Positions 1 through 64,000 of a stretch of DNA of 64,000 nt are shown in pieces. The notes under the pieces are model-generated. The model saw only the letters and a program-made list of their open reading frames with translations, did no database searches and had not been told where the DNA came from. A program made the translations under genes and the position numbers. Positions within the stretch are counted from its first letter, which is position 1, and each line of letters begins with the position of its first letter. The stretch comes from Bacteroidota bacterium (GTDB taxonomy: Bacteria > Bacteroidota > Bacteroidia > UBA7662 > CANHCV01): NCBI GenBank assembly GCA_947459245.1, contig CANHCV010000005.1, positions 4,820 to 68,819 of the forward strand, read 5' to 3'.

Positions 1-49
1 AAGTTTGAACGTCGACTACAATTTCAGATTTCTTTGCTATTTTTCAGCC

Positions 50-3043
50 ATGAAGAAAATTTGGTTCTCTACGCTGTTTTCAATCGGAATTTTTGTTTCA
101 AATGCGCAACCCAATCGTTGGAACAATGGTCCCCGCGACGATCGTTCTACCTGGTTCGCCATCACCCATGCTACCCTTCAGGTTTCGCCAAAAGTGCAAA
201 TTAAAGATGCAACTTTGTTGATTCGCGATGGGAAAATTGTAGAAATGGGGAAAGAAATCAAACTTCCCGCCGGTGCTGTTATTAAAGATGTTGCCGGTGC
301 GATGGTTTATCCTGCTTTGATCGATGCGTGGAGCACCTATGGCGTTGAAGTTCCTCCCGGAGGCGCTTCCCGCGGCCGCGGACAACAGCATGCCCCTGAG
401 CGCCCCGGCGCTTTCGCCGTTAACGATGCCATTCGTACCGATCAAACGGCCGCAGAACTTTTCCGATTTCAACCGGAAAAGGCAGAACGCTATCGAAAAA
501 TGGGAATCGGTTTAACTGCTACATTTGTGGAAGATGGAATTGCTCGCGGAACTTCCGCCGCCGTTTTCACCAGCACCGGGGAAGAAACCCAACTGCTTTT
601 TCATCCTTCCGTTGGTCGACATTTCTCCCTCAACAAAGGGTCTTCCAAAGAAGATTATCCTGAATCGCTCATGGGTCAATTCGCCCTGTTGCGCCAAACC
701 CGTGCCGATGCATTGTGGTACCAAAATACCAAACCTGCATTTCGCGATTTAGCTTTAGAAGCTTGGATTTCTACTGAGAATTTGCCCGACTTTTTTGAAA
801 CACGTGGAGAATACGATGCTTTGCGTTTGGCTGAATTGGCCAAAGAATGGAAACGTTCAGCCATCATCAAAGCCCAAGGGAACGAATACCAATTCATCGG
901 TAGTTTGAAGAATTATCCCGGTAATCAGTACATCCTTCCGCTAATTTTCCCCGATGCGAAAGATGTTGAACATCCATTGGATGCCCAGAATGTTACGCTT
1001 GCCGAAATGAAACATTGGGAATTGGCTCCGTCCAATCCGGCAGCCTTCGCTAAAAATCAAATTCCTTTCGCGTTCACCACCTCAGGATTGAAACCAGGGG
1101 AAGATGTTTTTGCCGCTGTTCGATTGGCCCTACAATATGGGCTGCCCTACGAGTCGGCCTTGGCGGCTTGGACCACCGTTCCTGCATCCATGTTGGGTTT
1201 GCAATCCAGCATTGGAACGTTGGAAAAGGGAAAAGTAGCTAGTTTTATGATTGTTACCGATTCCCTTTTCTTAGAGAATTCAAAAATTCAAGAACTGTGG
1301 GTTAATGGAAAATCGTTCGCTTTAACCACCATCGATTCCCTACTTCCAAAAGGAAAATACACCCTGAATTGGGGAAGTAAAACCTACAAGGCCGAAATTA
1401 ATTCAGGCACAGCGTTATCGGGGAAAATTTGGATGGATTCCACTTCATCGGATTTTTCTTGGCAACATTTTCAAGGGAACGTGAACGGAAGCGTAACGCT
1501 TCAGAAAAAATCGTATCGTTTGTACGGCTGGTTGAAGAACAACGGTTTGGAAGGGAAAGCCACTGCCGAGGATGGTTCTGAAATTCCGTTTTCCTTGGTA
1601 TGGAAAGAAGCAACAACCCCCGATACCTCCACCAAAACTCGAAAATCGTTGGTTTCGTTCAAAGATGCCTCGCCTTCATTTTTCCCGCAAATGGGATTAG
1701 GTGCTACGAAGCCATGGTCGGAGCAGCCGCAACTCACTACCCGAATCAACAACGTGACCATTTGGACCATGGGGAAAGATTCGGTTTTTGTGGGCGATGT
1801 GCTCATTCGCCAAGGAAAAATTGTTCGGGTTGGTCGTTTGGGCGACGTTGAAGACGTTGCCAACGTGATTGACGGAACTGGAAAACACCTCACGCCCGGG
1901 TTGATCGACGAACACAGCCACATTGCCATTACCCGTGGCGTTAACGAAGGAACGAGAAACGTAACGTCGGAATGCGATATCGACGATGCTTTGGATTGTT
2001 CCGACATCAACATTTACCGTCAGTTATCAGGCGGAGTTACCACCTCGCACTTGTTGCACGGTTCGGCCAACCCCATTGGTGGTCAAACCGCATTGATCAA
2101 GCTGCGTTGGGGCGCTACATCTCCCTTTGAATTGCGTTTTCAAGGTGCAGATCCCTTCATCAAATTTGCTTTGGGAGAAAATGTGAAGCAAAGCAACTGG
2201 GGAATGAGTCCTAAAACCCGCTATCCTCAAAGCAGAATGGGCGTAGAACAAGTTTATTTCGATGCTTTTTCTCGCGCCAAAGAATACGAAGCTGCCCGCA
2301 AAAAGTGGATGGCCAACGGAAGCAAGAAGGAACTGGAGCCTCGCCCCGATTACACCCTCGAAACCTTGGTTCGAATCCTCAATAACAAAGAATTCATCAC
2401 CTGCCACTCCTACGTTCAAAGCGAAATCAATATGCTGATGCACGTGGCTGATTCGATCGGGTTTAAGGTAAATACCTTCACCCACGTGTTGGAAGGCTAT
2501 AAAGTTGCTAAGGAATTGAAAGCCCACGGCGCCTACGCTTCTACGTTTTCCGATTGGTGGGCGTACAAGTACGAAGTGGTTGATGCCATTCCCCATAATG
2601 CTGCCTTGTTAACCCAAGCAGGTGTGGTAACGTGCATCAATTCCGACGATGCCGAAATGGCCCGCCGCTTGAACCAAGAAGCAGCAAAGACCATCAAATA
2701 CGGCGGGTTATCACCCGTTCAGGCCCTGGCCACCGTTACCATCAATCCGGCTAAAGCCCTTCATATCGACGGGAAGGTGGGAAGCATTGAAGTAGGCAAA
2801 GATGCCGATTTGGTTCTTTGGAGCCATCATCCATTGAGCATCGATGCGAAAGTGGAGATGACGTTGGTAGATGGAAAAATGGCCTTCAATCGGGAAGAAG
2901 ATGCCAAGAATCAAACGAGAATGCAGGCCGAACGCCAGCGATTGATTCTGAAGATGCTGGAAGCGAAAAAAGGGGGAAAACCTACTTCAAAACCAGTAGT
3001 GAAGGAAAAACGATTGTACCACTGCGATACGATTGGCGATTGA
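50..3043 (+). CDS. Two-domain amidohydrolase family protein, secreted. The six-frame ORF begins at 5, but the likely start is the MKKIW signal peptide at 50.
   Basis: The N-terminal signal MKKIWFSTLFSIGIFVSNAQ is visible. Metal-dependent amidohydrolase motifs occur twice (HSHIAITRG and DADLVLW-type segments). At 1012 aa, the length is typical of double-amidohydrolase proteins in Bacteroidota. Confidence 0.75.
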   Translation: MKKIWFSTLFSIGIFVSNAQPNRWNNGPRDDRSTWFAITHATLQVSPKVQIKDATLLIRDGKIVEMGKEIKLPAGAVIKDVAGAMVYPALIDAWSTYGVEVPPGGASRGRGQQHAPERPGAFAVNDAIRTDQTAAELFRFQPEKAERYRKMGIGLTATFVEDGIARGTSAAVFTSTGEETQLLFHPSVGRHFSLNKGSSKEDYPESLMGQFALLRQTRADALWYQNTKPAFRDLALEAWISTENLPDFFETRGEYDALRLAELAKEWKRSAIIKAQGNEYQFIGSLKNYPGNQYILPLIFPDAKDVEHPLDAQNVTLAEMKHWELAPSNPAAFAKNQIPFAFTTSGLKPGEDVFAAVRLALQYGLPYESALAAWTTVPASMLGLQSSIGTLEKGKVASFMIVTDSLFLENSKIQELWVNGKSFALTTIDSLLPKGKYTLNWGSKTYKAEINSGTALSGKIWMDSTSSDFSWQHFQGNVNGSVTLQKKSYRLYGWLKNNGLEGKATAEDGSEIPFSLVWKEATTPDTSTKTRKSLVSFKDASPSFFPQMGLGATKPWSEQPQLTTRINNVTIWTMGKDSVFVGDVLIRQGKIVRVGRLGDVEDVANVIDGTGKHLTPGLIDEHSHIAITRGVNEGTRNVTSECDIDDALDCSDINIYRQLSGGVTTSHLLHGSANPIGGQTALIKLRWGATSPFELRFQGADPFIKFALGENVKQSNWGMSPKTRYPQSRMGVEQVYFDAFSRAKEYEAARKKWMANGSKKELEPRPDYTLETLVRILNNKEFITCHSYVQSEINMLMHVADSIGFKVNTFTHVLEGYKVAKELKAHGAYASTFSDWWAYKYEVVDAIPHNAALLTQAGVVTCINSDDAEMARRLNQEAAKTIKYGGLSPVQALATVTINPAKALHIDGKVGSIEVGKDADLVLWSHHPLSIDAKVEMTLVDGKMAFNREEDAKNQTRMQAERQRLILKMLEAKKGGKPTSKPVVKEKRLYHCDTIGD

Positions 3044-4047
3044 TGAATCCCGTTTTGGTGGAGCAGTGGAGGGGAAATTTGGTTGAAACCCTTCACCGAG
3101 GTTCCGTTTGCGTGGCTGATGCCGATGGAAATATCGTATTTTCGTTGGGAGACATCCATCAAAAAACGTATCCCCGATCGGCCTTGAAATTCTTGCAGCA
3201 CTTGGTGCTTTTGGAAAGCGGTGCGGCCGAACATTTCCAATTTTCATTGGAAGAGATTGCCTTGATGGCCGGTTCCCATAACGGAGAACCGCATCATTTG
3301 GAAACGGCTCAACGCATTTTGAGTAAAATTGGACTTGAAGTACACCACCTTCAATGCGGTGCTCATCCACCGTTTTGGCCCGCCGAGGCCGAGCGATTTT
3401 TTCGACAGAATCGAACAGTCAACCAACTGATCAACAATTGTTCCGGCAAACATGCCGGATTTTTGGCCGCTTGTGTTTTTTTGGGATATCCACTTGAAAA
3501 TTATTTGGATCCCCAACATCCGCTCCAACAAGCCATCCTGAAAAAGGTGATGCAGATGTGTAAAATTACCGAGGAACCACCGGTGGCAATCGATGGATGT
3601 TCGGCTCCGATTTGGGGTTTGAGCGTTTACGAACAAGCCGTAGGTTACGCCCAATTGGTGCAACAAAGTCGGTTCGAACATGCGAGCGGGAAAGCTTGCA
3701 GCTGGCTTTTGGAGGCCGTTTCGGCCCACCCGGAAATGGTGGCTGGAACCGATCGCTACGATACGGAAATGATGCATAACTTGGGCGATCGGGTGGTTGG
3801 AAAAGTTGGGGCCGAGGGCATTTTTTGCTTGGGCTTCCGCCAAAAGAATTGGGGCGCGTGCATCAAAATTGACGATGGAAAAATGCTTCCACAATACCTC
3901 ATAGCACAAGAATTATTGGAGAATTTCGAGGAATTAACCGATGGAGAACGGTACGCACTGAAAAAATGGACCGAACTTCCGGTTGTCAATTGGAAAGGTT
4001 TACGTACGGGTGAACATCGTTCGAAGTTATCTTTGCCCCGTGAATAA
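3043..4047 (+). CDS. Asparaginase-family protein (L-asparaginase II-like, DUF asparaginase fold)
   Basis: The ORF at 2818..4047 has an internal ATG at 3043 that overlaps the upstream TGA by 1 nt (tgATGa). Residues from MNPVLVEQWRGNLVETLHRGSVCVADADG onward resemble the asparaginase superfamily. The 75 aa upstream of this ATG overlap the amidohydrolase gene and are probably spurious. Confidence 0.55.
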   Translation: MNPVLVEQWRGNLVETLHRGSVCVADADGNIVFSLGDIHQKTYPRSALKFLQHLVLLESGAAEHFQFSLEEIALMAGSHNGEPHHLETAQRILSKIGLEVHHLQCGAHPPFWPAEAERFFRQNRTVNQLINNCSGKHAGFLAACVFLGYPLENYLDPQHPLQQAILKKVMQMCKITEEPPVAIDGCSAPIWGLSVYEQAVGYAQLVQQSRFEHASGKACSWLLEAVSAHPEMVAGTDRYDTEMMHNLGDRVVGKVGAEGIFCLGFRQKNWGACIKIDDGKMLPQYLIAQELLENFEELTDGERYALKKWTELPVVNWKGLRTGEHRSKLSLPRE

Positions 4048-5062
4048 CATCTTGGATTTAAAACCCGTTCTGCACGGGCCTTCGAAAAATTTTTTCATCA
4101 CCACCCACCACAAACCCGATGGGGATGCCATGGGTTCTTCTTTGGGACTTTACCATTACCTCAAAAAATTGGGGCATCAGCCGTTGGTGGTTACCCCCAA
4201 CGATTACGGATCCTTTCTCTATTTTCTGCCCGAAGAAAAATCGGTTGTTCAATACGAAACCAATCCGGATACGGCTTTGGAAATTTTGAAGAATTGCGAT
4301 TACATTTTCTGTTTGGATTTTAATCGACTTTCAAGAATCAATGAATTGGGAGATGCTGTTCGTGCCGCGCAGCAACCAAAAATCATGATTGACCACCATT
4401 TGGAGCCGGAAAATTTTGCGCAATTTCAGTTGCACGACACGAAAGCGGCGGCTACGGCCGAGTTGGTTTTTCGAATGATGGTGGAGATGGGCGATTTGCA
4501 CTTGATGGATTCCGAAATTGGCACCTGTTTGTACACTGGAATCATGACCGATACCGGCTCGTTTCGATTTGCATCTACTTCCGCTGAAATTCATCGAACC
4601 ATTGCATTTTTGAAGGAATCAGGGGTAGATCATGTGAAGATTCACGAAGCCATTAACGACAGTTGGAGTTTCCGCCGATTGCAGTTCATGGGCTACATTT
4701 TATCCAATAAGTTAAAGTACCTTCCTGAAAAGAAAACGGCATACATTACCATTACTGCTCAAGAATTGCTGGACTACGAAGTTCAAACGGGTGATACCGA
4801 GGGTTTGGTGAATTACGCCTTGAGCATTGAAGGAGTGAAATTTGCTGCGCTAATTGTGGATCGAACTGTTATGGTGAAGTTGAGTTTTCGCAGCAAGGGA
4901 AAAATTCCCGCCAACGAGTTTTCCAGCAATAACTTTCAGGGTGGCGGGCATTTGAACGCAGCAGGTGGACAAAGTTCTGATTCTTTGGAAGTGACTGAAA
5001 AACGATTTTTGGAGGCTTTGGAACAATTTTATCCTCAAATTTTGAATGATGAAAAGGCTTAA
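4040..5062 (+). CDS. nrnA: Bifunctional oligoribonuclease/pAp phosphatase NrnA-like (DHH-DHHA1 phosphoesterase)
   Basis: The DHH motif (KIMIDHHLEPENF) and the DHHA1 GGGH motif (FQGGGHLNAAGG) are present. The N-terminal FFITTHHKPDGDAMGSSL segment is typical of NrnA. The start is uncertain; an in-frame GTG at 4040 follows the upstream stop at 4047 by overlap. Confidence 0.7.
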   Translation: MNNILDLKPVLHGPSKNFFITTHHKPDGDAMGSSLGLYHYLKKLGHQPLVVTPNDYGSFLYFLPEEKSVVQYETNPDTALEILKNCDYIFCLDFNRLSRINELGDAVRAAQQPKIMIDHHLEPENFAQFQLHDTKAAATAELVFRMMVEMGDLHLMDSEIGTCLYTGIMTDTGSFRFASTSAEIHRTIAFLKESGVDHVKIHEAINDSWSFRRLQFMGYILSNKLKYLPEKKTAYITITAQELLDYEVQTGDTEGLVNYALSIEGVKFAALIVDRTVMVKLSFRSKGKIPANEFSSNNFQGGGHLNAAGGQSSDSLEVTEKRFLEALEQFYPQILNDEKA

Positions 5063-5909
5063 TTTTTTTGTTTTCATGGGAGCCCTTTGGCTCATGAGTT
5101 GTGGATCTTCCAATCAAGAAAAAACCACGAAAGACGATGGCTTTCGAACCGATGAAAGTGGATTTAAAATAAAGATCGATAAACGTGGAAACGGCAAATC
5201 TCCCCAAGTGGGCGATTTGATTCAGTTGGTATGGAAACAGAGTTACCAAGATTCGGTCATGCGAAATGCGAACGAAGAATTGACCATTCAAATGACCAAT
5301 CCAGAATTTCATGGAGATTTGTTTCAGGCGTTATTGGGATTGAAAGAGGGCGATAGCGCTACCATTTTAGTTCCTGTAGATTCGCTGTTGAGTTCTGAAA
5401 AATACCGAAAAGCTGATCTTTCAAAACTGTTTAAACCCAAAACGTACATTCGCAATGATGTGGTGATTCACCGCGTTTACAACGAAGATCAATTGTTGGC
5501 CGATACCATGAAAGTGCGTCATCCAGACGTTGCCATGAATCCTCAGGGATTTTATGTGGTTTATTTGAAAAAAGGGAACGGTCCTTTGGCCAAATTGGGC
5601 AGTAAAATGAAGGTTCACCAAAATGGTTTTATGTTGGATGGAACGTTGTTTTCGTCGACCGATGCGGTGAAGGCCAAAGATGGAGCGATATTCAATCCAT
5701 CCATAGAGTACGGCCCGATTGAGTTGGAGGTAGGGAACAAGAACTACCCGCCCGGCTGGAATCGGTTGTTTCCTCTTTTGCACAAGGGCGATCAGGTGCA
5801 GGTTTATTTCCCCAGTTATTTGATGTTCGGGCCGAAAGGTGAGCCGTTTTACGGGGTTCCTCCTTTTACTTCGGTGGTGTACGAGTTTAACGTTTTGGAT
5901 TTGAAATGA
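5046..5909 (+). CDS. FKBP-type peptidyl-prolyl cis-trans isomerase, lipoprotein
   Basis: A lipobox (MMKRLNFFVFMGALWLMSCGSS) is followed by FKBP-like segments (GFYVVYLKKGNGPLAKLGSKMKVHQNGFMLDGTLFSST and FYGVPPFTSVVYEFNVLDL). Confidence 0.7.
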   Translation: MMKRLNFFVFMGALWLMSCGSSNQEKTTKDDGFRTDESGFKIKIDKRGNGKSPQVGDLIQLVWKQSYQDSVMRNANEELTIQMTNPEFHGDLFQALLGLKEGDSATILVPVDSLLSSEKYRKADLSKLFKPKTYIRNDVVIHRVYNEDQLLADTMKVRHPDVAMNPQGFYVVYLKKGNGPLAKLGSKMKVHQNGFMLDGTLFSSTDAVKAKDGAIFNPSIEYGPIELEVGNKNYPPGWNRLFPLLHKGDQVQVYFPSYLMFGPKGEPFYGVPPFTSVVYEFNVLDLK

Positions 5910-6712
5910 TGCGGATTTTCTTTGGAATTCTATGCGCTGTTGCGCTTTGGGGGTGCGATGGAAAGCCGCAAGAAAATCGGTCACAAACCGATGATACGCG
6001 AACGTTGAAAAACGGAGTGGTGATTCATTACGTTCAGAAAGGGAAGGGAAATCCTTCAATTCCTGGAGAATTTGTTCAGATGGATTTGGAGGGAATGCTG
6101 AAAAAGGATTCGTCCATTTTCCGCTCCAGCATTCAGCAAAAAAAGGAAATGATTTATCCGGTGGGGGAAGGTACTGTTTGTCAGGGAGTGGAAGCTGCTC
6201 TGGAAGTATTGGTTCCTGGCGACGAGGTTTGGATTGAAGTGCCGGCTTCGCAAGGATTTGGTAGCATGGGCATTGGCGCGATTCCACCCAATTCCGATTT
6301 GTTGTACCACGTTTGGTTACGGGAGGTTTACCGACAGCAATCGCCGCCCAAATGGGATTTTTCAAGGGCGAAAAAAGAGGATTTGAAAAAGGGATTAGAG
6401 GTTTGGAAAGTAACGGAGGGAATGTCGCCATACGCCCGGCTGGGGAATACGGTTTTATCGCACTTTGCCATTTACCGGGCGAAAGACAGCGTTCTTTTGC
6501 GCACGAGTTATACGGATGGGCGGCCTGCGGTTTGGCAAGTTGGGGTTGGACAATTCCCGCCCGGAGTGGAACAGGTGTTAAACCAATGCGGGAAGGGCGG
6601 GAAGTTCCGAGTTCGAGTTTCGGGAGAACAAACCTACATAAAATCTGAAATGCCAGAGATTCCTTCCAACATGCCCCTCATCATCGATATGGAAGTTTTT
6701 GGTGTAAAGTAA
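5906..6712 (+). CDS. FKBP-type peptidyl-prolyl cis-trans isomerase, lipoprotein (paralog of the upstream gene)
   Basis: The start overlaps the upstream stop by 4 nt (ATGA). The lipobox is LWGCDG. An FKBP-like segment reads GVVIHYVQKGKGNPSIPGEFVQMDLEGMLKKDSSIF. The C-terminus PLIIDMEVFGVK is the sequence duplicated at 7112. Confidence 0.65.
   Translation: MMRIFFGILCAVALWGCDGKPQENRSQTDDTRTLKNGVVIHYVQKGKGNPSIPGEFVQMDLEGMLKKDSSIFRSSIQQKKEMIYPVGEGTVCQGVEAALEVLVPGDEVWIEVPASQGFGSMGIGAIPPNSDLLYHVWLREVYRQQSPPKWDFSRAKKEDLKKGLEVWKVTEGMSPYARLGNTVLSHFAIYRAKDSVLLRTSYTDGRPAVWQVGVGQFPPGVEQVLNQCGKGGKFRVRVSGEQTYIKSEMPEIPSNMPLIIDMEVFGVK
6673..6712. repeat. Gene-proximal copy of the FKBP 3'-end direct repeat (encodes PLIIDMEVFGVK-stop)
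   Basis: gcccctcatcatcgatatggaagtttttggtgtaaagtaa matches 7112..7151 at about 33 of 40 positions. See the distal copy. Confidence 0.7.
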
Positions 6713-6820
6713 TTTTCATGAAAAGTTGATTTTTGCTTATTCGATTTTCGGCTTTGCTGTGTATCCGTCTAAATAAGATTTTCTAAATATTGAGTTTGAA
6801 AAAATCACGAAACGGATCAA

Positions 6821-7099
6821 ATGAAAATAATTGAGGAAAACCAAGTAGAAATTTCAGATTTGATAGAGGTCAAATCAGCGGAATATTTAGGTGAATATTT
6901 TATTCAAGTTGTTTTTAAAGATGGCTTTCATCGGGTAGTTGATTTCAAATCATTTCTTGAAAAGGCGGGTCATCCATCCATTCAAAAATACTTAGATAAG
7001 AGGAAGTTCCAAGAATTTAAAATCATTGAGGGTAATTTGAATTGGAATGATTACGAATTAATATTCCCTGTTTATGACTTGTATCGAGGTCAAATTTGA
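6821..7099 (+). CDS. DUF2442 domain protein. It is the sole cargo gene of a 400 bp insert flanked by FKBP 3'-end repeats.
   Basis: The 92 aa protein MKIIEENQVEISDLIEVKSAEYLGEYFIQVVFKDGFHRVVDFKSF matches the DUF2442 pattern. It is AT-rich compared with its neighbours. Confidence 0.55.
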   Translation: MKIIEENQVEISDLIEVKSAEYLGEYFIQVVFKDGFHRVVDFKSFLEKAGHPSIQKYLDKRKFQEFKIIEGNLNWNDYELIFPVYDLYRGQI

Positions 7100-7111
7100 G
7101 AATTAATGTTT

Positions 7112-7151
7112 GCCCATCATCATCGATATGGAGGTTTTGGGAATTAAATAA
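7112..7151. repeat. Distal diverged copy of the FKBP 3' end (frame and stop retained: PIIIDMEVLGIK-stop)
   Basis: gcccatcatcatcgatatggaggttttgggaattaaataa. The substitutions are conservative or synonymous relative to 6673..6712, and the stop codon sits at the equivalent position. Confidence 0.7.
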
Positions 7152-7250
7152 ACATCCTGCATAAAAATCTGCTCTTGTGTATTGGTTACCTGTATTGATG
7201 GGATGTGTAGAAAAACCACGTGAACCATTCCCAAAGGATCCGTTTCAACC

Positions 7251-7796
7251 TTAGTGCATGCACCCCATGTAAATTTCTTTTTGGAGGATGTAAGCCTTGG
7301 GAAATTTTTCTCTAAACTTGTTGATGTACTCTTCGGCTTCGAGGGATAAAGAGAAAATACCGGCCATGAGGATGAGGTTTTTCTCCTGACTTTTCTCATC
7401 GTACCACTGCTGATATTCTAAAGATAGCGGGTGGGTATCGTCATCGGAACGACGGGGGTAATATTCGCCACGGTAGATTTCATCTTCCGACCAAACGGCC
7501 ACTCCCCACAGGTTTTTTTCGGGATAATACTGTTTTTCGATGGTGTCGAACTTCAATTGATATTCGTTAGCGGTTTTTTCTGCCAAAGCGCGGATGGAGT
7601 TGAAGTCAGAACTGGAATCGAGGATGACCATGAAAGCGGTTTGCATTTCTTCATCTACAATTTCCTCGGTTGGAGGGGTTTCAAGCAGGGTGTCGGTTGT
7701 TTGGGCTTCCGTTTCTTTTGGGTTCTTGGATGGGTCCTTTTGGGGCGAACACGCCAAGGCAAGGAGGAAGATGAAGGAAAGTAGGGAGCGATGCAT
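7251..7796 (-). CDS. Hypothetical lipoprotein
   Basis: A lipobox (MHRSLLSFIFLLALACSPQ) is followed by an acidic linker. No recognisable catalytic motif was found. Confidence 0.45.
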   Translation of the reverse strand: MHRSLLSFIFLLALACSPQKDPSKNPKETEAQTTDTLLETPPTEEIVDEEMQTAFMVILDSSSDFNSIRALAEKTANEYQLKFDTIEKQYYPEKNLWGVAVWSEDEIYRGEYYPRRSDDDTHPLSLEYQQWYDEKSQEKNLILMAGIFSLSLEAEEYINKFREKFPKAYILQKEIYMGCMH

Positions 7797-7797
7797 A

Positions 7798-8277
7798 TCA
7801 GTGTTTTTTGTAGCGGTATTTGTGGGTCTGGTAGTAATAACGGGAGCGCATTCGATTTCTGATGGCGTGCGGACTGGTGGAAACCCGCTTTCGAAAGTGG
7901 CCTTTTACAAAGCGACCGTTGCGGGTAATGTGAGGAGAAACGTAGGAACCGTAGTCGTTCCTACCACCCGATTGGGTGCTGCTTTCGGAAGTTACGTAGG
8001 GATGTTCGGTGAGGGAGGTATCCAACGCCATTTCTTCATCGGACGGTACCGATTTTTCAAATGGCTTTTTGCCTTTCAAGAATCGGCTGTGCGGGTTTTC
8101 CCAACCGAGGAAGTAATCGGTGGCCCAACCCATGGGGAAAGCTAGGAGGTTTCCCAGAATGAGCATCCAGAACCAAAAGGCACAACCGTTTTTTCGTTTC
8201 GGTTTTGCGGGAGGTTCTGAATTCCAATGTGGCTGAGAAGGCGGATAGGTGTTTCCTTGGTAATCTTCCATGTTCAA
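7798..8277 (-). CDS. Hypothetical membrane protein (Pro-rich N-terminus, one TM helix, basic C-terminus)
   Basis: The ORF ends 2 nt before the start of the downstream lipoprotein, which suggests co-transcription. The TM segment is AFWFWMLILGNLLAFPMGW. Confidence 0.4.
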   Translation of the reverse strand: MNMEDYQGNTYPPSQPHWNSEPPAKPKRKNGCAFWFWMLILGNLLAFPMGWATDYFLGWENPHSRFLKGKKPFEKSVPSDEEMALDTSLTEHPYVTSESSTQSGGRNDYGSYVSPHITRNGRFVKGHFRKRVSTSPHAIRNRMRSRYYYQTHKYRYKKH

Positions 8278-8386
8278 ATGCGCTGGAAAATTAAGGGATT
8301 TGGTTCATTTTCAAAAGGAAGAATTCGAAAGAGCAGAAAATCGGCAAATTTGCACGTGTTTTCAAATTGCTCAGAGAGCGGGCACT

Positions 8387-8417
8387 TCCGGTGTCTGATG
8401 CTCTCGAAGGCACCGGA
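8387..8417. other. 7-bp inverted repeat hairpin (TCCGGTG...CACCGGA) in the divergent intergenic region
   Basis: It lies between the divergently transcribed genes at 8277 (-) and 8624 (+). No T-run follows, so it is not a canonical terminator. It may be an operator. Confidence 0.25.
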
Positions 8418-8623
8418 TAAAAAGCGCCCTTCTCCATTTTGTCCTTTTTTTTTGTAAACCTATTGTAGGACGAGACATACTTCAGAAATGAAAACAATCA
8501 ACCGGGACCAAGTCCGCCCCTCCCCGAAAGTAAAGTTAAGGTGTAGAGCCGTTTCAATCGTTTCCAAATTATTTATCTGCTTCGATAAATATCAAACCCA
8601 ATTTTGCTATATATTTACACTAT

Positions 8624-9082
8624 ATGAGAAAACTATTAACTTTAGCACTTCTGCTAATCGGATTGGTGGGGTACACTCAGACAAATTTACATCAATATAT
8701 GAAAGTGACTATTCACACAAATAGTCAAAATTACTTTCCATCATTTCAGGATATTCAAATTGTACTTTATGAAGTTGATACATTTGGAGTTGCTACCGTT
8801 ATCAATCCAAACAATTACACCGTGTCGGTACAAGCAAATCAGTATGTTTTCAATTTTGGATTTAAACAATACAAACCGGTTGTTGTGTATATAAAAGTTC
8901 TACCTAGTGGTCGACTACACAATAAATTTTTAAGCACGTTTGGAACATCATCGGGAAGTATCAATCGTGCAACCAGAGTAATTGTTCCCAATATACTAGG
9001 GGGGAATAATACGATAACACACAATGTTTATATGATACCCAAAATCATTAGTTGGGAGCCTTACTCCACCTATATTGATTAA
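8624..9082 (+). CDS. Hypothetical secreted protein in a low-GC accessory region
   Basis: A signal peptide (MRKLLTLALLLIGLVGYTQT) is present. The gene and its flanks are very AT-rich, suggesting foreign origin. Confidence 0.4.
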   Translation: MRKLLTLALLLIGLVGYTQTNLHQYMKVTIHTNSQNYFPSFQDIQIVLYEVDTFGVATVINPNNYTVSVQANQYVFNFGFKQYKPVVVYIKVLPSGRLHNKFLSTFGTSSGSINRATRVIVPNILGGNNTITHNVYMIPKIISWEPYSTYID

Positions 9083-9323
9083 AAATTAACAATCCCTTAT
9101 GGCTACTTCGGGGTTTGTTTCTATTTTAGGGATGTATGTTAAACTCAAATACTTCATTTTTCAAATGCTTAATGAAGCAGTCGTATTTTACAAAAGTCGA
9201 AATAAATGAGGGCTGACGTTAAAAAGAACATTATTTCTGTAGTCATCCATGGATATTCCTAGGTACACTGCGTTTTAAAACTTATTTTCTTTTTCATTTC
9301 TCGAATCGTTTATCTTTACCATT

Positions 9324-9626
9324 GTGCATGTGGTCGAATTAAATATGGATAAGATAAAGGTCTTATGCTCAAGGCATAGGGTTAAAAATTTATACGTTTT
9401 CGGCTCCTTGCTCAAAGACTCTTTTCATGAGGATAGCGACATCGATTTGTTGGTGGATTTTAGTAAGGTTGATTTGGAGGAATATGCGGATAATTATTTT
9501 GATTTAAAAGAAGAATTGGAGTCAATTTTTAAGCGTCCGGTTGATTTGCTTGAAGAAAAAGGAATTCGGAATCCGTTTTTACGGAAACAGATTGATCTTG
9601 AAAAGCAACTTATTTATGGATCATAA
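9324..9626 (+). CDS. mntA: MntA-type nucleotidyltransferase antitoxin (minimal NTase, type VII TA)
   Basis: The GS-x10-DxD motif is present (FGSLLKDSFHEDSDIDLLVDF). The 100 aa protein overlaps the downstream HepT gene by 11 nt. Confidence 0.75.
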   Translation: MHVVELNMDKIKVLCSRHRVKNLYVFGSLLKDSFHEDSDIDLLVDFSKVDLEEYADNYFDLKEELESIFKRPVDLLEEKGIRNPFLRKQIDLEKQLIYGS

Positions 9627-9891
9627 AATAAATGCTTGGCTTTTCGATATTCTCAAATCAATCGATGAAATTGAAAGTTTCTTTGTTGATAAACCATTGA
9701 ATTTTTTGGAATACCAAAACGATGTGAAAACCAAAAGGGCTTTTGAAAGAAATATTGAAATCATTGGCGAAGCCGTTAACCGGATTCTTAAAGTAAATCC
9801 CGATTTTAAAATTGAAAACTCCAGAAACATTGTTGGAAACAGAAATCGCATTAATCATAGTTGCGATAGTATTTCAGAGAATATGATTTGA
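9616..9891 (+). CDS. hepT: HepT-like toxin (DUF86/HEPN)
   Basis: The ATG at 9616 (MDHKINAW) overlaps the mntA stop at 9626. An Rx4H HEPN-like motif is near the C-terminus (RNRINHSC). The first 25 aa of the listed ORF at 9541 are upstream overlap and probably not translated. Confidence 0.7.
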   Translation: MDHKINAWLFDILKSIDEIESFFVDKPLNFLEYQNDVKTKRAFERNIEIIGEAVNRILKVNPDFKIENSRNIVGNRNRINHSCDSISENMI

Positions 9892-9985
9892 TCCATTGTT
9901 GTAAACAGTTTACCTAAATTAAAAGTTGAAATAAAAAGCCTTTTCGACTAAACATTTCTTTCCCTTTCCTATTTCCTCTTCCTCC

Positions 9986-10255
9986 ATGAAAAAACTCCAT
10001 GAAATAAAAAACTTCGGACCAAAAATGGTAAAATGGTTCAACGATGCCGGATTTGAAACCGAAGCCGATTTACTCGCTAGTTCCTACCCAGAAATCATGA
10101 AGCGGTTGAAAAAAACAGGCGTTCGATTTCACTGGAACATCGTTTACTCCATGGAAATGGGACTTCAAAATCGGGCGTGGAACGATATTCGGGAAGATGA
10201 AAAAAAAGCGCTTCGCGATTTGTTTCAACCCTCAACCAACGTCAACTCCGGTTGA
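9986..10255 (+). CDS. TfoX C-terminal domain protein (competence-regulator-like, standalone)
   Basis: MKKLHEIKNFGPKMVKWFNDAGFETEADLLASSYPEIMKRLKKTG resembles TfoX_C. The last 7 codons and the stop lie inside the 100-bp repeat 10234..10333. Confidence 0.55.
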   Translation: MKKLHEIKNFGPKMVKWFNDAGFETEADLLASSYPEIMKRLKKTGVRFHWNIVYSMEMGLQNRAWNDIREDEKKALRDLFQPSTNVNSG

Positions 10256-10333
10256 AAAGCAACGGTAAGCAAACTCAAGTTATCCCGGTGGGGCCCCAAC
10301 CCCAAATGATCGAGGAATTTCGATTCCCAGGTT
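10234..10333. repeat. Distal diverged copy of the 3' end of the PP2C gene (direct repeat of 12806..12905, about 91% identical)
   Basis: On the minus strand it still encodes TWESKFLDHLGLGPHRDNLSLLTVAFQPELTLV. This matches the PP2C C-terminus with 5 synonymous changes and one D-to-N change, and the stop codon is lost (it continues EG-stop). Confidence 0.8.
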
Positions 10334-10505
10334 ACCACCAAAAACTTACAAAAAATACGGTCTCATTTAGATGTTTTATGGGAATAATTGACTAGATTGC
10401 TTCTGCGAATCTTGCTAACGCTATTTCAAATCTTTCAACCTTCTTGAAGAGTTGAATTGGCTGGAATATGGGAGTTATGCCTAGGCTAAAAATAAAACAA
10501 TTAAC

Positions 10506-11957
10506 ATGAATCAAATTAAAGTTAATCTTGGAATTTTATTTGTCCTTTTGAGTATTTCAAATTTAATGAATGGACAAACGACCGGGTGGAATAATATTGG
10601 GGGCAATTGGCAAAAAAACGGATATGTGGATGCGGCGGGTCCAACCACAGACAGTGTCTTATGGGAAACCTCTTCTGCCGGTATATTTGGAGCGCCAATT
10701 TACATTGAGGGAAACTACTTGGTAACCATGAGGTTTCAAAGCACAACCAATGCACCTGTAGAATGTTTTGATTTAACCACGGGGAATTTGTTATGGAGTG
10801 TTGACATTACTAATTCTACAGGACGGTCACTTCCAGTGGGGCTTCGCGACGGTAGGGTTTTTGTTATGAGGTATACGGAAAGCCAGAATGATTCACTTTA
10901 TGCCCTTAATGTAACAAATGGTTCTAAAATTTGGACCTCAAACGTGAATGTTGCTGCTTATATTTCCGAATCCGGTGTTTTTGATTCAACTGGCAATTTC
11001 TATATCTATGGAAATTTAAAAACCTACAAAATTAATCCTGTGAATGGGCAGGTGATTTGGTTTACCCAGACCGTTCCAATGGCCTCGGGTAGTGGAGAAA
11101 TGGCGATAAATCAGCAGAATAATACCGGGTACACCCTGGAACAAAGTGCAGGTGTTTCGTATGTATGGGCCATTAACCTGAACAGCGGATTAAAAAAGTA
11201 CAGAGTCCTAGTGCCTGAACTTCAAGCAGGTGGTAACATGCCTCAATCACCTTTAATGGTTGGAAACAACGGGATGATTTATGTTCAGCTTACCGAGGAT
11301 AATGTTTCTGCAATATCCGATGATGGAACTCAACTCAATTTGTTGTGGCAAACTGAGATTTATGGAAATTCCTCTTTCAGTACCATGTGTGTAGGTTCGG
11401 ATGGCTCAATTTATGCACCATCAAATGGAAAAATCATCCGTTTAAATCCGCTTACGGGTAGGATCGTTGATTCATCTGCTACCATTACGCAGGGAGGATT
11501 TTTTTCACCAAGAATTTCTGCAACTAAAAATAACATCATCTATGCAACCAACGGACAAAATGGTGTGTATGCTTTCGACCTTTCTTTAAATATGCTATGG
11601 TCAGATGTTTTGAATTTTACCAATACTTCCGGAGTTTGTATCGCAGCAAATGGTCTTGCTGCTGTTTCAGGAAGCAACAAAATCAGAGTTTATACCCCTA
11701 CAATAAAAACAGGAACTTCTGAAATGAATCATGTTTTAGTTAGGGTTTACCCAAACCCAACTACTTCTTATTTTATTATGGATGCAGGCAATGAAATCAT
11801 CGGGAATAGATATGCCTTGATGAATGCTAAAGGCCAAATAATAAAAACTGGACTTGTTTCTGAGCAATCAATTATTCAAATGGAGACATTTGCACCAGGA
11901 ATCTATTTCCTTAGAATTAATGGTGTTAATCAAACTTTCAAAATGATTAAACAATAG
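10506..11957 (+). CDS. Secreted beta-propeller (PQQ-like repeat) protein with a T9SS C-terminal sorting domain
   Basis: A signal peptide is present. Repeated SxDGSIYA / GxxxGxVxAxD blades are visible. The C-terminal VRVYPNPTTSYFIMDAG...GIYFLRINGVNQTFKMIKQ is a type A T9SS CTD. Confidence 0.65.
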   Translation: MNQIKVNLGILFVLLSISNLMNGQTTGWNNIGGNWQKNGYVDAAGPTTDSVLWETSSAGIFGAPIYIEGNYLVTMRFQSTTNAPVECFDLTTGNLLWSVDITNSTGRSLPVGLRDGRVFVMRYTESQNDSLYALNVTNGSKIWTSNVNVAAYISESGVFDSTGNFYIYGNLKTYKINPVNGQVIWFTQTVPMASGSGEMAINQQNNTGYTLEQSAGVSYVWAINLNSGLKKYRVLVPELQAGGNMPQSPLMVGNNGMIYVQLTEDNVSAISDDGTQLNLLWQTEIYGNSSFSTMCVGSDGSIYAPSNGKIIRLNPLTGRIVDSSATITQGGFFSPRISATKNNIIYATNGQNGVYAFDLSLNMLWSDVLNFTNTSGVCIAANGLAAVSGSNKIRVYTPTIKTGTSEMNHVLVRVYPNPTTSYFIMDAGNEIIGNRYALMNAKGQIIKTGLVSEQSIIQMETFAPGIYFLRINGVNQTFKMIKQ

Positions 11958-12123
11958 CCCATTTCCATAATATCCGCTTGCCTCAATGGGAGTTGACGTG
12001 GATAAATCAGGTGCCGTGCATCTATCAAAGTTTGTGCATAGTTGTCATTGAAGTGCTCCGAAGTCCCCCACTGCATCAAGCGGCCAACCGTTAGCCCTAA
12101 TAATTCACACAAAAAAACAAAAC

Positions 12124-12750
12124 ATGAAAAAAGTATTGCCATTTTTTTTATCCATTGCAATACTAATAGGCTGCAATGAAGTTTCCAATAAAAAATCGGT
12201 TGACCTATCGGTTGATTTATGCAAATGCCTTACAGAGCCCGGAAATTCTGAGTGGGCCTTGGAGCATAAAGATGCATGCCGCGATGCCATTAGTAAAGAA
12301 TTGGGAGTGGATGATTACGAAAAGGTAAATTTTTCGATAGATCCTGAATTGAATCGAAAATGGGATCAACTCGTTCAAAAGTGCACCGGTAGCAATGTAG
12401 TAAAAACGGGAGTTGAAGAAATTGATAGAAACAGTGAATTGGTTAAGGAAATTGGAACTGCTTATGGTTATATCTGGGAGTCTATAAACATTCCCGAACA
12501 GTTATACACCACGCTTGCATTTGATGGGTTAGTATTCCGAACAACCCTTTATTCAATGAATGGCAATTCCAATTCTGAAGATTTTACGAAGGTTATTGAT
12601 CTCTCCGGAAAGTGGAAAGGAATCGATAAGGGTAGCGCAGAAGGGGTTTATTCAGAAAATAATGTTTCTGTTTCATGGGAATTCAGTGAGGACTATTCAA
12701 GTTTAACGAATGGTAAAGGCGTTGTTTTTCAGAGAATTAAAGTTAAATAG
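12124..12750 (+). CDS. Hypothetical lipoprotein
   Basis: A lipobox (MKKVLPFFLSIAILIGCNEV) is present. No known domain was recognised. Confidence 0.45.
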   Translation: MKKVLPFFLSIAILIGCNEVSNKKSVDLSVDLCKCLTEPGNSEWALEHKDACRDAISKELGVDDYEKVNFSIDPELNRKWDQLVQKCTGSNVVKTGVEEIDRNSELVKEIGTAYGYIWESINIPEQLYTTLAFDGLVFRTTLYSMNGNSNSEDFTKVIDLSGKWKGIDKGSAEGVYSENNVSVSWEFSEDYSSLTNGKGVVFQRIKVK

Positions 12751-12802
12751 GAATCCAGATCTAGAATAAATCAACCATTCAAAACCCCATTCACCTCATT
12801 TC

Positions 12803-13984
12803 TTAAACCAACGTCAACTCCGGTTGAAACGCAACCGTAAGCAAACTCAAATCATCCCGGTGGGGCCCCAACCCCAAATGGTCCAAAAATTTCGACTCCC
12901 AGGTTGGGGCTAAAGCGCCCTCTTCCGAAAACGTAGCCAACCGCAAATCGAAATGATCCACCTCCAAGGAAACCGAATCGCTCAGCCCATCGGTAAACAA
13001 AAACAAGGCACTTTTTTCCTTGAACACCAACTCGTGCATGGAATACGGTTTCATGGGGCTGAGCACCCCAAGCGGATGGACTTGGGCCTTCAACCTCGAC
13101 ATCTTTCCATTCTCCACGAAAAAGGGAGCCACCTGCCCGGCATTTACGTACTCCAAACTTTGAGTGGTTAGGTCCAAGGCGCCGATGAATGCCACCACGA
13201 AGTGATCGCCTTGGGCATGGTCCCAAACCAAGTGATTGAGGGCATCTACAATCTTCCGCACATCGGTTTCGTAACGAATGAGCGTTCGGGTTGCCGCTTG
13301 AATATTACTCATGAGCAAAGCGGCCGGCAACCCTTTTCCCGAAACATCGGCTACAATGACCAAATAACGGCCATCGGCCATTTTTACTACATCAAAATAA
13401 TCTCCACCCACTTCCGTATAAGGCTTGTAAAATCCCGAAAACGAAAATTTGGGAAGCTGTGGCAAATGGGTAGGAATGAGTTTTTCTTGAATGGAAGCCG
13501 CCATTTTCAACTCTTGCTTCACTTTTTCTTGTTTCACCTTATCCCGAAAAAGCGATTTGTTCTCGTGTGCGTAAACGATGATGTTGCACAACGTTTGAAG
13601 AAAAGAAAGCTCGGGAGAACCCAAATATTGAGAGGGCTCCACCCGTCCAATCAGTACCAAACCCAACGTTTTGGTTTTATGGAGAACTGGAACCACCAAG
13701 TCAAAACCTTGATACATTTCCGCATCCAACGTGCCAATGGTTTCCCGCTCGAGGAGTTCCATGGGCGGAATTTGCTCGGCAAAATTGCAACCCTTGGTTT
13801 TGATCACCGGAACTACATCTCCCAATAAAAAGAGGGTCATTTTCTCGGCTCCGATGTGAGTTTGAAGCAGATAAAAAAAGATATCGATGAGGGATTTTGA
13901 ACTGAAATTGTTGCTTACCGACTGCGTCATCTGCTGAAGCGCATCCAACATTTCCAACAATTGCTCTTCGGTGATTTTTTTCAT
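12803..13984 (-). CDS. SpoIIE/PP2C-family serine phosphatase with an N-terminal GAF-like sensor
   Basis: PP2C/SpoIIE motifs are present (FSGFYKPYTEVGGDYFDVV and VIVADVSGKGLPAALLMSN). The start overlaps the stop of the upstream permease by 4 nt. Confidence 0.75.
   Translation of the reverse strand: MKKITEEQLLEMLDALQQMTQSVSNNFSSKSLIDIFFYLLQTHIGAEKMTLFLLGDVVPVIKTKGCNFAEQIPPMELLERETIGTLDAEMYQGFDLVVPVLHKTKTLGLVLIGRVEPSQYLGSPELSFLQTLCNIIVYAHENKSLFRDKVKQEKVKQELKMAASIQEKLIPTHLPQLPKFSFSGFYKPYTEVGGDYFDVVKMADGRYLVIVADVSGKGLPAALLMSNIQAATRTLIRYETDVRKIVDALNHLVWDHAQGDHFVVAFIGALDLTTQSLEYVNAGQVAPFFVENGKMSRLKAQVHPLGVLSPMKPYSMHELVFKEKSALFLFTDGLSDSVSLEVDHFDLRLATFSEEGALAPTWESKFLDHLGLGPHRDDLSLLTVAFQPELTLV
12806..12905. 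repeat. Gene-proximal copy of the repeat, equal to the actual last 33 codons of the PP2C gene
   Basis: See 10234..10333. Together the two copies bracket a 2.5 kb cassette. Confidence 0.8.
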
Positions 13985-15042
13985 CGGTTGGCCGTTTGTT
14001 TTACCCGAAATGCATCGTTCAATCCGTTGCCCAACCAGTTGAAGGCCATCACCAAAACCACCACGACCGTGGCTGGAATACCGAGTAAATGCACCGCATC
14101 CAACATCAAATAAGGGTAATTTTCACGAATCAAACTGCCCAACGACGGCATGGGCGGTTGAACGCCCAACCCCAGAAAGCTCAATCCGCTCTCCACCAAA
14201 ATGGCGTTGGCGAAGTTGGCGGAAGATAGGATGATGAGCGGCCCCCAAAGCGCCGGCATGATGTGAACGAAAATGATTCTTGGGGCCGAAAAACCCATCA
14301 ATTTGGCTGCAAGTACGTATTCTCTTTCTTTCAACGAGCGAATTTCGGCCCGCACCACCCGGGCAACTTCTACCCACATGCCCAGGCCTACCGCTAAAAA
14401 TACCGTTTGAATGCCTTTCCCTAACCCGATGGAAATGGCCATAACGAGCAATAATCCGGGAATCGACCAAAATACTTGAATCAACCAAAGAATCAGCGTG
14501 TCGATCCAACCGCCGAAATATCCTGCCATGGAACCCAACACAATGCCCACCAATAAACTGATGAACACCGCCACCAACCCCACCGATAAAGAAACCCGAA
14601 GTCCAATGACCATGCGGCTCCACAAATCTCGTCCAAATCCATCGCTGCCTAAAACAAAATGAGTTCGTTGGATTTGGTTTTCATTTTGGTAGGTGACTTG
14701 AATTTTTCGATCACTTCCCAACAGTACTCCTTCCAATTGTTCCCCATGGATTTTTACCGATCCGTCTTCCACGGCATACCTTATTACGGGCTGAGGATTA
14801 CCAGAAAATCCTTGGATCCACGAATCGAAACGAACGGGTGGCGACTCGTAGAGGTAGGTTACCGGTTGTCCCATTTTCGCCGCCGTAAGGGGCAGGCATT
14901 GCTGGTTAACGGTGGTGGAAGTATCGGCAATGATGAAGTAACCCAAAAACGCGGTGAGGGTAAACAGAAGGATGATCCCCAAGCTGAACACCGCGGGACG
15001 GTGACTCAAAAATCTTTTCCAAAAAAGTTGGCGGGGAGTCAT
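13981..15042 (-). CDS. ABC transporter permease (DppC/OppC-like) with a long N-terminal extension
   Basis: Multi-TM protein with the EAA-like loop motif ILVESGLSFLGLGVQPP. No cognate ATPase or binding protein is adjacent. Confidence 0.7.
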   Translation of the reverse strand: MTPRQLFWKRFLSHRPAVFSLGIILLFTLTAFLGYFIIADTSTTVNQQCLPLTAAKMGQPVTYLYESPPVRFDSWIQGFSGNPQPVIRYAVEDGSVKIHGEQLEGVLLGSDRKIQVTYQNENQIQRTHFVLGSDGFGRDLWSRMVIGLRVSLSVGLVAVFISLLVGIVLGSMAGYFGGWIDTLILWLIQVFWSIPGLLLVMAISIGLGKGIQTVFLAVGLGMWVEVARVVRAEIRSLKEREYVLAAKLMGFSAPRIIFVHIMPALWGPLIILSSANFANAILVESGLSFLGLGVQPPMPSLGSLIRENYPYLMLDAVHLLGIPATVVVVLVMAFNWLGNGLNDAFRVKQTANR

Positions 15043-15076
15043 TCAACAAAAATAGGGAAAACCGTGCGAATTGAAC

Positions 15077-16543
15077 TCATTGCGATTCCAAAACCTCTCT
15101 CCAATCCACAAAAATGGTTTCGAAACGATCCACTGCTACGAGTCCGGGAGCGCTTCCTTTTCGTTTTCTCACAAACTTGCGTTGGGTGAATTGCACGGGT
15201 ACGCTTTCGCTGCCCCGCTGTTTGGAGTATTTGGCAGCCAATGCGGCAGCGAATTGAACGGCCGCTGAACTGGGCGTTTTTTTCTGGGGATTTTTGATGA
15301 TAACGTGGCTACCGCCGCTTCCGTAAGCGTGCAACCAATGGTCGTTCGGTTTGGCCGCCCGCAGCAATTCATCGTTGTTTCCTGCATTTTTGCCCACCCA
15401 AATTTCGTGGCCGGCATGCTCGAACCGCAAGAAGGGCAGGGACTCGTTTTGCTCCTTTTTGCGGTTTTCTTGACCCCATGTTTTCCAATCGGAATCGTTG
15501 AATTGGCCAGACTCCAGCTTTTCTTTTTGCACACTTAATTCGGCCAATCGTTGCGTTACTCGCTCCAAATCGGCCGCCACAAACGATTCTTCTAACTTCT
15601 CATTTTTCGCCTTCCGAAAATAGCGCTCTGCATTTTTGAGGGGAGAAAGATCGGTCTTCAACGGGATTTTAATGGGTTTTTGCGTCAAATAATCGATCAG
15701 TTCTGCCGATTTGCTTCCTTCCACAATTTTCGGCAAATGAGCCATCAATAGGTGGCCCCAATGTTCGTATTTCCCCGATTCGGCCAGTTCCAACCACCGC
15801 GCTTCTACTTTTTCTTTCCTCGATTTGGCTTGAATCCATTGGCTGTCGATCGTTTTTTTGGCAGATAGAAACGCCTGCTGTTTTTTGTTGATGGCGAGTA
15901 CTTTCCCGATTCCTTGCCTCAGCGTTTCCAAAAGGGGTTGTGGCTTTCCAGCAGGTTGAAGCGTTAAGAATCCGTTTTCATCCTTCTCCCAATGCCAAGT
16001 GCTCTGTTTTGAAGCTGCAAGAAGATCATCTGAAGTCCAGTTTTTGGTCCATTTTTTTCCAACCGTACTTTCCCAAAACGAGGAGGGAATTTCCGTTTCA
16101 TCCAGCGACCAATCGCTCAATCGAGCTTTCAGGTCGTTGGATCTGTTTTTACGAAAAGCGTCGGTGTCTCCTTCGGTGGGAATCCAAAGGATATTTGAAG
16201 CACCTCCGTAAGCCATGAAAACCAAGGCCCCACCGTTTGTTCGCAGTGAAAAGCTTCGGTCGGATTGGTGGGGCATCACCCCTAAAATGGGAAGTTGTTG
16301 GGCATCCCGAAACTGCGGATTCCATGTTTTTGCTTTGGCAATCTCGTCTTCAAAAAAGCGGAAGTAAAGCGCATTGGGCGTAAAATCGAAAGCCAAACTG
16401 CATATTTTCCCAGAAGATTCTACCCAAACGGTAAATTGTTGAGGGGAGTTACTGAAACATTCCAACAAGGTTCCGCCTTCCAAGAACGGCTGAATTTCGC
16501 GCGCGAATTGGCGGACTAAAAAATACGATTGGGTTAAGTCCAT
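15077..16543 (-). CDS. NFACT-family RNA-binding protein (FbpA/RqcH-like, DUF814)
   Basis: The C-terminal segment GSGGSHVIIKNPQKKTPSSAAVQFAAALAAKYSKQRG is NFACT-R (DUF814)-like. The 488 aa length is typical. Confidence 0.65.
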   Translation of the reverse strand: MDLTQSYFLVRQFAREIQPFLEGGTLLECFSNSPQQFTVWVESSGKICSLAFDFTPNALYFRFFEDEIAKAKTWNPQFRDAQQLPILGVMPHQSDRSFSLRTNGGALVFMAYGGASNILWIPTEGDTDAFRKNRSNDLKARLSDWSLDETEIPSSFWESTVGKKWTKNWTSDDLLAASKQSTWHWEKDENGFLTLQPAGKPQPLLETLRQGIGKVLAINKKQQAFLSAKKTIDSQWIQAKSRKEKVEARWLELAESGKYEHWGHLLMAHLPKIVEGSKSAELIDYLTQKPIKIPLKTDLSPLKNAERYFRKAKNEKLEESFVAADLERVTQRLAELSVQKEKLESGQFNDSDWKTWGQENRKKEQNESLPFLRFEHAGHEIWVGKNAGNNDELLRAAKPNDHWLHAYGSGGSHVIIKNPQKKTPSSAAVQFAAALAAKYSKQRGSESVPVQFTQRKFVRKRKGSAPGLVAVDRFETIFVDWREVLESQ

Positions 16544-17319
16544 GACGGATCGAATTCAATCGTCAATCCATCGTAGGCCATTTGGATGTGGGAGGGGAAT
16601 TGGGGATTTCGTTCGGCGTACCTTCCAAATTGGTGGGCAATGTGGGTGAAGTAAGTTCGTGGATTTCCCAATTTCTCGCTAATTTCTATGGCTTCCTGAA
16701 CGGTAAAATGGGAATGGTGAGGAGAATCGCGAAGGGCATTGATGATTAAAATTTCAACGCCTTTCAGCAGCTCCCAAGACGATTCGGGGATGGAAGATGC
16801 ATCGGTGATGTACACCAAATTCCCCAATCGGAATCCGTGCACCGGTAAATGTCCATGCCAAAGCGGAATCGGCTGCACGGTCATTCCATCTTCCAAAGAA
16901 AAAAGATCTTGATCAAAATGCCGAAGTTCAACCTCTCCTACACCCGGATATTTGTTGTGGGGATCGAACATGTACCGGAAGTCGTGTTGAAGTTGTTCCA
17001 ACAACAATTCGGTGAGGTAAATGGGAAGAGATTTTTGATGAATAAAATTGATGGCTCGAATATCATCCAACCCTGCCGTGTGATCGCGATGGCCGTGGGT
17101 AAACAAGATGCCGCTCAAGTTAGAAACTCCTGCCCGCAGCAACTGCTGCCGAAAATCGGGACCGCAATCGATGGTGTAAAGGTGTTGGCCGATCTCCAGA
17201 AGCGCACTTGTTCGCAAACGTTGGTCCTTGGGATCGGTGCTGATGCACGTGTGGCACCTGCAACCCAACAATGGGATACCTGTAGAGGTTCCTGTTCCCA
17301 AAAAGGTGAGTTTTGCCAT
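16534..17319 (-). CDS. MBL-fold metallo-hydrolase
   Basis: The HxHxDH motif (FTHGHRDHTAG) and an N-terminal LTFLGTGTSTGIP are present. Confidence 0.8.
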   Translation of the reverse strand: MAKLTFLGTGTSTGIPLLGCRCHTCISTDPKDQRLRTSALLEIGQHLYTIDCGPDFRQQLLRAGVSNLSGILFTHGHRDHTAGLDDIRAINFIHQKSLPIYLTELLLEQLQHDFRYMFDPHNKYPGVGEVELRHFDQDLFSLEDGMTVQPIPLWHGHLPVHGFRLGNLVYITDASSIPESSWELLKGVEILIINALRDSPHHSHFTVQEAIEISEKLGNPRTYFTHIAHQFGRYAERNPQFPSHIQMAYDGLTIEFDPSWT

Positions 17320-17322
17320 GGA

Positions 17323-18693
17323 TTACATCTCTTTTTCCCACTTGGCCACCACCACGGTAGCCAAACAATTGCCTATAACGTTTACGCTGGTTCGTCCCAT
17401 ATCCATCAACGCATCCACCGCTAAAAGAGCAAATGCTTTTTGGGGATCAAGGCCCAACGATTCGATGGTGGCAACAAGAATGAGGAAGGATGCACCTCGA
17501 ATTCCTGCTACTCCTTTTGAGGTGAGCATCAAGGTGAAGCACATGATGATTTCTTGGGAAATGGTTAAATCGATGCCGCTGGCTTGGGCGATAAAAACCG
17601 CTGCAAGCGACAAATACAACGTGGTTCCATCCAAATTAAAACTGTACCCGGTGGGTAAAACGAAACTCACAATTTTCCGAGGAACGCCCATGGCTTCCAT
17701 TTTTTCAAGTGCTTTGGGAAGTGCTGCTTCGGAAGAGGCGGTGGCAAAAGCGATGGAAACCGGCTCGCTGATGGCTTGCATGAATTTCTTAATGGGAACT
17801 TTTACCAAGAGCGCAATGGGCAGTAAAACCACAAAAATGAAAACGGCCAGGGTAACGTACAAAAGGGCAACCAGCTTGAACAAATTGGCCAAAACGTCCA
17901 ATCCCATTTTCGAAACGGTGTACGCAATCGCACCACCCACCGCCAACGGGGCAACGTACATCACCAAATTGGTAAACTTGAACATCACTTCGCTCAGGCC
18001 TTCGGCAAAATCCAAAATGGGTTTCTTTTTCTTTTCGTCTTTTACCATGGCTAAACCAATTCCAAACAATACGCTGAACACCACAATTTGCAAAATCTGC
18101 CCATCGGCTACCGATTTTGCGATGTTTTCGGGAAAGGTGTGGAGGATGATTTCGTCCCATGTTTGGGGATTTTGCGTTTTGGAAAGCAAGTCGTTGTCGA
18201 TGGTATCGGGAGCTAAATTCACACCCCAACCGATGCCGGAAAGGTTGATGGCCAACAAGCCAATCACCAAAGCCAAGGTGGTTACCACTTCGAAATAGAG
18301 CAGGGATTTCCATCCCATACGTCCCACTTGTTTGAGGTCGGAATGCCCCGCAATGCCCACGACCAAGGTTCCAAACAGGAGCGGGGCAATGATGGATTTG
18401 ATCAAATGAAGGAAAATCTTCGATAAAACCTTCAGGTTTTTAGCAATATCGGGAAATTGAACGCCCACTTCGGCACCCAATAACATGGAAAAAAAGATCC
18501 AAAACGTGAGCGATTTCCGTTTGATTCCCAACGCAAAAAGAACGATGAGGGTAATCCAACGCGATGATTCCAATACCGATGGAGCTAAATCTACCCAGCC
18601 CTGCCAAGGACCGATGATGTGAAAAATACTGGTGAGAAACCCGAAAATAAGCGCCATTCGGGTTAATGACTTGGTCGAGAACAATGGCTTCAT
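17323..18693 (-). CDS. Dicarboxylate/amino acid:cation symporter (DAACS, GltP-like)
   Basis: A 456 aa polytopic protein with the conserved DAACS segments MYVAPLAVGGAIAYTVSKMG and VDALMDMGRTSVNVIGNCLATVVVAKWE. Confidence 0.8.
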   Translation of the reverse strand: MKPLFSTKSLTRMALIFGFLTSIFHIIGPWQGWVDLAPSVLESSRWITLIVLFALGIKRKSLTFWIFFSMLLGAEVGVQFPDIAKNLKVLSKIFLHLIKSIIAPLLFGTLVVGIAGHSDLKQVGRMGWKSLLYFEVVTTLALVIGLLAINLSGIGWGVNLAPDTIDNDLLSKTQNPQTWDEIILHTFPENIAKSVADGQILQIVVFSVLFGIGLAMVKDEKKKKPILDFAEGLSEVMFKFTNLVMYVAPLAVGGAIAYTVSKMGLDVLANLFKLVALLYVTLAVFIFVVLLPIALLVKVPIKKFMQAISEPVSIAFATASSEAALPKALEKMEAMGVPRKIVSFVLPTGYSFNLDGTTLYLSLAAVFIAQASGIDLTISQEIIMCFTLMLTSKGVAGIRGASFLILVATIESLGLDPQKAFALLAVDALMDMGRTSVNVIGNCLATVVVAKWEKEM

Positions 18694-18727
18694 GGGGTAA
18701 AAATACGAAACAGAAGGCCGATTTGCT

Positions 18728-19945
18728 TCAATTCACCTCGTCCAAAAAAAGGGAGTAGTTGTTGTGGTAAACCGGGCACCACCAACCTCCGTATTTCAGG
18801 CTTTCGGATTGCATTTTTTGGTGGTTGCTCTTCATTTCGGCCGCTCCCAAATGGAGGTAATGGTAACCGGTAGCGTCCATCCATGCACTGGGAACACGAA
18901 TCAAATCACTGATTTTTTCGCTGTTGAAGTCGTAATGATTTACGGGCAAAGCTGTTCCCAACAGAAATCCGTTTTGGTCGGCCGAAAGGGCCGTGAAATC
19001 TTCTCGAATTCCAACCGTTTCCAAATTTTTCCATAACGCATGGGAGGTGAGCAGGTAGTGTTGCCGCGATTGAGTTACCGATTTTCCGATGATTTCTTCC
19101 AATTGCGTTTTTTCATTTTGAAGGTCACTCAAAGAAATCGCTGCTCGGGAAGAGGGGTGCAAACCGATGGTAAATGTTTCGGAAAGTTCCTTGATTTTTT
19201 TTCGGAAGATCGGATTTTGGGCTCCTAGCGATTTGTCGATGCCGCCTTGATTTCCCATTTGAATGAACAAAATGGATGAATGTGGATAGCGTTCAAAATG
19301 GTCGAAGGGATCGGTTTTTTGGCCTTTCCACCATTGATAGCGGTGAAATAATTCTTGCAGATGCCCCCTGCGAGCGCATCCCAAGGCTCCGCGCAGAAAC
19401 GGAAGCAGGGGCTTGCCAAACTCTTGGTAAAGGTGGTCAACATCCACGGTAATTTGCTGATGCACGGGGGGAGCAGAGGGAGTCAACTCGGGGAAATGCC
19501 CGTTCAGCCATTGGCCCAATTGCTGCGCCCAGCGCCCAATGATGTTTTGATCATAAACCCCGAAATGCTGGGCAACCCTTGCCGACGCAGGTAGGCGATT
19601 CCACGCATCTCGGGTGGAGTCGGCTCGTTCTTGCATGTTGGATAGAAAAAAGAACGCCACCGATGGAAGCTCAAATGGAAAGGTGTTGGAGTTGATGTTT
19701 TTTACCGAAGACGGAAATGCTACGTTTGCGGTGATCAAATTGGAAAAAACGAGGGATCCCGGTGGCAAATGAGGCATTCCCTCCAAGGGTTCTGGGAGGC
19801 AAGAAAGGGTAGGATAGTGGGGGTGTTTTTGGTTGGAAACCTCCATGGAAATGGTCAACCCCAGGTAATCGGTGAATAGGTGCTTGAAGGTAAGCCGCGC
19901 TCTTTCGGTAATTTGTGGAACCAGAAGATGAAGGTGGGGCTGCAT
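18728..19945 (-). CDS. Hypothetical protein (possibly polysaccharide deacetylase-like)
   Basis: No clear motif was found. It appears co-oriented in an apparent operon with mlaD and the amidase. The call is weak. Confidence 0.35.
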   Translation of the reverse strand: MQPHLHLLVPQITERARLTFKHLFTDYLGLTISMEVSNQKHPHYPTLSCLPEPLEGMPHLPPGSLVFSNLITANVAFPSSVKNINSNTFPFELPSVAFFFLSNMQERADSTRDAWNRLPASARVAQHFGVYDQNIIGRWAQQLGQWLNGHFPELTPSAPPVHQQITVDVDHLYQEFGKPLLPFLRGALGCARRGHLQELFHRYQWWKGQKTDPFDHFERYPHSSILFIQMGNQGGIDKSLGAQNPIFRKKIKELSETFTIGLHPSSRAAISLSDLQNEKTQLEEIIGKSVTQSRQHYLLTSHALWKNLETVGIREDFTALSADQNGFLLGTALPVNHYDFNSEKISDLIRVPSAWMDATGYHYLHLGAAEMKSNHQKMQSESLKYGGWWCPVYHNNYSLFLDEVN

Positions 19946-20919
19946 TACTTGCGCATGCGTTCGGCTTTCTTGCCCGATTTCCCGAGCGGGCCGAGGTATA
20001 TTTTCGGATTTTTATACAAATCGGCCACAACCCGATTGAGGTCGGAAATGGTTTTGTTGAGATTGTCGTACAAATCTTTGTTTTTAACCAACGCACCCAA
20101 CGATCCTTGTCCGGAATTGATTTGTCCGAGCATTTGATTCAGGGCGTGGGAGGCCGCTTTCAGTTCTTTAACCGTACCATCGATATCGGATTTTGCCAAT
20201 TTCTCGGTGGCCGCTGCGGTGTTGGCCGTAATGGAAGAGATGTGTTGATTCGATTTTTGAAGATTGGTGGTTACCGATTCCAAATTGGAAATGGTTTTTT
20301 TCAACGCTCCCGATTCGGCCACCAAAAGGTCTTTCAGTGTTTCCGACGATTTTTCCAAATGAATGAGGGTTCTTTGAACACTTCCCATTCCACCGCTCAT
20401 GCTTTCATCAGAAAACAAATGCTGCATGTTGAGAATGAGGGTATCCAACGATCCCAACATTTTCTCGGTTTTTAATTTTACTGGAAGGATTTCTTTTGAA
20501 ACTTTATCGGTAAGGGAATTTTCAATCTTTCCGAGAAGGGTGTCGCCCGATTCGGCGACCGTTGAAGACGGAGTCCAATTCAATTCTACGGCTTTTGCTC
20601 CCAATAAATCGGCTGAAATGATGGTTGCTTCAGCATTTTTTGGAACCACGACGTTCTTTTGAACATCGATCAAGGCTACAATTTGTTCCGGATTTTTAGG
20701 GTTGATTTTTATCTCAATAACGGATCCGATTTGCAATCCGTTTTTCATAACGGGATTGGAGGTTTTTAATCCTTGAGCATTGGAATAGATCACCACGAAT
20801 TGGTTGGAGGAGGAGAAGAGTCTTCTTCCTTGCAAATAAGAAAATCCGAAGAAGAGGCAAGCAAGAATAATGACCGCAAAAGCGCCGATGAGGACTTCTT
20901 TATGGTTTTTAAAATTCAT
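19945..20919 (-). CDS. mlaD: MlaD/MCE-domain protein
   Basis: An N-terminal TM helix is followed by an MCE domain (FVVIYSNAQGLKTSNPVMKNGLQIGSVIEIKINPKN). A long coiled-coil C-terminus follows. Confidence 0.7.
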   Translation of the reverse strand: MNFKNHKEVLIGAFAVIILACLFFGFSYLQGRRLFSSSNQFVVIYSNAQGLKTSNPVMKNGLQIGSVIEIKINPKNPEQIVALIDVQKNVVVPKNAEATIISADLLGAKAVELNWTPSSTVAESGDTLLGKIENSLTDKVSKEILPVKLKTEKMLGSLDTLILNMQHLFSDESMSGGMGSVQRTLIHLEKSSETLKDLLVAESGALKKTISNLESVTTNLQKSNQHISSITANTAAATEKLAKSDIDGTVKELKAASHALNQMLGQINSGQGSLGALVKNKDLYDNLNKTISDLNRVVADLYKNPKIYLGPLGKSGKKAERMRK

Positions 20920-21695
20920 TTTTTGGAGTCGATGGATTGTTTGAAGTTTTTGAAGGCACGATAAATGGATCCGGCCACGTATTGCTTTCCTTCAGGCGAA
21001 GTTAAGAATTTCTCTTCGTCGGGGTGTGTTAAAAATCCTATTTCTGTAAGAACGCTGGGCATATTGCTACCGGCGAGTACGGCAAGGCCTTGTTGTTTAA
21101 CGCCACGACTGCCGCGTTTTGCGTGTTCGATGTATTGTTTTTGGATGAAATCGGCCAACAAAAGCGATTCACTTTGGAATTGTTGTTGTTGGGATGCGAG
21201 GAAAATCATGGTTTCTGGTTCTTTCGGATCGAAACCGTCGTAGTGTTTTTGGTAATCTTTTTCGAGGAGGATAACGCCGTTTTCGCGTTTCGCCACTTCC
21301 AAATTTTCTTCGTATCGGTGCACTCCAAGGGCGAAGGTTTCGGTTCCTTTAGCACCTTTTCCAGAATTGCAATGAATGGAGATGAAAACGTCTGCATTGG
21401 CCCGATTCGCAACGTTCGCTCGCTGGTACAACGCAATGAAAGTGTCGGTCTTGCGGGTATAAATCACATTTAAATCGGGGAAATTTTTCTCGAGGTATTC
21501 TCCCACCAATAAAGCCACATCCAAGGCTACGTTTTTTTCGTACTTCCCCGATACACTTTTGCAACCTGCGTCGTGACCACCGTGGCCGGCATCGATCACA
21601 ACCGTTCGCACTTTACGAATGGATTGATTGGTGGCACGAAACCCCATCAAACTCAATGCAATGATGCCGAAAATCAAAAAGATGGATTTTTTCAT
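20916..21695 (-). CDS. N-acetylmuramoyl-L-alanine amidase (Amidase_3 family)
   Basis: Signal peptide MKKSIFLIFGIIALSLMGF. Motifs VVIDAGHGGHDAGC and IHCNSG are present. The start at 21695 (MKKSIF) was chosen. The listed 544 aa ORF extends upstream only by read-through antisense to the LptD-like gene. Confidence 0.85.
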   Translation of the reverse strand: MKKSIFLIFGIIALSLMGFRATNQSIRKVRTVVIDAGHGGHDAGCKSVSGKYEKNVALDVALLVGEYLEKNFPDLNVIYTRKTDTFIALYQRANVANRANADVFISIHCNSGKGAKGTETFALGVHRYEENLEVAKRENGVILLEKDYQKHYDGFDPKEPETMIFLASQQQQFQSESLLLADFIQKQYIEHAKRGSRGVKQQGLAVLAGSNMPSVLTEIGFLTHPDEEKFLTSPEGKQYVAGSIYRAFKNFKQSIDSKK

Positions 21696-21764
21696 CGTCT
21701 TCTCACGCTTAAACCAAGAAAATGCCGTTATTTTGTACAAAAATAAAAGGGTAAGTCGTTTCGG

Positions 21765-24365
21765 GTGATTCGTTTTCATCATTTCTTTTGCACCATTTTC
21801 GTTTTTTTTCTGTGTGTTGTTCACATTTCTGGGCAACCCAACAAAAATCAAACCAAAAAAGGGAGAAAAAAAGCAGTTTCTGTAACGGCGACTCCCATCG
21901 TGGAGCTTAAAAAAAATTCCGATTCCCTTTCCATCTTTTTTCCTCCCCTTGATACGTTTGCCTTGGGAACCGATTTCAATGAACCGGTTTTGGGTACTTC
22001 GGCCGATTCTGTGGTGATGAATCAAGCCGAGGAATCCATTCATTTGTGGAAAAAAGCAGAGGTGAAGTACCAAACCATTCAGCTTCAGGCCGGCCACATC
22101 GTGCTCGATCGAAAAAAGAAAACCCTGTTGGCCGAGCCGTTCGATTCCCTCGGGAAAAAAATCGAATTCCCCCATTTCGTTTCCGACGATCAAACCATGG
22201 ATGCCGACAAAATTCTGTACCAATTCGAAACCAAAAAAGCCAAGGTCTGGAACAGCAAAGCGCACGATGGGGAAGCATATCTGCATGCGAAAGTAGCCAA
22301 AATGGAAAACGATTCCACCTACTTCGCCCAAAACATGAAACTCACCACCTGCAATGCCGATCATCCGCACTTCTATTTCAACATCGGAAAGGCGAAGGTC
22401 ATGCGCAACAACCTGGTGGTTTTTGGTCCGGCAAATTTGGTGGTATTGGGTGTGAAAACCCCCGTTGGAGTTCCGTTTGGAATATTTCCGCAAAAGAAAG
22501 GGAACCGAAGCGGACTTCTTCCGCCCGAACCGGGCTTCAGCCCCAGTCAAGGGTATTTCTTGAGGAATGGCGGATTTTATTACGGGGGAAGTCCGTACTT
22601 CAATTTGAGTTTAAAAGGCGATTTGTACACCACGGGATCGTATCGAGTGGGTTTGAGTTCTACCTACGTGAAACGCTATCAGTACCAAGGAAATCTCAGT
22701 TTGAATTATTCACGTTTTCGCTTCGGCGATCCCGAGGGTCCCGATTTTCGGGTGCAGCCCGATTTCCGAATCACGTGGGATCACCAACAAGATGCGAAAG
22801 CGAATCCGGGAACTTCGTTTGGCGCCCACGTGGAGGCAGGAACTTCCGGTTTTTTGCGGAACAACTCGTTTGGCACCAACCAATTTCAACAAAACTCCCT
22901 CAATTCCCGCATTCAGTATTCCAAATCGTTTGGTGCTTTTGGGAACCTGAGTTTGAGCGGCGGACACAGTCAAAACACTCAAACCAGGCAATTTGATATT
23001 TTTCTTCCTGAAGCCAACTTTAACGTGAATCGTTTTTTTCCCTTCAAGCAGAAGGTGCAAGTGGGTGAAGCCAAATGGTACGAGCAAATTGGGGTGAGCT
23101 ACAACATGAATTTGAGCAATCAGCTCAATACGTTCGATTCCGCTCTGCTGCAACCCAATGTTTTATCGGAAATGAGGAGCGGAATAACGCATTCCATTCC
23201 GATCAGTACCAGCATAAAAATGGGGAAAAGCACATCAAAGAATCCGCTACGATTTTTCACGCTTTCACCGGCTTTGTCGTTCAATGAACGCTGGAACCGA
23301 CAATCAATCTCGAAAAGTTGGGACGGTCAAAAAGTCGTTACAGATACCCTAGAAGGATTTTTCGCCAATCGTGATTACAGTTTTCAAACTTCCATCACCA
23401 CCATGATTTATGGCATGTACACTTTTGGTGGAAAGCTAAAAGCGATTCGTCATGTGGTTACTCCGAGTGTTTTTTACTCCTACCGTCCCGATTTCTCAGC
23501 GTCTTCGTACGGGTACTTCAAGTCGGTACAAACCGATACGGCGGGCACCACCCGCATGTATTCCATCTTTGAGCAGAGTTTGAAGGGTGGTCCTTCGGCA
23601 GGAAGAGACGGAAGTTTGAACTTTTCGTTGGGGAATGTGGTGGAGGCCAAAGTTTTCTCGAAAGCCGATACGGTAAAACACGAAAAGAAAATTAAAGTCA
23701 TCGACTTTTTGGGGGTGAATGGGGGGTACAATTTTGCGGCCGATAGTTTGCAGTGGAGAAATTTTTCGTTGAATGGCCGCACCAATTTCAGCAAGAATTT
23801 CAGTGTTCAGTACGACGCCAATTGGGACGTTTACCAAAGGAACGAGCGCGGCGTTCGCATTCAGCAATACCAATTCCAACAAGATGGCCGCTTGGCGAGA
23901 ATGCAAAATGCTGGGCTAACGTTCAGCGGCGGATTCGCTGGAAAAGGAAAAGAGAAGAAAACTTCCGAAGGAAGCGAAGAGGAAAAGCAAATGGTGGAGC
24001 GCAACCGGTTTGCCTACCTGGATTTTTCGGTTCCCTACAGTGTTAACTTCAACTATGTGCTTAGGTACCAAGAAGGATTTCAACCCGCATTGAAAGGAGC
24101 AGTTAGCCAAACGATGGTGGTGAATGGCGACGTGGCCATTACCCCGAAATTTAAGCTGGGTTTCAATTCGGGCTACGATTTTACCGTGAAAAAAATGACT
24201 TCTTCGGTCTTTACTTTGTACCGAGATTTGCACTGTTGGGATCTTTCTTTGAGCGTGGTTCCTTTTGGGTTCAACAAAAGTTACATGGTAACGTTCAAAC
24301 CAAAGTCGGCCTTGTTGAGCGATTTAAAACTTACGCGAAGAAGAGAATTTTACGATTTTAGATAG
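21765..24365 (+). CDS. LptD-like outer-membrane beta-barrel protein (putative LPS assembly protein, Bacteroidota type)
   Basis: At 866 aa with a signal-like N-terminus, it has beta-barrel-like alternating composition and ends in an aromatic residue (FYDFR). It is divergent from the amidase/mlaD operon. Confidence 0.5.
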   Translation: MIRFHHFFCTIFVFFLCVVHISGQPNKNQTKKGRKKAVSVTATPIVELKKNSDSLSIFFPPLDTFALGTDFNEPVLGTSADSVVMNQAEESIHLWKKAEVKYQTIQLQAGHIVLDRKKKTLLAEPFDSLGKKIEFPHFVSDDQTMDADKILYQFETKKAKVWNSKAHDGEAYLHAKVAKMENDSTYFAQNMKLTTCNADHPHFYFNIGKAKVMRNNLVVFGPANLVVLGVKTPVGVPFGIFPQKKGNRSGLLPPEPGFSPSQGYFLRNGGFYYGGSPYFNLSLKGDLYTTGSYRVGLSSTYVKRYQYQGNLSLNYSRFRFGDPEGPDFRVQPDFRITWDHQQDAKANPGTSFGAHVEAGTSGFLRNNSFGTNQFQQNSLNSRIQYSKSFGAFGNLSLSGGHSQNTQTRQFDIFLPEANFNVNRFFPFKQKVQVGEAKWYEQIGVSYNMNLSNQLNTFDSALLQPNVLSEMRSGITHSIPISTSIKMGKSTSKNPLRFFTLSPALSFNERWNRQSISKSWDGQKVVTDTLEGFFANRDYSFQTSITTMIYGMYTFGGKLKAIRHVVTPSVFYSYRPDFSASSYGYFKSVQTDTAGTTRMYSIFEQSLKGGPSAGRDGSLNFSLGNVVEAKVFSKADTVKHEKKIKVIDFLGVNGGYNFAADSLQWRNFSLNGRTNFSKNFSVQYDANWDVYQRNERGVRIQQYQFQQDGRLARMQNAGLTFSGGFAGKGKEKKTSEGSEEEKQMVERNRFAYLDFSVPYSVNFNYVLRYQEGFQPALKGAVSQTMVVNGDVAITPKFKLGFNSGYDFTVKKMTSSVFTLYRDLHCWDLSLSVVPFGFNKSYMVTFKPKSALLSDLKLTRRREFYDFR

Positions 24366-24398
24366 CAACCAACTGCTTCCCTTTAACTCCATAACATC

Positions 24399-26006
24399 AT
24401 GAAGAATATTTACGCACTTTTTTTGATTTTTACCTCGATTTCGGTACTTGGTAATGTGCCTTTTCGTTTGTCGGTGAACCAGCTCAATTTCGCAACGTTG
24501 AACGAAAATTCCCGCGATAGCTTGCCCATTACCATTACGAATGATTATGCTGGAAGCCTTCGCATTCAGCTTCAATTTTTCGGGATTTTTCAAGATACCG
24601 CCTTCTCGGTTTCTCCCAATGATTTTACCCTTCCTCAAGGCGGTTCACGTACCGTTCATGTTCGTTTTGCACCCAAGCACAATGTTCGTTATGAAACGGC
24701 CATGATGGTTCAAACCACGGTTGGAGCGGGGTGGGCGTATTCTCGTCCGGTTTATCTTTCCGGAAACGGTGTTTACACCAACGCCTATTACGCAACATCA
24801 ACCAATTTAAGCGGTGAGGCGTTGAAGCAGGCGTTGAGAACCAAAATGAACCAAGGATTTCGAGCACTCTCTTACAACGAAGCCCGCGACAGCATGTATT
24901 TGCGGTTTGATAACTGGGCCACCAATGGTCGCGGAGCAACTTCCAATACCTTGGAATGCGTTTACACCGGTCGTCAAATTTCCGGATATACTTCCCGTAC
25001 TCAGGTTCAAAACACCCCGAACGATTTCAACTGCGAACACACGTTCCCGCAAAGTTTTTTCAGTTCGGCTTCTCCCATGATTTCCGATATGCATCATCTT
25101 TTTCCTACCGATAATAACGCGAACAACCAACGAGCCAATACTCCTTTTGGAGTGGTGTTGGGTGCCCCAACGTGGAGTCAGGGAGGAAGCAAACTGGGTG
25201 GCGGAGTATTCGAACCGAGGGATGTTCACAAAGGCGCCGTTGCTCGGGCCATGCTTTATTTTGGAATCATGTATGGCGGAAACTCCACGGTACAAATCAA
25301 CTATTTAACTTCTCAAGAACCCACGTTGAAATCGTGGACCAATCAGTTTCCACCCAATGCTGTGGATGTTCGCAGAAACAACGACATCGCACGTGCCCAA
25401 GGCAATCGGAATCCTTTGGTTGATTATCCTCAGTTTTTGCAACGCATGGGGGTTCTTTCTACCAATTCCGATCTTCCAAGAAGCAAAAGTTATTGGGTAA
25501 GTGCAACTAGAACCAGCAGCTCCACCCCCAGTGATGAGCACCGAATTTCCATTTACAACACCGGAACCGACACCTTGATTTTGGGTGGTTCGGGCTCCTA
25601 TTCACCCGCTAACGGATTTTTATGGGTGAGTCCGGGAACCACCGTAATTCCTCCCAACAGTTACAGCAACATGGGATTTTTCTGGAGTGGAGGCACCGAT
25701 TCCATTGTTGTTCCCACCAATAAAGCTGCGGGTGATCGGATTGTGATTCAATTGTTTTCGAGTTTATCTGCCGTTTCTCTTTTGGATGCCATCCGTTTGA
25801 ATAGTTGGGAGAATGAATGGGAAATCCTTGATTTGCCATCGGGTAAAACCTCCATTTCCTTGATGGATGTTCAGGGCAGATTGCTTCAGCACAAAGAAAC
25901 ATTTGGGAATCATATCCAACTTTCCAAGGAAGGATTACCTCTAGGGATTTACGTGGTGAAAGTTCGTTCCGAAAAAGGAGAACGCACGTGGAAGGTGAGA
26001 AGGTAA
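24399..26006 (+). CDS. Secreted endonuclease I family nuclease with a T9SS C-terminal sorting domain
   Basis: Endonuclease I motifs are present (CEHTFPQSFF, HHLFPTDNNANNQRANTPFG, RGAVARAMLYFGIMYGG). The C-terminal LGIYVVKVRSEKGERTWKVRR is a T9SS CTD. Confidence 0.75.
   Translation: MKNIYALFLIFTSISVLGNVPFRLSVNQLNFATLNENSRDSLPITITNDYAGSLRIQLQFFGIFQDTAFSVSPNDFTLPQGGSRTVHVRFAPKHNVRYETAMMVQTTVGAGWAYSRPVYLSGNGVYTNAYYATSTNLSGEALKQALRTKMNQGFRALSYNEARDSMYLRFDNWATNGRGATSNTLECVYTGRQISGYTSRTQVQNTPNDFNCEHTFPQSFFSSASPMISDMHHLFPTDNNANNQRANTPFGVVLGAPTWSQGGSKLGGGVFEPRDVHKGAVARAMLYFGIMYGGNSTVQINYLTSQEPTLKSWTNQFPPNAVDVRRNNDIARAQGNRNPLVDYPQFLQRMGVLSTNSDLPRSKSYWVSATRTSSSTPSDEHRISIYNTGTDTLILGGSGSYSPANGFLWVSPGTTVIPPNSYSNMGFFWSGGTDSIVVPTNKAAGDRIVIQLFSSLSAVSLLDAIRLNSWENEWEILDLPSGKTSISLMDVQGRLLQHKETFGNHIQLSKEGLPLGIYVVKVRSEKGERTWKVRR
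25980..26006. repeat. Gene-proximal copy of a 27-nt direct repeat (last 8 codons plus stop of the nuclease: ERTWKVRR-stop)
   Basis: gaacgcacgtggaaggtgagaaggtaa matches 28330..28356 at 25 of 27 positions. Confidence 0.65.
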
Positions 26007-26053
26007 TTGTTTCCAATGGAATCAATCGATTCGTGCTTGCTAGTACTGAATTC

Positions 26054-26080
26054 CGGTGCCTGAGGCTATCGGAGGCACCG
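26054..26080. other. 8-bp stem hairpin (CGGTGCCT / AGGCACCG, 11-nt loop)
   Basis: Seen directly in the sequence. It is part of the structured 630 bp non-coding region. Confidence 0.5.
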
Positions 26081-26092
26081 AAAATTTACCAT

Positions 26093-26202
26093 CCTTCGAC
26101 GTGCTCAGGGTCCGTCCTTCGACAAGCTCAGGTACCGCAGTCCATTGGTAATTAGTTCATTTCGTGGTTGCAAACGGGGGCTACCCTTCGGTAAACTCAG
26201 GG
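26093..26202. repeat. Three forward copies of the 17-nt motif CCTTCGnnnnnCTCAGG (26093, 26116, 26185), plus a GC hairpin GGGGGC...GCCCCC (26176..26214)
   Basis: The copies read ccttcgacgtgctcagg, ccttcgacaagctcagg and ccttcggtaaactcagg. A fourth, inverted copy lies at 26386..26404. Confidence 0.6.
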
Positions 26203-26259
26203 ACCTCCGCCCCCTATCCAAGTGTAATTTACGAAATTTTTTACTGATAGCCGTATCGG

Positions 26260-26306
26260 AAACGTTTAGAAACGTTTGTATCCGTTTATAAACGTTTAAA
26301 ACGGAT
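26260..26306. promoter_or_regulatory. Array of AAACGTTT palindromes (26260, 26270, 26290; a fourth at 26480) embedded in a larger inverted repeat ATCCGTTT...AAACGGAT (26280..26306). Candidate operator or recombination-directionality binding sites.
   Basis: Four identical 8-nt palindromes occur within 230 bp. This is far more than expected by chance. I did not notice this motif elsewhere in the window. Confidence 0.45.
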
Positions 26307-26385
26307 AATTCATTGAAATTATGGAAGATAGCATTTAGTTAGTGCGTGGGGAGGTTCCGAAGCATTTCGGGTTAAATTACGTGGT

Positions 26386-26404
26386 CCTTGAGCTCGTCGA
26401 AAGG
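26386..26404. repeat. Inverted copy of the CCTTCG...CTCAGG motif (ccttgagctcgtcgaaagg). It could pair with 26093..26109 in an RNA.
   Basis: The reverse complement, cctttcgacgagctcaagg, matches forward copy 1 at 15 of 17 positions. Confidence 0.5.
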
Positions 26405-26636
26405 TGGCGCCCCCTGGGGTATCGGTATTTTTTTGATTTATCCCTCGCTTTTTTATCCGATTGCCACCCCCAAATCGGGAAACGTTTATAAAAGTTGGTT
26501 CCGATTTATCCCGTACTTACGGGACACTCGACCACCGAAAAAACCGCCTTAATTTTCCATGAATTTTTTAAATGTCAAGGTATTTTAAAACTAATTTGTC
26601 ATTTGTTTTTTACATTTGAGCCAAATAAAATACGGA

Positions 26637-28304
26637 ATGAAAACGTTTTTCACCCTCCTCCTCGCTGCGATCGCTTTCGTGGCCTCCGCACAACCGCAAA
26701 AAATAAACTACCAAGGTGTGGCCGTGGGTGCCAACGGAAAACCCCTGAAAAACAGCACCGTGGGTTTGCGCCTTTCGGTGTTGGATAGCCTGCCTACCGG
26801 CAGCAACCTTTACACCGAAACCCAATTGGCTAGCACCGACTCTTCGGGGCAATTCTCCATTTTCTTGGGCGGTGGAACGGCCACGGCAGGAACCTTTGCT
26901 AACCTTCCTTGGGCGAACGGGAACGACAAATTTTTAAAATTGGAAATGGACGCCCAAGGAGGCACCAACTACCAACCCATGGGTACCACGCAACTCGTAA
27001 GTGTGCCGTATGCGTTGGCGGCGGGTACAGCCAAAACAGCCGATGTGGCCAAAGAATTGCAGATTGGTGCCCTCGTACGAGGTAACAACGGTGAAACGTA
27101 TTCGCTTACCATTGGGGCGACCGGCCCAACATGGGCGTGCATCCCACCGGTTACGGCAGCGAATGCCGGTCCCGCCCAGCTCAAGTTTTGCGCAAGCTCA
27201 ATAACCCTTACGGGCAATACCCCCAGCAATGGAATTGCGAGTTGGAGTATTCTTTCGGGTTCTGGCGGAAGTTTGGGAACGGCCAATGCTCCTTCCACTA
27301 CGTTTACGGGCGTTCGCGGAAATTCCTATTCGCTTCGTTACAGTATTTCCAATGCCTGCGGCAGCAGTTCCGATACTGTTGCGGTGATCTTGGCCACATT
27401 AACCACACCCGCGAGTGCCGGCCCTGATCAACTGAACCTTTCAGGAACTACGGCCATCCTCGCAGCCAACCCTCCCTCTGCCACTTCTAGAGAAACTGGA
27501 ACTTGGAGCATTCTTGCCGGCAGTGGAGGGAGTTTCAGTAACAATTCCAACCCTACTGCTACGTTTACCAAAGGAACCGATACTGCTTACACCTTGATAT
27601 GGACAATGACCGGCCCTTGCGGCAGCAGCCGAGATACCGTGAATTTACGTTTCCCTGCCCCGGTAGGATCGGCCTGCGGCCAAGCCGTCACCTACGCTGG
27701 TGAAAGCTACCCAATTGTACAAATTGGAACGCAGTGTTGGTTTGCAAAGAACTTGAATGTGGGCACCATGATAAATTTTTCGTCCTCTGCAGATAACCAA
27801 ACGAACAACAGTACAATAGAGAAATACTGTTACGACAACGACACTGCAAATTGCACAACGTACGGTGGCTTGTACCAATGGGCGGAGGCGGTTCAATACC
27901 AAAACGGAGCAACAAATGATACCTCTCCCAGCCCAGCCTTTTCGGGAAATGTAAAAGGAATTTGTCCTATGGGTTGGCACTTGCCCAGCGATGGGGAATG
28001 GAGTTCATTAGAAACGTTCTTGGGTGGTTCATTTTCAGGCGGTGCACTAAAATCCACCAGCAGTTTATGGACTTCCCCAAACTACGGAGCTACCAATAGC
28101 AGCGGATTTTCCGCGCTGCCAGCCGGGGCGAGCGATACTACTGGATCGTATAACACCATAGGAATCAGTACCTCCTTCTGGACTTCTACCGAGTTTTCAT
28201 CTATCCTTGCATATGGCACCCTTTTGAACTATAACTTTTCATTTGTCCAAGGGCTCAACGACATCAAGTTCTTCGGTCGTTCAATTCGCTGTATTCGGGA
28301 CTAA
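26637..28304 (+). CDS. Secreted protein with tandem Ig-like repeats and a C-terminal Fibrobacter succinogenes major paralogous (FISUMP) domain
   Basis: Signal peptide MKTFFTLLLAAIAFVASAQ, with the ATG at 26637 preferred over the TTG at 26616. Two tandem repeats of about 80 aa (xAGPxQL...WSILxGSGGS...CGSSxDTV). The C-terminal segment ICPMGWHLPSDGEWSSLETFLGG...GFSALPAG...FFGRSIRCIRD is the FISUMP signature. Confidence 0.7.
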   Translation: MKTFFTLLLAAIAFVASAQPQKINYQGVAVGANGKPLKNSTVGLRLSVLDSLPTGSNLYTETQLASTDSSGQFSIFLGGGTATAGTFANLPWANGNDKFLKLEMDAQGGTNYQPMGTTQLVSVPYALAAGTAKTADVAKELQIGALVRGNNGETYSLTIGATGPTWACIPPVTAANAGPAQLKFCASSITLTGNTPSNGIASWSILSGSGGSLGTANAPSTTFTGVRGNSYSLRYSISNACGSSSDTVAVILATLTTPASAGPDQLNLSGTTAILAANPPSATSRETGTWSILAGSGGSFSNNSNPTATFTKGTDTAYTLIWTMTGPCGSSRDTVNLRFPAPVGSACGQAVTYAGESYPIVQIGTQCWFAKNLNVGTMINFSSSADNQTNNSTIEKYCYDNDTANCTTYGGLYQWAEAVQYQNGATNDTSPSPAFSGNVKGICPMGWHLPSDGEWSSLETFLGGSFSGGALKSTSSLWTSPNYGATNSSGFSALPAGASDTTGSYNTIGISTSFWTSTEFSSILAYGTLLNYNFSFVQGLNDIKFFGRSIRCIRD

Positions 28305-28329
28305 CTTTGGTCCGCTCCCTGAGGTCCTC

Positions 28330-28356
28330 GAACGCACGCGGAAGGTGAGAAGATAA
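28330..28356. repeat. Distal copy of the 27-nt repeat (reads ERTRKVRR-stop in frame). It is the remnant of a T9SS-CTD gene end downstream of the FISUMP gene.
   Basis: The sequence is gaacgcacgcggaaggtgagaagataa. The FISUMP protein has no T9SS CTD, so this is not its own terminus. Confidence 0.65.
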
Positions 28357-28407
28357 ATTCTTTTTGGAACCTTTTAAAAGGCAATGGATTTTTAAAAGAA
28401 AAATCCC

Positions 28408-29982
28408 ATGAGATTCGTTCTTCTATTCCTCCTTTTTCCCATTTTGGGGTTTGCCCAAAATTTTGCTTTTAACATTGAATTAAAGCCTAAATCCATTTCA
28501 GGATTTCCTGGATTGCATTCCTTTGCATTAGGTCATTTTCAAGGAAAATCGGTTTTTGTTGGTGGAAGAACCGATGGAATACATGCTCGGCAGCCGTTCA
28601 ATGCATTTCCATCGACAGGAAATAATTTGCGCATTTATGTTGTAGATTTTCAAACTCAACAAGTTTGGAGCTCATCGTTAGCAGGGTTAGATCCCTCGGT
28701 GGTGGATCAGCTTCAAGCGACCAATTTTAATTTCATTCAAAGAGGAAACGATTTAGTGATTGTTGGCGGATATGGATTTTCGGTTCTCGCTCAAAATCAC
28801 ATTACACATCCCCGATTAACGGTACTTCCCCTCGATATCATTGTTCCTAAAATCATGGCCAATCAATCTTGGAGTTCGGATATTTTTTCCATTCAAGACA
28901 CCAATTTTGCAGTGACAGGAGGTCAAATGGCCATTTTTGGAGACACTCTTTGTATTGTAGGAGGCCACCGTTTTGATGGGAGGTACAACCCGATGGGTCA
29001 TGCTACCTACACTCAAAATTATACGAATGCAATTCGTCGGTTTTTAGCCCAAAGACAGGGTTCGTTGTTTCAAATTCAATGGTTTTCTCCCCTCATTTCT
29101 CCCGAACATTTGCACCGAAGGGATTACAATTTAGTTCCAGTTTTGACAGCAACGGGTGCGAGAAAATATGTAATTAGTTCGGGGGTTTTTCAGCCACAAG
29201 TTGATTTGCCTTATCTCTATCCAGTTGAGATAGCGGCCCAAAGTATTATCCCCGATACTGGATTCTCACAGCGGTTGAGCAATTACCACAGTGCAAAAGT
29301 TTCCCTTTTTGACCCCATTCAACAAAGTATGCATTATTTATTTCTTGGGGGAATAAGTCAATACCAATACCAAAACGGACAAGTGGTTGCAGATGCAACC
29401 GTTCCCTTTGTTCGAACCATCAGTAGGTTGACTCGAACTTCTCAAGGACAATGGTCGGAGTTTCCCTTAGGGATGATGCCGGGCTACCTGGGAGCTGGTG
29501 CAGAATTGGTCATTGATCATCAAAACCCGGCATTCAATTCCGATGAAATATTTACACTTCCATCTTCGAATCTTCCCGATTCTTTATTTTTAGGATGGAT
29601 GGTTGGTGGAATTTCGTCTTCCATCCCTAATGCTTTTACCTCTAATTCAACGGGATCAACTTCTGCAAATCCTTTGGTGTACGAAGTTTGGTTGAAAAAC
29701 AACCGGGTTGCAACAACCACGATGGAAGAGACTTCTCCTTATGGACTTTGGAATTCCAGCAATCAAGAACTTTGGATAAGATGGGAAATGAAAACGGGCG
29801 GACCTGTTAAACTTAGTCTAACTGATTTGGAAGGCAAGTCCATTCGAAAGAGGATAATAAAAACGGTTGAACCCGGATTCCGAGAACATGCATGGGATTT
29901 GCAAGACCTACCTTCAGGAGTTTATTTATTTCATTTGAGCTGGGAAGGCAAATCGTTCTCCCAAAAAATCCTGATTCGTTAA
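28408..29982 (+). CDS. Secreted Kelch-like beta-propeller protein with a T9SS C-terminal sorting domain
   Basis: Signal peptide MRFVLLFLLFPILGFAQ. The C-terminal KLSLTDLEGKSIRKRIIKTVEPGFREHAWDLQDLPSGVYLFHLSWEGKSFSQKILIR is a T9SS CTD. Confidence 0.6.
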   Translation: MRFVLLFLLFPILGFAQNFAFNIELKPKSISGFPGLHSFALGHFQGKSVFVGGRTDGIHARQPFNAFPSTGNNLRIYVVDFQTQQVWSSSLAGLDPSVVDQLQATNFNFIQRGNDLVIVGGYGFSVLAQNHITHPRLTVLPLDIIVPKIMANQSWSSDIFSIQDTNFAVTGGQMAIFGDTLCIVGGHRFDGRYNPMGHATYTQNYTNAIRRFLAQRQGSLFQIQWFSPLISPEHLHRRDYNLVPVLTATGARKYVISSGVFQPQVDLPYLYPVEIAAQSIIPDTGFSQRLSNYHSAKVSLFDPIQQSMHYLFLGGISQYQYQNGQVVADATVPFVRTISRLTRTSQGQWSEFPLGMMPGYLGAGAELVIDHQNPAFNSDEIFTLPSSNLPDSLFLGWMVGGISSSIPNAFTSNSTGSTSANPLVYEVWLKNNRVATTTMEETSPYGLWNSSNQELWIRWEMKTGGPVKLSLTDLEGKSIRKRIIKTVEPGFREHAWDLQDLPSGVYLFHLSWEGKSFSQKILIR

Positions 29983-30443
29983 CCCTCCAAAACGTCCAAG
30001 ATATCGATCAAATCGTTGAAATCTCGGAGGCCCACTTTTTCTTCTTGCAAACTTTCTAGAATGATTCCCTCGGGTTGAAACGTGGTTAACCAGCCCTCGA
30101 GTTCGTTGGCTTTTCCGGTGAAAACCATAAACTTTAAACCTTCAGGAGAAATCCAATGATCTTCATTTTTGGTGAAAGTGGGGAAATCAGCGGGGATGTT
30201 CGCACCATTTGCCGCATCCAATTGAAGCAGTTGAATACCGTCTTCCACCGCAGCCATGGGAGCATTCCCGAAATCGCCCAACAACAGCGGACCTGAACAC
30301 CATCCCAAAATTTCTTGGGCATCCGACAAAGAAATTCCGCCGCTTTGAGGATCCAGGTTCATGCCCATGTAGTCAAACCCATGCGCGGCGGCAAAGCGGG
30401 CGTCGCTCAAATGCGTAATGCCTTTGAAAAACTTTGGGATCAT
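29979..30443 (-). CDS. Phosphoribosylanthranilate isomerase-like (TrpF-like) small protein. The call is weak.
   Basis: The N-terminus KFFKGITHLSDARFAAAHGFDYMGMNL resembles the TrpF signature K-I-C-G-I-T...GAD..G-F-I-F. At 154 aa it is shorter than canonical TrpF. Confidence 0.3.
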   Translation of the reverse strand: MIPKFFKGITHLSDARFAAAHGFDYMGMNLDPQSGGISLSDAQEILGWCSGPLLLGDFGNAPMAAVEDGIQLLQLDAANGANIPADFPTFTKNEDHWISPEGLKFMVFTGKANELEGWLTTFQPEGIILESLQEEKVGLRDFNDLIDILDVLEG

Positions 30444-31657
30444 CGCTCCAAATCGGTTGAAAGTTTGAAACGTACAATGCGGCCATTTCCGGTGTCGGCC
30501 ACATAAAGAACTCGTTTGAAATAAGCGACCCCTTCCGGATTTCTAAATTGGGCTGGGCCGCTTCCCGTTCCTCCAAAACTCGCGATGATCTGCTTTTTGT
30601 CGGTAAAGGTTGGAGGAGCATTTACCCCTTCAAAGCCGCGGAAGGTAAATTGAAAAACCGAGTCTTTCGCGGCATCTACAACAAACAAATACTGCGTTTC
30701 ATCGGGAGCAAAGCAAACATCCATGGGCTTTCCAAATCGATAAGAATCGTAAAGAAAACGACTGCTTTTGCTGGTGTCAAAATTCAACATGCCCGGATTT
30801 TCGGTGTATTGAATTCCCAAATCGGGGTCCTCAAACTTCTTGATCCAAAGGGTTTTGTATTCTGCGGTAGGATCTCCTTGAAGAAGAAGAAAATCGGTGC
30901 TTTGACTCATTCCAAACGCCACCTGCGGTGGAGCTGTAAACGTTCCTATGCCGGTGGGCGACAAGCAACTTTTTAAACTGGTTCCAACGGGAGAAAGCCC
31001 TTGTGCATAACCGGAATTGTTGCGGAAAGCATCGAACGATAAAACGCAGTTATCGGGACGAGCCGAGGAAATTAAACTGTTGGTTGGGCCGCGTCGGGCC
31101 AAATAAAAAGTGTTATCGTGCATGAAAGAAACCCCTGCAAATTCCACCTGCTCGTCGAGAACCCCTCGGAAGTTGGTGTTATTCCGAGAATTGTCGCAAA
31201 ACGGATGAATGAGGGTATCGATGAATTCGGGCTGAGTTCCACTTCCGTTGCGCAGCACAAAAACCGCCGGTAGTTGGTACGTAGTGCCGTTGCTGTTGTA
31301 GGCAATTCGGGCGCAAACGTAGGTATTCATTCGCCGATCCTGACTCACTTTTGTGGCGCCCGTAAAAGGAATGCTGCGGTGCAAGGTTCCTTTTTGATCC
31401 AAAATATGAATGCCTCGGTCATCGGCAACGTACACCATTTCATCGTAACCCACAAAAACATCGTGCGGCTGAACAAAGCCGCCCCAAGTTGGAAGAACCG
31501 GAACGTAACCTACCGTATTGGGAACCAAGTTGGGATCGATGGCTCCTTGAGTTAAAATGTCTTTAACAGCATCATCGTCTTTTCGGCCGAAGAGGAAATC
31601 GCACGAGGTGAGAAACATCGCACAAAACATCCAAGAAATCCACCAATACTTCTTCAT
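30440..31657 (-). CDS. Lipoprotein with NHL-repeat / six-bladed beta-propeller features
   Basis: A lipobox (MKKYWWISWMFCAMFLTSCDF) is followed by repeated YVADxxNxRI-like NHL motifs (for example LYVADTGNGRIVRF). Confidence 0.55.
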   Translation of the reverse strand: MKKYWWISWMFCAMFLTSCDFLFGRKDDDAVKDILTQGAIDPNLVPNTVGYVPVLPTWGGFVQPHDVFVGYDEMVYVADDRGIHILDQKGTLHRSIPFTGATKVSQDRRMNTYVCARIAYNSNGTTYQLPAVFVLRNGSGTQPEFIDTLIHPFCDNSRNNTNFRGVLDEQVEFAGVSFMHDNTFYLARRGPTNSLISSARPDNCVLSFDAFRNNSGYAQGLSPVGTSLKSCLSPTGIGTFTAPPQVAFGMSQSTDFLLLQGDPTAEYKTLWIKKFEDPDLGIQYTENPGMLNFDTSKSSRFLYDSYRFGKPMDVCFAPDETQYLFVVDAAKDSVFQFTFRGFEGVNAPPTFTDKKQIIASFGGTGSGPAQFRNPEGVAYFKRVLYVADTGNGRIVRFKLSTDLER

Positions 31658-32646
31658 AAAATATTCATTTGTAGGGTGATGCGATGCACATTTCCTAAAC
31701 GAGATTTGGACTGATAACCGTAATCAAATTTAATTTTTCCAAAAGATCGCGGCATCCACAATCCGGCTCCAAAGGAAGGAACAAAGGCCTCGTCCATGCC
31801 GAATTCGTAACCGGTGCGTGCATAAAGCACCTGATTAAAGCGGTATTCGGCACCCAGTCCAAACGTTTCCTTGTTGTCGGTTGGATGATTCAATTGGGCC
31901 GTTGCAGTAAGCACTTGTTGCTCGGTGCGAATGGCATCCCAAGCAATTCCAAAACGGAAAACGGCCGGTATGCCCATCTCTTCAAAATCTTTTTGAGTTA
32001 AAGGGCCGTTCAACGAAGTGGAGGTCCACGTTCCCGTTGGCTGATTGTTGACCCCAAAATTGGAAATGGTAACAGCAAAACGCGTGTTCTGCCAACCAAT
32101 GTCGTACTGAAAACCCAAATCAACCAAAAAGTTCTGATTTGTTAATCCGGCAATGTTCTCCCGAGCATACTTGGCAGTCATTCCAAAATTGAATTGGCGG
32201 GTTAACGACTTGGCAAAGGTTAAACCTGCCACGAAATCGTTCACCGAAAACGTTTGTCCGGTTCCAAAAGGTTGAAACTCGGTGGTTAACGGCATCTGAC
32301 CGGTATTGAGGGAAAATAGGGAAAGGCCGAAGTAGGTGCCCTTGCGTTGTTTCACGATTCCCAGCGCGTTCACAGGAATGTCGGCAAAATATTGAGTATG
32401 CGCCGCCAAAACGTGCAATCGCGAAGAGTCGAGTTGAGCAATTCCTGCCGGATTCCACCACAAAGATGCAACATCGTTGGTGGAAGCCACCACGTTTCCA
32501 CTCATTCCCGAGGAACGGGCATCTACGCCCAATTTTAGAAACTGCATGCCCGTTGTGCCCGACCGAGATCCTCCAAATGAAGGGAGAATTTGGGCTTGAA
32601 CCGATCCGCAGATCAACAAAACAAAAGCAAAAATTATTCTTCGCAT
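31654..32646 (-). CDS. porQ: T9SS outer-membrane beta-barrel of the PorQ/PorV family (PorQ favoured by its 330 aa length)
   Basis: The N-terminal motif MQFLKLGVDARSSGMSGNVVASTNDVASLWWNPAGIAQ matches the conserved FLKIGxGARAxGMGGA...YWNPAG signature of PorV/PorQ. It ends in an aromatic-rich beta-barrel. Confidence 0.5.
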   Translation of the reverse strand: MRRIIFAFVLLICGSVQAQILPSFGGSRSGTTGMQFLKLGVDARSSGMSGNVVASTNDVASLWWNPAGIAQLDSSRLHVLAAHTQYFADIPVNALGIVKQRKGTYFGLSLFSLNTGQMPLTTEFQPFGTGQTFSVNDFVAGLTFAKSLTRQFNFGMTAKYARENIAGLTNQNFLVDLGFQYDIGWQNTRFAVTISNFGVNNQPTGTWTSTSLNGPLTQKDFEEMGIPAVFRFGIAWDAIRTEQQVLTATAQLNHPTDNKETFGLGAEYRFNQVLYARTGYEFGMDEAFVPSFGAGLWMPRSFGKIKFDYGYQSKSRLGNVHRITLQMNIL

Positions 32647-32686
32647 CAGCCCGTAAAGATACGTCGAAAAAAACTACTTTTGCCCC

Positions 32687-33256
32687 ATGCATAGCATCGA
32701 ACCGTACGATCGGTGGCGAGGAATTTACGACGCTTCCGAAGATGAGAAATCGCCTTTTTTTGGAAGGGAATACAACGAATTCGAATTCGTTAATCAAGTT
32801 TACAATTACGTCATTCATCCTCAATGGGATGAGTTCGGATCCGAAACCCTCTATTGCAAAATTCTCTTTGTAGATGATCGCCACAACGTGGCCATTTTGG
32901 AGTTCATTGGCGAGTGGAACGACTGTTTGCACAACGATATCGCCCTGTTAAAACGCCAAGTTATTGATCCTTTGATCCATCGCGGCATCATTCACTTCAT
33001 CCTCATTGGTGAAAATGTAATGGCCTTTCACCCCAGCGATGATAGTTATTACGAGGAATGGTTTGAAGATGTGGAAGAAGGATGGATTGCCGCCATTAAT
33101 TTTTTGGATCACGTGCGTGAAGATTTTCAGCAAAGCGGCATCGATCGGGTTTTCATCCACGGCGGAAGTTTGGATGCCACGGCTTGGCGAACGCTACGTC
33201 CGCTTCAATTTTTCGAATTGGTTTCGGGAACGGTGCAAAAACGGTTGGGGTTGTAG
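32687..33256 (+). CDS. Hypothetical cytoplasmic protein
   Basis: No motif was recognised. The protein is acidic and 189 aa long. Confidence 0.4.
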   Translation: MHSIEPYDRWRGIYDASEDEKSPFFGREYNEFEFVNQVYNYVIHPQWDEFGSETLYCKILFVDDRHNVAILEFIGEWNDCLHNDIALLKRQVIDPLIHRGIIHFILIGENVMAFHPSDDSYYEEWFEDVEEGWIAAINFLDHVREDFQQSGIDRVFIHGGSLDATAWRTLRPLQFFELVSGTVQKRLGL

Positions 33257-35701
33257 TTAAAACCCGCCACCGCCTTCTCCTCCTACCGGGCCGGTTTCCA
33301 CTTTGGCGGGCTTCTTCCCTCCTTCGGCTCGCCCGAAGTAGTAATTGAACGCCAGCGTAAAAATTCTACTCTCTGTTTTCCAACGCATTTCCTGGGCAAA
33401 TCCCTGACCTTGATCGGCAATGTTGATGCGGAAATAACGCTGGTTAAAGGCATCGTTCACGGCGAAAGTTAGATTTCCTTTGCCTTTCAACACGTCTTTC
33501 CGAACACTGAAATCAAAGGCGGGAATGGGATCAATCACCCCAATGGCGCGTTTCAATTTTCCGCGGTAGTTGTACACTACTTGGGCGTTCCAGCCTTTCT
33601 TTATTTTGAAGCTTTGAATGGCTTTTGCATTGTACGTTAATCCTCGGTTCACCAATCCGCCAATCAAATTGGTGGCATCTACTCGGTAGTAAAAAACGTT
33701 CACGTTGGCGTTCAAATTCCACCAAGGGAATAGATCGCCTACCAAAGTGAATTCACTTCCGTAGTTGTTGCTTTGATTAAAATTGATGAAGGTTGTTGTG
33801 CTAATTCCCTTGGAATCTACCGTGCGGAAACGCCACATTTCTCCGGAACTCTGACGGAAATACAAGGCCGGAGTAAACGTGAATTTTGGAGAGCGATAAA
33901 TCAGGTTAAAATCGAACGAATGAATGTATTCGGGTCGCAAATAGGGGTTTCCAATGAAAATGTTCAAGGGGTCTTGCAGGTTCCGAAACGGATTCACTTG
34001 CCCGCCGTTGGGGCGGGTTAAACGTCGGGAATAGGACCAACTGGCATCCCAATTTTTGGCCACCTTGCGCGAAACAGCAAAGCTGGGAAACAATCCTGGC
34101 CAAATTCCCAAGGTATCTCCACTTCCTTTAATTCCGTAATTGAACAAAAACCGACTTCCTTGGGTGATCTGATCGCTTTGGGTGTTGGTTTGCTCGATGC
34201 GCAACCCACCCGTGGTGTTCCACTTACCGAACGTTCTGGTATAAGTGCTGTAAACTGCATAAATTTTCTCGTCGTACACGAATCGGTTGGTCACCGAACC
34301 GTCGTTGAAAAACCTTTGTTGGGCCGTATCCAACCGTTCAAAGTTCAAATCTCGGTCGGTATTCCGGAGGATCACCTTTCCTCCATATTCCCATTTGGCA
34401 CCGTGTTGCACCATTTTAATTCGATCGAGTTGAAGCGTGTGGGTGCCAATGATTCCCAAATTCGCATTGGTTTGTTTCAAGGGCTGCCAAGTCCAAACAT
34501 CTTGACGCAAATCGTTGAATTGATCGGTTAAATTCTTGCTGAATTGGTAGGAAATGCTGAGGTCTTCTTTCTTGTTTTCAAACTTTTTGTTGTAGAGCGC
34601 ATTGAATTCTGCCGTATATCCGGGGATTTTACCCGTTTGAGCTCCGCTGTATTGGAATTTTTCAACGGTGTCCAAAGTCAAAATTTGGTAGCGATAAATG
34701 TCTTCCGAGGTTTCGTTGTTGGGGGTGTAACCAAAGGAGGAACTTAAGGTATTCTTTCCCCAAGAATATTCCGCCCCTGCTTTGGTGTTGGTGGTTTGGG
34801 TCCGCTGAAATCCGCTGGAAAATTGAATGATCCACGGCAAAGAATCCGACAAGTAATTGATGCGATTGGCGCTATTTTTCTTGTACAATTCCCAATCTCG
34901 GTAATTGGCATTGGCGAAGAAATTCCACGCTCCTTTTTTGTAGTTGATGTTGAATCCGGAAGAAACCTTTCCCCCGAAGCCTACCACGGCCGTTGCAACC
35001 CCATTCAATCCGTTGGCTTTGTTCTTCTTCAAAACGATGTTGATGATTCCCGACATTCCATCGGGGTCGTATTTGGCGGAAGGATTGGTGATCAATTCGA
35101 TGTTATCGATGGATGAAGCGGGAATTTGTTGAAGGGAAAGGTTGGAAGGTTTCCCATCGATGAAGATATTGGCATTTCCTGTCCCGCGGAGGGAAACCTT
35201 GCCGTCTTGATCAACGCTTACCGACGGAACGTTTTCCAAAACCTGAAGCGCTGTTCCTCCTTGAACGGTTGCGTTGCTGCCTACGTTGAAGACTTTTTTA
35301 TCGAGTTGGATTTCGAATGCGGTTCGGGTGCCTTGAATATCGGCACCTTGAAGTACTTTAGGATTGGCTTGAATGAAGCAGGTGCCGAGTAGTTGAACGG
35401 GTTTTTCTTCCGTTAAGCACGTTTTTTTCAATTCCGGCGTCTCAAAGCCGATGGCCGAGATTTTCACTTCGTAGCAACCCAATGGGAGATTCGAAATTTG
35501 AATGAAGCCTTCCTCGTTCGTAAATCCACCGAAAACTTGGTTGCCCAAACTTACGCCAACCGAAGCCAACGGAACAGGCTTTTGGCTGTTGGATTCAACT
35601 ACCTTCAAAGAAATTTTTCCCGATTTATTTTTCTGTCCCCAAACCAAGGTGGTTCCGAAGATCCAGAATAAAAGCAACGCCCACGTTTTCATGAAGCGCA
35701 A
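33257..35701 (-). CDS. TonB-dependent outer-membrane receptor with an N-terminal carboxypeptidase-regulatory-like domain
   Basis: After a signal peptide come a CarbopepD_reg-like segment (ISLKVVESNSQKPVPLASVGVS), a plug motif (VSLRGTGNANIFIDGKPS) and a long beta-barrel ending in a C-terminal F. Confidence 0.8.
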   Translation of the reverse strand: MRFMKTWALLLFWIFGTTLVWGQKNKSGKISLKVVESNSQKPVPLASVGVSLGNQVFGGFTNEEGFIQISNLPLGCYEVKISAIGFETPELKKTCLTEEKPVQLLGTCFIQANPKVLQGADIQGTRTAFEIQLDKKVFNVGSNATVQGGTALQVLENVPSVSVDQDGKVSLRGTGNANIFIDGKPSNLSLQQIPASSIDNIELITNPSAKYDPDGMSGIINIVLKKNKANGLNGVATAVVGFGGKVSSGFNINYKKGAWNFFANANYRDWELYKKNSANRINYLSDSLPWIIQFSSGFQRTQTTNTKAGAEYSWGKNTLSSSFGYTPNNETSEDIYRYQILTLDTVEKFQYSGAQTGKIPGYTAEFNALYNKKFENKKEDLSISYQFSKNLTDQFNDLRQDVWTWQPLKQTNANLGIIGTHTLQLDRIKMVQHGAKWEYGGKVILRNTDRDLNFERLDTAQQRFFNDGSVTNRFVYDEKIYAVYSTYTRTFGKWNTTGGLRIEQTNTQSDQITQGSRFLFNYGIKGSGDTLGIWPGLFPSFAVSRKVAKNWDASWSYSRRLTRPNGGQVNPFRNLQDPLNIFIGNPYLRPEYIHSFDFNLIYRSPKFTFTPALYFRQSSGEMWRFRTVDSKGISTTTFINFNQSNNYGSEFTLVGDLFPWWNLNANVNVFYYRVDATNLIGGLVNRGLTYNAKAIQSFKIKKGWNAQVVYNYRGKLKRAIGVIDPIPAFDFSVRKDVLKGKGNLTFAVNDAFNQRYFRINIADQGQGFAQEMRWKTESRIFTLAFNYYFGRAEGGKKPAKVETGPVGGEGGGGF

Positions 35702-35740
35702 AGATAGGGCTTTCAGAAGGTTTCAAAAGTTTAAAAAACC

Positions 35741-36448
35741 TTATTTATTCCCGAAAAACGAATAATACAAGCGCGATGGGCCATTGTCGATGTATCCTCC
35801 AGCATAGAAATAATTGGCTCGGGTAATGATGGAAAATCCATCAAAACCGGTTTGGCTGTGGAATTGATTGGGCATAACCCATTTGGCCCCGTTCCAATAC
35901 GCCATCAAAACGCTATTCTGGGGGCCAATTGAAGCGATATAAATGGTGTCTTTTACCGTTCCTTCGGTGGTGACTGAAAATGAAATCTGACTGCTTGTTG
36001 GTGTTGCTTGGGGTGGCGTAACGTATTGAACCGTATCTTGACCATAGTAATACCCTATAACGGCAGCCCTTGGATCTACCACTCCAGGAAGAGTATTAAA
36101 GGACTTTTCTTTTCCATAGGCCATTCCAAAAACATTTTTGGCATAAGCCCGAACGAAATACTGGGTGTTGGGTTGGAGCTGGGTGAGAACGGAAGAATAA
36201 TCGCCCACGTCGGCTCCATCGATAGTGAACGCATCGGCCGTGGTTGGCGTTCCCGAAGTATTCCAACACACCCCACGGCTTGTAATTCCCGAGCTGCCAA
36301 TGCTGCTCACGTTTCCCCCGCATTTGGCCGATTGCATCGTAATTTCTGTAACTTCTCGCGTATCAACTTTCGGCGGCTTCTCTTTGTTGCAAGCAGAAAG
36401 ATAAACCAGAGAAACTCCTAAGGTGAGAACTGAAATAACGTTTTTCAT
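35741..36448 (-). CDS. Hypothetical lipoprotein upstream of the TonB-dependent receptor
   Basis: Lipobox MKNVISVLTLGVSLVYLSACNK. Confidence 0.45.
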   Translation of the reverse strand: MKNVISVLTLGVSLVYLSACNKEKPPKVDTREVTEITMQSAKCGGNVSSIGSSGITSRGVCWNTSGTPTTADAFTIDGADVGDYSSVLTQLQPNTQYFVRAYAKNVFGMAYGKEKSFNTLPGVVDPRAAVIGYYYGQDTVQYVTPPQATPTSSQISFSVTTEGTVKDTIYIASIGPQNSVLMAYWNGAKWVMPNQFHSQTGFDGFSIITRANYFYAGGYIDNGPSRLYYSFFGNK

Positions 36449-36451
36449 CGA

Positions 36452-37651
36452 TTAATTTTTTAATGATTCAATGATGTCCAATTTTGCTACCACTCGGGAT
36501 GGAACCATCATGCTCAGCCAGCAAAAAAAAGCAATTCCCAAATTGGTGATGGCCCACGATAGCCCATCCAGGGCAACCGGAGCGTACGAAAGGTAATACA
36601 ATTTTTCATCCAATGAAAGCCAATGGAAATAATGCTGACTCAGCAAAATGCTCCCAGCTAAAAGGTTGCCGAAAAGAAGTCCACGCCCCACCAACCGCAA
36701 CGACCACCACCGAAATAAGGCACTGACTGATGCGGCGGGAAGTCCTAACGCTCGCATCAATCCAACTTCTTTCTTTTTCTCGAGGACCAAGAGCACCAGG
36801 GCGCTCATCATGTTCAACCCTGCAACAGCCAACATGATCACCAAAATGATGCTTTGATTGGTGTCGAACAGCGCTAACCATTGAAAAAGTTGAGGGAACA
36901 ATTCGCCCAAAGAAAACGCTTCCAACGTCATGGGTAGGCTGTTGTGAATTTCATCAACCTCCTTTTGAATGTTGGTTCCTTGTTGGAAATGGATTTGATA
37001 TCCACCAACGGTTGAAGAATCCCAGCCGTTCACGGCCTGCACATGATGGAGGGGAACCAAAACCACTGGACGGCCGGTTTCGTGTTCCATCGGATTTTTG
37101 AAAATCCCTACCACGGTAAAAGCCCTGGTTCGGGGCGGTTGTTGAACAAAAATAACCGGGAGCGTTGCCCCGATTTTGAGTCCTAATTTTTTAGCTAGCG
37201 GTTCGGGAATGGCACATTCTTTACTTTCTTTTCGAAACGAAGGGGTGCGGCCTTTCAACAAAACGTTTTTTAGCTTTTCAGCAGGGAATCCTTCGCCAAC
37301 TCCTTGAAGCACAATGCCCTCAAATTCGGTTTCGGTTTGGGTAATGCCCGCTTTGAGGGCAAATGGATAATACGATTGGATGTTTTCGTTGGCTTGAAGC
37401 GCTTTCCGTTGTTCGTTGGGAAGTACCATCGATCCGCTTTCGGTTGATTGGCCGATGCGGGCAGGTAAAATTTGCGCTTCTCCCGAAAAGGTTTCCAGCA
37501 ATTTGGGAACTTCTTGTTGGTAGCCCTGAACAATGGCCATGGTGATTAGAATGACCATGGTGCCCAATCCAACTCCCGTTACGGCTAAAAATCCAGCAAT
37601 TTTAGAGAATTTCGCCCCTACCGATTTGCGCAACAAAGAATGGGCATTCAT
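36452..37651 (-). CDS. FtsX-like ABC transporter permease (LolC/E-type)
   Basis: Topology of N-terminal TM helix, large periplasmic domain and three C-terminal TM helices. The segment LMRALGLPAASVSALFRWWSLRLVGRG is FtsX-family-like. Confidence 0.7.
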   Translation of the reverse strand: MNAHSLLRKSVGAKFSKIAGFLAVTGVGLGTMVILITMAIVQGYQQEVPKLLETFSGEAQILPARIGQSTESGSMVLPNEQRKALQANENIQSYYPFALKAGITQTETEFEGIVLQGVGEGFPAEKLKNVLLKGRTPSFRKESKECAIPEPLAKKLGLKIGATLPVIFVQQPPRTRAFTVVGIFKNPMEHETGRPVVLVPLHHVQAVNGWDSSTVGGYQIHFQQGTNIQKEVDEIHNSLPMTLEAFSLGELFPQLFQWLALFDTNQSIILVIMLAVAGLNMMSALVLLVLEKKKEVGLMRALGLPAASVSALFRWWSLRLVGRGLLFGNLLAGSILLSQHYFHWLSLDEKLYYLSYAPVALDGLSWAITNLGIAFFCWLSMMVPSRVVAKLDIIESLKN

Positions 37652-37655
37652 GGAA

Positions 37656-38510
37656 TTATTCGTAAGAATACCAGCCTTTTCCGGTTTTCTTTCCTAAAAA
37701 TCCGCCTTCCACTTTCATTTCTTGCAAACGACTTGGGCGAAAACGCGATTCCCCATGAAAACTATCGAACATGCTCGACGTTACCGAGAAATTAATATCC
37801 ATTCCAATCAAATCCTGCAACTTGAAAGGTCCCATTTTGAATCCAGAATTTTCCATCAATGCATCGATGGTGGCAAAATCGGTCACGCGTTCTTCCAAGC
37901 ATTTTAAGCTTTCTAGGTAGTAGTGGCGGGCTACTCGATTCACAATAAATCCAGGAGCGTCGGCCGCCATCACCGGAGTTTTCCCCATTTGGGTGCTCAG
38001 TTCGGCAACGGTTTGAGCTACTTCTGCCGAGGTGGCCTCACCGGAAATGACTTCCACCAACTTCATCAAATGCGCTGGGTTGAAAAAGTGCATGCCCACC
38101 ACGCGTTCGGGGTGAGGAATTCCTCGGGCAATTCGGGTAATGGGAATGGAAGAGGTGTTGGATGCAAAAATGGTTGTGGGTGGATTGATTTGAGCAAGGG
38201 ATTGAAAAACGTTTTGTTTGGCTTCCGTTTTTTCAATGATGGCCTCGATCACCACGTCGCACACCAACTGACGTAGATCGTCGGCAGGAGCAATGCGTGC
38301 CAAGGTGGCTTGGGCATTTTCCGACGACAGCTTTCCCAGTTCAACGGCTTTCAAAAGGTTTTTCTGAATTCCGGCCATTCCTTTTTTCAAAACCTCTGGA
38401 TTGAGATCGAACAGCTGAACCTGAAATCCGGCACTTGCAGCAACCTGAGCAATTCCGCTGCCCATGGTGCCGGCACCGATGACCGCAATTTTTTGGATGG
38501 AATGAGCCAT
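37656..38510 (-). CDS. 3-hydroxybutyryl-CoA dehydrogenase (3-hydroxyacyl-CoA dehydrogenase family)
   Basis: NAD-binding motif KIAVIGAGTMGSGIAQV and the conserved segment HFFNPAHLMKLVEVI. Confidence 0.85.
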   Translation of the reverse strand: MAHSIQKIAVIGAGTMGSGIAQVAASAGFQVQLFDLNPEVLKKGMAGIQKNLLKAVELGKLSSENAQATLARIAPADDLRQLVCDVVIEAIIEKTEAKQNVFQSLAQINPPTTIFASNTSSIPITRIARGIPHPERVVGMHFFNPAHLMKLVEVISGEATSAEVAQTVAELSTQMGKTPVMAADAPGFIVNRVARHYYLESLKCLEERVTDFATIDALMENSGFKMGPFKLQDLIGMDINFSVTSSMFDSFHGESRFRPSRLQEMKVEGGFLGKKTGKGWYSYE

Positions 38511-38516
38511 GATCGA

Positions 38517-39539
38517 TTATGCGGTTTCTCCCACGAACTGTTTCAAAAAGCGCAAATCGTTTTCGCTGAACATGCGCAAATCGCCAATTTGGTATTTCAA
38601 CATGGCGATGCGCTCAATGCCTAAACCGAAAGCAAATCCGCAATATTGCTTGGAGTCGATGCCGCAATTCTCCAAAACTTGGGGATCTACCATGCCGCAA
38701 CCTAAAATTTCCAACCATCCGGTTCCTTTGGTGATGCGATGATCCACTTCGGTTTCCAAACCCCAGTAAATGTCCATTTCGGCAGAGGGTTCGGTGAATG
38801 GGAAGAAGCTCGGACGAAAACGAATTTTCACGCCTTCACCGAAAAACTCCTGAACGAATTTGAAAAGGGTTTGCTTCAAATCGGCAAAAGATGCCTTTTC
38901 ATCGATGTACAAACCTTCAATTTGGTGGAAGAAACAGTGGGAACGAGCCGAAATGGCTTCGTTTCGGTAAACCCTTCCAGGGGAAATGGTGCGAATGGGT
39001 AAATTTCCTTCCCGCATCACTTTTACCTGAACGGAAGACGTGTGGGTACGCAGGAGAATATCGGGGTTGGTTTGGATGAAAAACGTGTCTTGCATGTCGC
39101 GTGCAGGGTGATCTGCAGCAAAATTAAGGGCTTCGAAATTGTGGAAATCATCCACCACTTCAGGCCCTTCGGAAATGTTGAATCCCATACGTTCGAAAAT
39201 ATCAGTAATCTGATTTTTGATGATGGTAATGGGATGCAAAGAACCAATGGGGTAAGGCGCAGGTGGAAGGAAAGGATCGTAAGCAACTTGATCGTTTGCT
39301 GTTTCTTCCAAGGCTTGTTGAAATTCTTCCAATTTAGCAGCTGCAGCCACCTTCAATTGGTTCAACGCTTGTCCAACATCCTTTTTTTCTGGGCCAGGAA
39401 CCGATTTAAACGCCTCAAATAAGTCGTTCATCGCTCCTTTTTTTCCTAAAAACTTCAAACGGAATTGTTCAACTTCTTCCGCATTCTTGGCTTTCGCTTG
39501 GGCTACTTCGGCCAACAAAGCATTGATTTTTTGAATCAT
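38517..39539 (-). CDS. pheS: Phenylalanine--tRNA ligase alpha subunit
   Basis: Class II aminoacyl-tRNA synthetase motifs (FRPSFFPFTEPSAEMDI and GWLEILGCGMV). Confidence 0.9.
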   Translation of the reverse strand: MIQKINALLAEVAQAKAKNAEEVEQFRLKFLGKKGAMNDLFEAFKSVPGPEKKDVGQALNQLKVAAAAKLEEFQQALEETANDQVAYDPFLPPAPYPIGSLHPITIIKNQITDIFERMGFNISEGPEVVDDFHNFEALNFAADHPARDMQDTFFIQTNPDILLRTHTSSVQVKVMREGNLPIRTISPGRVYRNEAISARSHCFFHQIEGLYIDEKASFADLKQTLFKFVQEFFGEGVKIRFRPSFFPFTEPSAEMDIYWGLETEVDHRITKGTGWLEILGCGMVDPQVLENCGIDSKQYCGFAFGLGIERIAMLKYQIGDLRMFSENDLRFLKQFVGETA

Positions 39540-39674
39540 GCCTCAAAAATAACAAAATTCCACCAACCTATTTGTTTTGTTCCTTCAATTGTGATTTTTT
39601 CATTGCTTTTCTGCCTGAAAAAACCGACCTTTGAACACCATTTTAGTTTGTTTCAGTAAGAAAGGAATAGAATT

Positions 39675-41051
39675 TTGACACTCATAAAATCCATATCTGG
39701 AATTCGTGGAACGATGGGAGGATTTCCAGGAGAAGGCCTTACCCCCATTGATATTGTAAAGTTTTCGGCGGCCTTCGCTTCCATTTTAACCCGTGGGAAA
39801 GATCATCCAACCTTGGTCATCGGGCGGGATGCCCGCATTTCCGGACCCATGGTTTCGGCTTTGGTGGTGAATACCTTGCGGATGCAAGGCATTCACGTGA
39901 TCGATTTGGGGTTGAGTACCACCCCAACGGTTGAAATGGCCGTTCCTGCATTGAATGCCCATGGCGGAATCATCTTAACGGCCAGCCACAATCCCAAACA
40001 ATGGAATGCGCTGAAGCTTTTGAACGAAAAAGGCGAATTCATTTCCGCTGCTGAAGGACAAGCCGTTTTGGCACTTGGTGAAAGCGGAAATTTTACTTTT
40101 GCCGAGGTTGATCATTTGGGATCTTACCGTGAATTGGATTACATCGATGAGCACATTCAACAAATTTTGGCCTTGCCTTTGGTGAATGTTCAAGCCATCC
40201 GAGCAAAGAATTTCAAAGTAGCCATTGATGCGGTGAACAGTACCGGTGGCATTGCACTCCCTCGCCTTTTGAAGGCTTTGGGAGTGGATCAGGTGTTGGA
40301 ACTTTACACCGAGCCCAATGGGCATTTTCCTCACAATCCTGAACCGCTTCCCGAACACCTAACCGATCTGTCGGATTTGATCGCTCGCGAAAAAGCCGAT
40401 GTTGGATTTGTGGTTGATCCCGATGTGGATCGTTTGGCCATTTTGAACGAAGACGGCAGCATGTTTGGCGAAGAATATACCTTGGTGGCCGTTGCCGATT
40501 ACGTACTGAAACACACCCCAGGTGCAACCGTGAGCAACCTCAGCAGCACCCGTGCCTTGCGGGATGTAACCCAAGCCCATGGCCAACGTTACGAGGCCGC
40601 GGCGGTTGGAGAAGTTAACGTGGTTGAAAAAATGAAAGAGATCGGTGCCATCATCGGTGGAGAAGGCAACGGAGGAATCATTTATCCCGAGTTGCACTAT
40701 GGCCGAGACGCCTTGGTGGGCATCGCCCTGTTTTTGTCGCATTTGGCCGAAACGGGAATGTCGTGCAAAGCTCTTCGGGCCTCGTATCCGGCCAAATTCA
40801 TGTCCAAAAATAAAATCGAACTCACCCCAGGAATTGATGTGGATGGAATATTGGCGAAAATGGCTGCACACCATTCCCACCAAAACATTTCGACCATTGA
40901 TGGGGTGAAAATAGATTTTCCAACGGAATGGGTTCACTTGCGCAAATCGAACACCGAACCCATCATTCGCATTTACTCCGAAAGCGAAACCCCCGAGCGT
41001 GCCGATGCATTGGCACAAGAAATCATTCATCAAATTAAATCCTTCATTTAA
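39675..41051 (+). CDS. glmM: Phosphoglucosamine mutase / phosphohexomutase
   Basis: N-terminal GIRGT and the active-site serine loop TASHNPKQWNALK. Four-domain phosphohexomutase length of 458 aa. Confidence 0.75.
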   Translation: MTLIKSISGIRGTMGGFPGEGLTPIDIVKFSAAFASILTRGKDHPTLVIGRDARISGPMVSALVVNTLRMQGIHVIDLGLSTTPTVEMAVPALNAHGGIILTASHNPKQWNALKLLNEKGEFISAAEGQAVLALGESGNFTFAEVDHLGSYRELDYIDEHIQQILALPLVNVQAIRAKNFKVAIDAVNSTGGIALPRLLKALGVDQVLELYTEPNGHFPHNPEPLPEHLTDLSDLIAREKADVGFVVDPDVDRLAILNEDGSMFGEEYTLVAVADYVLKHTPGATVSNLSSTRALRDVTQAHGQRYEAAAVGEVNVVEKMKEIGAIIGGEGNGGIIYPELHYGRDALVGIALFLSHLAETGMSCKALRASYPAKFMSKNKIELTPGIDVDGILAKMAAHHSHQNISTIDGVKIDFPTEWVHLRKSNTEPIIRIYSESETPERADALAQEIIHQIKSFI

Positions 41052-42181
41052 TGCGTATCTATTTCGATAATGCCGCTACAACGCCCCTCGATCCTCAAGT
41101 TTTTGAGGTGATGGCGCCCATGCTTCGCGATCATTTTGGGAATCCTTCCAGCACCCATGAGCATGGACGAAAAGTGAAGGTGCAGATTGAATTGGCTCGA
41201 AAAAAAGTTGCTCAGTTGCTGAAGTGTACCACCGGTGAAATTGTTTTCACTTCGGGCGGCACCGAGGCCGATAACATGGCCATTCGAAATTCGGTAGAAG
41301 ACCTCGGGATTACCCATTGCATTACCACCAAAATTGAACACCATGCCGTGCTTCATACCCTGGAAGAATTGGCCGAAAAAGGAAGAATTAAACTTTCTTT
41401 CGTAAAAATGAACGGACAGGGTGAGGTGGATTTGAATGATTTAGAAGCGTTGCTTCAAAACAACACTCGCTCGTTTGTGAGTTTGATGCATGCCAACAAT
41501 GAAGTGGGAACCATGATTGATTTGGTGGCCATCGGCAACTTGGTGCACAAGTACGACGGAATTTTTCACTCCGATACAGTTCAAACCATGGGGCACTTCG
41601 AACACGATTTATCAACCCTACCGGTTGATTTTATTACCGCGGCTGCCCACAAATTCAACGGACCCAAAGGAACGGGTTTCTTGTACATCAATAAACGGTT
41701 GAAATTGCACCCGTTCATTACCGGTGGTGGGCAAGAACGCAGCATGCGCGGAGGAACCGAAAACGTGTACGGTATGGTTGGTTTGGCCAAAGCGTTGGAA
41801 TTGGCTTATTCCATTATGCCGGAAAAACGCAAGAAAATTGAAGCGGTGAAACGGCATTTTATTCAACGACTAACTCAGGAAATTCAGGGGATTTCTTTCA
41901 ACGGCACGAGTGGCGATTTAGAAAAAAGCCTGTACACCGTTCTCAACGTGAACTTCCCCAAAGTAGATCGTCCCGACATGTTGTTGTTTCAATTGGATTT
42001 AAATGGAATTAGCTGTTCCGGAGGTTCGGCCTGCAGCAGCGGTGCAACCAAAGGGAGTCACGTTTTGGCCGAAATGGATCGAAACATGGATGCCCCAGCC
42101 GTTCGTTTCTCATTCGGAAAACTCAACACCCTGGAAGAGGTTGACTATACCATTGAGGTTTTGAAGAAAATATTTGAATGA
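41051..42181 (+). CDS. Cysteine desulfurase (class V aminotransferase, NifS/IscS-like)
   Basis: The start overlaps the glmM stop. N-terminal IYFDNAATTPLDPQV, PLP lysine region HKFNGPKGTGFLYI and active-site Cys loop SGGSACSSG. Confidence 0.85.
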   Translation: MRIYFDNAATTPLDPQVFEVMAPMLRDHFGNPSSTHEHGRKVKVQIELARKKVAQLLKCTTGEIVFTSGGTEADNMAIRNSVEDLGITHCITTKIEHHAVLHTLEELAEKGRIKLSFVKMNGQGEVDLNDLEALLQNNTRSFVSLMHANNEVGTMIDLVAIGNLVHKYDGIFHSDTVQTMGHFEHDLSTLPVDFITAAAHKFNGPKGTGFLYINKRLKLHPFITGGGQERSMRGGTENVYGMVGLAKALELAYSIMPEKRKKIEAVKRHFIQRLTQEIQGISFNGTSGDLEKSLYTVLNVNFPKVDRPDMLLFQLDLNGISCSGGSACSSGATKGSHVLAEMDRNMDAPAVRFSFGKLNTLEEVDYTIEVLKKIFE

Positions 42182-42546
42182 TTCGCCCCCCCCGTTCATC
42201 CAAAATGAAGGGTTTGCATCCCGTTCACGATTTTCAAAAGAAAATCAGACGGAGTTTGCTTTTCTCTTTTGGATTAATAGCGTTTTCCGTTGGAATGGGC
42301 ATGATCGGCTACCATGGATTGGGAGAATTGAATTGGGTAGATTCCCTGTTGAATGCCAGCATGATTTTAACCGGCATGGGTCCTGTGGACAAGATGCCGA
42401 ATGACGCCGCTAAGGTGTTTTCCAGCTTCTACGCTTTGTACAGCGGCGTGGCATTTTTATCCATCTTTGCCGTATTTTTTGCCCCCATTTTCCACCGATT
42501 CCTCCACCAACTCAAGGTTGATTTGGACGATTTGGACGAGTCTTAA
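42178..42546 (+). CDS. Small hypothetical membrane protein (2-3 TM helices)
   Basis: Overlaps the upstream stop by 4 nt. The start is uncertain; an alternative is MKGLHP at 42205. Confidence 0.4.
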   Translation: MIRPPRSSKMKGLHPVHDFQKKIRRSLLFSFGLIAFSVGMGMIGYHGLGELNWVDSLLNASMILTGMGPVDKMPNDAAKVFSSFYALYSGVAFLSIFAVFFAPIFHRFLHQLKVDLDDLDES

Positions 42547-45530
42547 TCCAGACCTTCTTTCGGCAATTTGCCCATTTTTTCGCCACCGTCCTCGGTTTTG
42601 AATTGGTACAATTCTTCTTGAATGAGCGTTCGAATATTGAGGGAGGCTAATTTGTTCACTTCCGCAAAGGGATGAACCCGGTTGGAAAGAAAAACAAAAA
42701 CCCACTCGTTTTCAGGATCCACCCAAATGCACGTTCCTGTAAATCCGGTATGTCCGAAGGCCGTGGCCGGGGTGCTCTTGCTGCACGGACTCCCACTGAG
42801 GCCCACGGCGGGTTTATCGAAACACAATCCTCTGCGATTGCTGATAAAATAGGGTTGGGTGAATGAAGAAATCACCCGGTCGGAAAGGATGTTCTCATCC
42901 CCATATGCTCCATCTCTCATCCACAAATAACCAATTTTACTGAGATCGGTGGCGTTGGAGAAAAGCCCTGCATGTCCGGCTACACCACCTTTCATTGCTG
43001 CCGCTTGGTCGTGCACGTAGCCGCGAACAACCTGCTTTCGAAAAGTTTTATCGTCCTCGGTTGGGGCAATCTGATTCAGTGGGAATTTCTTAAGGGGAAG
43101 AAACGTAGCGGTGTTCAATCCTAAAGGTGCCGCAATTTTTTCTTCGAATTGCAGGTTGATGGGTTTTCGGTACCACAATTCCAACAAATACTGACCAAAG
43201 CCAAAGCCCAAGTCGCTGTATTTGTACAATCCTCTTCCTTGGAGTGGCGTTTTCAGAACACTGTCGAAAACCAAGGCCGGTAAATCGTTGTTGCCCCAGA
43301 GATTTTTGGCAATTTCCAATCGGAAATCAGGATGAGGGGTATCGGAAACCAAGGGGCGATCGGGATTTCGGAGGTCCCATTTTTGGTAGAACGGAATGAA
43401 TGCTGGAAGCCCCGCTTGGTGGGTCATCCATTCGGCCATGGAAAGAGATGCTTTGTTGGTGAATTGCCAATTGGGTTCTAGTTTTCCAAGGGTATCCGTG
43501 GGTTTAAACTTCCCATCTTCTCGGGCCATCATCAATAAATTGGTGGTGGATGCCACTTTGGTAACCGAGGCTAAATCGTAAATCGTTTGAGATTGCACCG
43601 GTTGTGTTTTGGAATAATCGAGGTAGCCGTAATTTTTTCGATGCACGATGCGATCGCGGTGAATTACAATGACTTGGCAACCCGGATACGCGTTCTGAGA
43701 AATTCCAATTTGAACAATGGAGTCTATTTTTTGAGAAAGCCACTGGTATTCTTTGGTCCAAGCAATGGGTTTTCCTACGGCAGGAACGGTAAGTGGCGCC
43801 ATGCAAATGCCCGAGCAGTGGGAATAATTTCCGGCGGTTACCGGCAAAGCTCCCTTGAAAGGAACAGCGCCAAAAACAGCCTGAACGGCGGTTAACTGGG
43901 CCATCTGCGTATTTTCATACACCACACTTACCGAACGGTACACCGAGTCGAAATACCGGCAAGCATAGGCGTTGCCAAGAATCATCACTCCGCTTGGAAT
44001 TCGTTGGGCAACGCTATCCATCCATCCTAAAAATGCATCCGGCATGCCGAATTTTTTCTTGGGATAAACGGTGGGAATTTGAAGGAAAAATTGAATCTTT
44101 TTGGGTGTTGCTACCGAATCGAAAAGGTGAATGAGGGTAGAAGTATCGGCTTTCCAATCTACGTGAATGATGGTTGATCTTCCTGAAAGCCGAATGTTTT
44201 CGGTGATAACTTCTTGGTTTTTGTTGTTTCCAACCACAACGCACGTTACTTCTTCCGTTTCGGAGGGAACAAACGGCAAAAACAAAGAATCGTTTTTTAC
44301 CAAGGTGATGGCCTCTTCATAAATGGTCCGCGCAAGTTCCCAATTCTCCTCGGGCTGAAGCCGCTCGGTTAATCGGGTTGTATCGATGGGTGTGAAGGAA
44401 GATAATCCCATCCAGTATTTGGAACGAAGAATTTTTTTAACCTTTCGATCAATTTCTTTTTCATCCAAACGACCGGAAAGCAAGGCTTTTTTAATCTCTT
44501 CGATGGCCAAAGGAACATCTTGTGCGAAAAGTAAAACATCGTTTCCAGCTTCCAAGGCTCGAACTTCCAATTCGCCGGGATCGTAGTATTTGGAAATGCC
44601 CTTCATGTTCAACGCATCGGTAAACGTAAGGCCTCTAAATTTCAGATCATCTTGCAACAATTCCTGAATGGCTTTGGCAGATAAGGTGGTCGGAATTCGA
44701 TCTGAATCGCCCAAGGCGGGAACGTTCAAATGCGCAACCATGGTTGCCCCTATACCTTTTTTTACCGCTTCCCGAAACGGAAACAACTCCAGGGAATCCA
44801 TGCGGGATAAAGAAGCGGAAATGGTGGGTAAATCTTCGTGGGAATCGGTATTGGTATCTCCGTGGCCGGGAAAGTGTTTGGAACAAGCCATTACCCGTTC
44901 TTCCTGCAGACCACGAGCAACCGCTAGCGCTTTTCGGGTTACATTTTCTTTGTCCTCACCAAAAGATCGGAAATTGATGACCGGATTATCGGGATTGTTG
45001 TTGATATCCATCACCGGCGCGAAATTGATGTGCACTCCCAAGAGTTTGCATTGGCGCCCCATGGTTTTTCCCAATTCGTAGGCCCATCGTTCGTCACCGG
45101 TGGCGCCCAACGTCATGCTGCGGGGCAGGTCTTTGATGCCGGTGAGGCGCATGCCCAGACCCCATTCGGCGTCCATGGCAATCATGAGCGGGGTGGGAGC
45201 GATGGATTGGTAATAATTGGTTTGGGTGCCTTGTTTTTCGGGTGTTCCCTGCATGAAAATTAGCCCGCCAATGTTGTAGATTTTAATCAGGGAATCGATG
45301 CGGGCTTCGGTGTTTTCCTTGGAATTGGAGTAGGCGGCAACCATGAACAACTGCCCCAAACGTTGCTCCACCGTTAAAGTTCTAAAAACAGAATCGGCCC
45401 ACGCATTCGGCCCGTTCATCACCCCAATAACATCGGGAGATTTCCGCTTCCAAATTTGGGCAGATGAAAAAAGGGAAAGGAGAAAGAAAGAAAAAAATAG
45501 GAAAAAACGCATCTTCCCACAAAGGTACAA
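42543..45530 (-). CDS. Fusion of a glycoside hydrolase family 3 N-terminal domain (NagZ-like beta-N-acetylhexosaminidase) with a serine hydrolase (beta-lactamase fold) domain
   Basis: GH3 motifs (KHFPGHGDTNTDSH and DRIPTTLSAKAI) are followed by the beta-lactamase SxxK motif (YDLASVTKVASTT). At 995 aa with a signal peptide, this matches an architecture commonly annotated in Bacteroidota. Confidence 0.75.
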   Translation of the reverse strand: MYLCGKMRFFLFFSFFLLSLFSSAQIWKRKSPDVIGVMNGPNAWADSVFRTLTVEQRLGQLFMVAAYSNSKENTEARIDSLIKIYNIGGLIFMQGTPEKQGTQTNYYQSIAPTPLMIAMDAEWGLGMRLTGIKDLPRSMTLGATGDERWAYELGKTMGRQCKLLGVHINFAPVMDINNNPDNPVINFRSFGEDKENVTRKALAVARGLQEERVMACSKHFPGHGDTNTDSHEDLPTISASLSRMDSLELFPFREAVKKGIGATMVAHLNVPALGDSDRIPTTLSAKAIQELLQDDLKFRGLTFTDALNMKGISKYYDPGELEVRALEAGNDVLLFAQDVPLAIEEIKKALLSGRLDEKEIDRKVKKILRSKYWMGLSSFTPIDTTRLTERLQPEENWELARTIYEEAITLVKNDSLFLPFVPSETEEVTCVVVGNNKNQEVITENIRLSGRSTIIHVDWKADTSTLIHLFDSVATPKKIQFFLQIPTVYPKKKFGMPDAFLGWMDSVAQRIPSGVMILGNAYACRYFDSVYRSVSVVYENTQMAQLTAVQAVFGAVPFKGALPVTAGNYSHCSGICMAPLTVPAVGKPIAWTKEYQWLSQKIDSIVQIGISQNAYPGCQVIVIHRDRIVHRKNYGYLDYSKTQPVQSQTIYDLASVTKVASTTNLLMMAREDGKFKPTDTLGKLEPNWQFTNKASLSMAEWMTHQAGLPAFIPFYQKWDLRNPDRPLVSDTPHPDFRLEIAKNLWGNNDLPALVFDSVLKTPLQGRGLYKYSDLGFGFGQYLLELWYRKPINLQFEEKIAAPLGLNTATFLPLKKFPLNQIAPTEDDKTFRKQVVRGYVHDQAAAMKGGVAGHAGLFSNATDLSKIGYLWMRDGAYGDENILSDRVISSFTQPYFISNRRGLCFDKPAVGLSGSPCSKSTPATAFGHTGFTGTCIWVDPENEWVFVFLSNRVHPFAEVNKLASLNIRTLIQEELYQFKTEDGGEKMGKLPKEGLD

Positions 45531-45600
45531 CGACTTGACTTGGAATGAAAACAGGATTTTAGTCTTGAAGTTCTTCCCTTTAACTTTTTACTTTTCCCAA

Positions 45601-46404
45601 TTACAAATTGGCAATGGGTTCAATTTCTTCCTCTTCTTCCGAAATCGATAGCCTTTTCATGCGCTCGGCCTCTTCTTTCCCCAAATACCCATCGATGAGC
45701 CTTTCAGCCAATAAAATCACCGGCGTTAAAACCCAAGCCATGGCAAACTTGTAGGTGTAATTCACCAAGCCGATGGCCAAAACTTTCTGCCAGGGCCAGC
45801 CTGCGCCAATCCCAAATGCGATGTACAAAACAATGAAACTGTCTACCATCTGACTGAAAAGCGTACTTCCCGTTGCTCGAAGCCAAACGTACTTTCCGTT
45901 GGTTAGTTTTTTGATCTTCTGGAAAATAAATGCATCAACAAATTGGCTGAACAAGAAGGCACAAATGCTTCCCACAATGATCCACATGCCCTGCCCAAAA
46001 ATCGATGAAAAGGCATCCTGCATGTTGGGAACTCCTTGATCCACTTTCCCGAAAATCCACCAACTCGGAGCCGGAACGTGAATGCCCAAGTAAAACATCA
46101 GAAACGCGTAGCAAATGAGACCCACCGCGATGTAAGAAATGCGTCGAACGATCTTGAAACCAAAATACTCGTTCACAATGTCGGTCATCACAAATTCCAA
46201 CGGCCACAGCAAAACGCCCACGGTAAGGTTAAAACTCAAGTGGTCCTCTCCAAACAGGGAAAAGTCGGAAACAGACCATCCCAACAAGGCTTCCAAAGAA
46301 AAAATCTTCGTGCCAATGGTTTCAGCGATAAGGGCATTGCTAACGAAAAATGCCGATAAAAACATCAGCAGTTTCGTTTTTTTATCAATTTTCAAATGAG
46401 CCAT
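45601..46404 (-). CDS. Queuosine precursor transporter (YhhQ/VUT family)
   Basis: Polytopic protein. PLEFVMTDIVNEYFG and ATGSTLFSQMVDSFIV are typical of YhhQ. Confidence 0.7.
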   Translation of the reverse strand: MAHLKIDKKTKLLMFLSAFFVSNALIAETIGTKIFSLEALLGWSVSDFSLFGEDHLSFNLTVGVLLWPLEFVMTDIVNEYFGFKIVRRISYIAVGLICYAFLMFYLGIHVPAPSWWIFGKVDQGVPNMQDAFSSIFGQGMWIIVGSICAFLFSQFVDAFIFQKIKKLTNGKYVWLRATGSTLFSQMVDSFIVLYIAFGIGAGWPWQKVLAIGLVNYTYKFAMAWVLTPVILLAERLIDGYLGKEEAERMKRLSISEEEEEIEPIANL

Positions 46405-46413
46405 GAATGGAAT

Positions 46414-46977
46414 TTAAGGAATAAACAATGTTTTTCTGATTTCGTTGAGCAGCATTCCCGTTGCTCCCCAAACAAAATCGTTTTCGAATAAAAATCCAGG
46501 AACCGATCTGTTTTCGATGATCTCTTTTTGATGGATGTTTGCTTCTACCAAATCGTTCCAACCGATCCACCTCGAATAAGCTACCTCTTCGTTGGGTTGG
46601 AGCTCGGGAAGATGATTCAGCTGAAAAACAAAGGGGTAAACCAAGAAGTTGGAAGGAGGAATGTAAAGGGGTAGAAGTTCAGAAACAACAGGGTGGGGTG
46701 CAAGATCAATCCCTACTTCTTCCCAGGTTTCTCGAATGGCGGCCTGCAGAGGTTGTTCATGCTGTTCCAACCGGCCGCCTGGAAAACTCATTTGGCCGCT
46801 GTGAACCCCACCGTATTCTACTCTTCGGGTTAACAAAACGGAGGGTTGAAGACCAATTGGAGCGAGAATGATGGCCACGGCCGATACTTTGGGTTGTTGT
46901 TTCTCTACCCACTCGGCCGATGGATACAATCGCCCTTCCGGAGCCAATTCCATGCGAATGGTTTTGATGAAATCCAT
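46414..46977 (-). CDS. NUDIX hydrolase (CoA pyrophosphatase-like)
   Basis: NUDIX box GGRLEQHEQPLQAAIRETWEEVG. Confidence 0.7.
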   Translation of the reverse strand: MDFIKTIRMELAPEGRLYPSAEWVEKQQPKVSAVAIILAPIGLQPSVLLTRRVEYGGVHSGQMSFPGGRLEQHEQPLQAAIRETWEEVGIDLAPHPVVSELLPLYIPPSNFLVYPFVFQLNHLPELQPNEEVAYSRWIGWNDLVEANIHQKEIIENRSVPGFLFENDFVWGATGMLLNEIRKTLFIP

Positions 46978-46979
46978 CG

Positions 46980-48413
46980 TTAGGAACTTTGGAGCGATTT
47001 TTTAAGATTCCAACCCAGATAAACCAAGGCAATTCCAATTCCGGAAATGCGCATCCACATTTGCGGATACCATTCCATGATTCCCCAAATTCCCAAAACC
47101 ACTGCCGCGGCCATCACCATTTTTTGGATGGGGTAATGAATGGGAAAAATGCGCTGTCCCCACCAATAACTGCCCAGCATCATGCTGCCGTAACAAAGAA
47201 GGGTAGTCATTCCAGCACCAACGTACCCAAAAATGGGAATCAAAAGCGCATTTCCGAGGATGGTGATTCCGGCACCTCCCAAGCTCATCCACATTCCTTT
47301 CCGATTTTGGTCGGCCAAGCGGTACCAAACGCTAAAATTATAGTACATGCCGAGGCACAGATTTGCGAGAAACAAAAGTGGAACAACGGTAAGCCCTTCC
47401 AAATATTCGGGATGGGTTTTCCCTAAAAAAGCACGTCCGATTTCTTCCCGAAACCCCACCACAACCAGAAAAAAGCCGAGTCCAACGAGCAAAAAAGCGT
47501 AGCCAATGTGTCCGAAAATTTCGGTATTTCCTTCTTTCCGGAATCGTTGATGGAAAAACGGTTCAGCACCCATTCGAAAACTTTGGGTGTACAACGTCAT
47601 GAACATGGCAAGTTTATAAACCGCTCCGTAAATTCCCAATTCCCGCTCCGGATTTTCGGCATGGATCCAGTATTTCAAGAGCATGCGGTCCATGGCTTCG
47701 TTCACCACGAACGCCAATCCAACGAAGAGCAATGGCCAGGAATACCGCATCATTATTTTCCATAACTCCAAATTCAAATGATTCCACATTTTGGGAAACC
47801 ACGGCAGAAGCAGGAGGAGGGTGATGCCATTGGCAATGAGGTTGCTGAAGAAAACGGCATCAACGCCTTGGAAAGTAGCCGTTAAAGAAATGCCGTTTTT
47901 GGGTGCATAAACCAACAGGGTTAAATTCAAACCGATGACCATGCCGATGTTCAACAGTTTTAACCCCGCGAAAAGCAAGGGCTTTTGAAGCTGCCGAAGT
48001 TGGGAAAAGGGAATGCTGGCCAACGCATCGAACGCTAAAATCAGCGAAAACCAACGAATGTAATGTCCTTTATCGGGATAATTCATCCAGTTGGCCAGCA
48101 CATCGGATGCCAGCCAAATAACACCACTGAACAAACAACTGGAAACGAATAGGCTGGCAAAAAGCGTCGGATAAACGCTCTTGGAAATTTCGGGAGATTC
48201 GTTTGAAAATCGGAAAAAAGACGTTTCGGTTCCGTAGGTGTAAATCACGTTCAAAAGGGCTACGTAGCTGTACAATTCGGTAACAATTCCGTAATCTTCC
48301 GGCGCGAAAAGACGAACGTAAAGCGGTACAAGCAGAAAATTCAACAGCCTTCCTACAACATTGCTGATGCCGTAAAGTGCGGTTTGCTGGGCTAATTTTT
48401 TAAGACTACTCAC
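46980..48413 (-). CDS. Polysaccharide biosynthesis protein / oligosaccharide flippase (Wzx/MOP family)
   Basis: A 477 aa protein with about 12 TM helices. The N-terminal ALYGISNVVGRLLNFLLVPLYVRLFAPEDYG is characteristic. Confidence 0.7.
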   Translation of the reverse strand: MSSLKKLAQQTALYGISNVVGRLLNFLLVPLYVRLFAPEDYGIVTELYSYVALLNVIYTYGTETSFFRFSNESPEISKSVYPTLFASLFVSSCLFSGVIWLASDVLANWMNYPDKGHYIRWFSLILAFDALASIPFSQLRQLQKPLLFAGLKLLNIGMVIGLNLTLLVYAPKNGISLTATFQGVDAVFFSNLIANGITLLLLLPWFPKMWNHLNLELWKIMMRYSWPLLFVGLAFVVNEAMDRMLLKYWIHAENPERELGIYGAVYKLAMFMTLYTQSFRMGAEPFFHQRFRKEGNTEIFGHIGYAFLLVGLGFFLVVVGFREEIGRAFLGKTHPEYLEGLTVVPLLFLANLCLGMYYNFSVWYRLADQNRKGMWMSLGGAGITILGNALLIPIFGYVGAGMTTLLCYGSMMLGSYWWGQRIFPIHYPIQKMVMAAAVVLGIWGIMEWYPQMWMRISGIGIALVYLGWNLKKSLQSS

Positions 48414-48639
48414 GCTTGATTTTCTCGAGTTCCCTCATTTCGGTGGCCGTTAAGGTCGATTTGTCGGGACTCCATCCAGGAGGTAAAATTAAGGTGAGGA
48501 GTTTGTTTTTCAATCCTTTCTAAAGAGGTAAATCTTTTCCGATTCCCAAACAATCCTTATATCGGTAGTGAAAAGAGGAAATCCTTTGAATTTGATGTAG
48601 CATGCACCAAAAAATCAATTTTTCCGCAAATTTGATGGG

Positions 48640-49902
48640 TTATGCGGATTTTGAACGAGATTTTAAGGAAGGATGAAGAAAGAATAAGGCGTAGAACCAA
48701 AAAATGTTGGTATGGTAAGGAGGCATGAAGATAGCCCCGAGCACCAATGCAATTTGAAAAGCAATGAGACCGATTCCCAACCATTCCCAATCTTTCTTGG
48801 TTGCTTTAAAAATCCAATACATGATGCCAAGCAAACCAACAGCAAACCAACAGAATCCAATAACCACGGTTAACCCGGTTAAAAAGAATCGAAACCCATA
48901 GCTTGATGGGTTTTTGGGAAGTGCAGATTGTTCCAAAACAGGATCCATCATACCGCCGGCGTTGAAAGGCCGGGGTGCCAATCGAAACAAAGCCACACTG
49001 CCCATTTTTTTAACGAATTCGAAAGGGTGGGCAACCACCGAATCTTTCCATGCTTTTTTCAAAACCGAATCGCCGGCGTACGAAAGCGTTCCTCCAAACG
49101 GACGTGCAATGGCTTGCATGGTGGAATCTTCATCGAGGGGGGTAATTTTCCAAACGTTGTTGTTCAATTGCCCCAAACCGCAAAAAAAAGTATGTCCGGC
49201 GTTGGTGGAAGTCATTAAAACATGTCCGGTTCGCTCTTGGGTATATTGCATCCAAGGGAGCAATAGAAACAGGCCGATGGCCGGAATGCTGAACCCAATC
49301 CATCGCTTGGTTCTCCACCACGAATAAACGGCAACCCCAGTTGAAACAAGGAGGAAGAAGAAGGTGTAATCGCTGCGAAAGTGAAGGGTAATTCCAAACG
49401 CTACCCCCGCAGCGATGGCAAATTTCCAATGGCCGTCCTTTAAAAAGCGGAAAAGAGAAAAAACGGCAACGGAAATACCAATGGCACCAATCGAGTAGGG
49501 CCACATAACGGCATGCATCAGGTGCCACGGCCAAGCGATAAAGGTGAGCCAACGGAAGGTGTTTCTGGCTTTTGGGGAGTAGCCCAAGGCCAACCACTGC
49601 TTGTCGAGCCAAACCAAAAACAACAGGTTGGCCGCTTGTTGAAGAAGAATGATCAGCCACTTGGGCCAAGCTGTCGCTAAAATCATCCCATAACCCCACA
49701 TCGGAAAGGTGGTTTGCCCCGTTTTAAAAGGAGAATCCAAATCCATACCGCTGCGGAAAAAATGAGCAAAATCGATGTAATTGGGAATCAAACCCTGCAT
49801 TTGGGTGGAGTCGAAATTAAAAAACGACAACATTCCCAAGACGGCTGATAAAACGAGGAGCCATCTCCAGGTGGACACGGTGGGAAGAAGGAATTTCTTC
49901 AT
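48640..49902 (-). CDS. Hypothetical polytopic membrane protein (possibly glycosyltransferase-39/ArnT-like)
   Basis: At least 10 predicted TM segments. No catalytic motif was recognised. Confidence 0.4.
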   Translation of the reverse strand: MKKFLLPTVSTWRWLLVLSAVLGMLSFFNFDSTQMQGLIPNYIDFAHFFRSGMDLDSPFKTGQTTFPMWGYGMILATAWPKWLIILLQQAANLLFLVWLDKQWLALGYSPKARNTFRWLTFIAWPWHLMHAVMWPYSIGAIGISVAVFSLFRFLKDGHWKFAIAAGVAFGITLHFRSDYTFFFLLVSTGVAVYSWWRTKRWIGFSIPAIGLFLLLPWMQYTQERTGHVLMTSTNAGHTFFCGLGQLNNNVWKITPLDEDSTMQAIARPFGGTLSYAGDSVLKKAWKDSVVAHPFEFVKKMGSVALFRLAPRPFNAGGMMDPVLEQSALPKNPSSYGFRFFLTGLTVVIGFCWFAVGLLGIMYWIFKATKKDWEWLGIGLIAFQIALVLGAIFMPPYHTNIFWFYALFFLHPSLKSRSKSA

Positions 49903-50537
49903 TTCTTGGCCGGTTGCTTTTTAAGGAAGATGGCGCCTCGGTCGTCTTTTATTCCTAAAATACGTTCGCCATCGTCGTTGTAACCGTCGAATTTGCGAAA
50001 AATCTTCCCCTCTTTGTACACCGACAAATCGATGAGGTGATAACTGCCCTGGAAGTCGGAAATTTTGCAGTTCCTGCCGTTCGGAGTTGCGAAGTTGAAT
50101 TTGTTGTCATCGGCTTTTTTTCCGGCCATGACGCATTCTCCAAGAGGTTCTAAATCGTCGGGAGATAGCCCGTCGAAGCCATCCGGCTTTCGCATTTTGT
50201 CGGCATCGAACAAAGAGTTGATGGTAAAAATTTCCATTTCATACCGTCCTTTACCGCTTTCGCTCAACTTCAAGAAGAACTGAGAATAAACAACATCTGG
50301 TTTATTCACGTAAGTCACTTGTTCAAACAGCCAGGTAATGCCGTCTTCTTTTTGGTTTTTCCAAATTTCTTTCACTTCCAATTGGTAGTGGGGCAGGGTG
50401 GTGTCTGACTTCCATTGGGAGGTATTGGTGAAGGTTCCCGAGTACCAGGAAATAAATTCTTGAAGCACTTTGGAAGGTCCTGCGTTGGCGATGGAGGTGA
50501 GGGTAAAAAAAAGGAGAAAAAAGAAAATTCGATTCAT
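49899..50537 (-). CDS. Hypothetical secreted protein
   Basis: Signal peptide MNRIFFFLLFFTLTSIANA. The start at 50537 was chosen; the longer listed ORF adds 51 aa without a signal peptide. It overlaps the upstream stop by 4 nt. Confidence 0.4.
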   Translation of the reverse strand: MNRIFFFLLFFTLTSIANAGPSKVLQEFISWYSGTFTNTSQWKSDTTLPHYQLEVKEIWKNQKEDGITWLFEQVTYVNKPDVVYSQFFLKLSESGKGRYEMEIFTINSLFDADKMRKPDGFDGLSPDDLEPLGECVMAGKKADDNKFNFATPNGRNCKISDFQGSYHLIDLSVYKEGKIFRKFDGYNDDGERILGIKDDRGAIFLKKQPAKK

Positions 50538-50828
50538 GACGGTGCGAAAAATATTTGGCTTTGCAAATAACGAAAGTTTCGTGAAAATTGAGGTAAGAAG
50601 GGATAAAATCATCCTATTTTTTAGACGTTTTTTGATTTCTTTTTGGAAAGGTGGTGAAAAATTGGAGGATATGAATGATAGATAAAACAATTTTGTAAAA
50701 CGTTGATATGCTATGAATAAGATTATTTTTTGGAAGTGTGAATAACTCGAATCGGATTGTGGATTTCACAAAAAGTTCATCCACCATCTTTGTTATCCCG
50801 GAAGGGAAAAATCACAAAAAACATAGCT

Positions 50829-51806
50829 ATGTCTCACACTACCGAACCCATTCTCGTTGAAAATCCAGATCGATTTGTATTGTTTCCAATTCAGCATCAT
50901 GATATTTGGCAATACTACAAAAAATCGGAAGCGAGTTTTTGGACTGCCGAGGAAATTGATTTGAATCAAGACTTGGTTGATTGGAACACGCGACTGAACG
51001 ATAACGAGCGCCACTTCATCAAGCACGTTCTTGCCTTCTTCGCAGCTTCCGACGGGATTGTGAACGAGAACCTGGCCGAAAACTTTGTGCGCGAGGTGCA
51101 ATACACCGAAGCTAAATTTTTCTACGGTTTCCAAATCATGATGGAGAACATTCACTCCGAAACGTATTCGTTGTTGATCGATACCTACATCAAGGATACG
51201 CAGGAGAAAAACAAGTTGTTCAAGGCCATCGAAACTTTGGATTGCGTTAGCAAGAAAGCCGATTGGGCCTTGAAATGGATCAAGAAAGCTTCTTTTGCCG
51301 AGCGATTGATCGCTTTTGCAGCGGTGGAGGGAATTTTCTTCTCCGGTTCGTTCTGTTCCATTTTCTGGTTGAAAAAGCGCGGATTGATGCCCGGATTAAG
51401 CTTTTCGAACGAATTGATTTCCAGAGATGAAGGTTTGCATTGCGATTTTGCTTGCCATTTGTTCACGAATCACTTGCAAAACCGCCCCAGCCAAGAAGTT
51501 GTTACTTCCATCATCACCGAAGCCGTTGAAATCGAAAAAGAATTCGTTTCCGATGCACTTCCAGTTCGTTTGATCGGAATGAATTCCGAATTGATGTGTC
51601 AATACATCGAATTTGTTGCCGACCGTTTGCTGGTTTCTTTGGGATGCAACAAAGTGTACAATGCCGTGAATCCGTTCGATTTCATGGAATTTATTTCTTT
51701 GGAGCGCAAAACCAACTTCTTCGAGAAGCGGGTTGCCGAATACAAAAAAGCCGGTGTAGGACAAGCTCCTGCCGAGAGAACCATCACCCTCAACGAAGAT
51801 TTTTAA
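50829..51806 (+). CDS. nrdB: Ribonucleoside-diphosphate reductase beta subunit
   Basis: The start [22 protein letters not shown] is at 50829. Di-iron ligand motifs are present (EAxH twice: ENIHSETYS and [10 protein letters not shown]). It ends in EDF. Confidence 0.9.
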
Positions 51807-51815
51807 TCCAACGCC

Positions 51816-54107
51816 ATGTTTGTAGTTAAACGCGACGGACGCAAAGAGCCCGTACAATTCGATAAAATTACCGCTCGAATCAGCAAGCTTTGTTACAACC
51901 TCCACGAACGGTTCGTTGATCCAGTTGAGGTCGCAAAAAAAGTAATCAATGGCCTATTCGATGGAGTAACCACCATTGAATTGGATAATCTCGCTGCAGA
52001 AACCGCCGCGTCGTTAACCACCAAACATCCTGATTATGCCGTATTGGCGGCAAGAATTGCCGTTTCTAACCTTCATAAAGAAACGAAAAAGTCGTTTACC
52101 GAAACCATGCGCGACTTGCACGAGTACATCGATCCTCTCACCGGAGAATCGGCCTCTCTTATAGCGAGCGACGTGATGGAAATCATCGAAAAACACAGCG
52201 AGCAACTCGATTCGGCCATCATCTACCACCGCGACTACGACTACGATTATTTCGGATTCAAAACGTTGGAGCGCTCCTACCTCCTGCGCATCAACGGTCG
52301 GGTAGTTGAACGCCCTCAACACATGATCATGCGTGTTGCAGTTGGAATTCACAAAACCGATATCGATGCGGTTCTTGAAACGTATAATTTGATGAGTGAA
52401 CGTTGGTTTACTCACGCAACACCCACGTTGTTCAACGCTGGAACTCCCAAACCACAGCTTTCCAGTTGCTTTTTGTTAACCATGCAAGAAGATAGCATCG
52501 ACGGAATTTATGACACTTTGAAACAGTGCGCAAAAATTTCCCAAAGTGCTGGAGGTATTGGATTGAGCATCCACAACATTCGTGCAACGGGTTCCTACAT
52601 CAAAGGAACCAACGGCACCTCCAACGGAATTGTTCCCATGCTTCGCGTTTTCAACGATACCGCCCGTTACGTTGATCAAGGCGGTGGAAAACGAAAAGGT
52701 TCTTTCGCTATCTACCTCGAACCGTGGCATGCCGACATTTTTTCGTTTTTGGATTTGAAGAAAAACCACGGAGCAGAAGAAATGCGTGCCCGTGATTTGT
52801 TCTACGCCCTTTGGATTTCCGATTTGTTCATGCAGCGGGTCGAGGCCAACGAGAAATGGTCGTTGTTCGATCCCAATGTTACCCCTGAATTGTTCAATAC
52901 TTGGGGCGAAGAATTTGAAAAGCATTACCTGAAGTACGAAAGCGAAGGCAAGGCGGTAAAAACCATCAACGCCCAAGAATTGTGGTTCGCCGTTCTCGAA
53001 TCACAAATCGAAACCGGCACCCCGTACATGCTTTACAAGGATGCTGCGAACCGCAAATCCAATCAACAAAATTTGGGAACCATCCGTTCCTCTAACCTTT
53101 GTACCGAAATTTTGGAATATACTTCCAAAGATGAGGTGGCCGTTTGTAACCTCGCATCTTTGGCCCTTCCTCGTTTCGTAACGGCCGATCGTCAATTTGA
53201 TCACCAAAAGTTGTACGACATTACGTACACCGTTACCAAAAACTTGAATAAGGTTATCGATGTAAACTATTACCCGGTTATTGAAGCCCAAAACTCCAAC
53301 TTCCGCCACCGTCCGATCGGCTTAGGCGTGCAAGGATTGGCCGATGCCTTCATTCTTATGGGATTACCTTTTGAATCTGAAGGGGCCGCGCAATTGAACG
53401 CCGAAATATTTGAAACCATCTATTTCGCGGCCATGCAATCCTCGGTAGATTTAGCCAAGAAAGAAGGACATTACGAATCCTTCCCCGGCTCTCCCCTCAG
53501 CAAGGGCATGTTCCAATTCGATTTCTGGGAATCGCCACGCTTGTCGGGCCGATGGAATTGGGATGTACTTCGCAAAGAGGTGATGGAGTTTGGAGCAAGA
53601 AATTCGCTGTTGGTGGCTCCAATGCCTACCGCGTCGACCTCCCAAATTTTAGGAAACAACGAGTGCTTCGAACCATACACCTCCAACGTTTACAGCCGAG
53701 GCGTTCTTTCCGGAGAATTCGCCATCGTTAACAAACACCTGTTGAATGAATTGGTGCGCTTGGATCTGTGGAACGACGAAATGAAAAACCGAATCATGGC
53801 CGCCAACGGGTCCGTTCAACAAATCGATGAAATTCCAGAAGAAATCCGCGAGGTTTTCAAAACAGCCTGGGAAATCAAACAAAAGTCTATTTTAGACATG
53901 GCGGCCGATCGAGGCGCCTTCATTTGCCAGAGCCAGTCCATGAACGTATTCATGGCCGAACCAACCTTCTCTAAACTCAGCTCCATGCATTTTTACGCTT
54001 GGAAAAAGGGATTGAAAACAGGGATGTATTACCTCAGAACTAAACCTGCGGTGAATGCCATTCAGTTTACGGTAGATACTCAAGCTGCCCAAAAATCCAA
54101 TGCGTAA
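51816..54107 (+). CDS. nrdA: Ribonucleoside-diphosphate reductase alpha subunit (class Ia)
   Basis: N-terminal ATP-cone ([16 protein letters not shown]). Active-site CxLxE equivalent (SNLCTEI). The C-terminal redox Cys pair is absent, so this is a standard short form. Confidence 0.9.
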
Positions 54108-54852
54108 TTCATTCCATCATTTCAAAAAAAGAGTCCTAATCTTCGGTTTAGGGCTCTTTTTTTGTTTGTCTTCGTTTGCCCAAGGGCAATTTATTCGGTG
54201 GAGAGAAACCCAATTGGAACTGGGAATTTTAACCGAAGGCGATTCCGTTTCCGGGTTTTTCCAATTTCAGAATGTTTCAAAAGGGCCGGTCATCTTGAAG
54301 AAACTTCAAACCACCTGCGGGTGCACCTCTACCAATTTTGTGGAGGGGAAAACGATTGCCCCCCAATCGGTAGACAGTTTTGCCTATCGTTTTCTTTCAG
54401 CGGGGCAGGTGGGACATCTGCATAAGTTATTGGTGGTGGAGTACGAGGCAAATCAATTGAATTTTGCCGATACCCTCCTGTTGCACGGAGAAGTTCAGCC
54501 CCCTCAACCCCCATATCGTGCGCGGTTTCCCTATAAGAATGAGCACATGTTGTTGTTAACGCCTTTGGTAGTTTTTGGGAATATTTCAGGAAAAGAGGTG
54601 GCAAAAGCAAAAATTACTTTGGGATTGGAGGGAAGAAAAAAGGAAAAAGTGGAGGTGTTGTATCTTCCAAAAGGGTTTCGTTTGAAAAGTAAGTGGATTA
54701 AAGAGCAACAAGTTAATGTGTTGTGGTTGGAAGTGAAGTTGAAGAAGATCGAAAACAAGGGCTTTGTTGAAATTCCATTTCTTTTAAAAGGAAAAAAGAC
54801 GGGTCAAACCTTTGATATGAAATTGAGTTACTACTTAGAAGGAAAACGATAA
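54100..54852 (+). CDS. DUF1573 domain protein
   Basis: A signal peptide is followed by the characteristic CGCT motif ([13 protein letters not shown]), typical of Bacteroidota DUF1573 proteins. Confidence 0.6.
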
Positions 54853-54863
54853 GGTTTTTTGAG

Positions 54864-54892
54864 AAAACAACAGCGTTTAATTTTGTTGTTTC
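54864..54892 (+). terminator. Candidate weak AT-rich intrinsic terminator after the DUF1573 gene
   Basis: Inverted repeat AAAACAACA ... TGTTGTTT with a U-rich 3' side. The stem is low-GC, so confidence is low. Confidence 0.2.
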
Positions 54893-54932
54893 TTAGGCCT
54901 TTAGCCGTTACTTTTGCAAAAATTTTTTTACT

Positions 54933-56075
54933 ATGCTTTTTCAATTGACCGAAGAACAAAAAATGATTCAACAGGCCATGCGCGACTTTGCGCAAACTGA
55001 GTTGTTGCCAGGAGTCATCGAACGCGATACACATCAGAAATTTCCAGCTGAACAAATCAAGAAATTGGGTGATTTGGGCATCATGGGATTGATGGTTGAT
55101 CCTAAATACGATGGAGCAGGAATGGATACCATCTCCTACGTTTTGGCGATGGAGGAATTGTCGAAGGTAGATGCTTCAACTTCGGTTTGCGTTTCGGTAA
55201 ATAACTCTTTGGTTTGCTACGGTTTGGAGAAATTTGGATCGGAAGAGCAAAAAGAAAAATACTTAAAACCACTTGCCCGTGGCGAAAAAATCGGCGCTTT
55301 CTGCTTATCGGAGCCCGAAGCCGGTTCCGATGCAACCAGCCAAAAAACCACTGCGGAGGATAAAGGCGATTATTACCTTTTGAACGGAACAAAAAACTGG
55401 ATTACCAACGGTTCATCTGCTTCCATTTATTTGGTGATTGCACAAACCAACCCCGAGTTGGGACACCGCGGAATCAATTGTTTGATCGTGGAGCGCGATA
55501 TGCCAGGTTTTGTGGTAGGAACGAAAGAAGATAAAATGGGCATCCGCGGAAGTGATACGCATACGTTGTTGTTCAATGATGTAAAAGTTCCGAAAGCAAA
55601 CCGCGTTGGAGAAGATGGATTCGGTTTCAAGTTTGCGATGCAAACCTTGGCCGGTGGTCGTATTGGAATTGCTGCTCAAGCATTAGGCATCGCATCCGGT
55701 GCTTTAGAATTGGCATTGGCGTATTCAAAACAACGAAAAGCATTCGGTACAGAAATCAAGAACCACCAAGCCATTCAATTTAAATTGGCCGACATGGCTA
55801 CCGAGGTAGAAGCTGCCCGTTTGTTGTGTTTGAAAGCTGCTTGGACCAAGGACCAAGGGTTGGATTACAATCTAATTTCTGCACAAGCCAAATTGTACGC
55901 TTCTGAAATTGCTCAGCGGGTAACCAACGAAGCGGTTCAAATTCATGGTGGTTACGGCTACGTGAAGGAATACCATGTTGAACGCATGATGCGCGACGCG
56001 AAGATTACTCAGATTTATGAGGGCACCTCTGAAGTGCAAAAAATTGTCATTTCGCGAGAAGTTTTAAAAGGTTAA
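54933..56075 (+). CDS. Acyl-CoA dehydrogenase (short-chain/butyryl-CoA type)
   Basis: 380 aa. The catalytic base region YEGTSEVQ and the FAD/substrate motifs GAFCLSEPEAGSD are typical of ACAD. Confidence 0.9.
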   Translation: MLFQLTEEQKMIQQAMRDFAQTELLPGVIERDTHQKFPAEQIKKLGDLGIMGLMVDPKYDGAGMDTISYVLAMEELSKVDASTSVCVSVNNSLVCYGLEKFGSEEQKEKYLKPLARGEKIGAFCLSEPEAGSDATSQKTTAEDKGDYYLLNGTKNWITNGSSASIYLVIAQTNPELGHRGINCLIVERDMPGFVVGTKEDKMGIRGSDTHTLLFNDVKVPKANRVGEDGFGFKFAMQTLAGGRIGIAAQALGIASGALELALAYSKQRKAFGTEIKNHQAIQFKLADMATEVEAARLLCLKAAWTKDQGLDYNLISAQAKLYASEIAQRVTNEAVQIHGGYGYVKEYHVERMMRDAKITQIYEGTSEVQKIVISREVLKG

Positions 56076-56114
56076 GGTTTTTTTTCCTAAATTGGGATTG
56101 CAAATATTTTATCA

Positions 56115-56606
56115 ATGACAAAAACATTATTCACAACTGGTTTAGCTCTTACTTTGGGTTTAGCTTTGGTAGGTTGTTCAAAAGAAAATTCCTTGAACAA
56201 GCGCTTGGATGGAAACTGGAATATCGATAAATTCGAAGGGAAAGCCATCATTACGAATCAATTTGGCACCGATTCAGTAGATTTAGGTACGGATGGAGGC
56301 GAAGTAAAATTCGATGCAACAACCGGAAAAGGATCCTTCAAATTGTACACCATTTTTCGTTATTCTGGCATTCCAGTTCGCGATACCATGGATGCAACCA
56401 TCACCTCTTGGTCCAATGCTGAAGGGGTAAAAGTAACCATGAAAACATCGGCTGCAGGTGCCGCACAAATAACTTGGAATTGGGACGTAAATGTTAATCA
56501 AAAAGAATTCCAAAGTTGGGCAACCTCCAGCAACGTGTCTGCGTCTGTTTTGGGAGAATCTGCCTCTTGGCGCGTAACAAAATTTGAATTAACCAAAAAA
56601 CCATAA
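56115..56606 (+). CDS. Hypothetical lipoprotein (lipocalin-like), first of two tandem paralogs
   Basis: Lipobox LALVGCSKEN followed by LDGNWNIDKFEG. Confidence 0.5.
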   Translation: MTKTLFTTGLALTLGLALVGCSKENSLNKRLDGNWNIDKFEGKAIITNQFGTDSVDLGTDGGEVKFDATTGKGSFKLYTIFRYSGIPVRDTMDATITSWSNAEGVKVTMKTSAAGAAQITWNWDVNVNQKEFQSWATSSNVSASVLGESASWRVTKFELTKKP

Positions 56607-56608
56607 TT

Positions 56609-57091
56609 ATGAAAAAAGTATTTTTATTCGGTGCTGTTGCACTTTCAGTAAGCTTGGCTTCTTGTAACAAAGAAGAAAAGACCGAAAAGATTTTGAACGG
56701 TGATTGGACTGTTGCTTCTTTGAACGGTACGGTTGCCATCACAGATCAAGGTCAAACTGAAACCTTAACCCTTAAAAACGGTACTGGCGACATGTCCTTG
56801 AATCGTGAAAACGCAACTGGAAAAATCAATGTAATCTATGATATTGATGTTCCTTTCGGTGGCACAACGTTCACCTTCAAAGATACCCTTGCTGGCGACA
56901 TTACCTTGTGGAACAATTCTGATAAAGATGTATCCATGACCATTAAGGATAAAACTGGAACAACACAAAATACTGCTTTTACCATTGTTACAAGCGAGAA
57001 GTCAGCTCAAGAATGGAAATTTAATCAAGTAAATGTTGATGGAACTGAAACCACCAACGTGAACTACAACATTAAAATGAACAAAAAATAA
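56609..57091 (+). CDS. Hypothetical lipoprotein, paralog of the preceding gene
   Basis: Lipobox SLASCNKEE followed by LNGDWTVASLNG. The two genes share the same architecture. Confidence 0.5.
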   Translation: MKKVFLFGAVALSVSLASCNKEEKTEKILNGDWTVASLNGTVAITDQGQTETLTLKNGTGDMSLNRENATGKINVIYDIDVPFGGTTFTFKDTLAGDITLWNNSDKDVSMTIKDKTGTTQNTAFTIVTSEKSAQEWKFNQVNVDGTETTNVNYNIKMNKK

Positions 57092-57112
57092 TTCAAACAT
57101 TTTCAATAAAAA

Positions 57113-57139
57113 GGGGGACTCATTGAGCCCCCCTTTTTA
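57113..57139 (+). terminator. Rho-independent terminator
   Basis: GGGGGACTCATTGAGCCCCCC followed by TTTTTATTTTT, immediately downstream of 57091. Confidence 0.7.
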
Positions 57140-57149
57140 TTTTTGGGGT

Positions 57150-58271
57150 ATGCCCCAACTACCTAAGAAAATTCTGTTTACAATTCCAAATTTTGACACT
57201 GCTGGTTCTGGAAAAGCAATGTTAAAAATCATTCAAAGATTAAATCCGGTACTGTTCGAACCTCATATTGCTTGTAATCATGATCGTGGCGCATTTTTTA
57301 ACGTGGTAAAAAGTTCTGGTGTTCCTATTCATTTGATTACCACCACAACTTCGATGAGAAATAAATGGAAGGGATTTTGGGCTTGTTGGAAAATGAGAAA
57401 GTTTTATCAAGAACATCAATTTGATCTGGTTCATTCATTTCATTATTCCGACGATTATTCAGAGGCCCTCAGTGTGCGATTGGCAGGGAAGAAATGGGTT
57501 TATGTAAAGAAAAATATGAATTGGGGAGGAAACGGATGGAAATTGAGAACCATGCTTTCTCATGGGGTATTGGCTCAAAATACCGACATGATGAAAGAGT
57601 TTTTTCCTCAATCTGCCAAGGTTAGTTTATGCAGTAGGGGCGTTGATTTAAAAGAGTTTTTTCCTCAATCGCCGAGTTCAAGTTTATTTCAGGAATTTGG
57701 ATTAACAAATCAAACAAAGGTGATATTAACGGTGGCTAATTTGGTGCCAGTAAAAGGAATTGAGATTTTGTTGAATGCCATTGAAAAATGCAACTTCAAT
57801 CCTTCTTCCGATGTTCGGCTTTTCGTGGTTGGTGATGATAAAAATGAGTATGCCGAACAAATGAAAGTAAAAGCATCTCAGTTAGCCATTCCAGTTATTT
57901 TTACCGGGAAAAGATTGGATGTTTCAGCCTTCCATTCCATCGCACATGTCTTCGTTCTACCAACCCTGAATAAAGGAAGAAAAGAAGGATCCCCTGTAAG
58001 TTTCTTAGAAGCGATGGCTTCAGGAACCTATTCCTTAGGAAGTCGAATTCCAGGAATTAAAGATCAATTAAAAGAACTACCCCAACAATTGTTCGAGGCG
58101 GGAAATGCTGATGAATTGAGCCAAAAATTAAACGAAGCTTTAAGCTGGGATGTTGCGGAATTAAAGTCCAAAATTGACTTGCAACTATCTGCCATTCAAA
58201 ATGGATTTACCATTGAACAAGAGGTTGCTCGACATGAGGCTTTTTACAGAAACGTTCTTTCCATGGATTAA
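57150..58271 (+). CDS. Glycosyltransferase family 4 (GT-B fold)
   Basis: The start is placed after the terminator (MPQLPKKILFTIPNFDTAGSGKAM). C-terminal GT4 features are present (EGSPVSFLEAMASG). Confidence 0.7.
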   Translation: MPQLPKKILFTIPNFDTAGSGKAMLKIIQRLNPVLFEPHIACNHDRGAFFNVVKSSGVPIHLITTTTSMRNKWKGFWACWKMRKFYQEHQFDLVHSFHYSDDYSEALSVRLAGKKWVYVKKNMNWGGNGWKLRTMLSHGVLAQNTDMMKEFFPQSAKVSLCSRGVDLKEFFPQSPSSSLFQEFGLTNQTKVILTVANLVPVKGIEILLNAIEKCNFNPSSDVRLFVVGDDKNEYAEQMKVKASQLAIPVIFTGKRLDVSAFHSIAHVFVLPTLNKGRKEGSPVSFLEAMASGTYSLGSRIPGIKDQLKELPQQLFEAGNADELSQKLNEALSWDVAELKSKIDLQLSAIQNGFTIEQEVARHEAFYRNVLSMD

Positions 58272-59293
58272 GCCCGAACGATAAAAATGAACGATTTGAT
58301 TTTCTGAATCTTCTTCGTTTTTGATAACCCAGAAACCCCGTTAGCCTTCGGTAGTTGAATCGGGTCTTCCAAAGCATTTTCAAAAAAGTGAATCATGTGG
58401 GAAGATTTAACGGCATAGGAAACCCCGTCGGCACTTCCATTTTTTGCAGAAATTACTCCAATCACATTTCCTTGTTCGTCGAACAAGGGAGAGCCAGATT
58501 GTCCGGGATTGACCGGAACAGAAACTTGGTATTTCAACGTATCGCCGTTATAGCCGTTCAATGAACTTACGCTTCCTTCCCCAAAAACGATGTCTTCTTT
58601 GGGGAACCCCAACGTAAAAACATCTTGAGCTAAATTTACTTTCGAGGATTTGATCGGATAGGGAATTCTCGACAATCCGGTAAAACTCTCGTCGTCGATT
58701 TTCACCAAAACCAAATCGTATTTGGTATCCCTCGCAACAACCCGTGCTGCATAGATACTTCCATCTTCCGGATTTTCCAATTCCACTTCGGATTTATTGC
58801 CGATGACGTGGGAAGAAGTAAGGAAATAACCCTCAGCGTTGACCGCGAAAGCGGTTCCAGAAACAACATCTTCTCCCGACTCGATGGTTCTAATCGGGCG
58901 ATTTGAATGCCGAGATTTGGGTGTTGAACGCGCCAACAATTGCTCGCCATTTGCTTTTTGACGTTGCTCCCACTCGTAACCAAACCAAGCTCCAACGGTA
59001 ATCAGGGCAGAAACAGAAGCTGCAATGGCCCATCGGGAAATGGAAATAGGGTTGGTCGATTTAGTTTTGGTCGATTTAAGCTGTTGTTGGTAGCCCGAAA
59101 TTTCACTTCGAAGTGCTGTTCGTCGGGTAACTACTTCAACGCCTTTCCGAAAAGTCAGGTGAGATTCGTATAAATTCTTTAACGTGGGGTTGGACTCTAA
59201 TTCTTGAAAAAAGAGGGTTCGCTCGGCTCTACTGCCTTCTCCAGATGCCATTTTTTCAAATAGCTCGTTCATTTCTTCGCTGAATGGGTTCAT
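58268..59293 (-). CDS. Anti-sigma-like membrane protein fused to a trypsin-like (S1) serine protease domain
   Basis: The ATG at 59293 overlaps the sigma-factor stop (ATGA). The N-terminal cytoplasmic segment and one TM helix (WAIAASVSALITVGAWFGY) are followed by S1 protease motifs: TAFAVNAEGYFLTSSHV (His), DLVLVKID (Asp) and NPGQSGSPLF (Ser). Confidence 0.6.
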   Translation of the reverse strand: MNPFSEEMNELFEKMASGEGSRAERTLFFQELESNPTLKNLYESHLTFRKGVEVVTRRTALRSEISGYQQQLKSTKTKSTNPISISRWAIAASVSALITVGAWFGYEWEQRQKANGEQLLARSTPKSRHSNRPIRTIESGEDVVSGTAFAVNAEGYFLTSSHVIGNKSEVELENPEDGSIYAARVVARDTKYDLVLVKIDDESFTGLSRIPYPIKSSKVNLAQDVFTLGFPKEDIVFGEGSVSSLNGYNGDTLKYQVSVPVNPGQSGSPLFDEQGNVIGVISAKNGSADGVSYAVKSSHMIHFFENALEDPIQLPKANGVSGLSKTKKIQKIKSFIFIVRA

Positions 59294-59850
59294 CCGTTTC
59301 TTCTTTTTTGTCCAACCGCAACCAATTTTTTTAATCGCATCAAACACTTATACTTCTGTGTTTTAGCATTGTCGGCATTGGTATAACCGTGCTTATTTGC
59401 AATCGCCTCCATGCTTAATTTCTGAAAAAAGAAATCGGTAAGAACCGATTTGCAAGGCTCTCCCAATTGGTTGAGTCCCGAATACAAATCGTCGTACTTC
59501 TGCTCTTCTTCCAAAAAACGATCCACGTTTTCAGTAACGTCGGGCAGTTCGTCGGCGAAGCGATCATCGATCACAAAGCTTTGTTGCCCAATTACTTTCA
59601 AACGTTTGTACCACAAGTTTTTGGCAATGGCATACAGATAGGTGCTGATTTTAACGGTGAGTTCGAAACTCGGGTTTTGAATATTATCCAGAAAGATGAG
59701 AAACGCTTCTTGATAAATATCCTTGGCATCGTCGGAGTCGCCCTTTTGGGCAACAATCATCCGCTCGATGAGAGAATAATGTTCAGCGTAAATTTTTCCG
59801 GTAATAAATCGGTCACCCGATCTCAAACCATCTAAGTCGTTCAGCGACAT
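59290..59850 (-). CDS. ECF-type RNA polymerase sigma-70 factor
   Basis: Region 2 (DIYQEAFLIFLDNI...YLYAIAKNLWYKRLK) and region 4 HTH (MEAIANKHGYTNADNAKTQKYKCLMRLKK). Confidence 0.8.
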   Translation of the reverse strand: MSLNDLDGLRSGDRFITGKIYAEHYSLIERMIVAQKGDSDDAKDIYQEAFLIFLDNIQNPSFELTVKISTYLYAIAKNLWYKRLKVIGQQSFVIDDRFADELPDVTENVDRFLEEEQKYDDLYSGLNQLGEPCKSVLTDFFFQKLSMEAIANKHGYTNADNAKTQKYKCLMRLKKLVAVGQKRRNG

Positions 59851-59909
59851 ATCGGTTCGTACTTAATTCTATTCTTCTTGAAAAGGTAACCCACAACTCC
59901 AAAAATAAG

Positions 59910-61262
59910 TCATAGAATGGATTGTAGCACCTCGAATAGTCGATTTTTCTGCACCAATTTTAAAGTTCCTTTTCCTTTGTCTTCGGTGTTTCCTGGGCCG
60001 CAGAAAACCTGAGTAAAGCCCAAACGAGATGCCTCATTCGTTCGTTGCTCCAACCGGTGAACCGGACGAATTTCTCCGCTCAATCCCACTTCTCCACAGA
60101 ATACGGTTAATTCGGGTAGTGGCGTATCCCGTACACTGCTGGCGATGGCAGCACAAACCGCCAAATCCAAGGCCGGATCTTCTACTTTAATTCCACCTGC
60201 CATGTTCAGGAAAACATCCATTTGCCCCAATCGGAAACCCATTCGTTTTTCCAATACGGCAAGTAACATGTTCAACCTTCTAGGGTCGAACCCGGTACAG
60301 CTGCGTTGAGGCATGCCGTAGGCTGTTGGAGTAACCAAGGCTTGCACCTCGATCAGCAGCGGTCTGCTCCCCTCCAAAAGAACGCCAATGGCAATTCCAG
60401 CGGTGGGTTCGTCGCGGGTTGAAAGCAATAATTCTGAAGGGTTTTCCACCGAACGAAGTCCGCTCCCTTGCATTTCATACAAACCCAATTCGGAAGTCGA
60501 GCCAAATCGGTTTTTCATGGTTCGCAACAAGCGGTACGAATAGTGCCGATCCCCTTCAAATTGAAGCACGGTATCCACCAAATGTTCCAACACCTTTGGT
60601 CCTGCGATGCTTCCATCTTTCGTGATGTGTCCAATGAGGAAAATGGGGATATTTCTTTCCTTGGCTAACTTCATCAATTCGGTTGCCGTTTGGCGGATTT
60701 GCCCCACCGAACCGGGCCCAGAATCGAGGGTAGGAGAGTGAATGGTTTGGATGGAATCGATCACCACCCAATCGGGTTCTAATTCATCCATTTGCTCGGC
60801 AATCAGGTGGGTATCGGTTTCTGGAAACAAATACACTTCTTCGTTCCCACCTTCAATGCGTTCCGCTCTAAGTTTGATTTGGGTTGGACTTTCTTCTCCG
60901 GAAACGTACAAGACTTTTACTCCCGGCATTTGCATGGCCAATTGCAACAGCAAAGTACTTTTCCCAATGCCGGGTTCTCCTCCCAAAAGCATCAATGCCC
61001 CTGGAACGATTCCACCGCCCAAAACACGATTCAATTCCGAATCAGGAGTAACCATTCTGGCTTCCTCTTTCCGTTCTACCGATTGGATGGTTTGAGGAAT
61101 TACGTTGGTTTTCTTTCGAGGTCCAGTTTTCGAAGTTGAAGCCGGTTCAACGAGTTCTTCTACAAAGGAATTCCAAGAGCCACACGAATGGCATTTCCCT
61201 ACCCAAGCCGACGATTGTTGTCCGCAACTTGAGCAGAACCAAGCGGTTTTTGCTTTAGCCAT
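59910..61262 (-). CDS. radA: DNA repair protein RadA/Sms
   Basis: N-terminal zinc finger (CSSCGQQSSAWVGKCHSCGSW), Walker A (GGEPGIGKST) and a C-terminal Lon-like domain. Confidence 0.9.
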   Translation of the reverse strand: MAKAKTAWFCSSCGQQSSAWVGKCHSCGSWNSFVEELVEPASTSKTGPRKKTNVIPQTIQSVERKEEARMVTPDSELNRVLGGGIVPGALMLLGGEPGIGKSTLLLQLAMQMPGVKVLYVSGEESPTQIKLRAERIEGGNEEVYLFPETDTHLIAEQMDELEPDWVVIDSIQTIHSPTLDSGPGSVGQIRQTATELMKLAKERNIPIFLIGHITKDGSIAGPKVLEHLVDTVLQFEGDRHYSYRLLRTMKNRFGSTSELGLYEMQGSGLRSVENPSELLLSTRDEPTAGIAIGVLLEGSRPLLIEVQALVTPTAYGMPQRSCTGFDPRRLNMLLAVLEKRMGFRLGQMDVFLNMAGGIKVEDPALDLAVCAAIASSVRDTPLPELTVFCGEVGLSGEIRPVHRLEQRTNEASRLGFTQVFCGPGNTEDKGKGTLKLVQKNRLFEVLQSIL

Positions 61263-62317
61263 TATGCCTTAACACGATTGAAGCTGAGTGCCCACACCAT
61301 CCACTTTGGAAGTGGAGTGGGTTTTCTTCCTTTTAAACGGAAGTACCAGCCAATTTTTTTGATAACGGGAACCCTATGGGTTTCAACAAATTCAATCAAA
61401 GCGCCGTCGGGATCTTCAATGTAAGCAAAATGACCAGCAGCTTGGCCCATGTCGAAACTGTTGGAACTATCGGCCGTGAATTCAGATCCAAGGTTGGAGC
61501 AATGTTTTTTCAATCCCTTCATGTCGTTCACGTCGTAACACAAATGAATGAAACCTTGATCGCCCCAAAATCTTCCTTCATAAATTTTTTCAGGTTTCCG
61601 ATCTAAAACTTGAATCAGTTCTATTTCGGTTCTGCCCAAAAGATCGGAAAAAGGACCTTTTCGGGTTTTCCCAGCAATCATAACCACTCGTCGAAAGGTG
61701 TGATTTCCACCGGGTAACGATTTGAAATCTTCAAATACACCCGTTTCGTCGTGCTTGATAACCTCGTATCCGAGAACACCCGCATAAAATGCAATGGATT
61801 TATCCATGTCTGAAACACCAATGGTAACTCCTCCAACTCCACCGCACGGATGATTGGTTTCCATAAATTTACTTCGAGCGGTAATGATTTCAAACCAATT
61901 TCCGTAGGGATCTTGCAAAAATGCATTGGTTTTGCCGAGGGAATTATTCATTAAACCGGTAAAAGATGGGGGATTCAAGGGTTGCAAATACTCGCAAACA
62001 TCTTTTACGGAAACCGAATTTATTTTACAAATGTTGAATCCTAAATCACCCAACATGAAGGGGCGAATGGGCGGTGCCGATTTCCGGCTTTTGTATTCCC
62101 AAATTTCGAAACCACCACCACCCCGCATGTTCAATGCCAAAATCGCATAGCGATCGTGGCCCTCTCCACCCGTGTACGGCTTCATCAACTCGGCTCGAGC
62201 CTCATCGGCAAATACCTTAATGTCCATTCCAAAGTGGCGAATGTACCATTTCCAGGCTTCATCAGCATTCGTTACACCGATGCCAACTTGTTGAATTCCA
62301 CTGATTAAATCGGCCAT
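61262..62317 (-). CDS. VOC family protein (tandem glyoxalase/bleomycin-resistance folds)
   Basis: Repeated QQVGIGVTNADEA and VGGVTIGVSDMDKS beta-alpha-beta-beta-beta modules. Confidence 0.65.
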   Translation of the reverse strand: MADLISGIQQVGIGVTNADEAWKWYIRHFGMDIKVFADEARAELMKPYTGGEGHDRYAILALNMRGGGGFEIWEYKSRKSAPPIRPFMLGDLGFNICKINSVSVKDVCEYLQPLNPPSFTGLMNNSLGKTNAFLQDPYGNWFEIITARSKFMETNHPCGGVGGVTIGVSDMDKSIAFYAGVLGYEVIKHDETGVFEDFKSLPGGNHTFRRVVMIAGKTRKGPFSDLLGRTEIELIQVLDRKPEKIYEGRFWGDQGFIHLCYDVNDMKGLKKHCSNLGSEFTADSSNSFDMGQAAGHFAYIEDPDGALIEFVETHRVPVIKKIGWYFRLKGRKPTPLPKWMVWALSFNRVKA

Positions 62318-62353
62318 ACTCTTTTCAAATTTATCAAAAATAAGGAATTATTA

Positions 62354-63151
62354 CTACCGACGAACTCTTGGAATGATCCAAAAAAAGATTGTCGGAAAAT
62401 ATCGACGTAAAACAACCAGAATCCTTTCTTTTTGTGCGAGAAGCAATTCTCTTTTATTGGATTCTATGGCTTGAACAACCTTGTTGGCTACCCAATCGGG
62501 CTCCATTCCTTTGGCTTGAAGGTTATCCAGTTTCCCGAATTGTTCCCCTTTGCCGTTCAAGGCACTCAACGAAATGTTGGTTCGAACACCACCGGGAGTA
62601 ACCAAAAGGGTTTTGATTCCCTGATTGGAACACTCTGCCCAAAGGGAATCGGTAAATCCATGCAAGGCATGTTTCGATGCGGCGTAAGCGGAGCGTTGGT
62701 AGTATCCGAAATAACCTACCACCGAACTCATCATCACAATGTGTCCGCTTCCTTTTTCAATCATTTGAGGAAGAATGGATTTGGTGAGGGCCACGGCAGC
62801 GAAATAATTGATGTTCATGATGGATTGATCCACCGAAAAATCGGTTTCTGCTGTTAAACTTCGCTGGGAGATTCCGGCATTGTTGATGAGGATATCCACT
62901 CCTCCCGTTTCCTCCCAAACTTGAGTCCCTAAAGATGGAATAACCGAAAAATCGGTGGCATCGAAGGGTTTAACCCAAACGTGGGGTGCTCCCAAGAGTT
63001 GGGCTTGATCGGCCACCGTTTGGAGCGCATCTACTTTTCTTCCAGAAAGCACCAATTTGCATTTCCGGCGAGCAAACGCCAACGCCAATTCCGTTCCAAT
63101 GCCTGATGAGGCACCGGTAATCCAAACAACGGAATCTTGAACCTTACCCAT
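62354..63151 (-). CDS. SDR family oxidoreductase
   Basis: The ATG at 63151 gives MGKVQDSVVWITGASSGIGTELA (TGxxxGxG). The catalytic YxxxK is present (YAASKHAL). The listed ORF starts 17 codons earlier at a TTG. Confidence 0.8.
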   Translation of the reverse strand: MGKVQDSVVWITGASSGIGTELALAFARRKCKLVLSGRKVDALQTVADQAQLLGAPHVWVKPFDATDFSVIPSLGTQVWEETGGVDILINNAGISQRSLTAETDFSVDQSIMNINYFAAVALTKSILPQMIEKGSGHIVMMSSVVGYFGYYQRSAYAASKHALHGFTDSLWAECSNQGIKTLLVTPGGVRTNISLSALNGKGEQFGKLDNLQAKGMEPDWVANKVVQAIESNKRELLLAQKERILVVLRRYFPTIFFWIIPRVRR

Positions 63152-63494
63152 TGATGTATGCGTTGGCTCCGTGGGCCGCCGAATAAATGATTTGGAAGCC
63201 AACCGAAGCGGCGTAAAAAATGATGCTCAGGTAAAAAACCACATCCGTAAAATGAAAATCGTAATCCCGGTATTCCACTCGAACAATGTACCAAGCTAAG
63301 TAAAACAAGGCTATGATCTCCAAGAAAATAAAAATCAACGAGTAGTAACCAATGGGCAAAATGGGAATGGTTAGAATACCCAAAAACTCCTTTTTGCCTC
63401 CAACGGTTATGTTCAAATACAACCAAACCAAGTGGTAGGCGAACAAAAAGGCGTACGACGCCAAATAGCCAAATTTTGCGGTTTTTATTTTCAT
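63144..63494 (-). CDS. Small hypothetical membrane protein (3 TM helices)
   Basis: 116 aa, hydrophobic. Overlaps the SDR start by 8 nt. Confidence 0.35.
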   Translation of the reverse strand: MKIKTAKFGYLASYAFLFAYHLVWLYLNITVGGKKEFLGILTIPILPIGYYSLIFIFLEIIALFYLAWYIVRVEYRDYDFHFTDVVFYLSIIFYAASVGFQIIYSAAHGANAYING

Positions 63495-63556
63495 AATGCC
63501 AATGCTTCCTGCAAAGATATTGGGTTTTTGTACGGCATTTACCTTATCTTTGGAAG

Positions 63557-64000
63557 ATGGAACAAAATAGAACTCAAAACGCCCCTTGGATTTGGGTGGC
63601 CGGAGTAGGAATCGCTGCCGCAGCTCTAGGTTATTTCATTGGAACAGGAAGCAAATCTTCCGATAAAGTGTCCGTTTCAACCAACGATTCAACCCAAGTT
63701 GGAGAATCTTTCGAACAGTTCCGCCTTCAGTTTTTTGATGATCCACAGTTCCAAAAAGAACGTACCCAATTCCCATTGATCGATATCGGTTATTCCGATG
63801 ATGATGCCCGGGATACCATTTACACCAAAGCCGAAAACTTCAATCCCGTTGCCATTGTTGGCGATCACGACGGACAAGGAAATACTTATCGCGTTGAAAC
63901 GTACGATAATTTCGACATGAAGCCGCACGAGTCCGATTCCATGGTCATCAGCGTTTTGAGCTTCATCGAAGGGAATAAAAATTATTACTTCAAGCGCAAC
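63557..64000 (+). CDS. Hypothetical protein, partial (3' end beyond the window)
   Basis: The ATG at 63557 opens a frame that runs to the window end with no stop: MEQNRTQNAPWIWVAGVGIAAAALGYFIGTGSK... It is not in the ORF table because it is unterminated. The minus-strand ORF 63689..63928 is therefore spurious. Confidence 0.45.
   Translation, partial: MEQNRTQNAPWIWVAGVGIAAAALGYFIGTGSKSSDKVSVSTNDSTQVGESFEQFRLQFFDDPQFQKERTQFPLIDIGYSDDDARDTIYTKAENFNPVAIVGDHDGQGNTYRVETYDNFDMKPHESDSMVISVLSFIEGNKNYYFKRN

Follow-up and report, generated by a model that had tools for sequence, protein, structure and literature searches.

Why should the last 27 nucleotides of an endonuclease I gene occur a second time beyond the neighbouring gene, where they no longer form part of a gene? 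In the window, by which we mean the whole 64-kb stretch of Bacteroidota DNA analysed here, the nuclease gene is followed by a non-coding region, a FISUMP gene, the second copy of the nuclease gene end and a further gene encoding a protein with a C-terminal domain (CTD) of the T9SS type. All three genes look intact. The features of the locus are as follows.

24399–25766, + strand: conserved core of the endonuclease I gene, with signal peptide, Ig-like domain and Endonuclease_1 domain (Pfam PF04231, E 1.7e-33)
25767–26006, + strand: T9SS CTD of the nuclease, type A1 (Por_Secre_tail, residues 482–530); predicted functional copy
25980–26006, + strand: proximal 27-mer, the true end of the nuclease gene (ERTWKVRR plus stop)
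26007–26636, no strand: non-coding region (630 bp) with REP-like hairpins and MITE-like repeats, its 3′ end being the FISUMP promoter/leader
26052–26080, + strand: REP-like hairpin GGTGCCTGAGGCTATCGGAGGCACC (−15.3 kcal/mol, z = −2.9)
26089–26407, no strand: segment with 25-nt inverted repeats at its ends, containing CCTTCGAC..CTCAGGG motifs and a AAACGTTT array (26258–26309)
26637–28304, + strand: FISUMP gene (TIGR02145 / PF09603; Pfam E 1.6e-34), with Sec signal peptide and no CTD
28305–28329, + strand: 25 nt 3′ of the FISUMP stop, the 5′ part of a REP-like hairpin up to a deletion junction
28330–28356, + strand: distal 27-mer (ERTRKVRR plus stop, non-coding), probably the trimmed remnant of a displaced nuclease CTD
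28357–28407, + strand: ancestral spacer between nuclease and downstream gene (TTTGGAACC...AAAAGAAAAA..ATG), aligning with the spacers of L006, L014, L018 and L019
28408–29982, + strand: downstream gene of 524 aa with a T9SS CTD (Por_Secre_tail; CTD HMM E 2e-15)

The two copies of the gene end

The degenerate 27-mer GAACGCACGYGGAAGGTGAGAAGRTAA has exactly two matches in the window when up to three mismatches are allowed, both on the + strand. It was matched in none of 100 dinucleotide-preserving shuffles, so that no match is expected by chance, and the original prediction was thus correct in describing a string that is present twice. The copies agree at 25 of 27 positions, the differences being T10>C and G24>A. 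As had also been proposed, the proximal copy is the genuine gene end, since it forms the last eight codons and the stop of the 535-aa nuclease ORF (24399–26006, ..ERTWKVRR*). The Por_Secre_tail domain of this protein (T9SS type A CTD, PF18962) scores slightly below the 27-bit cut-off (25.3 bits, E 1.9e-5), and a custom-built CTD HMM detects it with an E-value of 5e-7. The distal copy lies in the +1 frame relative to the FISUMP ORF, whose stop codon occupies 28302–28304, and the ORF list of the window contains no ORF of at least 40 aa ending at 28356. The sole Pfam match of the FISUMP ORF is PF09603 (Fib_succ_major, residues 361–554, 120.2 bits against a cut-off of 33.9 bits); neither Pfam nor the custom HMM finds a CTD in this protein, which agrees with what had been noted from the sequence.

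Position and origin of the distal copy

The block-free junction suggested as a check does occur in relatives, and it reveals what the distal copy once was. In L006 and L014, the nuclease stop is followed after about 50 nt by the orthologue of the 28408 gene, and the distal copy together with 28357–28407 matches the nuclease stop and spacer of these genomes column for column. The distal 27-mer thus occupies the position of their nuclease stop and is, therefore, a true orphaned gene end, as originally predicted; the spacer is the orthologue of their post-stop sequence, confirming that the block sits between the nuclease and the 28408 gene. All knowledge of this uncultured lineage comes from MAGs.

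The nuclease gene itself has a sharp internal boundary. Its core is 83–88% identical at the nucleotide level to those of relatives (L005, L006, L014), and the alignments to all three break off at 25765/25766, the core/CTD boundary. Three CTD types (A1, A2 and B) are found on conserved nuclease cores, with an abrupt switch at this boundary (window 25766), where a stretch of 26 nt is identical in all lineages. The CTD of the window is 52–53% identical to the type-B CTD of L005 and L006, against 82–87% for the core, 79% to that of L010 and 95% to that of L011.

A longer orphan is preserved in L018, where the order is nuclease, 516 nt of non-coding DNA, FISUMP, 362 nt and downstream gene. The 362-nt interval holds a called 64-aa ORF with a Por_Secre_tail match (PF18962; custom HMM E 6e-9), and L018 3732–3895 is a 164-nt direct repeat of the end of the strain's own nuclease gene, with five mismatches (97% identical). 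The 73 nt on its 5′ side align with the 5′ part of L010/L009-type CTDs (scores 27 and 26; shuffle mean 8.4, sd 1.6) and fail to align with the proximal CTD of L018 itself (score 10). Repeat and CTD-like stretch together therefore make the L018 orphan about 237 of the 240 nt of a CTD, starting at the core/CTD boundary. This longer orphan further bears out the reading of the distal copy as an orphaned nuclease end. Both copies in the window have C at position 6 of the 27-mer, where both L018 copies, L011 and L010 have G, a pattern pointing to concerted evolution.

A tandem duplication of the nuclease gene or its 3′ part, followed by loss of the second core and independent insertion of the non-coding DNA and the FISUMP gene, likewise predicts part of a second CTD where the ancestral stop lay; the 27-mer would then derive from the second copy and not from an original that was displaced. 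Such a duplication would be consistent with the near-identity of the two L018 3′ parts. We nevertheless consider it unlikely, since no trace of a nuclease core is found 5′ of the L018 orphan, the orphan starts at the very boundary at which the CTD types switch, its 5′ 73 nt are of another type than the proximal copy and the L018 block entered its genome by recombination at that boundary (see below).

Alternatively, the distal copy might be what is left of some other T9SS cargo gene that carried a paralogous CTD and once lay between FISUMP and the 28408 gene. CTDs form a large paralogous family, and the 5′ part of the L018 orphan is unlike the adjacent nuclease CTD. The nuclease orthologues of L010 and L009, however, have CTDs that match this 5′ part, while the 3′ part is 97–99% identical to the nuclease and the orphan stop coincides with the nuclease stop of L006 and L014. 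Nor do many CTD genes share the terminal string, which would have favoured paralogy: among the three CTD-bearing genes of the window (10485–11954, the nuclease and 28408–29982) the 27-mer matches the nuclease end alone, and a search of 5.8 billion proteins (863 homologues) finds the ERTWKVRR terminus confined to direct nuclease orthologues. An origin from another cargo gene is accordingly very improbable.

Lying 52–78 nt upstream of the ATG of the downstream gene, the 27-mer might also have been kept by selection as a signal, for example as part of the promoter or leader of that gene, and it is indeed unchanged in strains L004 and L017. The three strains sharing it are, however, 98.8–100% identical, a closeness that renders this conservation uninformative, and the equivalent position in L006, L014, L018 and L019 is taken by unrelated sequence (a type-B gene end or another gene's orphan). 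The copy has no promoter-like or terminator-like match and no fold signal (z = +0.6). Selection for such a signal thus appears exceedingly improbable, and the distal 27-mer itself is probably inert. We conclude that it is most probably the last remnant of a former nuclease CTD, displaced downstream by recombination and trimmed afterwards.

Junctions and content of the block

The comparison with L018 also accounts for the shortness of the repeat. L018 1842–3580 corresponds to window 26593–28331, and L018 from 3867 onward corresponds to the window from 28330 onward, the two matches overlapping by GA in similar GAACG contexts; the window thus lacks L018 3581–3866 (286 nt). Judged against L018, strict microhomology at this junction amounts to 2 nt only. 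The 25 nt that separate the FISUMP stop from the distal copy (28305–28329) are collinear with L018 3554–3580 and similar to 26052–26078, with a motif match at 28317–28334 on the − strand. The length of 27 nt has no meaning of its own, being simply what the later deletion spared.

In L018 the block is a newcomer. The genome is 97% identical to L006, a backbone to which the block is foreign; the nuclease core follows L006 (92–100% identity) as far as 240 nt before the stop and thereafter the window and L011 (93–100%), and from the tail through the spacer to the downstream gene the sequence is L006/L014-like once more (95–97%). The left junction falls within the 26-nt stretch identical in all lineages, a homologous anchor inside the nuclease gene, and the right junction lies at GTGGAAG (7-nt microhomology), 17 nt before the stop, between A1-type and B-type CTD ends, both observations concerning the secondary transfer into L018 and not the founding event. 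L018 has thus imported the block across lineages by recombination at the core/CTD boundary. None of the genomes recovered is a donor-type strain of the species to which the window belongs, in which a long orphan would precede the window-type spacer; the long orphan of L018 is seen after its transfer into the other backbone.

Between the nuclease and FISUMP genes, the 630-bp region folds better than shuffled sequence (z = −5.0, 20 shuffles), in line with the structure ascribed to it beforehand, and it matches no Rfam family. Its REP-like hairpin (26052–26080) has relatives at window 8388–8416 and in L010, L008 and L018. In the segment 26089–26407 the motif counts are 5 against 0.2 expected and 9 against 1.5 expected, and the core element 26170–26301 is inverted in L008, L012 and L018. 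Positions 26007–26080 are orthologous to L010 and L018, 26468–26544 are common to L008, L009 and L010, and 26097–26592 are mostly absent from L018. The region is pieced together from REP-like and MITE-like repeats and varies among close relatives. L010, L008, L009 and L019 already have the non-coding region after the nuclease and lack a FISUMP gene; therefore, region and FISUMP gene may have arrived in separate steps. The FISUMP gene is 96.5% identical between the window and L018, its similarity is mosaic and a sister MAG (L012) carries an orthologue at a different locus.

These observations do not support the proposal that the 630-bp region marks the block as a discrete element. Parts of the region recur as dispersed repeats at loci that lack such junctions; the region is not alike in carriers with 96.5% identical FISUMP genes, and its left end is already joined to the nuclease in L010, a species at 80% identity. 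Integrative elements target the 3′ ends of genes and restore them with an element-borne copy, as at the att sites of tRNA genes. Here, too, direct repeats of a gene 3′ end bracket a gene-sized insertion that contains inverted repeats and leaves the gene intact, so that the 27-mers could be read as attL and attR, or as the target-site duplication of a transposon or cassette carrying the structured region and FISUMP. Against this, gene tables list no integrase or transposase within about 10 kb on either side (14399–39982), FISUMP is the only gene encoded by the block and defined core or arm sites are lacking. The repeat length varies between 27 nt (window, L004, L017) and at least 164 nt, or 164–237 nt, in L018, and gene coordinates suggest a third spacing for the P0122 contig. 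Furthermore, the distal copy is bounded on its left by a secondary deletion junction, the internal non-coding part is unlike between carriers, the junctions in L018 fall within ordinary homologous sequence and the window holds no further copy of block or 27-mer. No element family was found for the block. A mobile or mobilisable element is thus highly improbable; the distal 27-mer is an evolutionary scar. The locus bears further scars of this kind in relatives: L019 has the downstream gene bracketed by a 75-nt repeat (96%) of the 3′ end of the convergent 154-aa gene, and L005 has lost the downstream gene save its last ~14 nt.

Probable displacement of the C-terminal domain

With regard to the earliest events, we infer the following order. 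A functional CTD with its stop, repeat-rich non-coding DNA, FISUMP and a trailing REP-like hairpin would have been inserted after the nuclease core, ahead of its earlier CTD. The nuclease would have kept a working secretion signal, while the earlier CTD would have been shifted ~2.6 kb downstream, beside the spacer and the next gene. There it would have decayed by indels in its 5′ part; its 3′ 150–160 nt would have remained nearly identical to the working copy, most simply through gene conversion. The proximal and distal 3′ parts of L018 differ by a single mismatch in 150 nt, which could instead reflect recent duplication. In the lineage of the window, the 286-nt deletion then ran from the REP-like hairpin into the orphan and spared only the last 27 nt. 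As to mechanism, the segment probably entered by recombination in which homology within the nuclease gene provided the anchor, while the opposite end was joined through short homology or illegitimately; candidate processes are homology-facilitated illegitimate recombination and a single crossover via a circular intermediate.

C-terminal displacement with orphaned tips has been described for rhs loci (Jackson et al. 2009, PMC2935791), and orphan cdiA-CT/cdiI and rhs-CT modules are also on record (Poole et al. 2011, as cited in PMC5361080). As in those systems, a conserved core and a variable C-terminus are decoupled at a sharp boundary within a short conserved stretch, a laterally acquired C-terminus with downstream DNA displaces the old one, the latter persists downstream without promoter or core and transfer crosses lineages. 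In contrast, the displaced part here is a secretion-signal domain (T9SS type A CTD) and not a toxin tip, the nuclease locus has no immunity gene, the cargo is a FISUMP gene with repeat-rich non-coding DNA, a single orphan is found in place of an array and a conflict-driven benefit of diversification is not evident. Since the variable part is a T9SS sorting domain and the next gene encodes a FISUMP protein with a signal peptide, the locus is displacement-like, yet no member of the toxin families. In Vibrio cholerae, sequential displacement of T6SS effector–immunity modules has been proposed to proceed via homology-facilitated illegitimate recombination (PMC5361080). The likeness lies in a one-sided homologous anchor in a conserved upstream gene, a non-homologous join downstream and remnants of the older gene's 3′ end moved downstream; the secretion system and the selective logic differ, and here sequence comparison places one junction at a 7-nt microhomology (L018).

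Taken by itself, the locus has modest consequences. It does show that a short 'duplicated gene end' may be read as a dated recombination scar, and it illustrates, down to the position of both junctions, how a gene block crossed between related freshwater Bacteroidota lineages via homology inside a T9SS cargo gene. It is possible, although we advance this only tentatively, that T9SS cargo genes in general diversify by C-terminal displacement, with the boundary stretch and the conserved CTD end as recombination handles, CTDs and downstream DNA (here FISUMP) being swapped between species, and orphan CTD fragments left behind that are able to exchange with the working copy by gene conversion. If orphan CTDs prove common, this would bear on MAG assembly breaks at such loci and on CTD-based cargo prediction for short CTD-only ORFs, as well as on the evolution of cargo repertoires, and the modular exchange known from toxins of the rhs, CDI and T6SS systems would then also take in the secretion-signal domain of T9SS substrates.

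The former end of the nuclease gene

The degenerate 27-mer has exactly two matches in the window, even when up to three mismatches are tolerated, and none of 100 shuffled sequences matched it, which confirms the original prediction that the string occurs twice. The features concerned are as follows.

24399-26006, forward strand: endonuclease I gene (nuclease)
25765/25766: boundary between nuclease core and T9SS C-terminal domain (CTD)
25980-26006: proximal copy of the 27-mer
26637-28304: FISUMP gene
28330-28356: distal copy of the 27-mer
28357-28407: window-type spacer after the distal copy, ATTCTTTTTGGAACC
28408: downstream gene (DG), with a T9SS CTD

The two copies differ at two positions. 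The proximal one forms the terminus of the 535-aa nuclease ORF, which ends in ERTWKVRR-stop and contains an Endonuclease_1 domain and a type A T9SS CTD. The distal one reads ERTRKVRR-stop, lies 25 nt past the FISUMP stop in a different frame from FISUMP, and is identical in contigs L002, L003, L004 and L017 of the same strain or species; no ORF of at least 40 aa containing it was found. As had been predicted, FISUMP has no CTD detectable by domain search or with a CTD HMM, and a promoter/terminator scan of 25800-28600 gave no prediction near either copy. The distal 27-mer is probably an inert scar.

Relatives were drawn from a scan of species-representative genomes and metagenomes. In L006 and L014 (82-85% nucleotide identity), the nuclease stop is followed by about 50 nt and then by the DG orthologue, so that the block-free junction that the original prediction suggested looking for does exist. 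The distal copy together with 28357-28407 aligns to the nuclease end and spacer of these two loci, with the stop codons in the same columns (BLAST, MAFFT), and hence marks the site of the nuclease gene end in the compact arrangement. This alignment, together with a long orphan in L018, a 5.2-kb JGI contig located via the FISUMP cluster, supports the earlier reading of the distal copy as an orphaned gene end. The 97.8% strain L011 was rejected as an empty site: its contig (end at 3661-3688) terminates 1 nt past the nuclease stop, the gene end being AGATAAA, and L010 too has an A after the stop. Strain mixture or a repeat may have caused this contig break.

It was also considered that the 27-mer might be a piece of a REP-like repeat. 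Indeed, its opening bases are similar to the REP 3' half (TCGAAGGCACCG) and to hairpin loops (CGAACGAAGTGAGA). The 27-mer is, however, true coding sequence conserved in all CTD types, the orthologue comparison showing that W-K-(V/L)-(K/R)-(K/R) is kept at the nuclease end throughout, and this possibility was rejected. The resemblance probably did no more than supply microhomology for a deletion.

Exchange of the C-terminal domain and the long orphan of L018

Alignments of the window to L005, L006 and L014 all stop at 25765/25766, identity being 82-87% in the core versus 52-53% in the CTD. The nuclease C-termini fall into types A1 (window, L011, L010), A2 (L008, L009, L019-like) and B (L005, L006, L014 and P0004). 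A 15/17 match to the type-B nuclease end (AGTTGAAAAAGTGATTT) lies just 5' of the DG spacer in L009 (2223-2239) and L008 (about 3030-3046), with an E-value of 0.089 in a 595-nt target. The nucleases of these two loci carry an A2 CTD, unlike the match, which may be an older, decayed orphan end; it is suggestive, but too weak and too AT-rich to use.

In L018, a nuclease ending in an A1 CTD is followed by 516 nt of non-coding sequence, a FISUMP gene 96.5% identical to that of the window, 362 nt and DG. In 60-nt windows, the L018 core is 92-100% identical to L006 until 240 nt before the stop, and from there on 93-100% identical to the window and L011; L006/L014-like sequence (95-97%) returns in the last 17 nt of the orphan, the spacer and DG. 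This mosaic implies that a type-B genome swapped its own CTD for the entire A1 block, comprising CTD, non-coding DNA, FISUMP and orphan. A 26-nt stretch identical across all lineages contains the left junction, and the right junction is at GTGGAAG, 7 nt common to A1 and B ends.

The 362-nt gap of L018 contains a 64-aa ORF that gene calling had already annotated as Por_Secre_tail (MTLGVVGSSGCKTSISLMDVQGRMLQHKETFGNQIQLSKEGLPQGIYVVKVRSEKGERTWKLKK, followed by the stop). The nuclease end of L018 itself recurs as a 164-nt direct repeat at positions 3732-3895, with five mismatches, four of them in the last 17 nt. The 73 nt 5' of this repeat align significantly with the 5' part of the CTD of the L010 and L009 nucleases (scores 27 and 26 versus a shuffle mean of 8.4, s.d. 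1.6), but not with L018's own proximal CTD. Accordingly, the L018 orphan represents almost all of a former CTD (about 237 of 240 nt), from the core/CTD boundary onwards, with indels towards the 5' end. It was the only orphan CTD that a CTD-HMM scan detected in the window and 187 kb of fetched loci (about 250 kb in total).

Window and L018 are collinear up to 28331 and again from 28330, L018 3581-3866 (286 nt) being missing in the window. The window state is the derived one, since it is implausible that an insertion of CTD-homologous DNA would have lengthened a 27-mer to a collinear CTD. A deletion ran from a REP-like hairpin behind FISUMP into the orphan, sparing only its last 27 nt, which also explains the likeness to a REP half in the bases immediately before the distal copy.

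Both window copies have C at position 6 of the 27-mer; both L018 copies, L011 and L010 have G there. The distal A24 is the allele of L011's working nuclease gene, which leaves T10>C (Trp to Arg) as the one change peculiar to the window orphan. These shared alleles suggest that the two copies evolve in concert.

Composition of the block and other scars at the locus

The 630 nt behind the nuclease stop have a stronger fold than shuffled sequences (z = -5.0), in line with the structured region originally predicted; Rfam gave no credible RNA family in a gathering scan of the whole window or an E-value scan of 25900-26700. The proposal that the region marks an element family was not supported, as it is no unit and its composition differs among relatives: what recurs at other loci is its motifs, not the whole. 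L010 (80% identity) and L018 already have the first approximately 75 nt, with the hairpin GGTGCCTGAGG...GGCACC, behind the nuclease; L008, L009 and L010, which all lack FISUMP between nuclease and DG, share 26468-26544; and the middle (26097-26592) is largely different in L018. The motif CCTTCGAC..CTCAGGG (five copies versus 0.2 expected) and the AAACGTTT array (nine versus 1.5) are confined within the window to this region, and both also occur at other loci of relatives in both orientations. Independent same-strain assemblies break at 26269, 26376 and 27878, as expected from repeats. Two independent Logan contigs begin at 27878, within the conserved GGLYQWAEA segment.

Repeat families and their positions
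Element of about 130 nt: window 26170-26301; L012 9557-9694; L008 2523-2644; L018 1660-1735
77-nt module: window 26468-26544; L008 2769-2845; L009 1969-2041; L010 1159-1229
Tandem REP-like units: L019 5689-5860; L012 11720-12030; L009 1820-1870

The dispersed element of about 130 nt consists of several AAACGTTT palindromes at 10-bp spacing, which may resemble LacI-family half-sites, and a GC-rich hairpin. It lies 300-340 nt 5' of FISUMP genes at two unrelated loci. In the window it is inverted relative to three relatives and sits between 25-nt inverted repeats (26089-26113 and 26383-26407); this arrangement may reflect an invertible segment, or a MITE that has gone in both ways round. The 77-nt module (GGGAAACGTTTATAAA..hairpin..ACTCGACCACCGAAAAAAC) is about 80% conserved across species, and its hairpin varies in sequence while keeping its pairing (CCCGTACTTACGGG versus CCGCCGTTTGGCGG); it has no Rfam match and is a candidate small structured element. 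These repeat families also make up a second intergenic patch at window 8388-8545, which has the hairpin CCGGTGTCTGATGCTCTCGAAGGCACCGG and a segment similar to L008 2444-2505 and L018 1601-1650. Tandem REP-like units (GTTCCTCGAGTG..CGAA..GTGAGA..ATCGAGAGGAAC) fill the DNA behind stop codons in the clade, L019 having three copies, 98-99% identical and 62 nt apart.

The closest FISUMP orthologue (80% aa) is encoded in a sister MAG, also the source of L005, at a locus unrelated to this one and flanked by a CarbopepD_reg gene/recA and moaC. Homology to the L012 orthologue is limited to the coding region and strongly mosaic: residues 121-360 are about 98% identical to P0124 (L012 10001-11692), the C-terminal 115 residues about 55%. 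Movement as a block from L012 was rejected, since the homology extends only from ATG-2 to about 106 nt short of the stop, which means that the flanks were not co-transferred. The mosaic identity suggests exchange among FISUMP paralogues.

In L019, L020 and L021, the 3' end of a convergent 154-aa gene occurs on both sides of DG as a 75-nt direct repeat with 96% identity (L019 5884-5958 and 7574-7648, the latter equivalent to window 29981-30055). This second orphaned gene end at the locus is absent from the window. L005 has no DG, yet DG's last approximately 14 nt (TCTACATTCGTTAA) remain before the 154-aa gene at about 11683-11700, which makes the absence a secondary deletion. The repeat and the remnant are independent orphaned gene ends from insertion and deletion between conserved neighbours.

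Probable displacement of a secretion-signal domain

Four observations point to an origin by recombination in the nuclease gene rather than from a mobile element: the sharp core/CTD boundary, the L018 mosaic, the apparently concerted copies, and the lack of a recombinase or fixed repeat. A mobile element with att sites or a target-site duplication was rejected, because no recombinase gene lies within about 10 kb of the block, the flanking repeat is not constant in length (27 nt in the window versus 164-237 nt in L018) and the left edge of the distal copy is a deletion junction. In the recombination scheme, an acquired CTD with its downstream DNA would have displaced the T9SS secretion-signal domain at the sharp boundary. 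The founding event could have involved linear DNA joined illegitimately at one of its ends, or else a circular intermediate, and FISUMP may have arrived jointly with the non-coding DNA or separately; the orphan would later have been subject to gene conversion and trimming.

In rhs genes, acquired C-terminal tips push out the old ones, which persist downstream (PMC2935791), and the pattern at the window locus matches this C-terminal displacement. It also fits homology-facilitated illegitimate recombination, the model proposed for T6SS effector displacement (PMC5361080). The locus is best read as C-terminal displacement in a T9SS cargo gene. It documents the displacement of a T9SS secretion-signal domain and the orphan's later conversion and trimming, as well as the passage of the block from one lineage to another, for which both junctions were mapped.

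Follow-up and report, generated by a model that had tools for sequence, protein, structure and literature searches.

The spacer at 26007-26636 separates an endonuclease gene from a FISUMP gene and is crowded with hairpins, short repeats and palindromes. The question is what this DNA is. An earlier reading of the letters alone (the sequence-only reading) offered three interpretations: attachment sites of a degenerate integrative element, a structured RNA or long 5' leader regulating FISUMP, or a MITE/REP-like element. The spacer was compared with the rest of the window (the whole 64,000-nucleotide stretch of DNA that was analysed) and with related loci, which are given L numbers. It is interpreted, with moderate confidence, as a mosaic of dispersed non-coding palindromic repeats, from three families or more, of the REP/BIME, BOX or MITE kind. 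The features are listed in Table 1.

Table 1. Features of the spacer, its flanking genes and a second mosaic spacer; positions are those of the window.
Position	Strand	Feature	Basis
8366..8590	.	Second mosaic spacer, same genome	
8366-8432		REP1-type hairpin element	
8447-8487		IS3-like terminal-repeat remnant	
8503-8575	-	Copy of an alternative 3' part of the module	
24399-26006		Endonuclease_1/T9SS-CTD gene	Pfam
25980..26006	+	Left 27-nt direct repeat GAACGCACGTGGAAGGTGAGAAGGTAA; final 9 codons of the endonuclease gene including the stop	
26007..28329	+	Lineage-specific 2.3-kb block (spacer and FISUMP gene)	
26054..26080	.	Hairpin; inverted REP1 unit CCTGAGGCTATCGGAGG (26059-26075, minus strand) forms loop and top of stem	
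26093..26138	+	Tandem REP1 pair CCTTCGACGTGCTCAGGGTCCGT / CCTTCGACAAGCTCAGGTACCGC	Repeat and motif search
26164..26512	+	Module copy, window type	Homology to FISUMP upstream regions of L007, L008
26176..26214	.	GC-clamp hairpin GGGGGCTACC...GCCCCC	
26186..26208	+	REP1 unit CTTCGGTAAACTCAGGGACCTCC, inserted in loop of GC-clamp hairpin	
26259..26308	.	AAACG(T/G) site array with 10-bp phasing: GAAACGTTTA GAAACGTTTG TATCCGTTTA TAAACGTTTA AAACGGATAA	
26350..26435	+	Module 3' part: G-run, CGCCCCCTGGGG, T-run (26429-26435)	
26358-26371		Hairpin CCGAA-GCAT-TTCGG in module 3' part	
26386..26408	-	Second 23-nt REP1 unit TCCTTGAGCTCGTCGAAAGGTGG, inverted orientation	
26472..26507	.	Hairpin AAATCGGGAA...TTCCGATTT around the fourth AAACGTTT	
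26508..26537	+	REP2, third (hairpin) repeat family: ATCCCG-N-CGGGACACTCGACCACCG	
26611..26618	+	Bacteroidetes-type -7 box TACATTTG, about 20 nt (19) before the FISUMP ATG at 26637	
26637..28304	+	FISUMP gene, 555 aa, PF09603 Fib_succ_major, signal peptide-like N-terminus	Pfam
28312..28334	-	REP1 unit directly 3' of the FISUMP stop, overlapping the start of the right direct repeat	
28330..28356	+	Right 27-nt direct repeat GAACGCACGCGGAAGGTGAGAAGATAA, 25/27 identical to the left	

Composition and folding of the spacer

Direct reading and pattern searches located every motif of the sequence-only reading at its coordinates, and no ORF of 60 aa or more was found wholly within the spacer. The label of GC-rich was not upheld, as the GC content is 0.40-0.49 compared to 0.43-0.59 for the flanking genes. 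The two strands were equally foldable (z = -5.0 and -5.6), which is expected from DNA palindromes. An Rfam scan had been suggested as a check for a known RNA family, and none was returned for the spacer. No family was present in the window at gathering score. Between 25500 and 27200 the only match at E<=10 was a chance match to suhB outside the spacer, and only sub-threshold chance matches were obtained in eight related loci. Covariation of the proposed stems across relatives, also suggested as a check, was minimal. Four pairs were compensatory but 33 of the 42 predicted pairs were invariant. Neither sigma-70 promoters nor intrinsic terminators were predicted between 25900 and 26750. An oriC with DnaA boxes was rejected for the spacer, which has TTATCC half-matches only and an unchanged skew.

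Promoter of the FISUMP gene

FISUMP has its own -7 box (Table 1), and a matching box is found at the same place in L006, L007, L008 and L013. In every FISUMP homologue examined a TAnnTTTG box lies about 20 nt 5' of the ATG. This is the consensus quoted for the Bacteroidetes -7 box (PMC4747536). The position of the box at 26611 places the structured part of the spacer upstream of the promoter. The proposal of a 5' leader regulating FISUMP was not sustained, as the promoter box is downstream of the structured part and the module described below occurs in mixed orientation beside unrelated neighbours. In L006, L013, L017, L028 and L034 the 5' half of the module runs in the opposite orientation to FISUMP. 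Four loci (L009 and L047-L049) contain FISUMP homologues without the module. No similarity links the spacer to the 3' end of FISUMP, and a DGR template/variable-repeat pair was therefore rejected.

The 23-nt repeat unit REP1

The 17-nt motif CCTTCG-N5-CTCAGG, reported at 26093, 26116 and 26185, was seen at all three positions by pattern search. It is the core of REP1, a 23-24-nt REP-like hairpin unit of the form CCTTCG-N5/6-CTCAGGGACC. With one mismatch allowed, five motif matches were found in the window compared to 0.14 expected by chance. The window contains seven REP1 copies, every one intergenic. Across 258 kb of related loci there were 52 exact units, with spacers of 5-6 nt and a consensus flank of GGGACC. 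Units stand alone, form tandem 23-nt arrays or inverted pairs, or interrupt hairpin loops of the module as exact 23-nt insertions. REP1's own stem, CCCT/AGGG or CCTT/AAGG, is 3-4 bp with a loop of 11-12 nt. One compensatory change between copies was found in this stem, and longer stems, such as that at 26054-26080, derive from the surrounding host sequence. No constant GTAG or CGTC tag was present among the 52 units. The GTAG on the minus strand beside the GGGGGC clamp (GGGTAGGGGGCGGTAGCCCCC) is part of the module, not of REP1. REP1 arrays had no match among plasmids.

Five of the copies are in the spacer: one forms the tip of a hairpin, two make up a tandem pair and the other two are exact insertions of 23 nt. 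The 8-bp stem of the first hairpin was confirmed (26054-26061 with 26073-26080, 11-nt loop), and hairpins of this type recur at 8386-8415 of the window and at 60-90 of L009. The inverted motif copy in its loop (26059-26075) had been overlooked in the earlier reading. The copies at 26093 and 26116 are spaced exactly 23 nt and therefore form a tandem pair, which had also been missed; tandem triplets were found in L019/L029. A further copy not previously noticed follows FISUMP (28318-28334, minus strand).

Comparison of the window with L007 and L008 revealed exact 23-nt presence or absence at two sites within conserved sequence. The unit at 26186-26208 is missing at the matching site of both L007 and L008, in which the loop of the clamp hairpin is merely TACC/TGCC. 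Inserts with other centres were found in the clamp loop of L006, L012, L018/L036, L020, L021, L026, L028 and L037. The clamp was present as described (GGGGGC at 26176-26181 with GCCCCC at 26209-26214). The TACC-CUUC-GGUA tetraloop assigned to it depends on the variable centre of REP1, and the other inserts there differ (GACTGG, GACCGG, GGCAGG), so it was not retained. The unit at 26386-26408 is present in the window and in L007 and is exactly missing from L008 (ACGTGG joined directly to CGGCC). The inverted motif copy reported at 26386-26404 was found, in degenerate form. Pairing of this copy with that at 26093 had been proposed to close a domain of about 310 nt. This domain is contradicted by L008, which is without the 26386 unit, and by L007, in which the 5' unit is degenerate.

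IS110 elements integrate inside REP1 loops. In L008 and L023 the left end of the IS directly adjoins CCTGAGGCTCTC, and L009 begins within the same IS. The module was considered as an IS110 bridge RNA and rejected, as the IS110 ends abut REP1 and not the module, which is in the opposite orientation in L023.

The modular repeat

The region of the AAACGTTT palindromes forms part of a larger repeat, of which about 20 unrelated loci have a copy. This modular repeat, the module, comprises the GC-clamp hairpin, the AAACGTTT array and the hairpins downstream of them. The MITE/REP-like interpretation was the one favoured, with the 17-nt motif as the core of a dispersed unit and the palindromes as part of this larger repeat. 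A search for further genomic copies, as had been suggested, was also positive, since pieces of the module recur at the second spacer of the same genome and at unrelated loci of relatives. A 24-nt signature of the module was found in 28 metagenome contigs, and the 5' half is common to these loci. Copies lie beside unrelated genes and in both orientations in related freshwater Bacteroidota. A common-neighbour analysis of module loci found no shared gene except FISUMP. The signature had 0 matches in viral contigs and a phage collection likewise gave none. The third family, REP2, has six copies elsewhere: two in L008 and one each in L009, L010, L022 and L023.

The four AAACGTTT palindromes reported at 26260, 26270, 26290 and 26480 were present, and so was the nested inverted repeat, in which ATCCGTTT (26280-26287) pairs with AAACGGAT (26299-26306). 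An additional AAACGTTT is found at 26641, in the region of the FISUMP start codon. The number of 10-nt units differs from 3 to 6 among module copies. Other variants of the module have different GC hairpins in the 3' part, usually with the T-run next. The hairpin at 26472-26507 is kept in L007 and L008, where a U-G pair is replaced by C-G.

Module identity is 82-88% compared to 77-84% for the adjacent coding sequence. With the FISUMP upstream regions of L007 and L008 it is 82-84%, compared to 77% for the coding sequence, and some blocks there reach 91-96%. Conservation at or above that of coding sequence suggests selection for function or frequent gene conversion. Copies differ by indels of 23 nt and 10 nt, which excludes a small protein encoded by the module. 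The module is frequently located at contig ends, and assemblies of the window locus break within the spacer (L001 stops at 26376 and L002 begins at 26269). L014 and L035 diverge right after the module T-run. Among near-identical strains, structural differences start exactly at the module end. Terminal inverted repeats with a target-site duplication could not be defined at the module ends, and the flanks of unrelated copies were without duplication. No clean empty orthologous site was present among the recovered loci. L012 was rejected as a clean insertion polymorphism, the contig being rearranged or chimeric.

The part of the module at 26164-26435 might instead be a free-standing small RNA gene from a multi-copy family, a reading that is possible but not probable. 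Its RNA would have a closing helix (GCCCCCUACC with G-runs of the GGUGGGGGC type) and a long AU-rich hairpin of AAACGUUU units, the 3' GC hairpin and U-run would be its terminator, and the REP1 units would be loop passengers. The sequence of the 3' hairpin varies, yet it is always a GC hairpin (GGGGATTTATCCCC, GGGACTTGTCCC or CCGAAGCATTTCGG). Nearly all variant-A copies have a T-run within about 30 nt, and A-runs are rare. In the 3' parts scanned, a T-run followed the hairpin in 23 of 40 and an A-run in 4 of 40 (a few chance motif matches included), which is terminator-like. However, no canonical terminator was predicted, and the distance from hairpin to T-run is 10-25 nt in most copies but 60 nt in the window. 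Two invariant U-G pairs, which are A-C mismatches on the opposite strand, favour folding of the plus strand, and as many compensatory pairs as the four observed occurred in 1/500 shuffles. Against this, the loops are conserved like the stems and the RNAalifold covariation term is +0.79. Both the orientation of the module, independent of its neighbours as for a stand-alone gene, and its conservation above that of neighbouring coding sequence are consistent with an RNA gene. There is no conserved promoter at a fixed distance upstream of the module, however, and copies vary freely in their number of 10-nt units and in the tandem GCAAACGGGGGCTAC units at the 5' side. The window, L007 and L008 have no outer arm (TAGYCGTA/TACGRCTA) on the long hairpin, and some copies (L025b, L027 and L032) are without the 5' clamp arm. 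No Rfam match was found for the family.

The 2.3-kb block and recombination

Spacer and FISUMP gene are both missing from the two closest relatives, L003 and L004. In L004 the endonuclease gene is followed by 60 bp and then gene C, and L003 is without gene C too. The spacer that comes after the endonuclease stop codon in L004 is found 3' of the right direct repeat in the window. The two repeat copies gave a BLAST match of 23/23 nt at 95.7%. Pfam analysis identified no recombinase in the block or in 15 window ORFs (13 within about 10 kb either side and two flanking the 8278-8623 spacer). The interpretation as attachment sites stood only in part: spacer and FISUMP are a lineage-specific insertion with 27-nt repeats, but there is no integrase and the motifs are not junction-specific.

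A broader form of this idea, in which a degenerate integrative cassette attaches or recombines at the spacer and the module captures FISUMP-type cassettes via a recombinase encoded elsewhere, is quite improbable. It would suit a block that is missing from L003 and L004 and bounded by a direct repeat, as well as strain-level variation beginning at the module end. Module and FISUMP are also found together in at least five genomic contexts, and in L025/L032 two modules in direct orientation bracket a two-gene segment. However, besides the missing recombinase in the block and the 15 ORFs, serine recombinases are missing from all the related loci examined. The direct repeat is the 3' end of a gene and contains no module sequence, and 157 nt of other repeats separate the module from the edge of the inserted block. 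A related palindrome is located upstream of a serine recombinase gene in 2/3 Adhaeribacter plasmids, but it is missing at five other Bacteroidota plasmid homologues of this recombinase. A serine-resolvase res site was not supported, with the palindrome absent upstream of those 5 other homologues and one Adhaeribacter copy. No homologue of a res-site recombinase was detected by tblastn in the window or related loci.

It is distinctly unlikely that the module is a new multi-copy structured sRNA family, or an integron-like site capturing and shuffling cassettes of surface-protein genes (FISUMP and others) in freshwater Bacteroidota. If it were, the AAACG array would represent recombinase or accessory-protein sites, and REP1 would be a loop-targeting mini-element new to the phylum.

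Possible regulation of FISUMP

Invertible promoters are common for surface proteins in Bacteroidales. The spacer as such a promoter, switching FISUMP by phase variation, is extremely improbable. Inversion could be indicated by a 25-nt inverted repeat around 269 nt (26089-26113 with 26383-26407), by five loci at which the module's 5' half is reversed relative to FISUMP, and by contig breaks within the spacer. The inverted repeat, however, consists of two REP1 units, and neither L007 nor L008 has both. The inner segment was inverted relative to the outer parts of the module in 0/35 copies, including five same-locus contig sets. Inverted modules are inverted whole and at different loci, and the sole conserved TAnnTTTG box is the fixed proximal one. 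As no copy had an inverted core, the invertible promoter was rejected.

The phased AAACG(T/G) sites could also be an operator or activating array controlling FISUMP and other genes for surface or secreted proteins, which is considered very unlikely. The 10-bp phasing of the sites and a further site 200-220 bp downstream (26480) are in keeping with an operator. When loci were recovered independently of FISUMP, 4 of the roughly 20 distinct ones adjoined a FISUMP homologue, and many other neighbours of the module are TonB receptors, T9SS cargo and lipoproteins. However, copies also occur in convergent spacers and beside purF, guaA, tyrS and obg, and the distance and orientation of the module relative to the nearest start codon are inconstant. 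The FISUMP homologues of L009 and L047-L049 are without it, and no regulator gene is consistently linked to it.

Comparison with known repeats

REP1 resembles REP, BIME and REPIN elements in being a short extragenic hairpin dispersed singly, in inverted pairs and in clusters, often just 3' of stop codons. IS110-family elements (IS110/IS621) use REPs as targets, and targeting by this family was observed here for REP1. Described REPs, GTAG- or CGTC-tagged, have 8-9-bp stems and 4-5-nt loops (PMC3733652, PMC3116915, PMC2817692), and those reported in Bacteroidetes are of the CGTC type only (PMC3733652). REP1 differs in its stem of 3-4 bp, its partly variable loop of 11-12 nt and the absence of a constant GTAG/CGTC tag. 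It also differs in that head-to-tail 23-nt arrays are common.

The cyanobacterial SDR elements ("very small mobile repeated elements"), reportedly described by Elhai et al. in 2008, are said to be exact insertions of 21-27 nt, often in hairpin loops and in other repeats. REP1 would be similar to these elements in its exact unit-length insertions in conserved non-coding sequence, hairpin loops and other repeats. It differs in phylum and in sequence.

Pneumococcal BOX elements have a boxA-boxB(n)-boxC structure, and Neisseria Correia elements are also modular intergenic repeats. The module is comparable, with a fixed 5' part, variable internal short units and alternative 3' parts, and it is intergenic, in either orientation and strongly folded by prediction. 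It has no sequence relation to them, its internal unit is just 10 nt (AAACGTTTAT) and it is low-copy, as the 64 kb contain one complete copy and one partial copy. Like a MITE, the module is 200-350 bp, non-coding, dispersed in either orientation and found at assembly breaks, and it contains imperfect 24-nt inverted repeats (GCCCCCTACCCAAGTCAAATTTAC / GTAAATTGCTCTCGGTGGGGGC). Unlike those of a MITE these repeats are internal, with conserved sequence outside them, and neither a target-site duplication nor a matching transposase was found. The Mpi repeat core, reportedly ARACGTWCGT, would resemble AAACGTTT. The invertible promoters of Bacteroides (Mpi and Tsr recombinases; PMC4747536) share with this locus the surface-protein gene of a Bacteroidota species and the inverted repeats upstream. 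They differ in that no segment inversion was seen in 35 module copies and the FISUMP promoter is outside the segment. The repeat families of the spacer appear to be new, as far as checked, although this kind of intergenic DNA is itself fairly ordinary.

Proposed history and significance

With the spacer taken as a mosaic of dispersed repeats, the repeats probably accumulated upstream of the FISUMP promoter, within the 2.3-kb insertion at the endonuclease gene's 3' end. The units may spread and homogenise at the DNA level. The likely route would be a trans-acting enzyme recognising single-stranded-DNA hairpins, recombination between copies, or both, and the phased AAACG sites are putative binding sites for such a hairpin-recognising protein. 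Any local role would at most be to stop transcription, or to act as an insulator, between FISUMP and the endonuclease gene. The repeats may also act as recombination hot spots favouring the turnover of surface-protein genes.

For annotation, the lesson is that a motif-rich spacer with a fold z of about -5 can be explained by nested palindromic repeats without a regulatory RNA. Three repeat families are documented here in an uncultured freshwater lineage of Bacteroidota. The 23-nt unit among them is inserted exactly into the loops of hairpins, and IS110 elements land in it. The ends of another, the modular repeat, match strain-level differences in gene content near surface-protein genes. Should a dedicated enzyme move these units, REP/REPIN-type biology would be extended to a phylum in which it is poorly described, and the fragmentation of assemblies at FISUMP loci would be explained.

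Genomic context of the spacer

The spacer and the FISUMP gene downstream of it (see table) lie among ordinary chromosomal neighbours, namely LptD, an amidase, MlaD, a TonB receptor and a PorV-like protein. The nearest genomes are MAGs of uncultured lake Bacteroidota. A Pfam scan of 15 ORFs found no recombinase.

The endonuclease gene is 82-91% identical to those of the two closest relatives, L003 and L004, up to 25765. Homology to both ends at 25766, within the sorting domain, and resumes at 28340 for L004 and 29974 for L003. L003 and L004 are still alike across the stretch matching 25766-26006, and the last 80 endonuclease codons, the part coding for the T9SS sorting domain, have been replaced in the window lineage. 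In L004 the endonuclease gene is followed by about 60 bp and then the T9SS-tailed gene; the latter is also absent from L003. The end of the endonuclease ORF (25980-26006) recurs as a direct repeat at 28330-28356 (25 of 27 nt identical), and the right copy leads into the spacer found after the endonuclease stop codon in L004. Based on this repeat and the gene order of the relatives, the spacer and FISUMP (26007-28329) were inserted in the window lineage with duplication of the endonuclease 3' end. No recombinase gene is present in this block.

Coordinates of features in the window and in related loci (L numbers)
Feature	Location	Strand	Remark
Endonuclease_1 gene, T9SS C-terminal sorting domain	24399-26006	+	upstream of spacer
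Spacer	26007-26636		between two + strand genes
FISUMP gene (PF09603)	26637-28304	+	downstream of spacer
T9SS-tailed gene	28408-29982		next after FISUMP
-7 box TACATTTG	26611	+	FISUMP promoter
Extra inverted 17-nt motif	26059-26075		loop of first hairpin
Extra inverted 17-nt motif	28318-28334		just past FISUMP stop codon
REP1-type hairpin element	8366-8432		second spacer
IS3-like terminal inverted-repeat remnant	8447-8487		second spacer; cf. L024 701-742, L031 2414-2450
Alternative 3' part of module	8503-8575	-	second spacer; 83-92% identical to copies in 10 loci
IS110-family element in REP1 loop	L008 5669-6658; L023 1317-2627; L009 1-55		left end always after CCTGAGGCTCTC
L006 FISUMP			between CarboxypepD_reg gene and moaC; MAG shared with L003
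L007 FISUMP			between aspS and sigma-70 gene
L008 FISUMP			after transaldolase gene
Adhaeribacter plasmid palindromes	L038 2990-3055; L039 2515-2558; L040 2519-2575		

Motifs and the REP1 unit

All motifs described by the sequence-only reading were recovered in place, but its "GC-rich" spacer has a measured GC of 0.40-0.49. With one mismatch allowed, the 17-nt motif CCTTCG-N5-CTCAGG has five matches in the window (0.14 expected by chance), and exactly 23 nt separate the copy at 26093 from that at 26116. Comparison of the orthologous spacers of the window, L007 and L008 gave two clean indels of 23 nt each. At the first the window reads GGGGGCTACC/CTTCGGTAAACTCAGGGACCTCC/GCCCCC and L007 and L008 read GGGGGCTRCC/GCCCCC; at the second the window and L007 read ACGTGG/TCCTTGAGCTCGTCGAAAGGTGG/CG and L008 reads ACGTGG/CG. 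The motif is the core of a 23-nt mobile-looking unit, REP1. REP1 occurs at the first indel site in many other module copies, with differing centre sequences. The 258 kb of related loci contain 52 exact units (consensus CCCTTCG-N-CTCAGGGACC, spacers of 5 or 6 nt), including head-to-tail arrays of three in L019 and L029. The unit's own stem is limited to CCCT/AGGG; the inverted copy has CCTT/AAGG, a compensatory change. These stems of 3-4 bp compare with 8-9 bp in CGTC-type REPs (PMC3733652), and longer ones are formed with surrounding sequence.

An IS110-family element lies directly after CCTGAGGCTCTC of REP1 in L008 and L023, and L009 begins inside that element. The element targets the 23-nt unit at a specific site and is one reason why contigs break close to FISUMP genes.

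The modular dispersed repeat

The AAACGTTT array is part of a modular dispersed repeat, the module (window copy 26164-26512). A search of metagenome contigs with the 24-nt signature GCCCCCTAYCCAAKTNNAATTTAC matched 28 contigs, about 20 distinct loci. The consensus comprises, in order, tandem GCAAACGGGGGCTAC units that vary in number; a clamp hairpin that may or may not contain REP1; GCCCCCTACCCAAGTCAAATTTAC; a long imperfect palindrome, TAGYCGTA...(T/G)AAACG(T/G)TTA x3-6...TACGRCTA, with AAACG phased at exactly 10 bp; and GTAAATTGCTCTCGGTGGGGGC followed by a GC hairpin and T-run. Neighbours are unrelated (TonB receptors, purF, guaA, tyrS, obg, large T9SS adhesins, IS3 and IS110 elements) and orientation to them is mixed. 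The module has alternative 3' parts, one of which stands alone in many loci, and a further small hairpin repeat, the third family (26508-26537), recurs six times elsewhere. Module copies are frequently at contig ends, and two independent assemblies of the window locus end within the spacer, at 26376 and 26269.

The near-identical strains L014 (500-1504) and L035 (2792-3027) have 99.8% identical flanks and diverge exactly past the T-run of the module, where L014 carries roughly 1 kb more that encodes a 130-aa secreted GSGRQIG-repeat protein and contains an inverted fragment of the alternative 3' part. L012 was rejected as an insertion polymorphism as its 5' flank differs; the contig is either rearranged or chimerically assembled at the repeat.

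Direct-orientation module pairs were seen in L025 (406 and 3755), L032 (1-174 and 3346) and L024 (623 and 1355), enclosing either two genes (a 569-aa WG-repeat-like secreted protein and a 320-aa ORF) or an IS3 orfA remnant. A second spacer in the window (8278-8623) is made of the same repeat families. A fifth AAACGTTT at 26641-26648, within FISUMP codons 2-4 (MKTFF), is probably incidental to the signal-peptide sequence.

RNA gene or DNA repeat

The two strands fold equally strongly (z = -5.0 and -5.6), which points to DNA palindromes and not strand-specific RNA. The Rfam scan gave no match to a known RNA family. The proposed TACC-CUUC-GGUA tetraloop-like hairpin and 310-nt domain closure rest on unit-specific bases or on units missing in relatives, and are not conserved.

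Across 19 module copies the RNAalifold covariation term was +0.79, and 33 of 42 predicted pairs never vary. Four pairs have compensatory changes, equalled by one of 500 shuffles, and two invariant U-G pairs would be mismatched on the other strand. Of the 40 3' parts scanned, a set with a few chance motif matches, 23 have a T-run after the 3' hairpin and four an A-run. The compensatory changes, U-G pairs and T-runs favour a multi-copy sRNA gene, but a promoter at constant distance was not found, the gap from hairpin to T-run is 10-60 nt with negative canonical terminator prediction, and loops show the same degree of conservation as stems. In window-type copies the long hairpin has no outer arm, and unit numbers vary freely. 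Because of these points an sRNA gene is ranked second, as unlikely, and a DNA-level repeat is ranked first, as somewhat probable.

Three Adhaeribacter plasmids carry a related palindrome, CTTAGCCGATTAATAAACGTTTATAAACGTTTATTAATCGGCTAAG, which on two of them lies upstream of the gene for a small serine recombinase. It is absent from six other loci with members of this recombinase family, and no homologue of the recombinase was found in the window or related loci, leaving a res-site reading unsupported. An inverton is unlikely as no copy has an inverted core. No match to the module signature turned up in viral contigs, and none was seen in phages. The plasmid palindromes, from cultured Cytophagales, are 45-65 bp long and built of the same 10-nt AAACGTTTAT/ATCCGTTTAT units. 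A different palindrome of type GAAACGACCGTTTTAC (AAACG-N3-CGTTT) lies nearer serine recombinase genes on Adhaeribacter, Hymenobacter and Pedobacter plasmids, and one Runella plasmid has a related form, AAACGGTCAACGTTT, with wider spacing.

FISUMP homologues and repeat class

FISUMP homologues of 70-80% identity occupy very different genomic contexts. The region 26164-26512 is homologous to those upstream of FISUMP in L007 and L008 (82-84% identity, gaps excluded), with some blocks at 91-96%; the coding sequence is at 77%. In L006 the first ~170 nt of this homology occur in the opposite orientation with respect to FISUMP. A FISUMP homologue adjoins the module on four of the 28 signature contigs, divergently every time, and the module is absent at the FISUMP loci L009 and L047-L049. 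Every homologue examined has a Bacteroidetes -7 box (consensus quoted in PMC4747536) about 20 nt before the ATG. The structured part is therefore upstream of the promoter and not the 5' leader of FISUMP that had been proposed.

Tandem FISUMP paralogue pairs with spacers of 5-150 nt were seen 3' of T9SS-tailed genes (L047 886-4347; L048 3001-6290). Homologues from the protein search were on very short contigs in most cases. This suggests that the FISUMP family is generally in hard-to-assemble regions.

The units have parallels in the small dispersed repeats of cyanobacteria and in modular BOX elements. They behave like REP, BIME and REPIN elements (PMC3733652, PMC3116915), and to this extent the proposed MITE/REP-like nature stands; REP1, however, has no GTAG or CGTC tag, and the module lacks the terminal repeats and target duplication of a MITE. 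REP1 and the module are filed as new families of an already known kind, the dispersed intergenic repeat.
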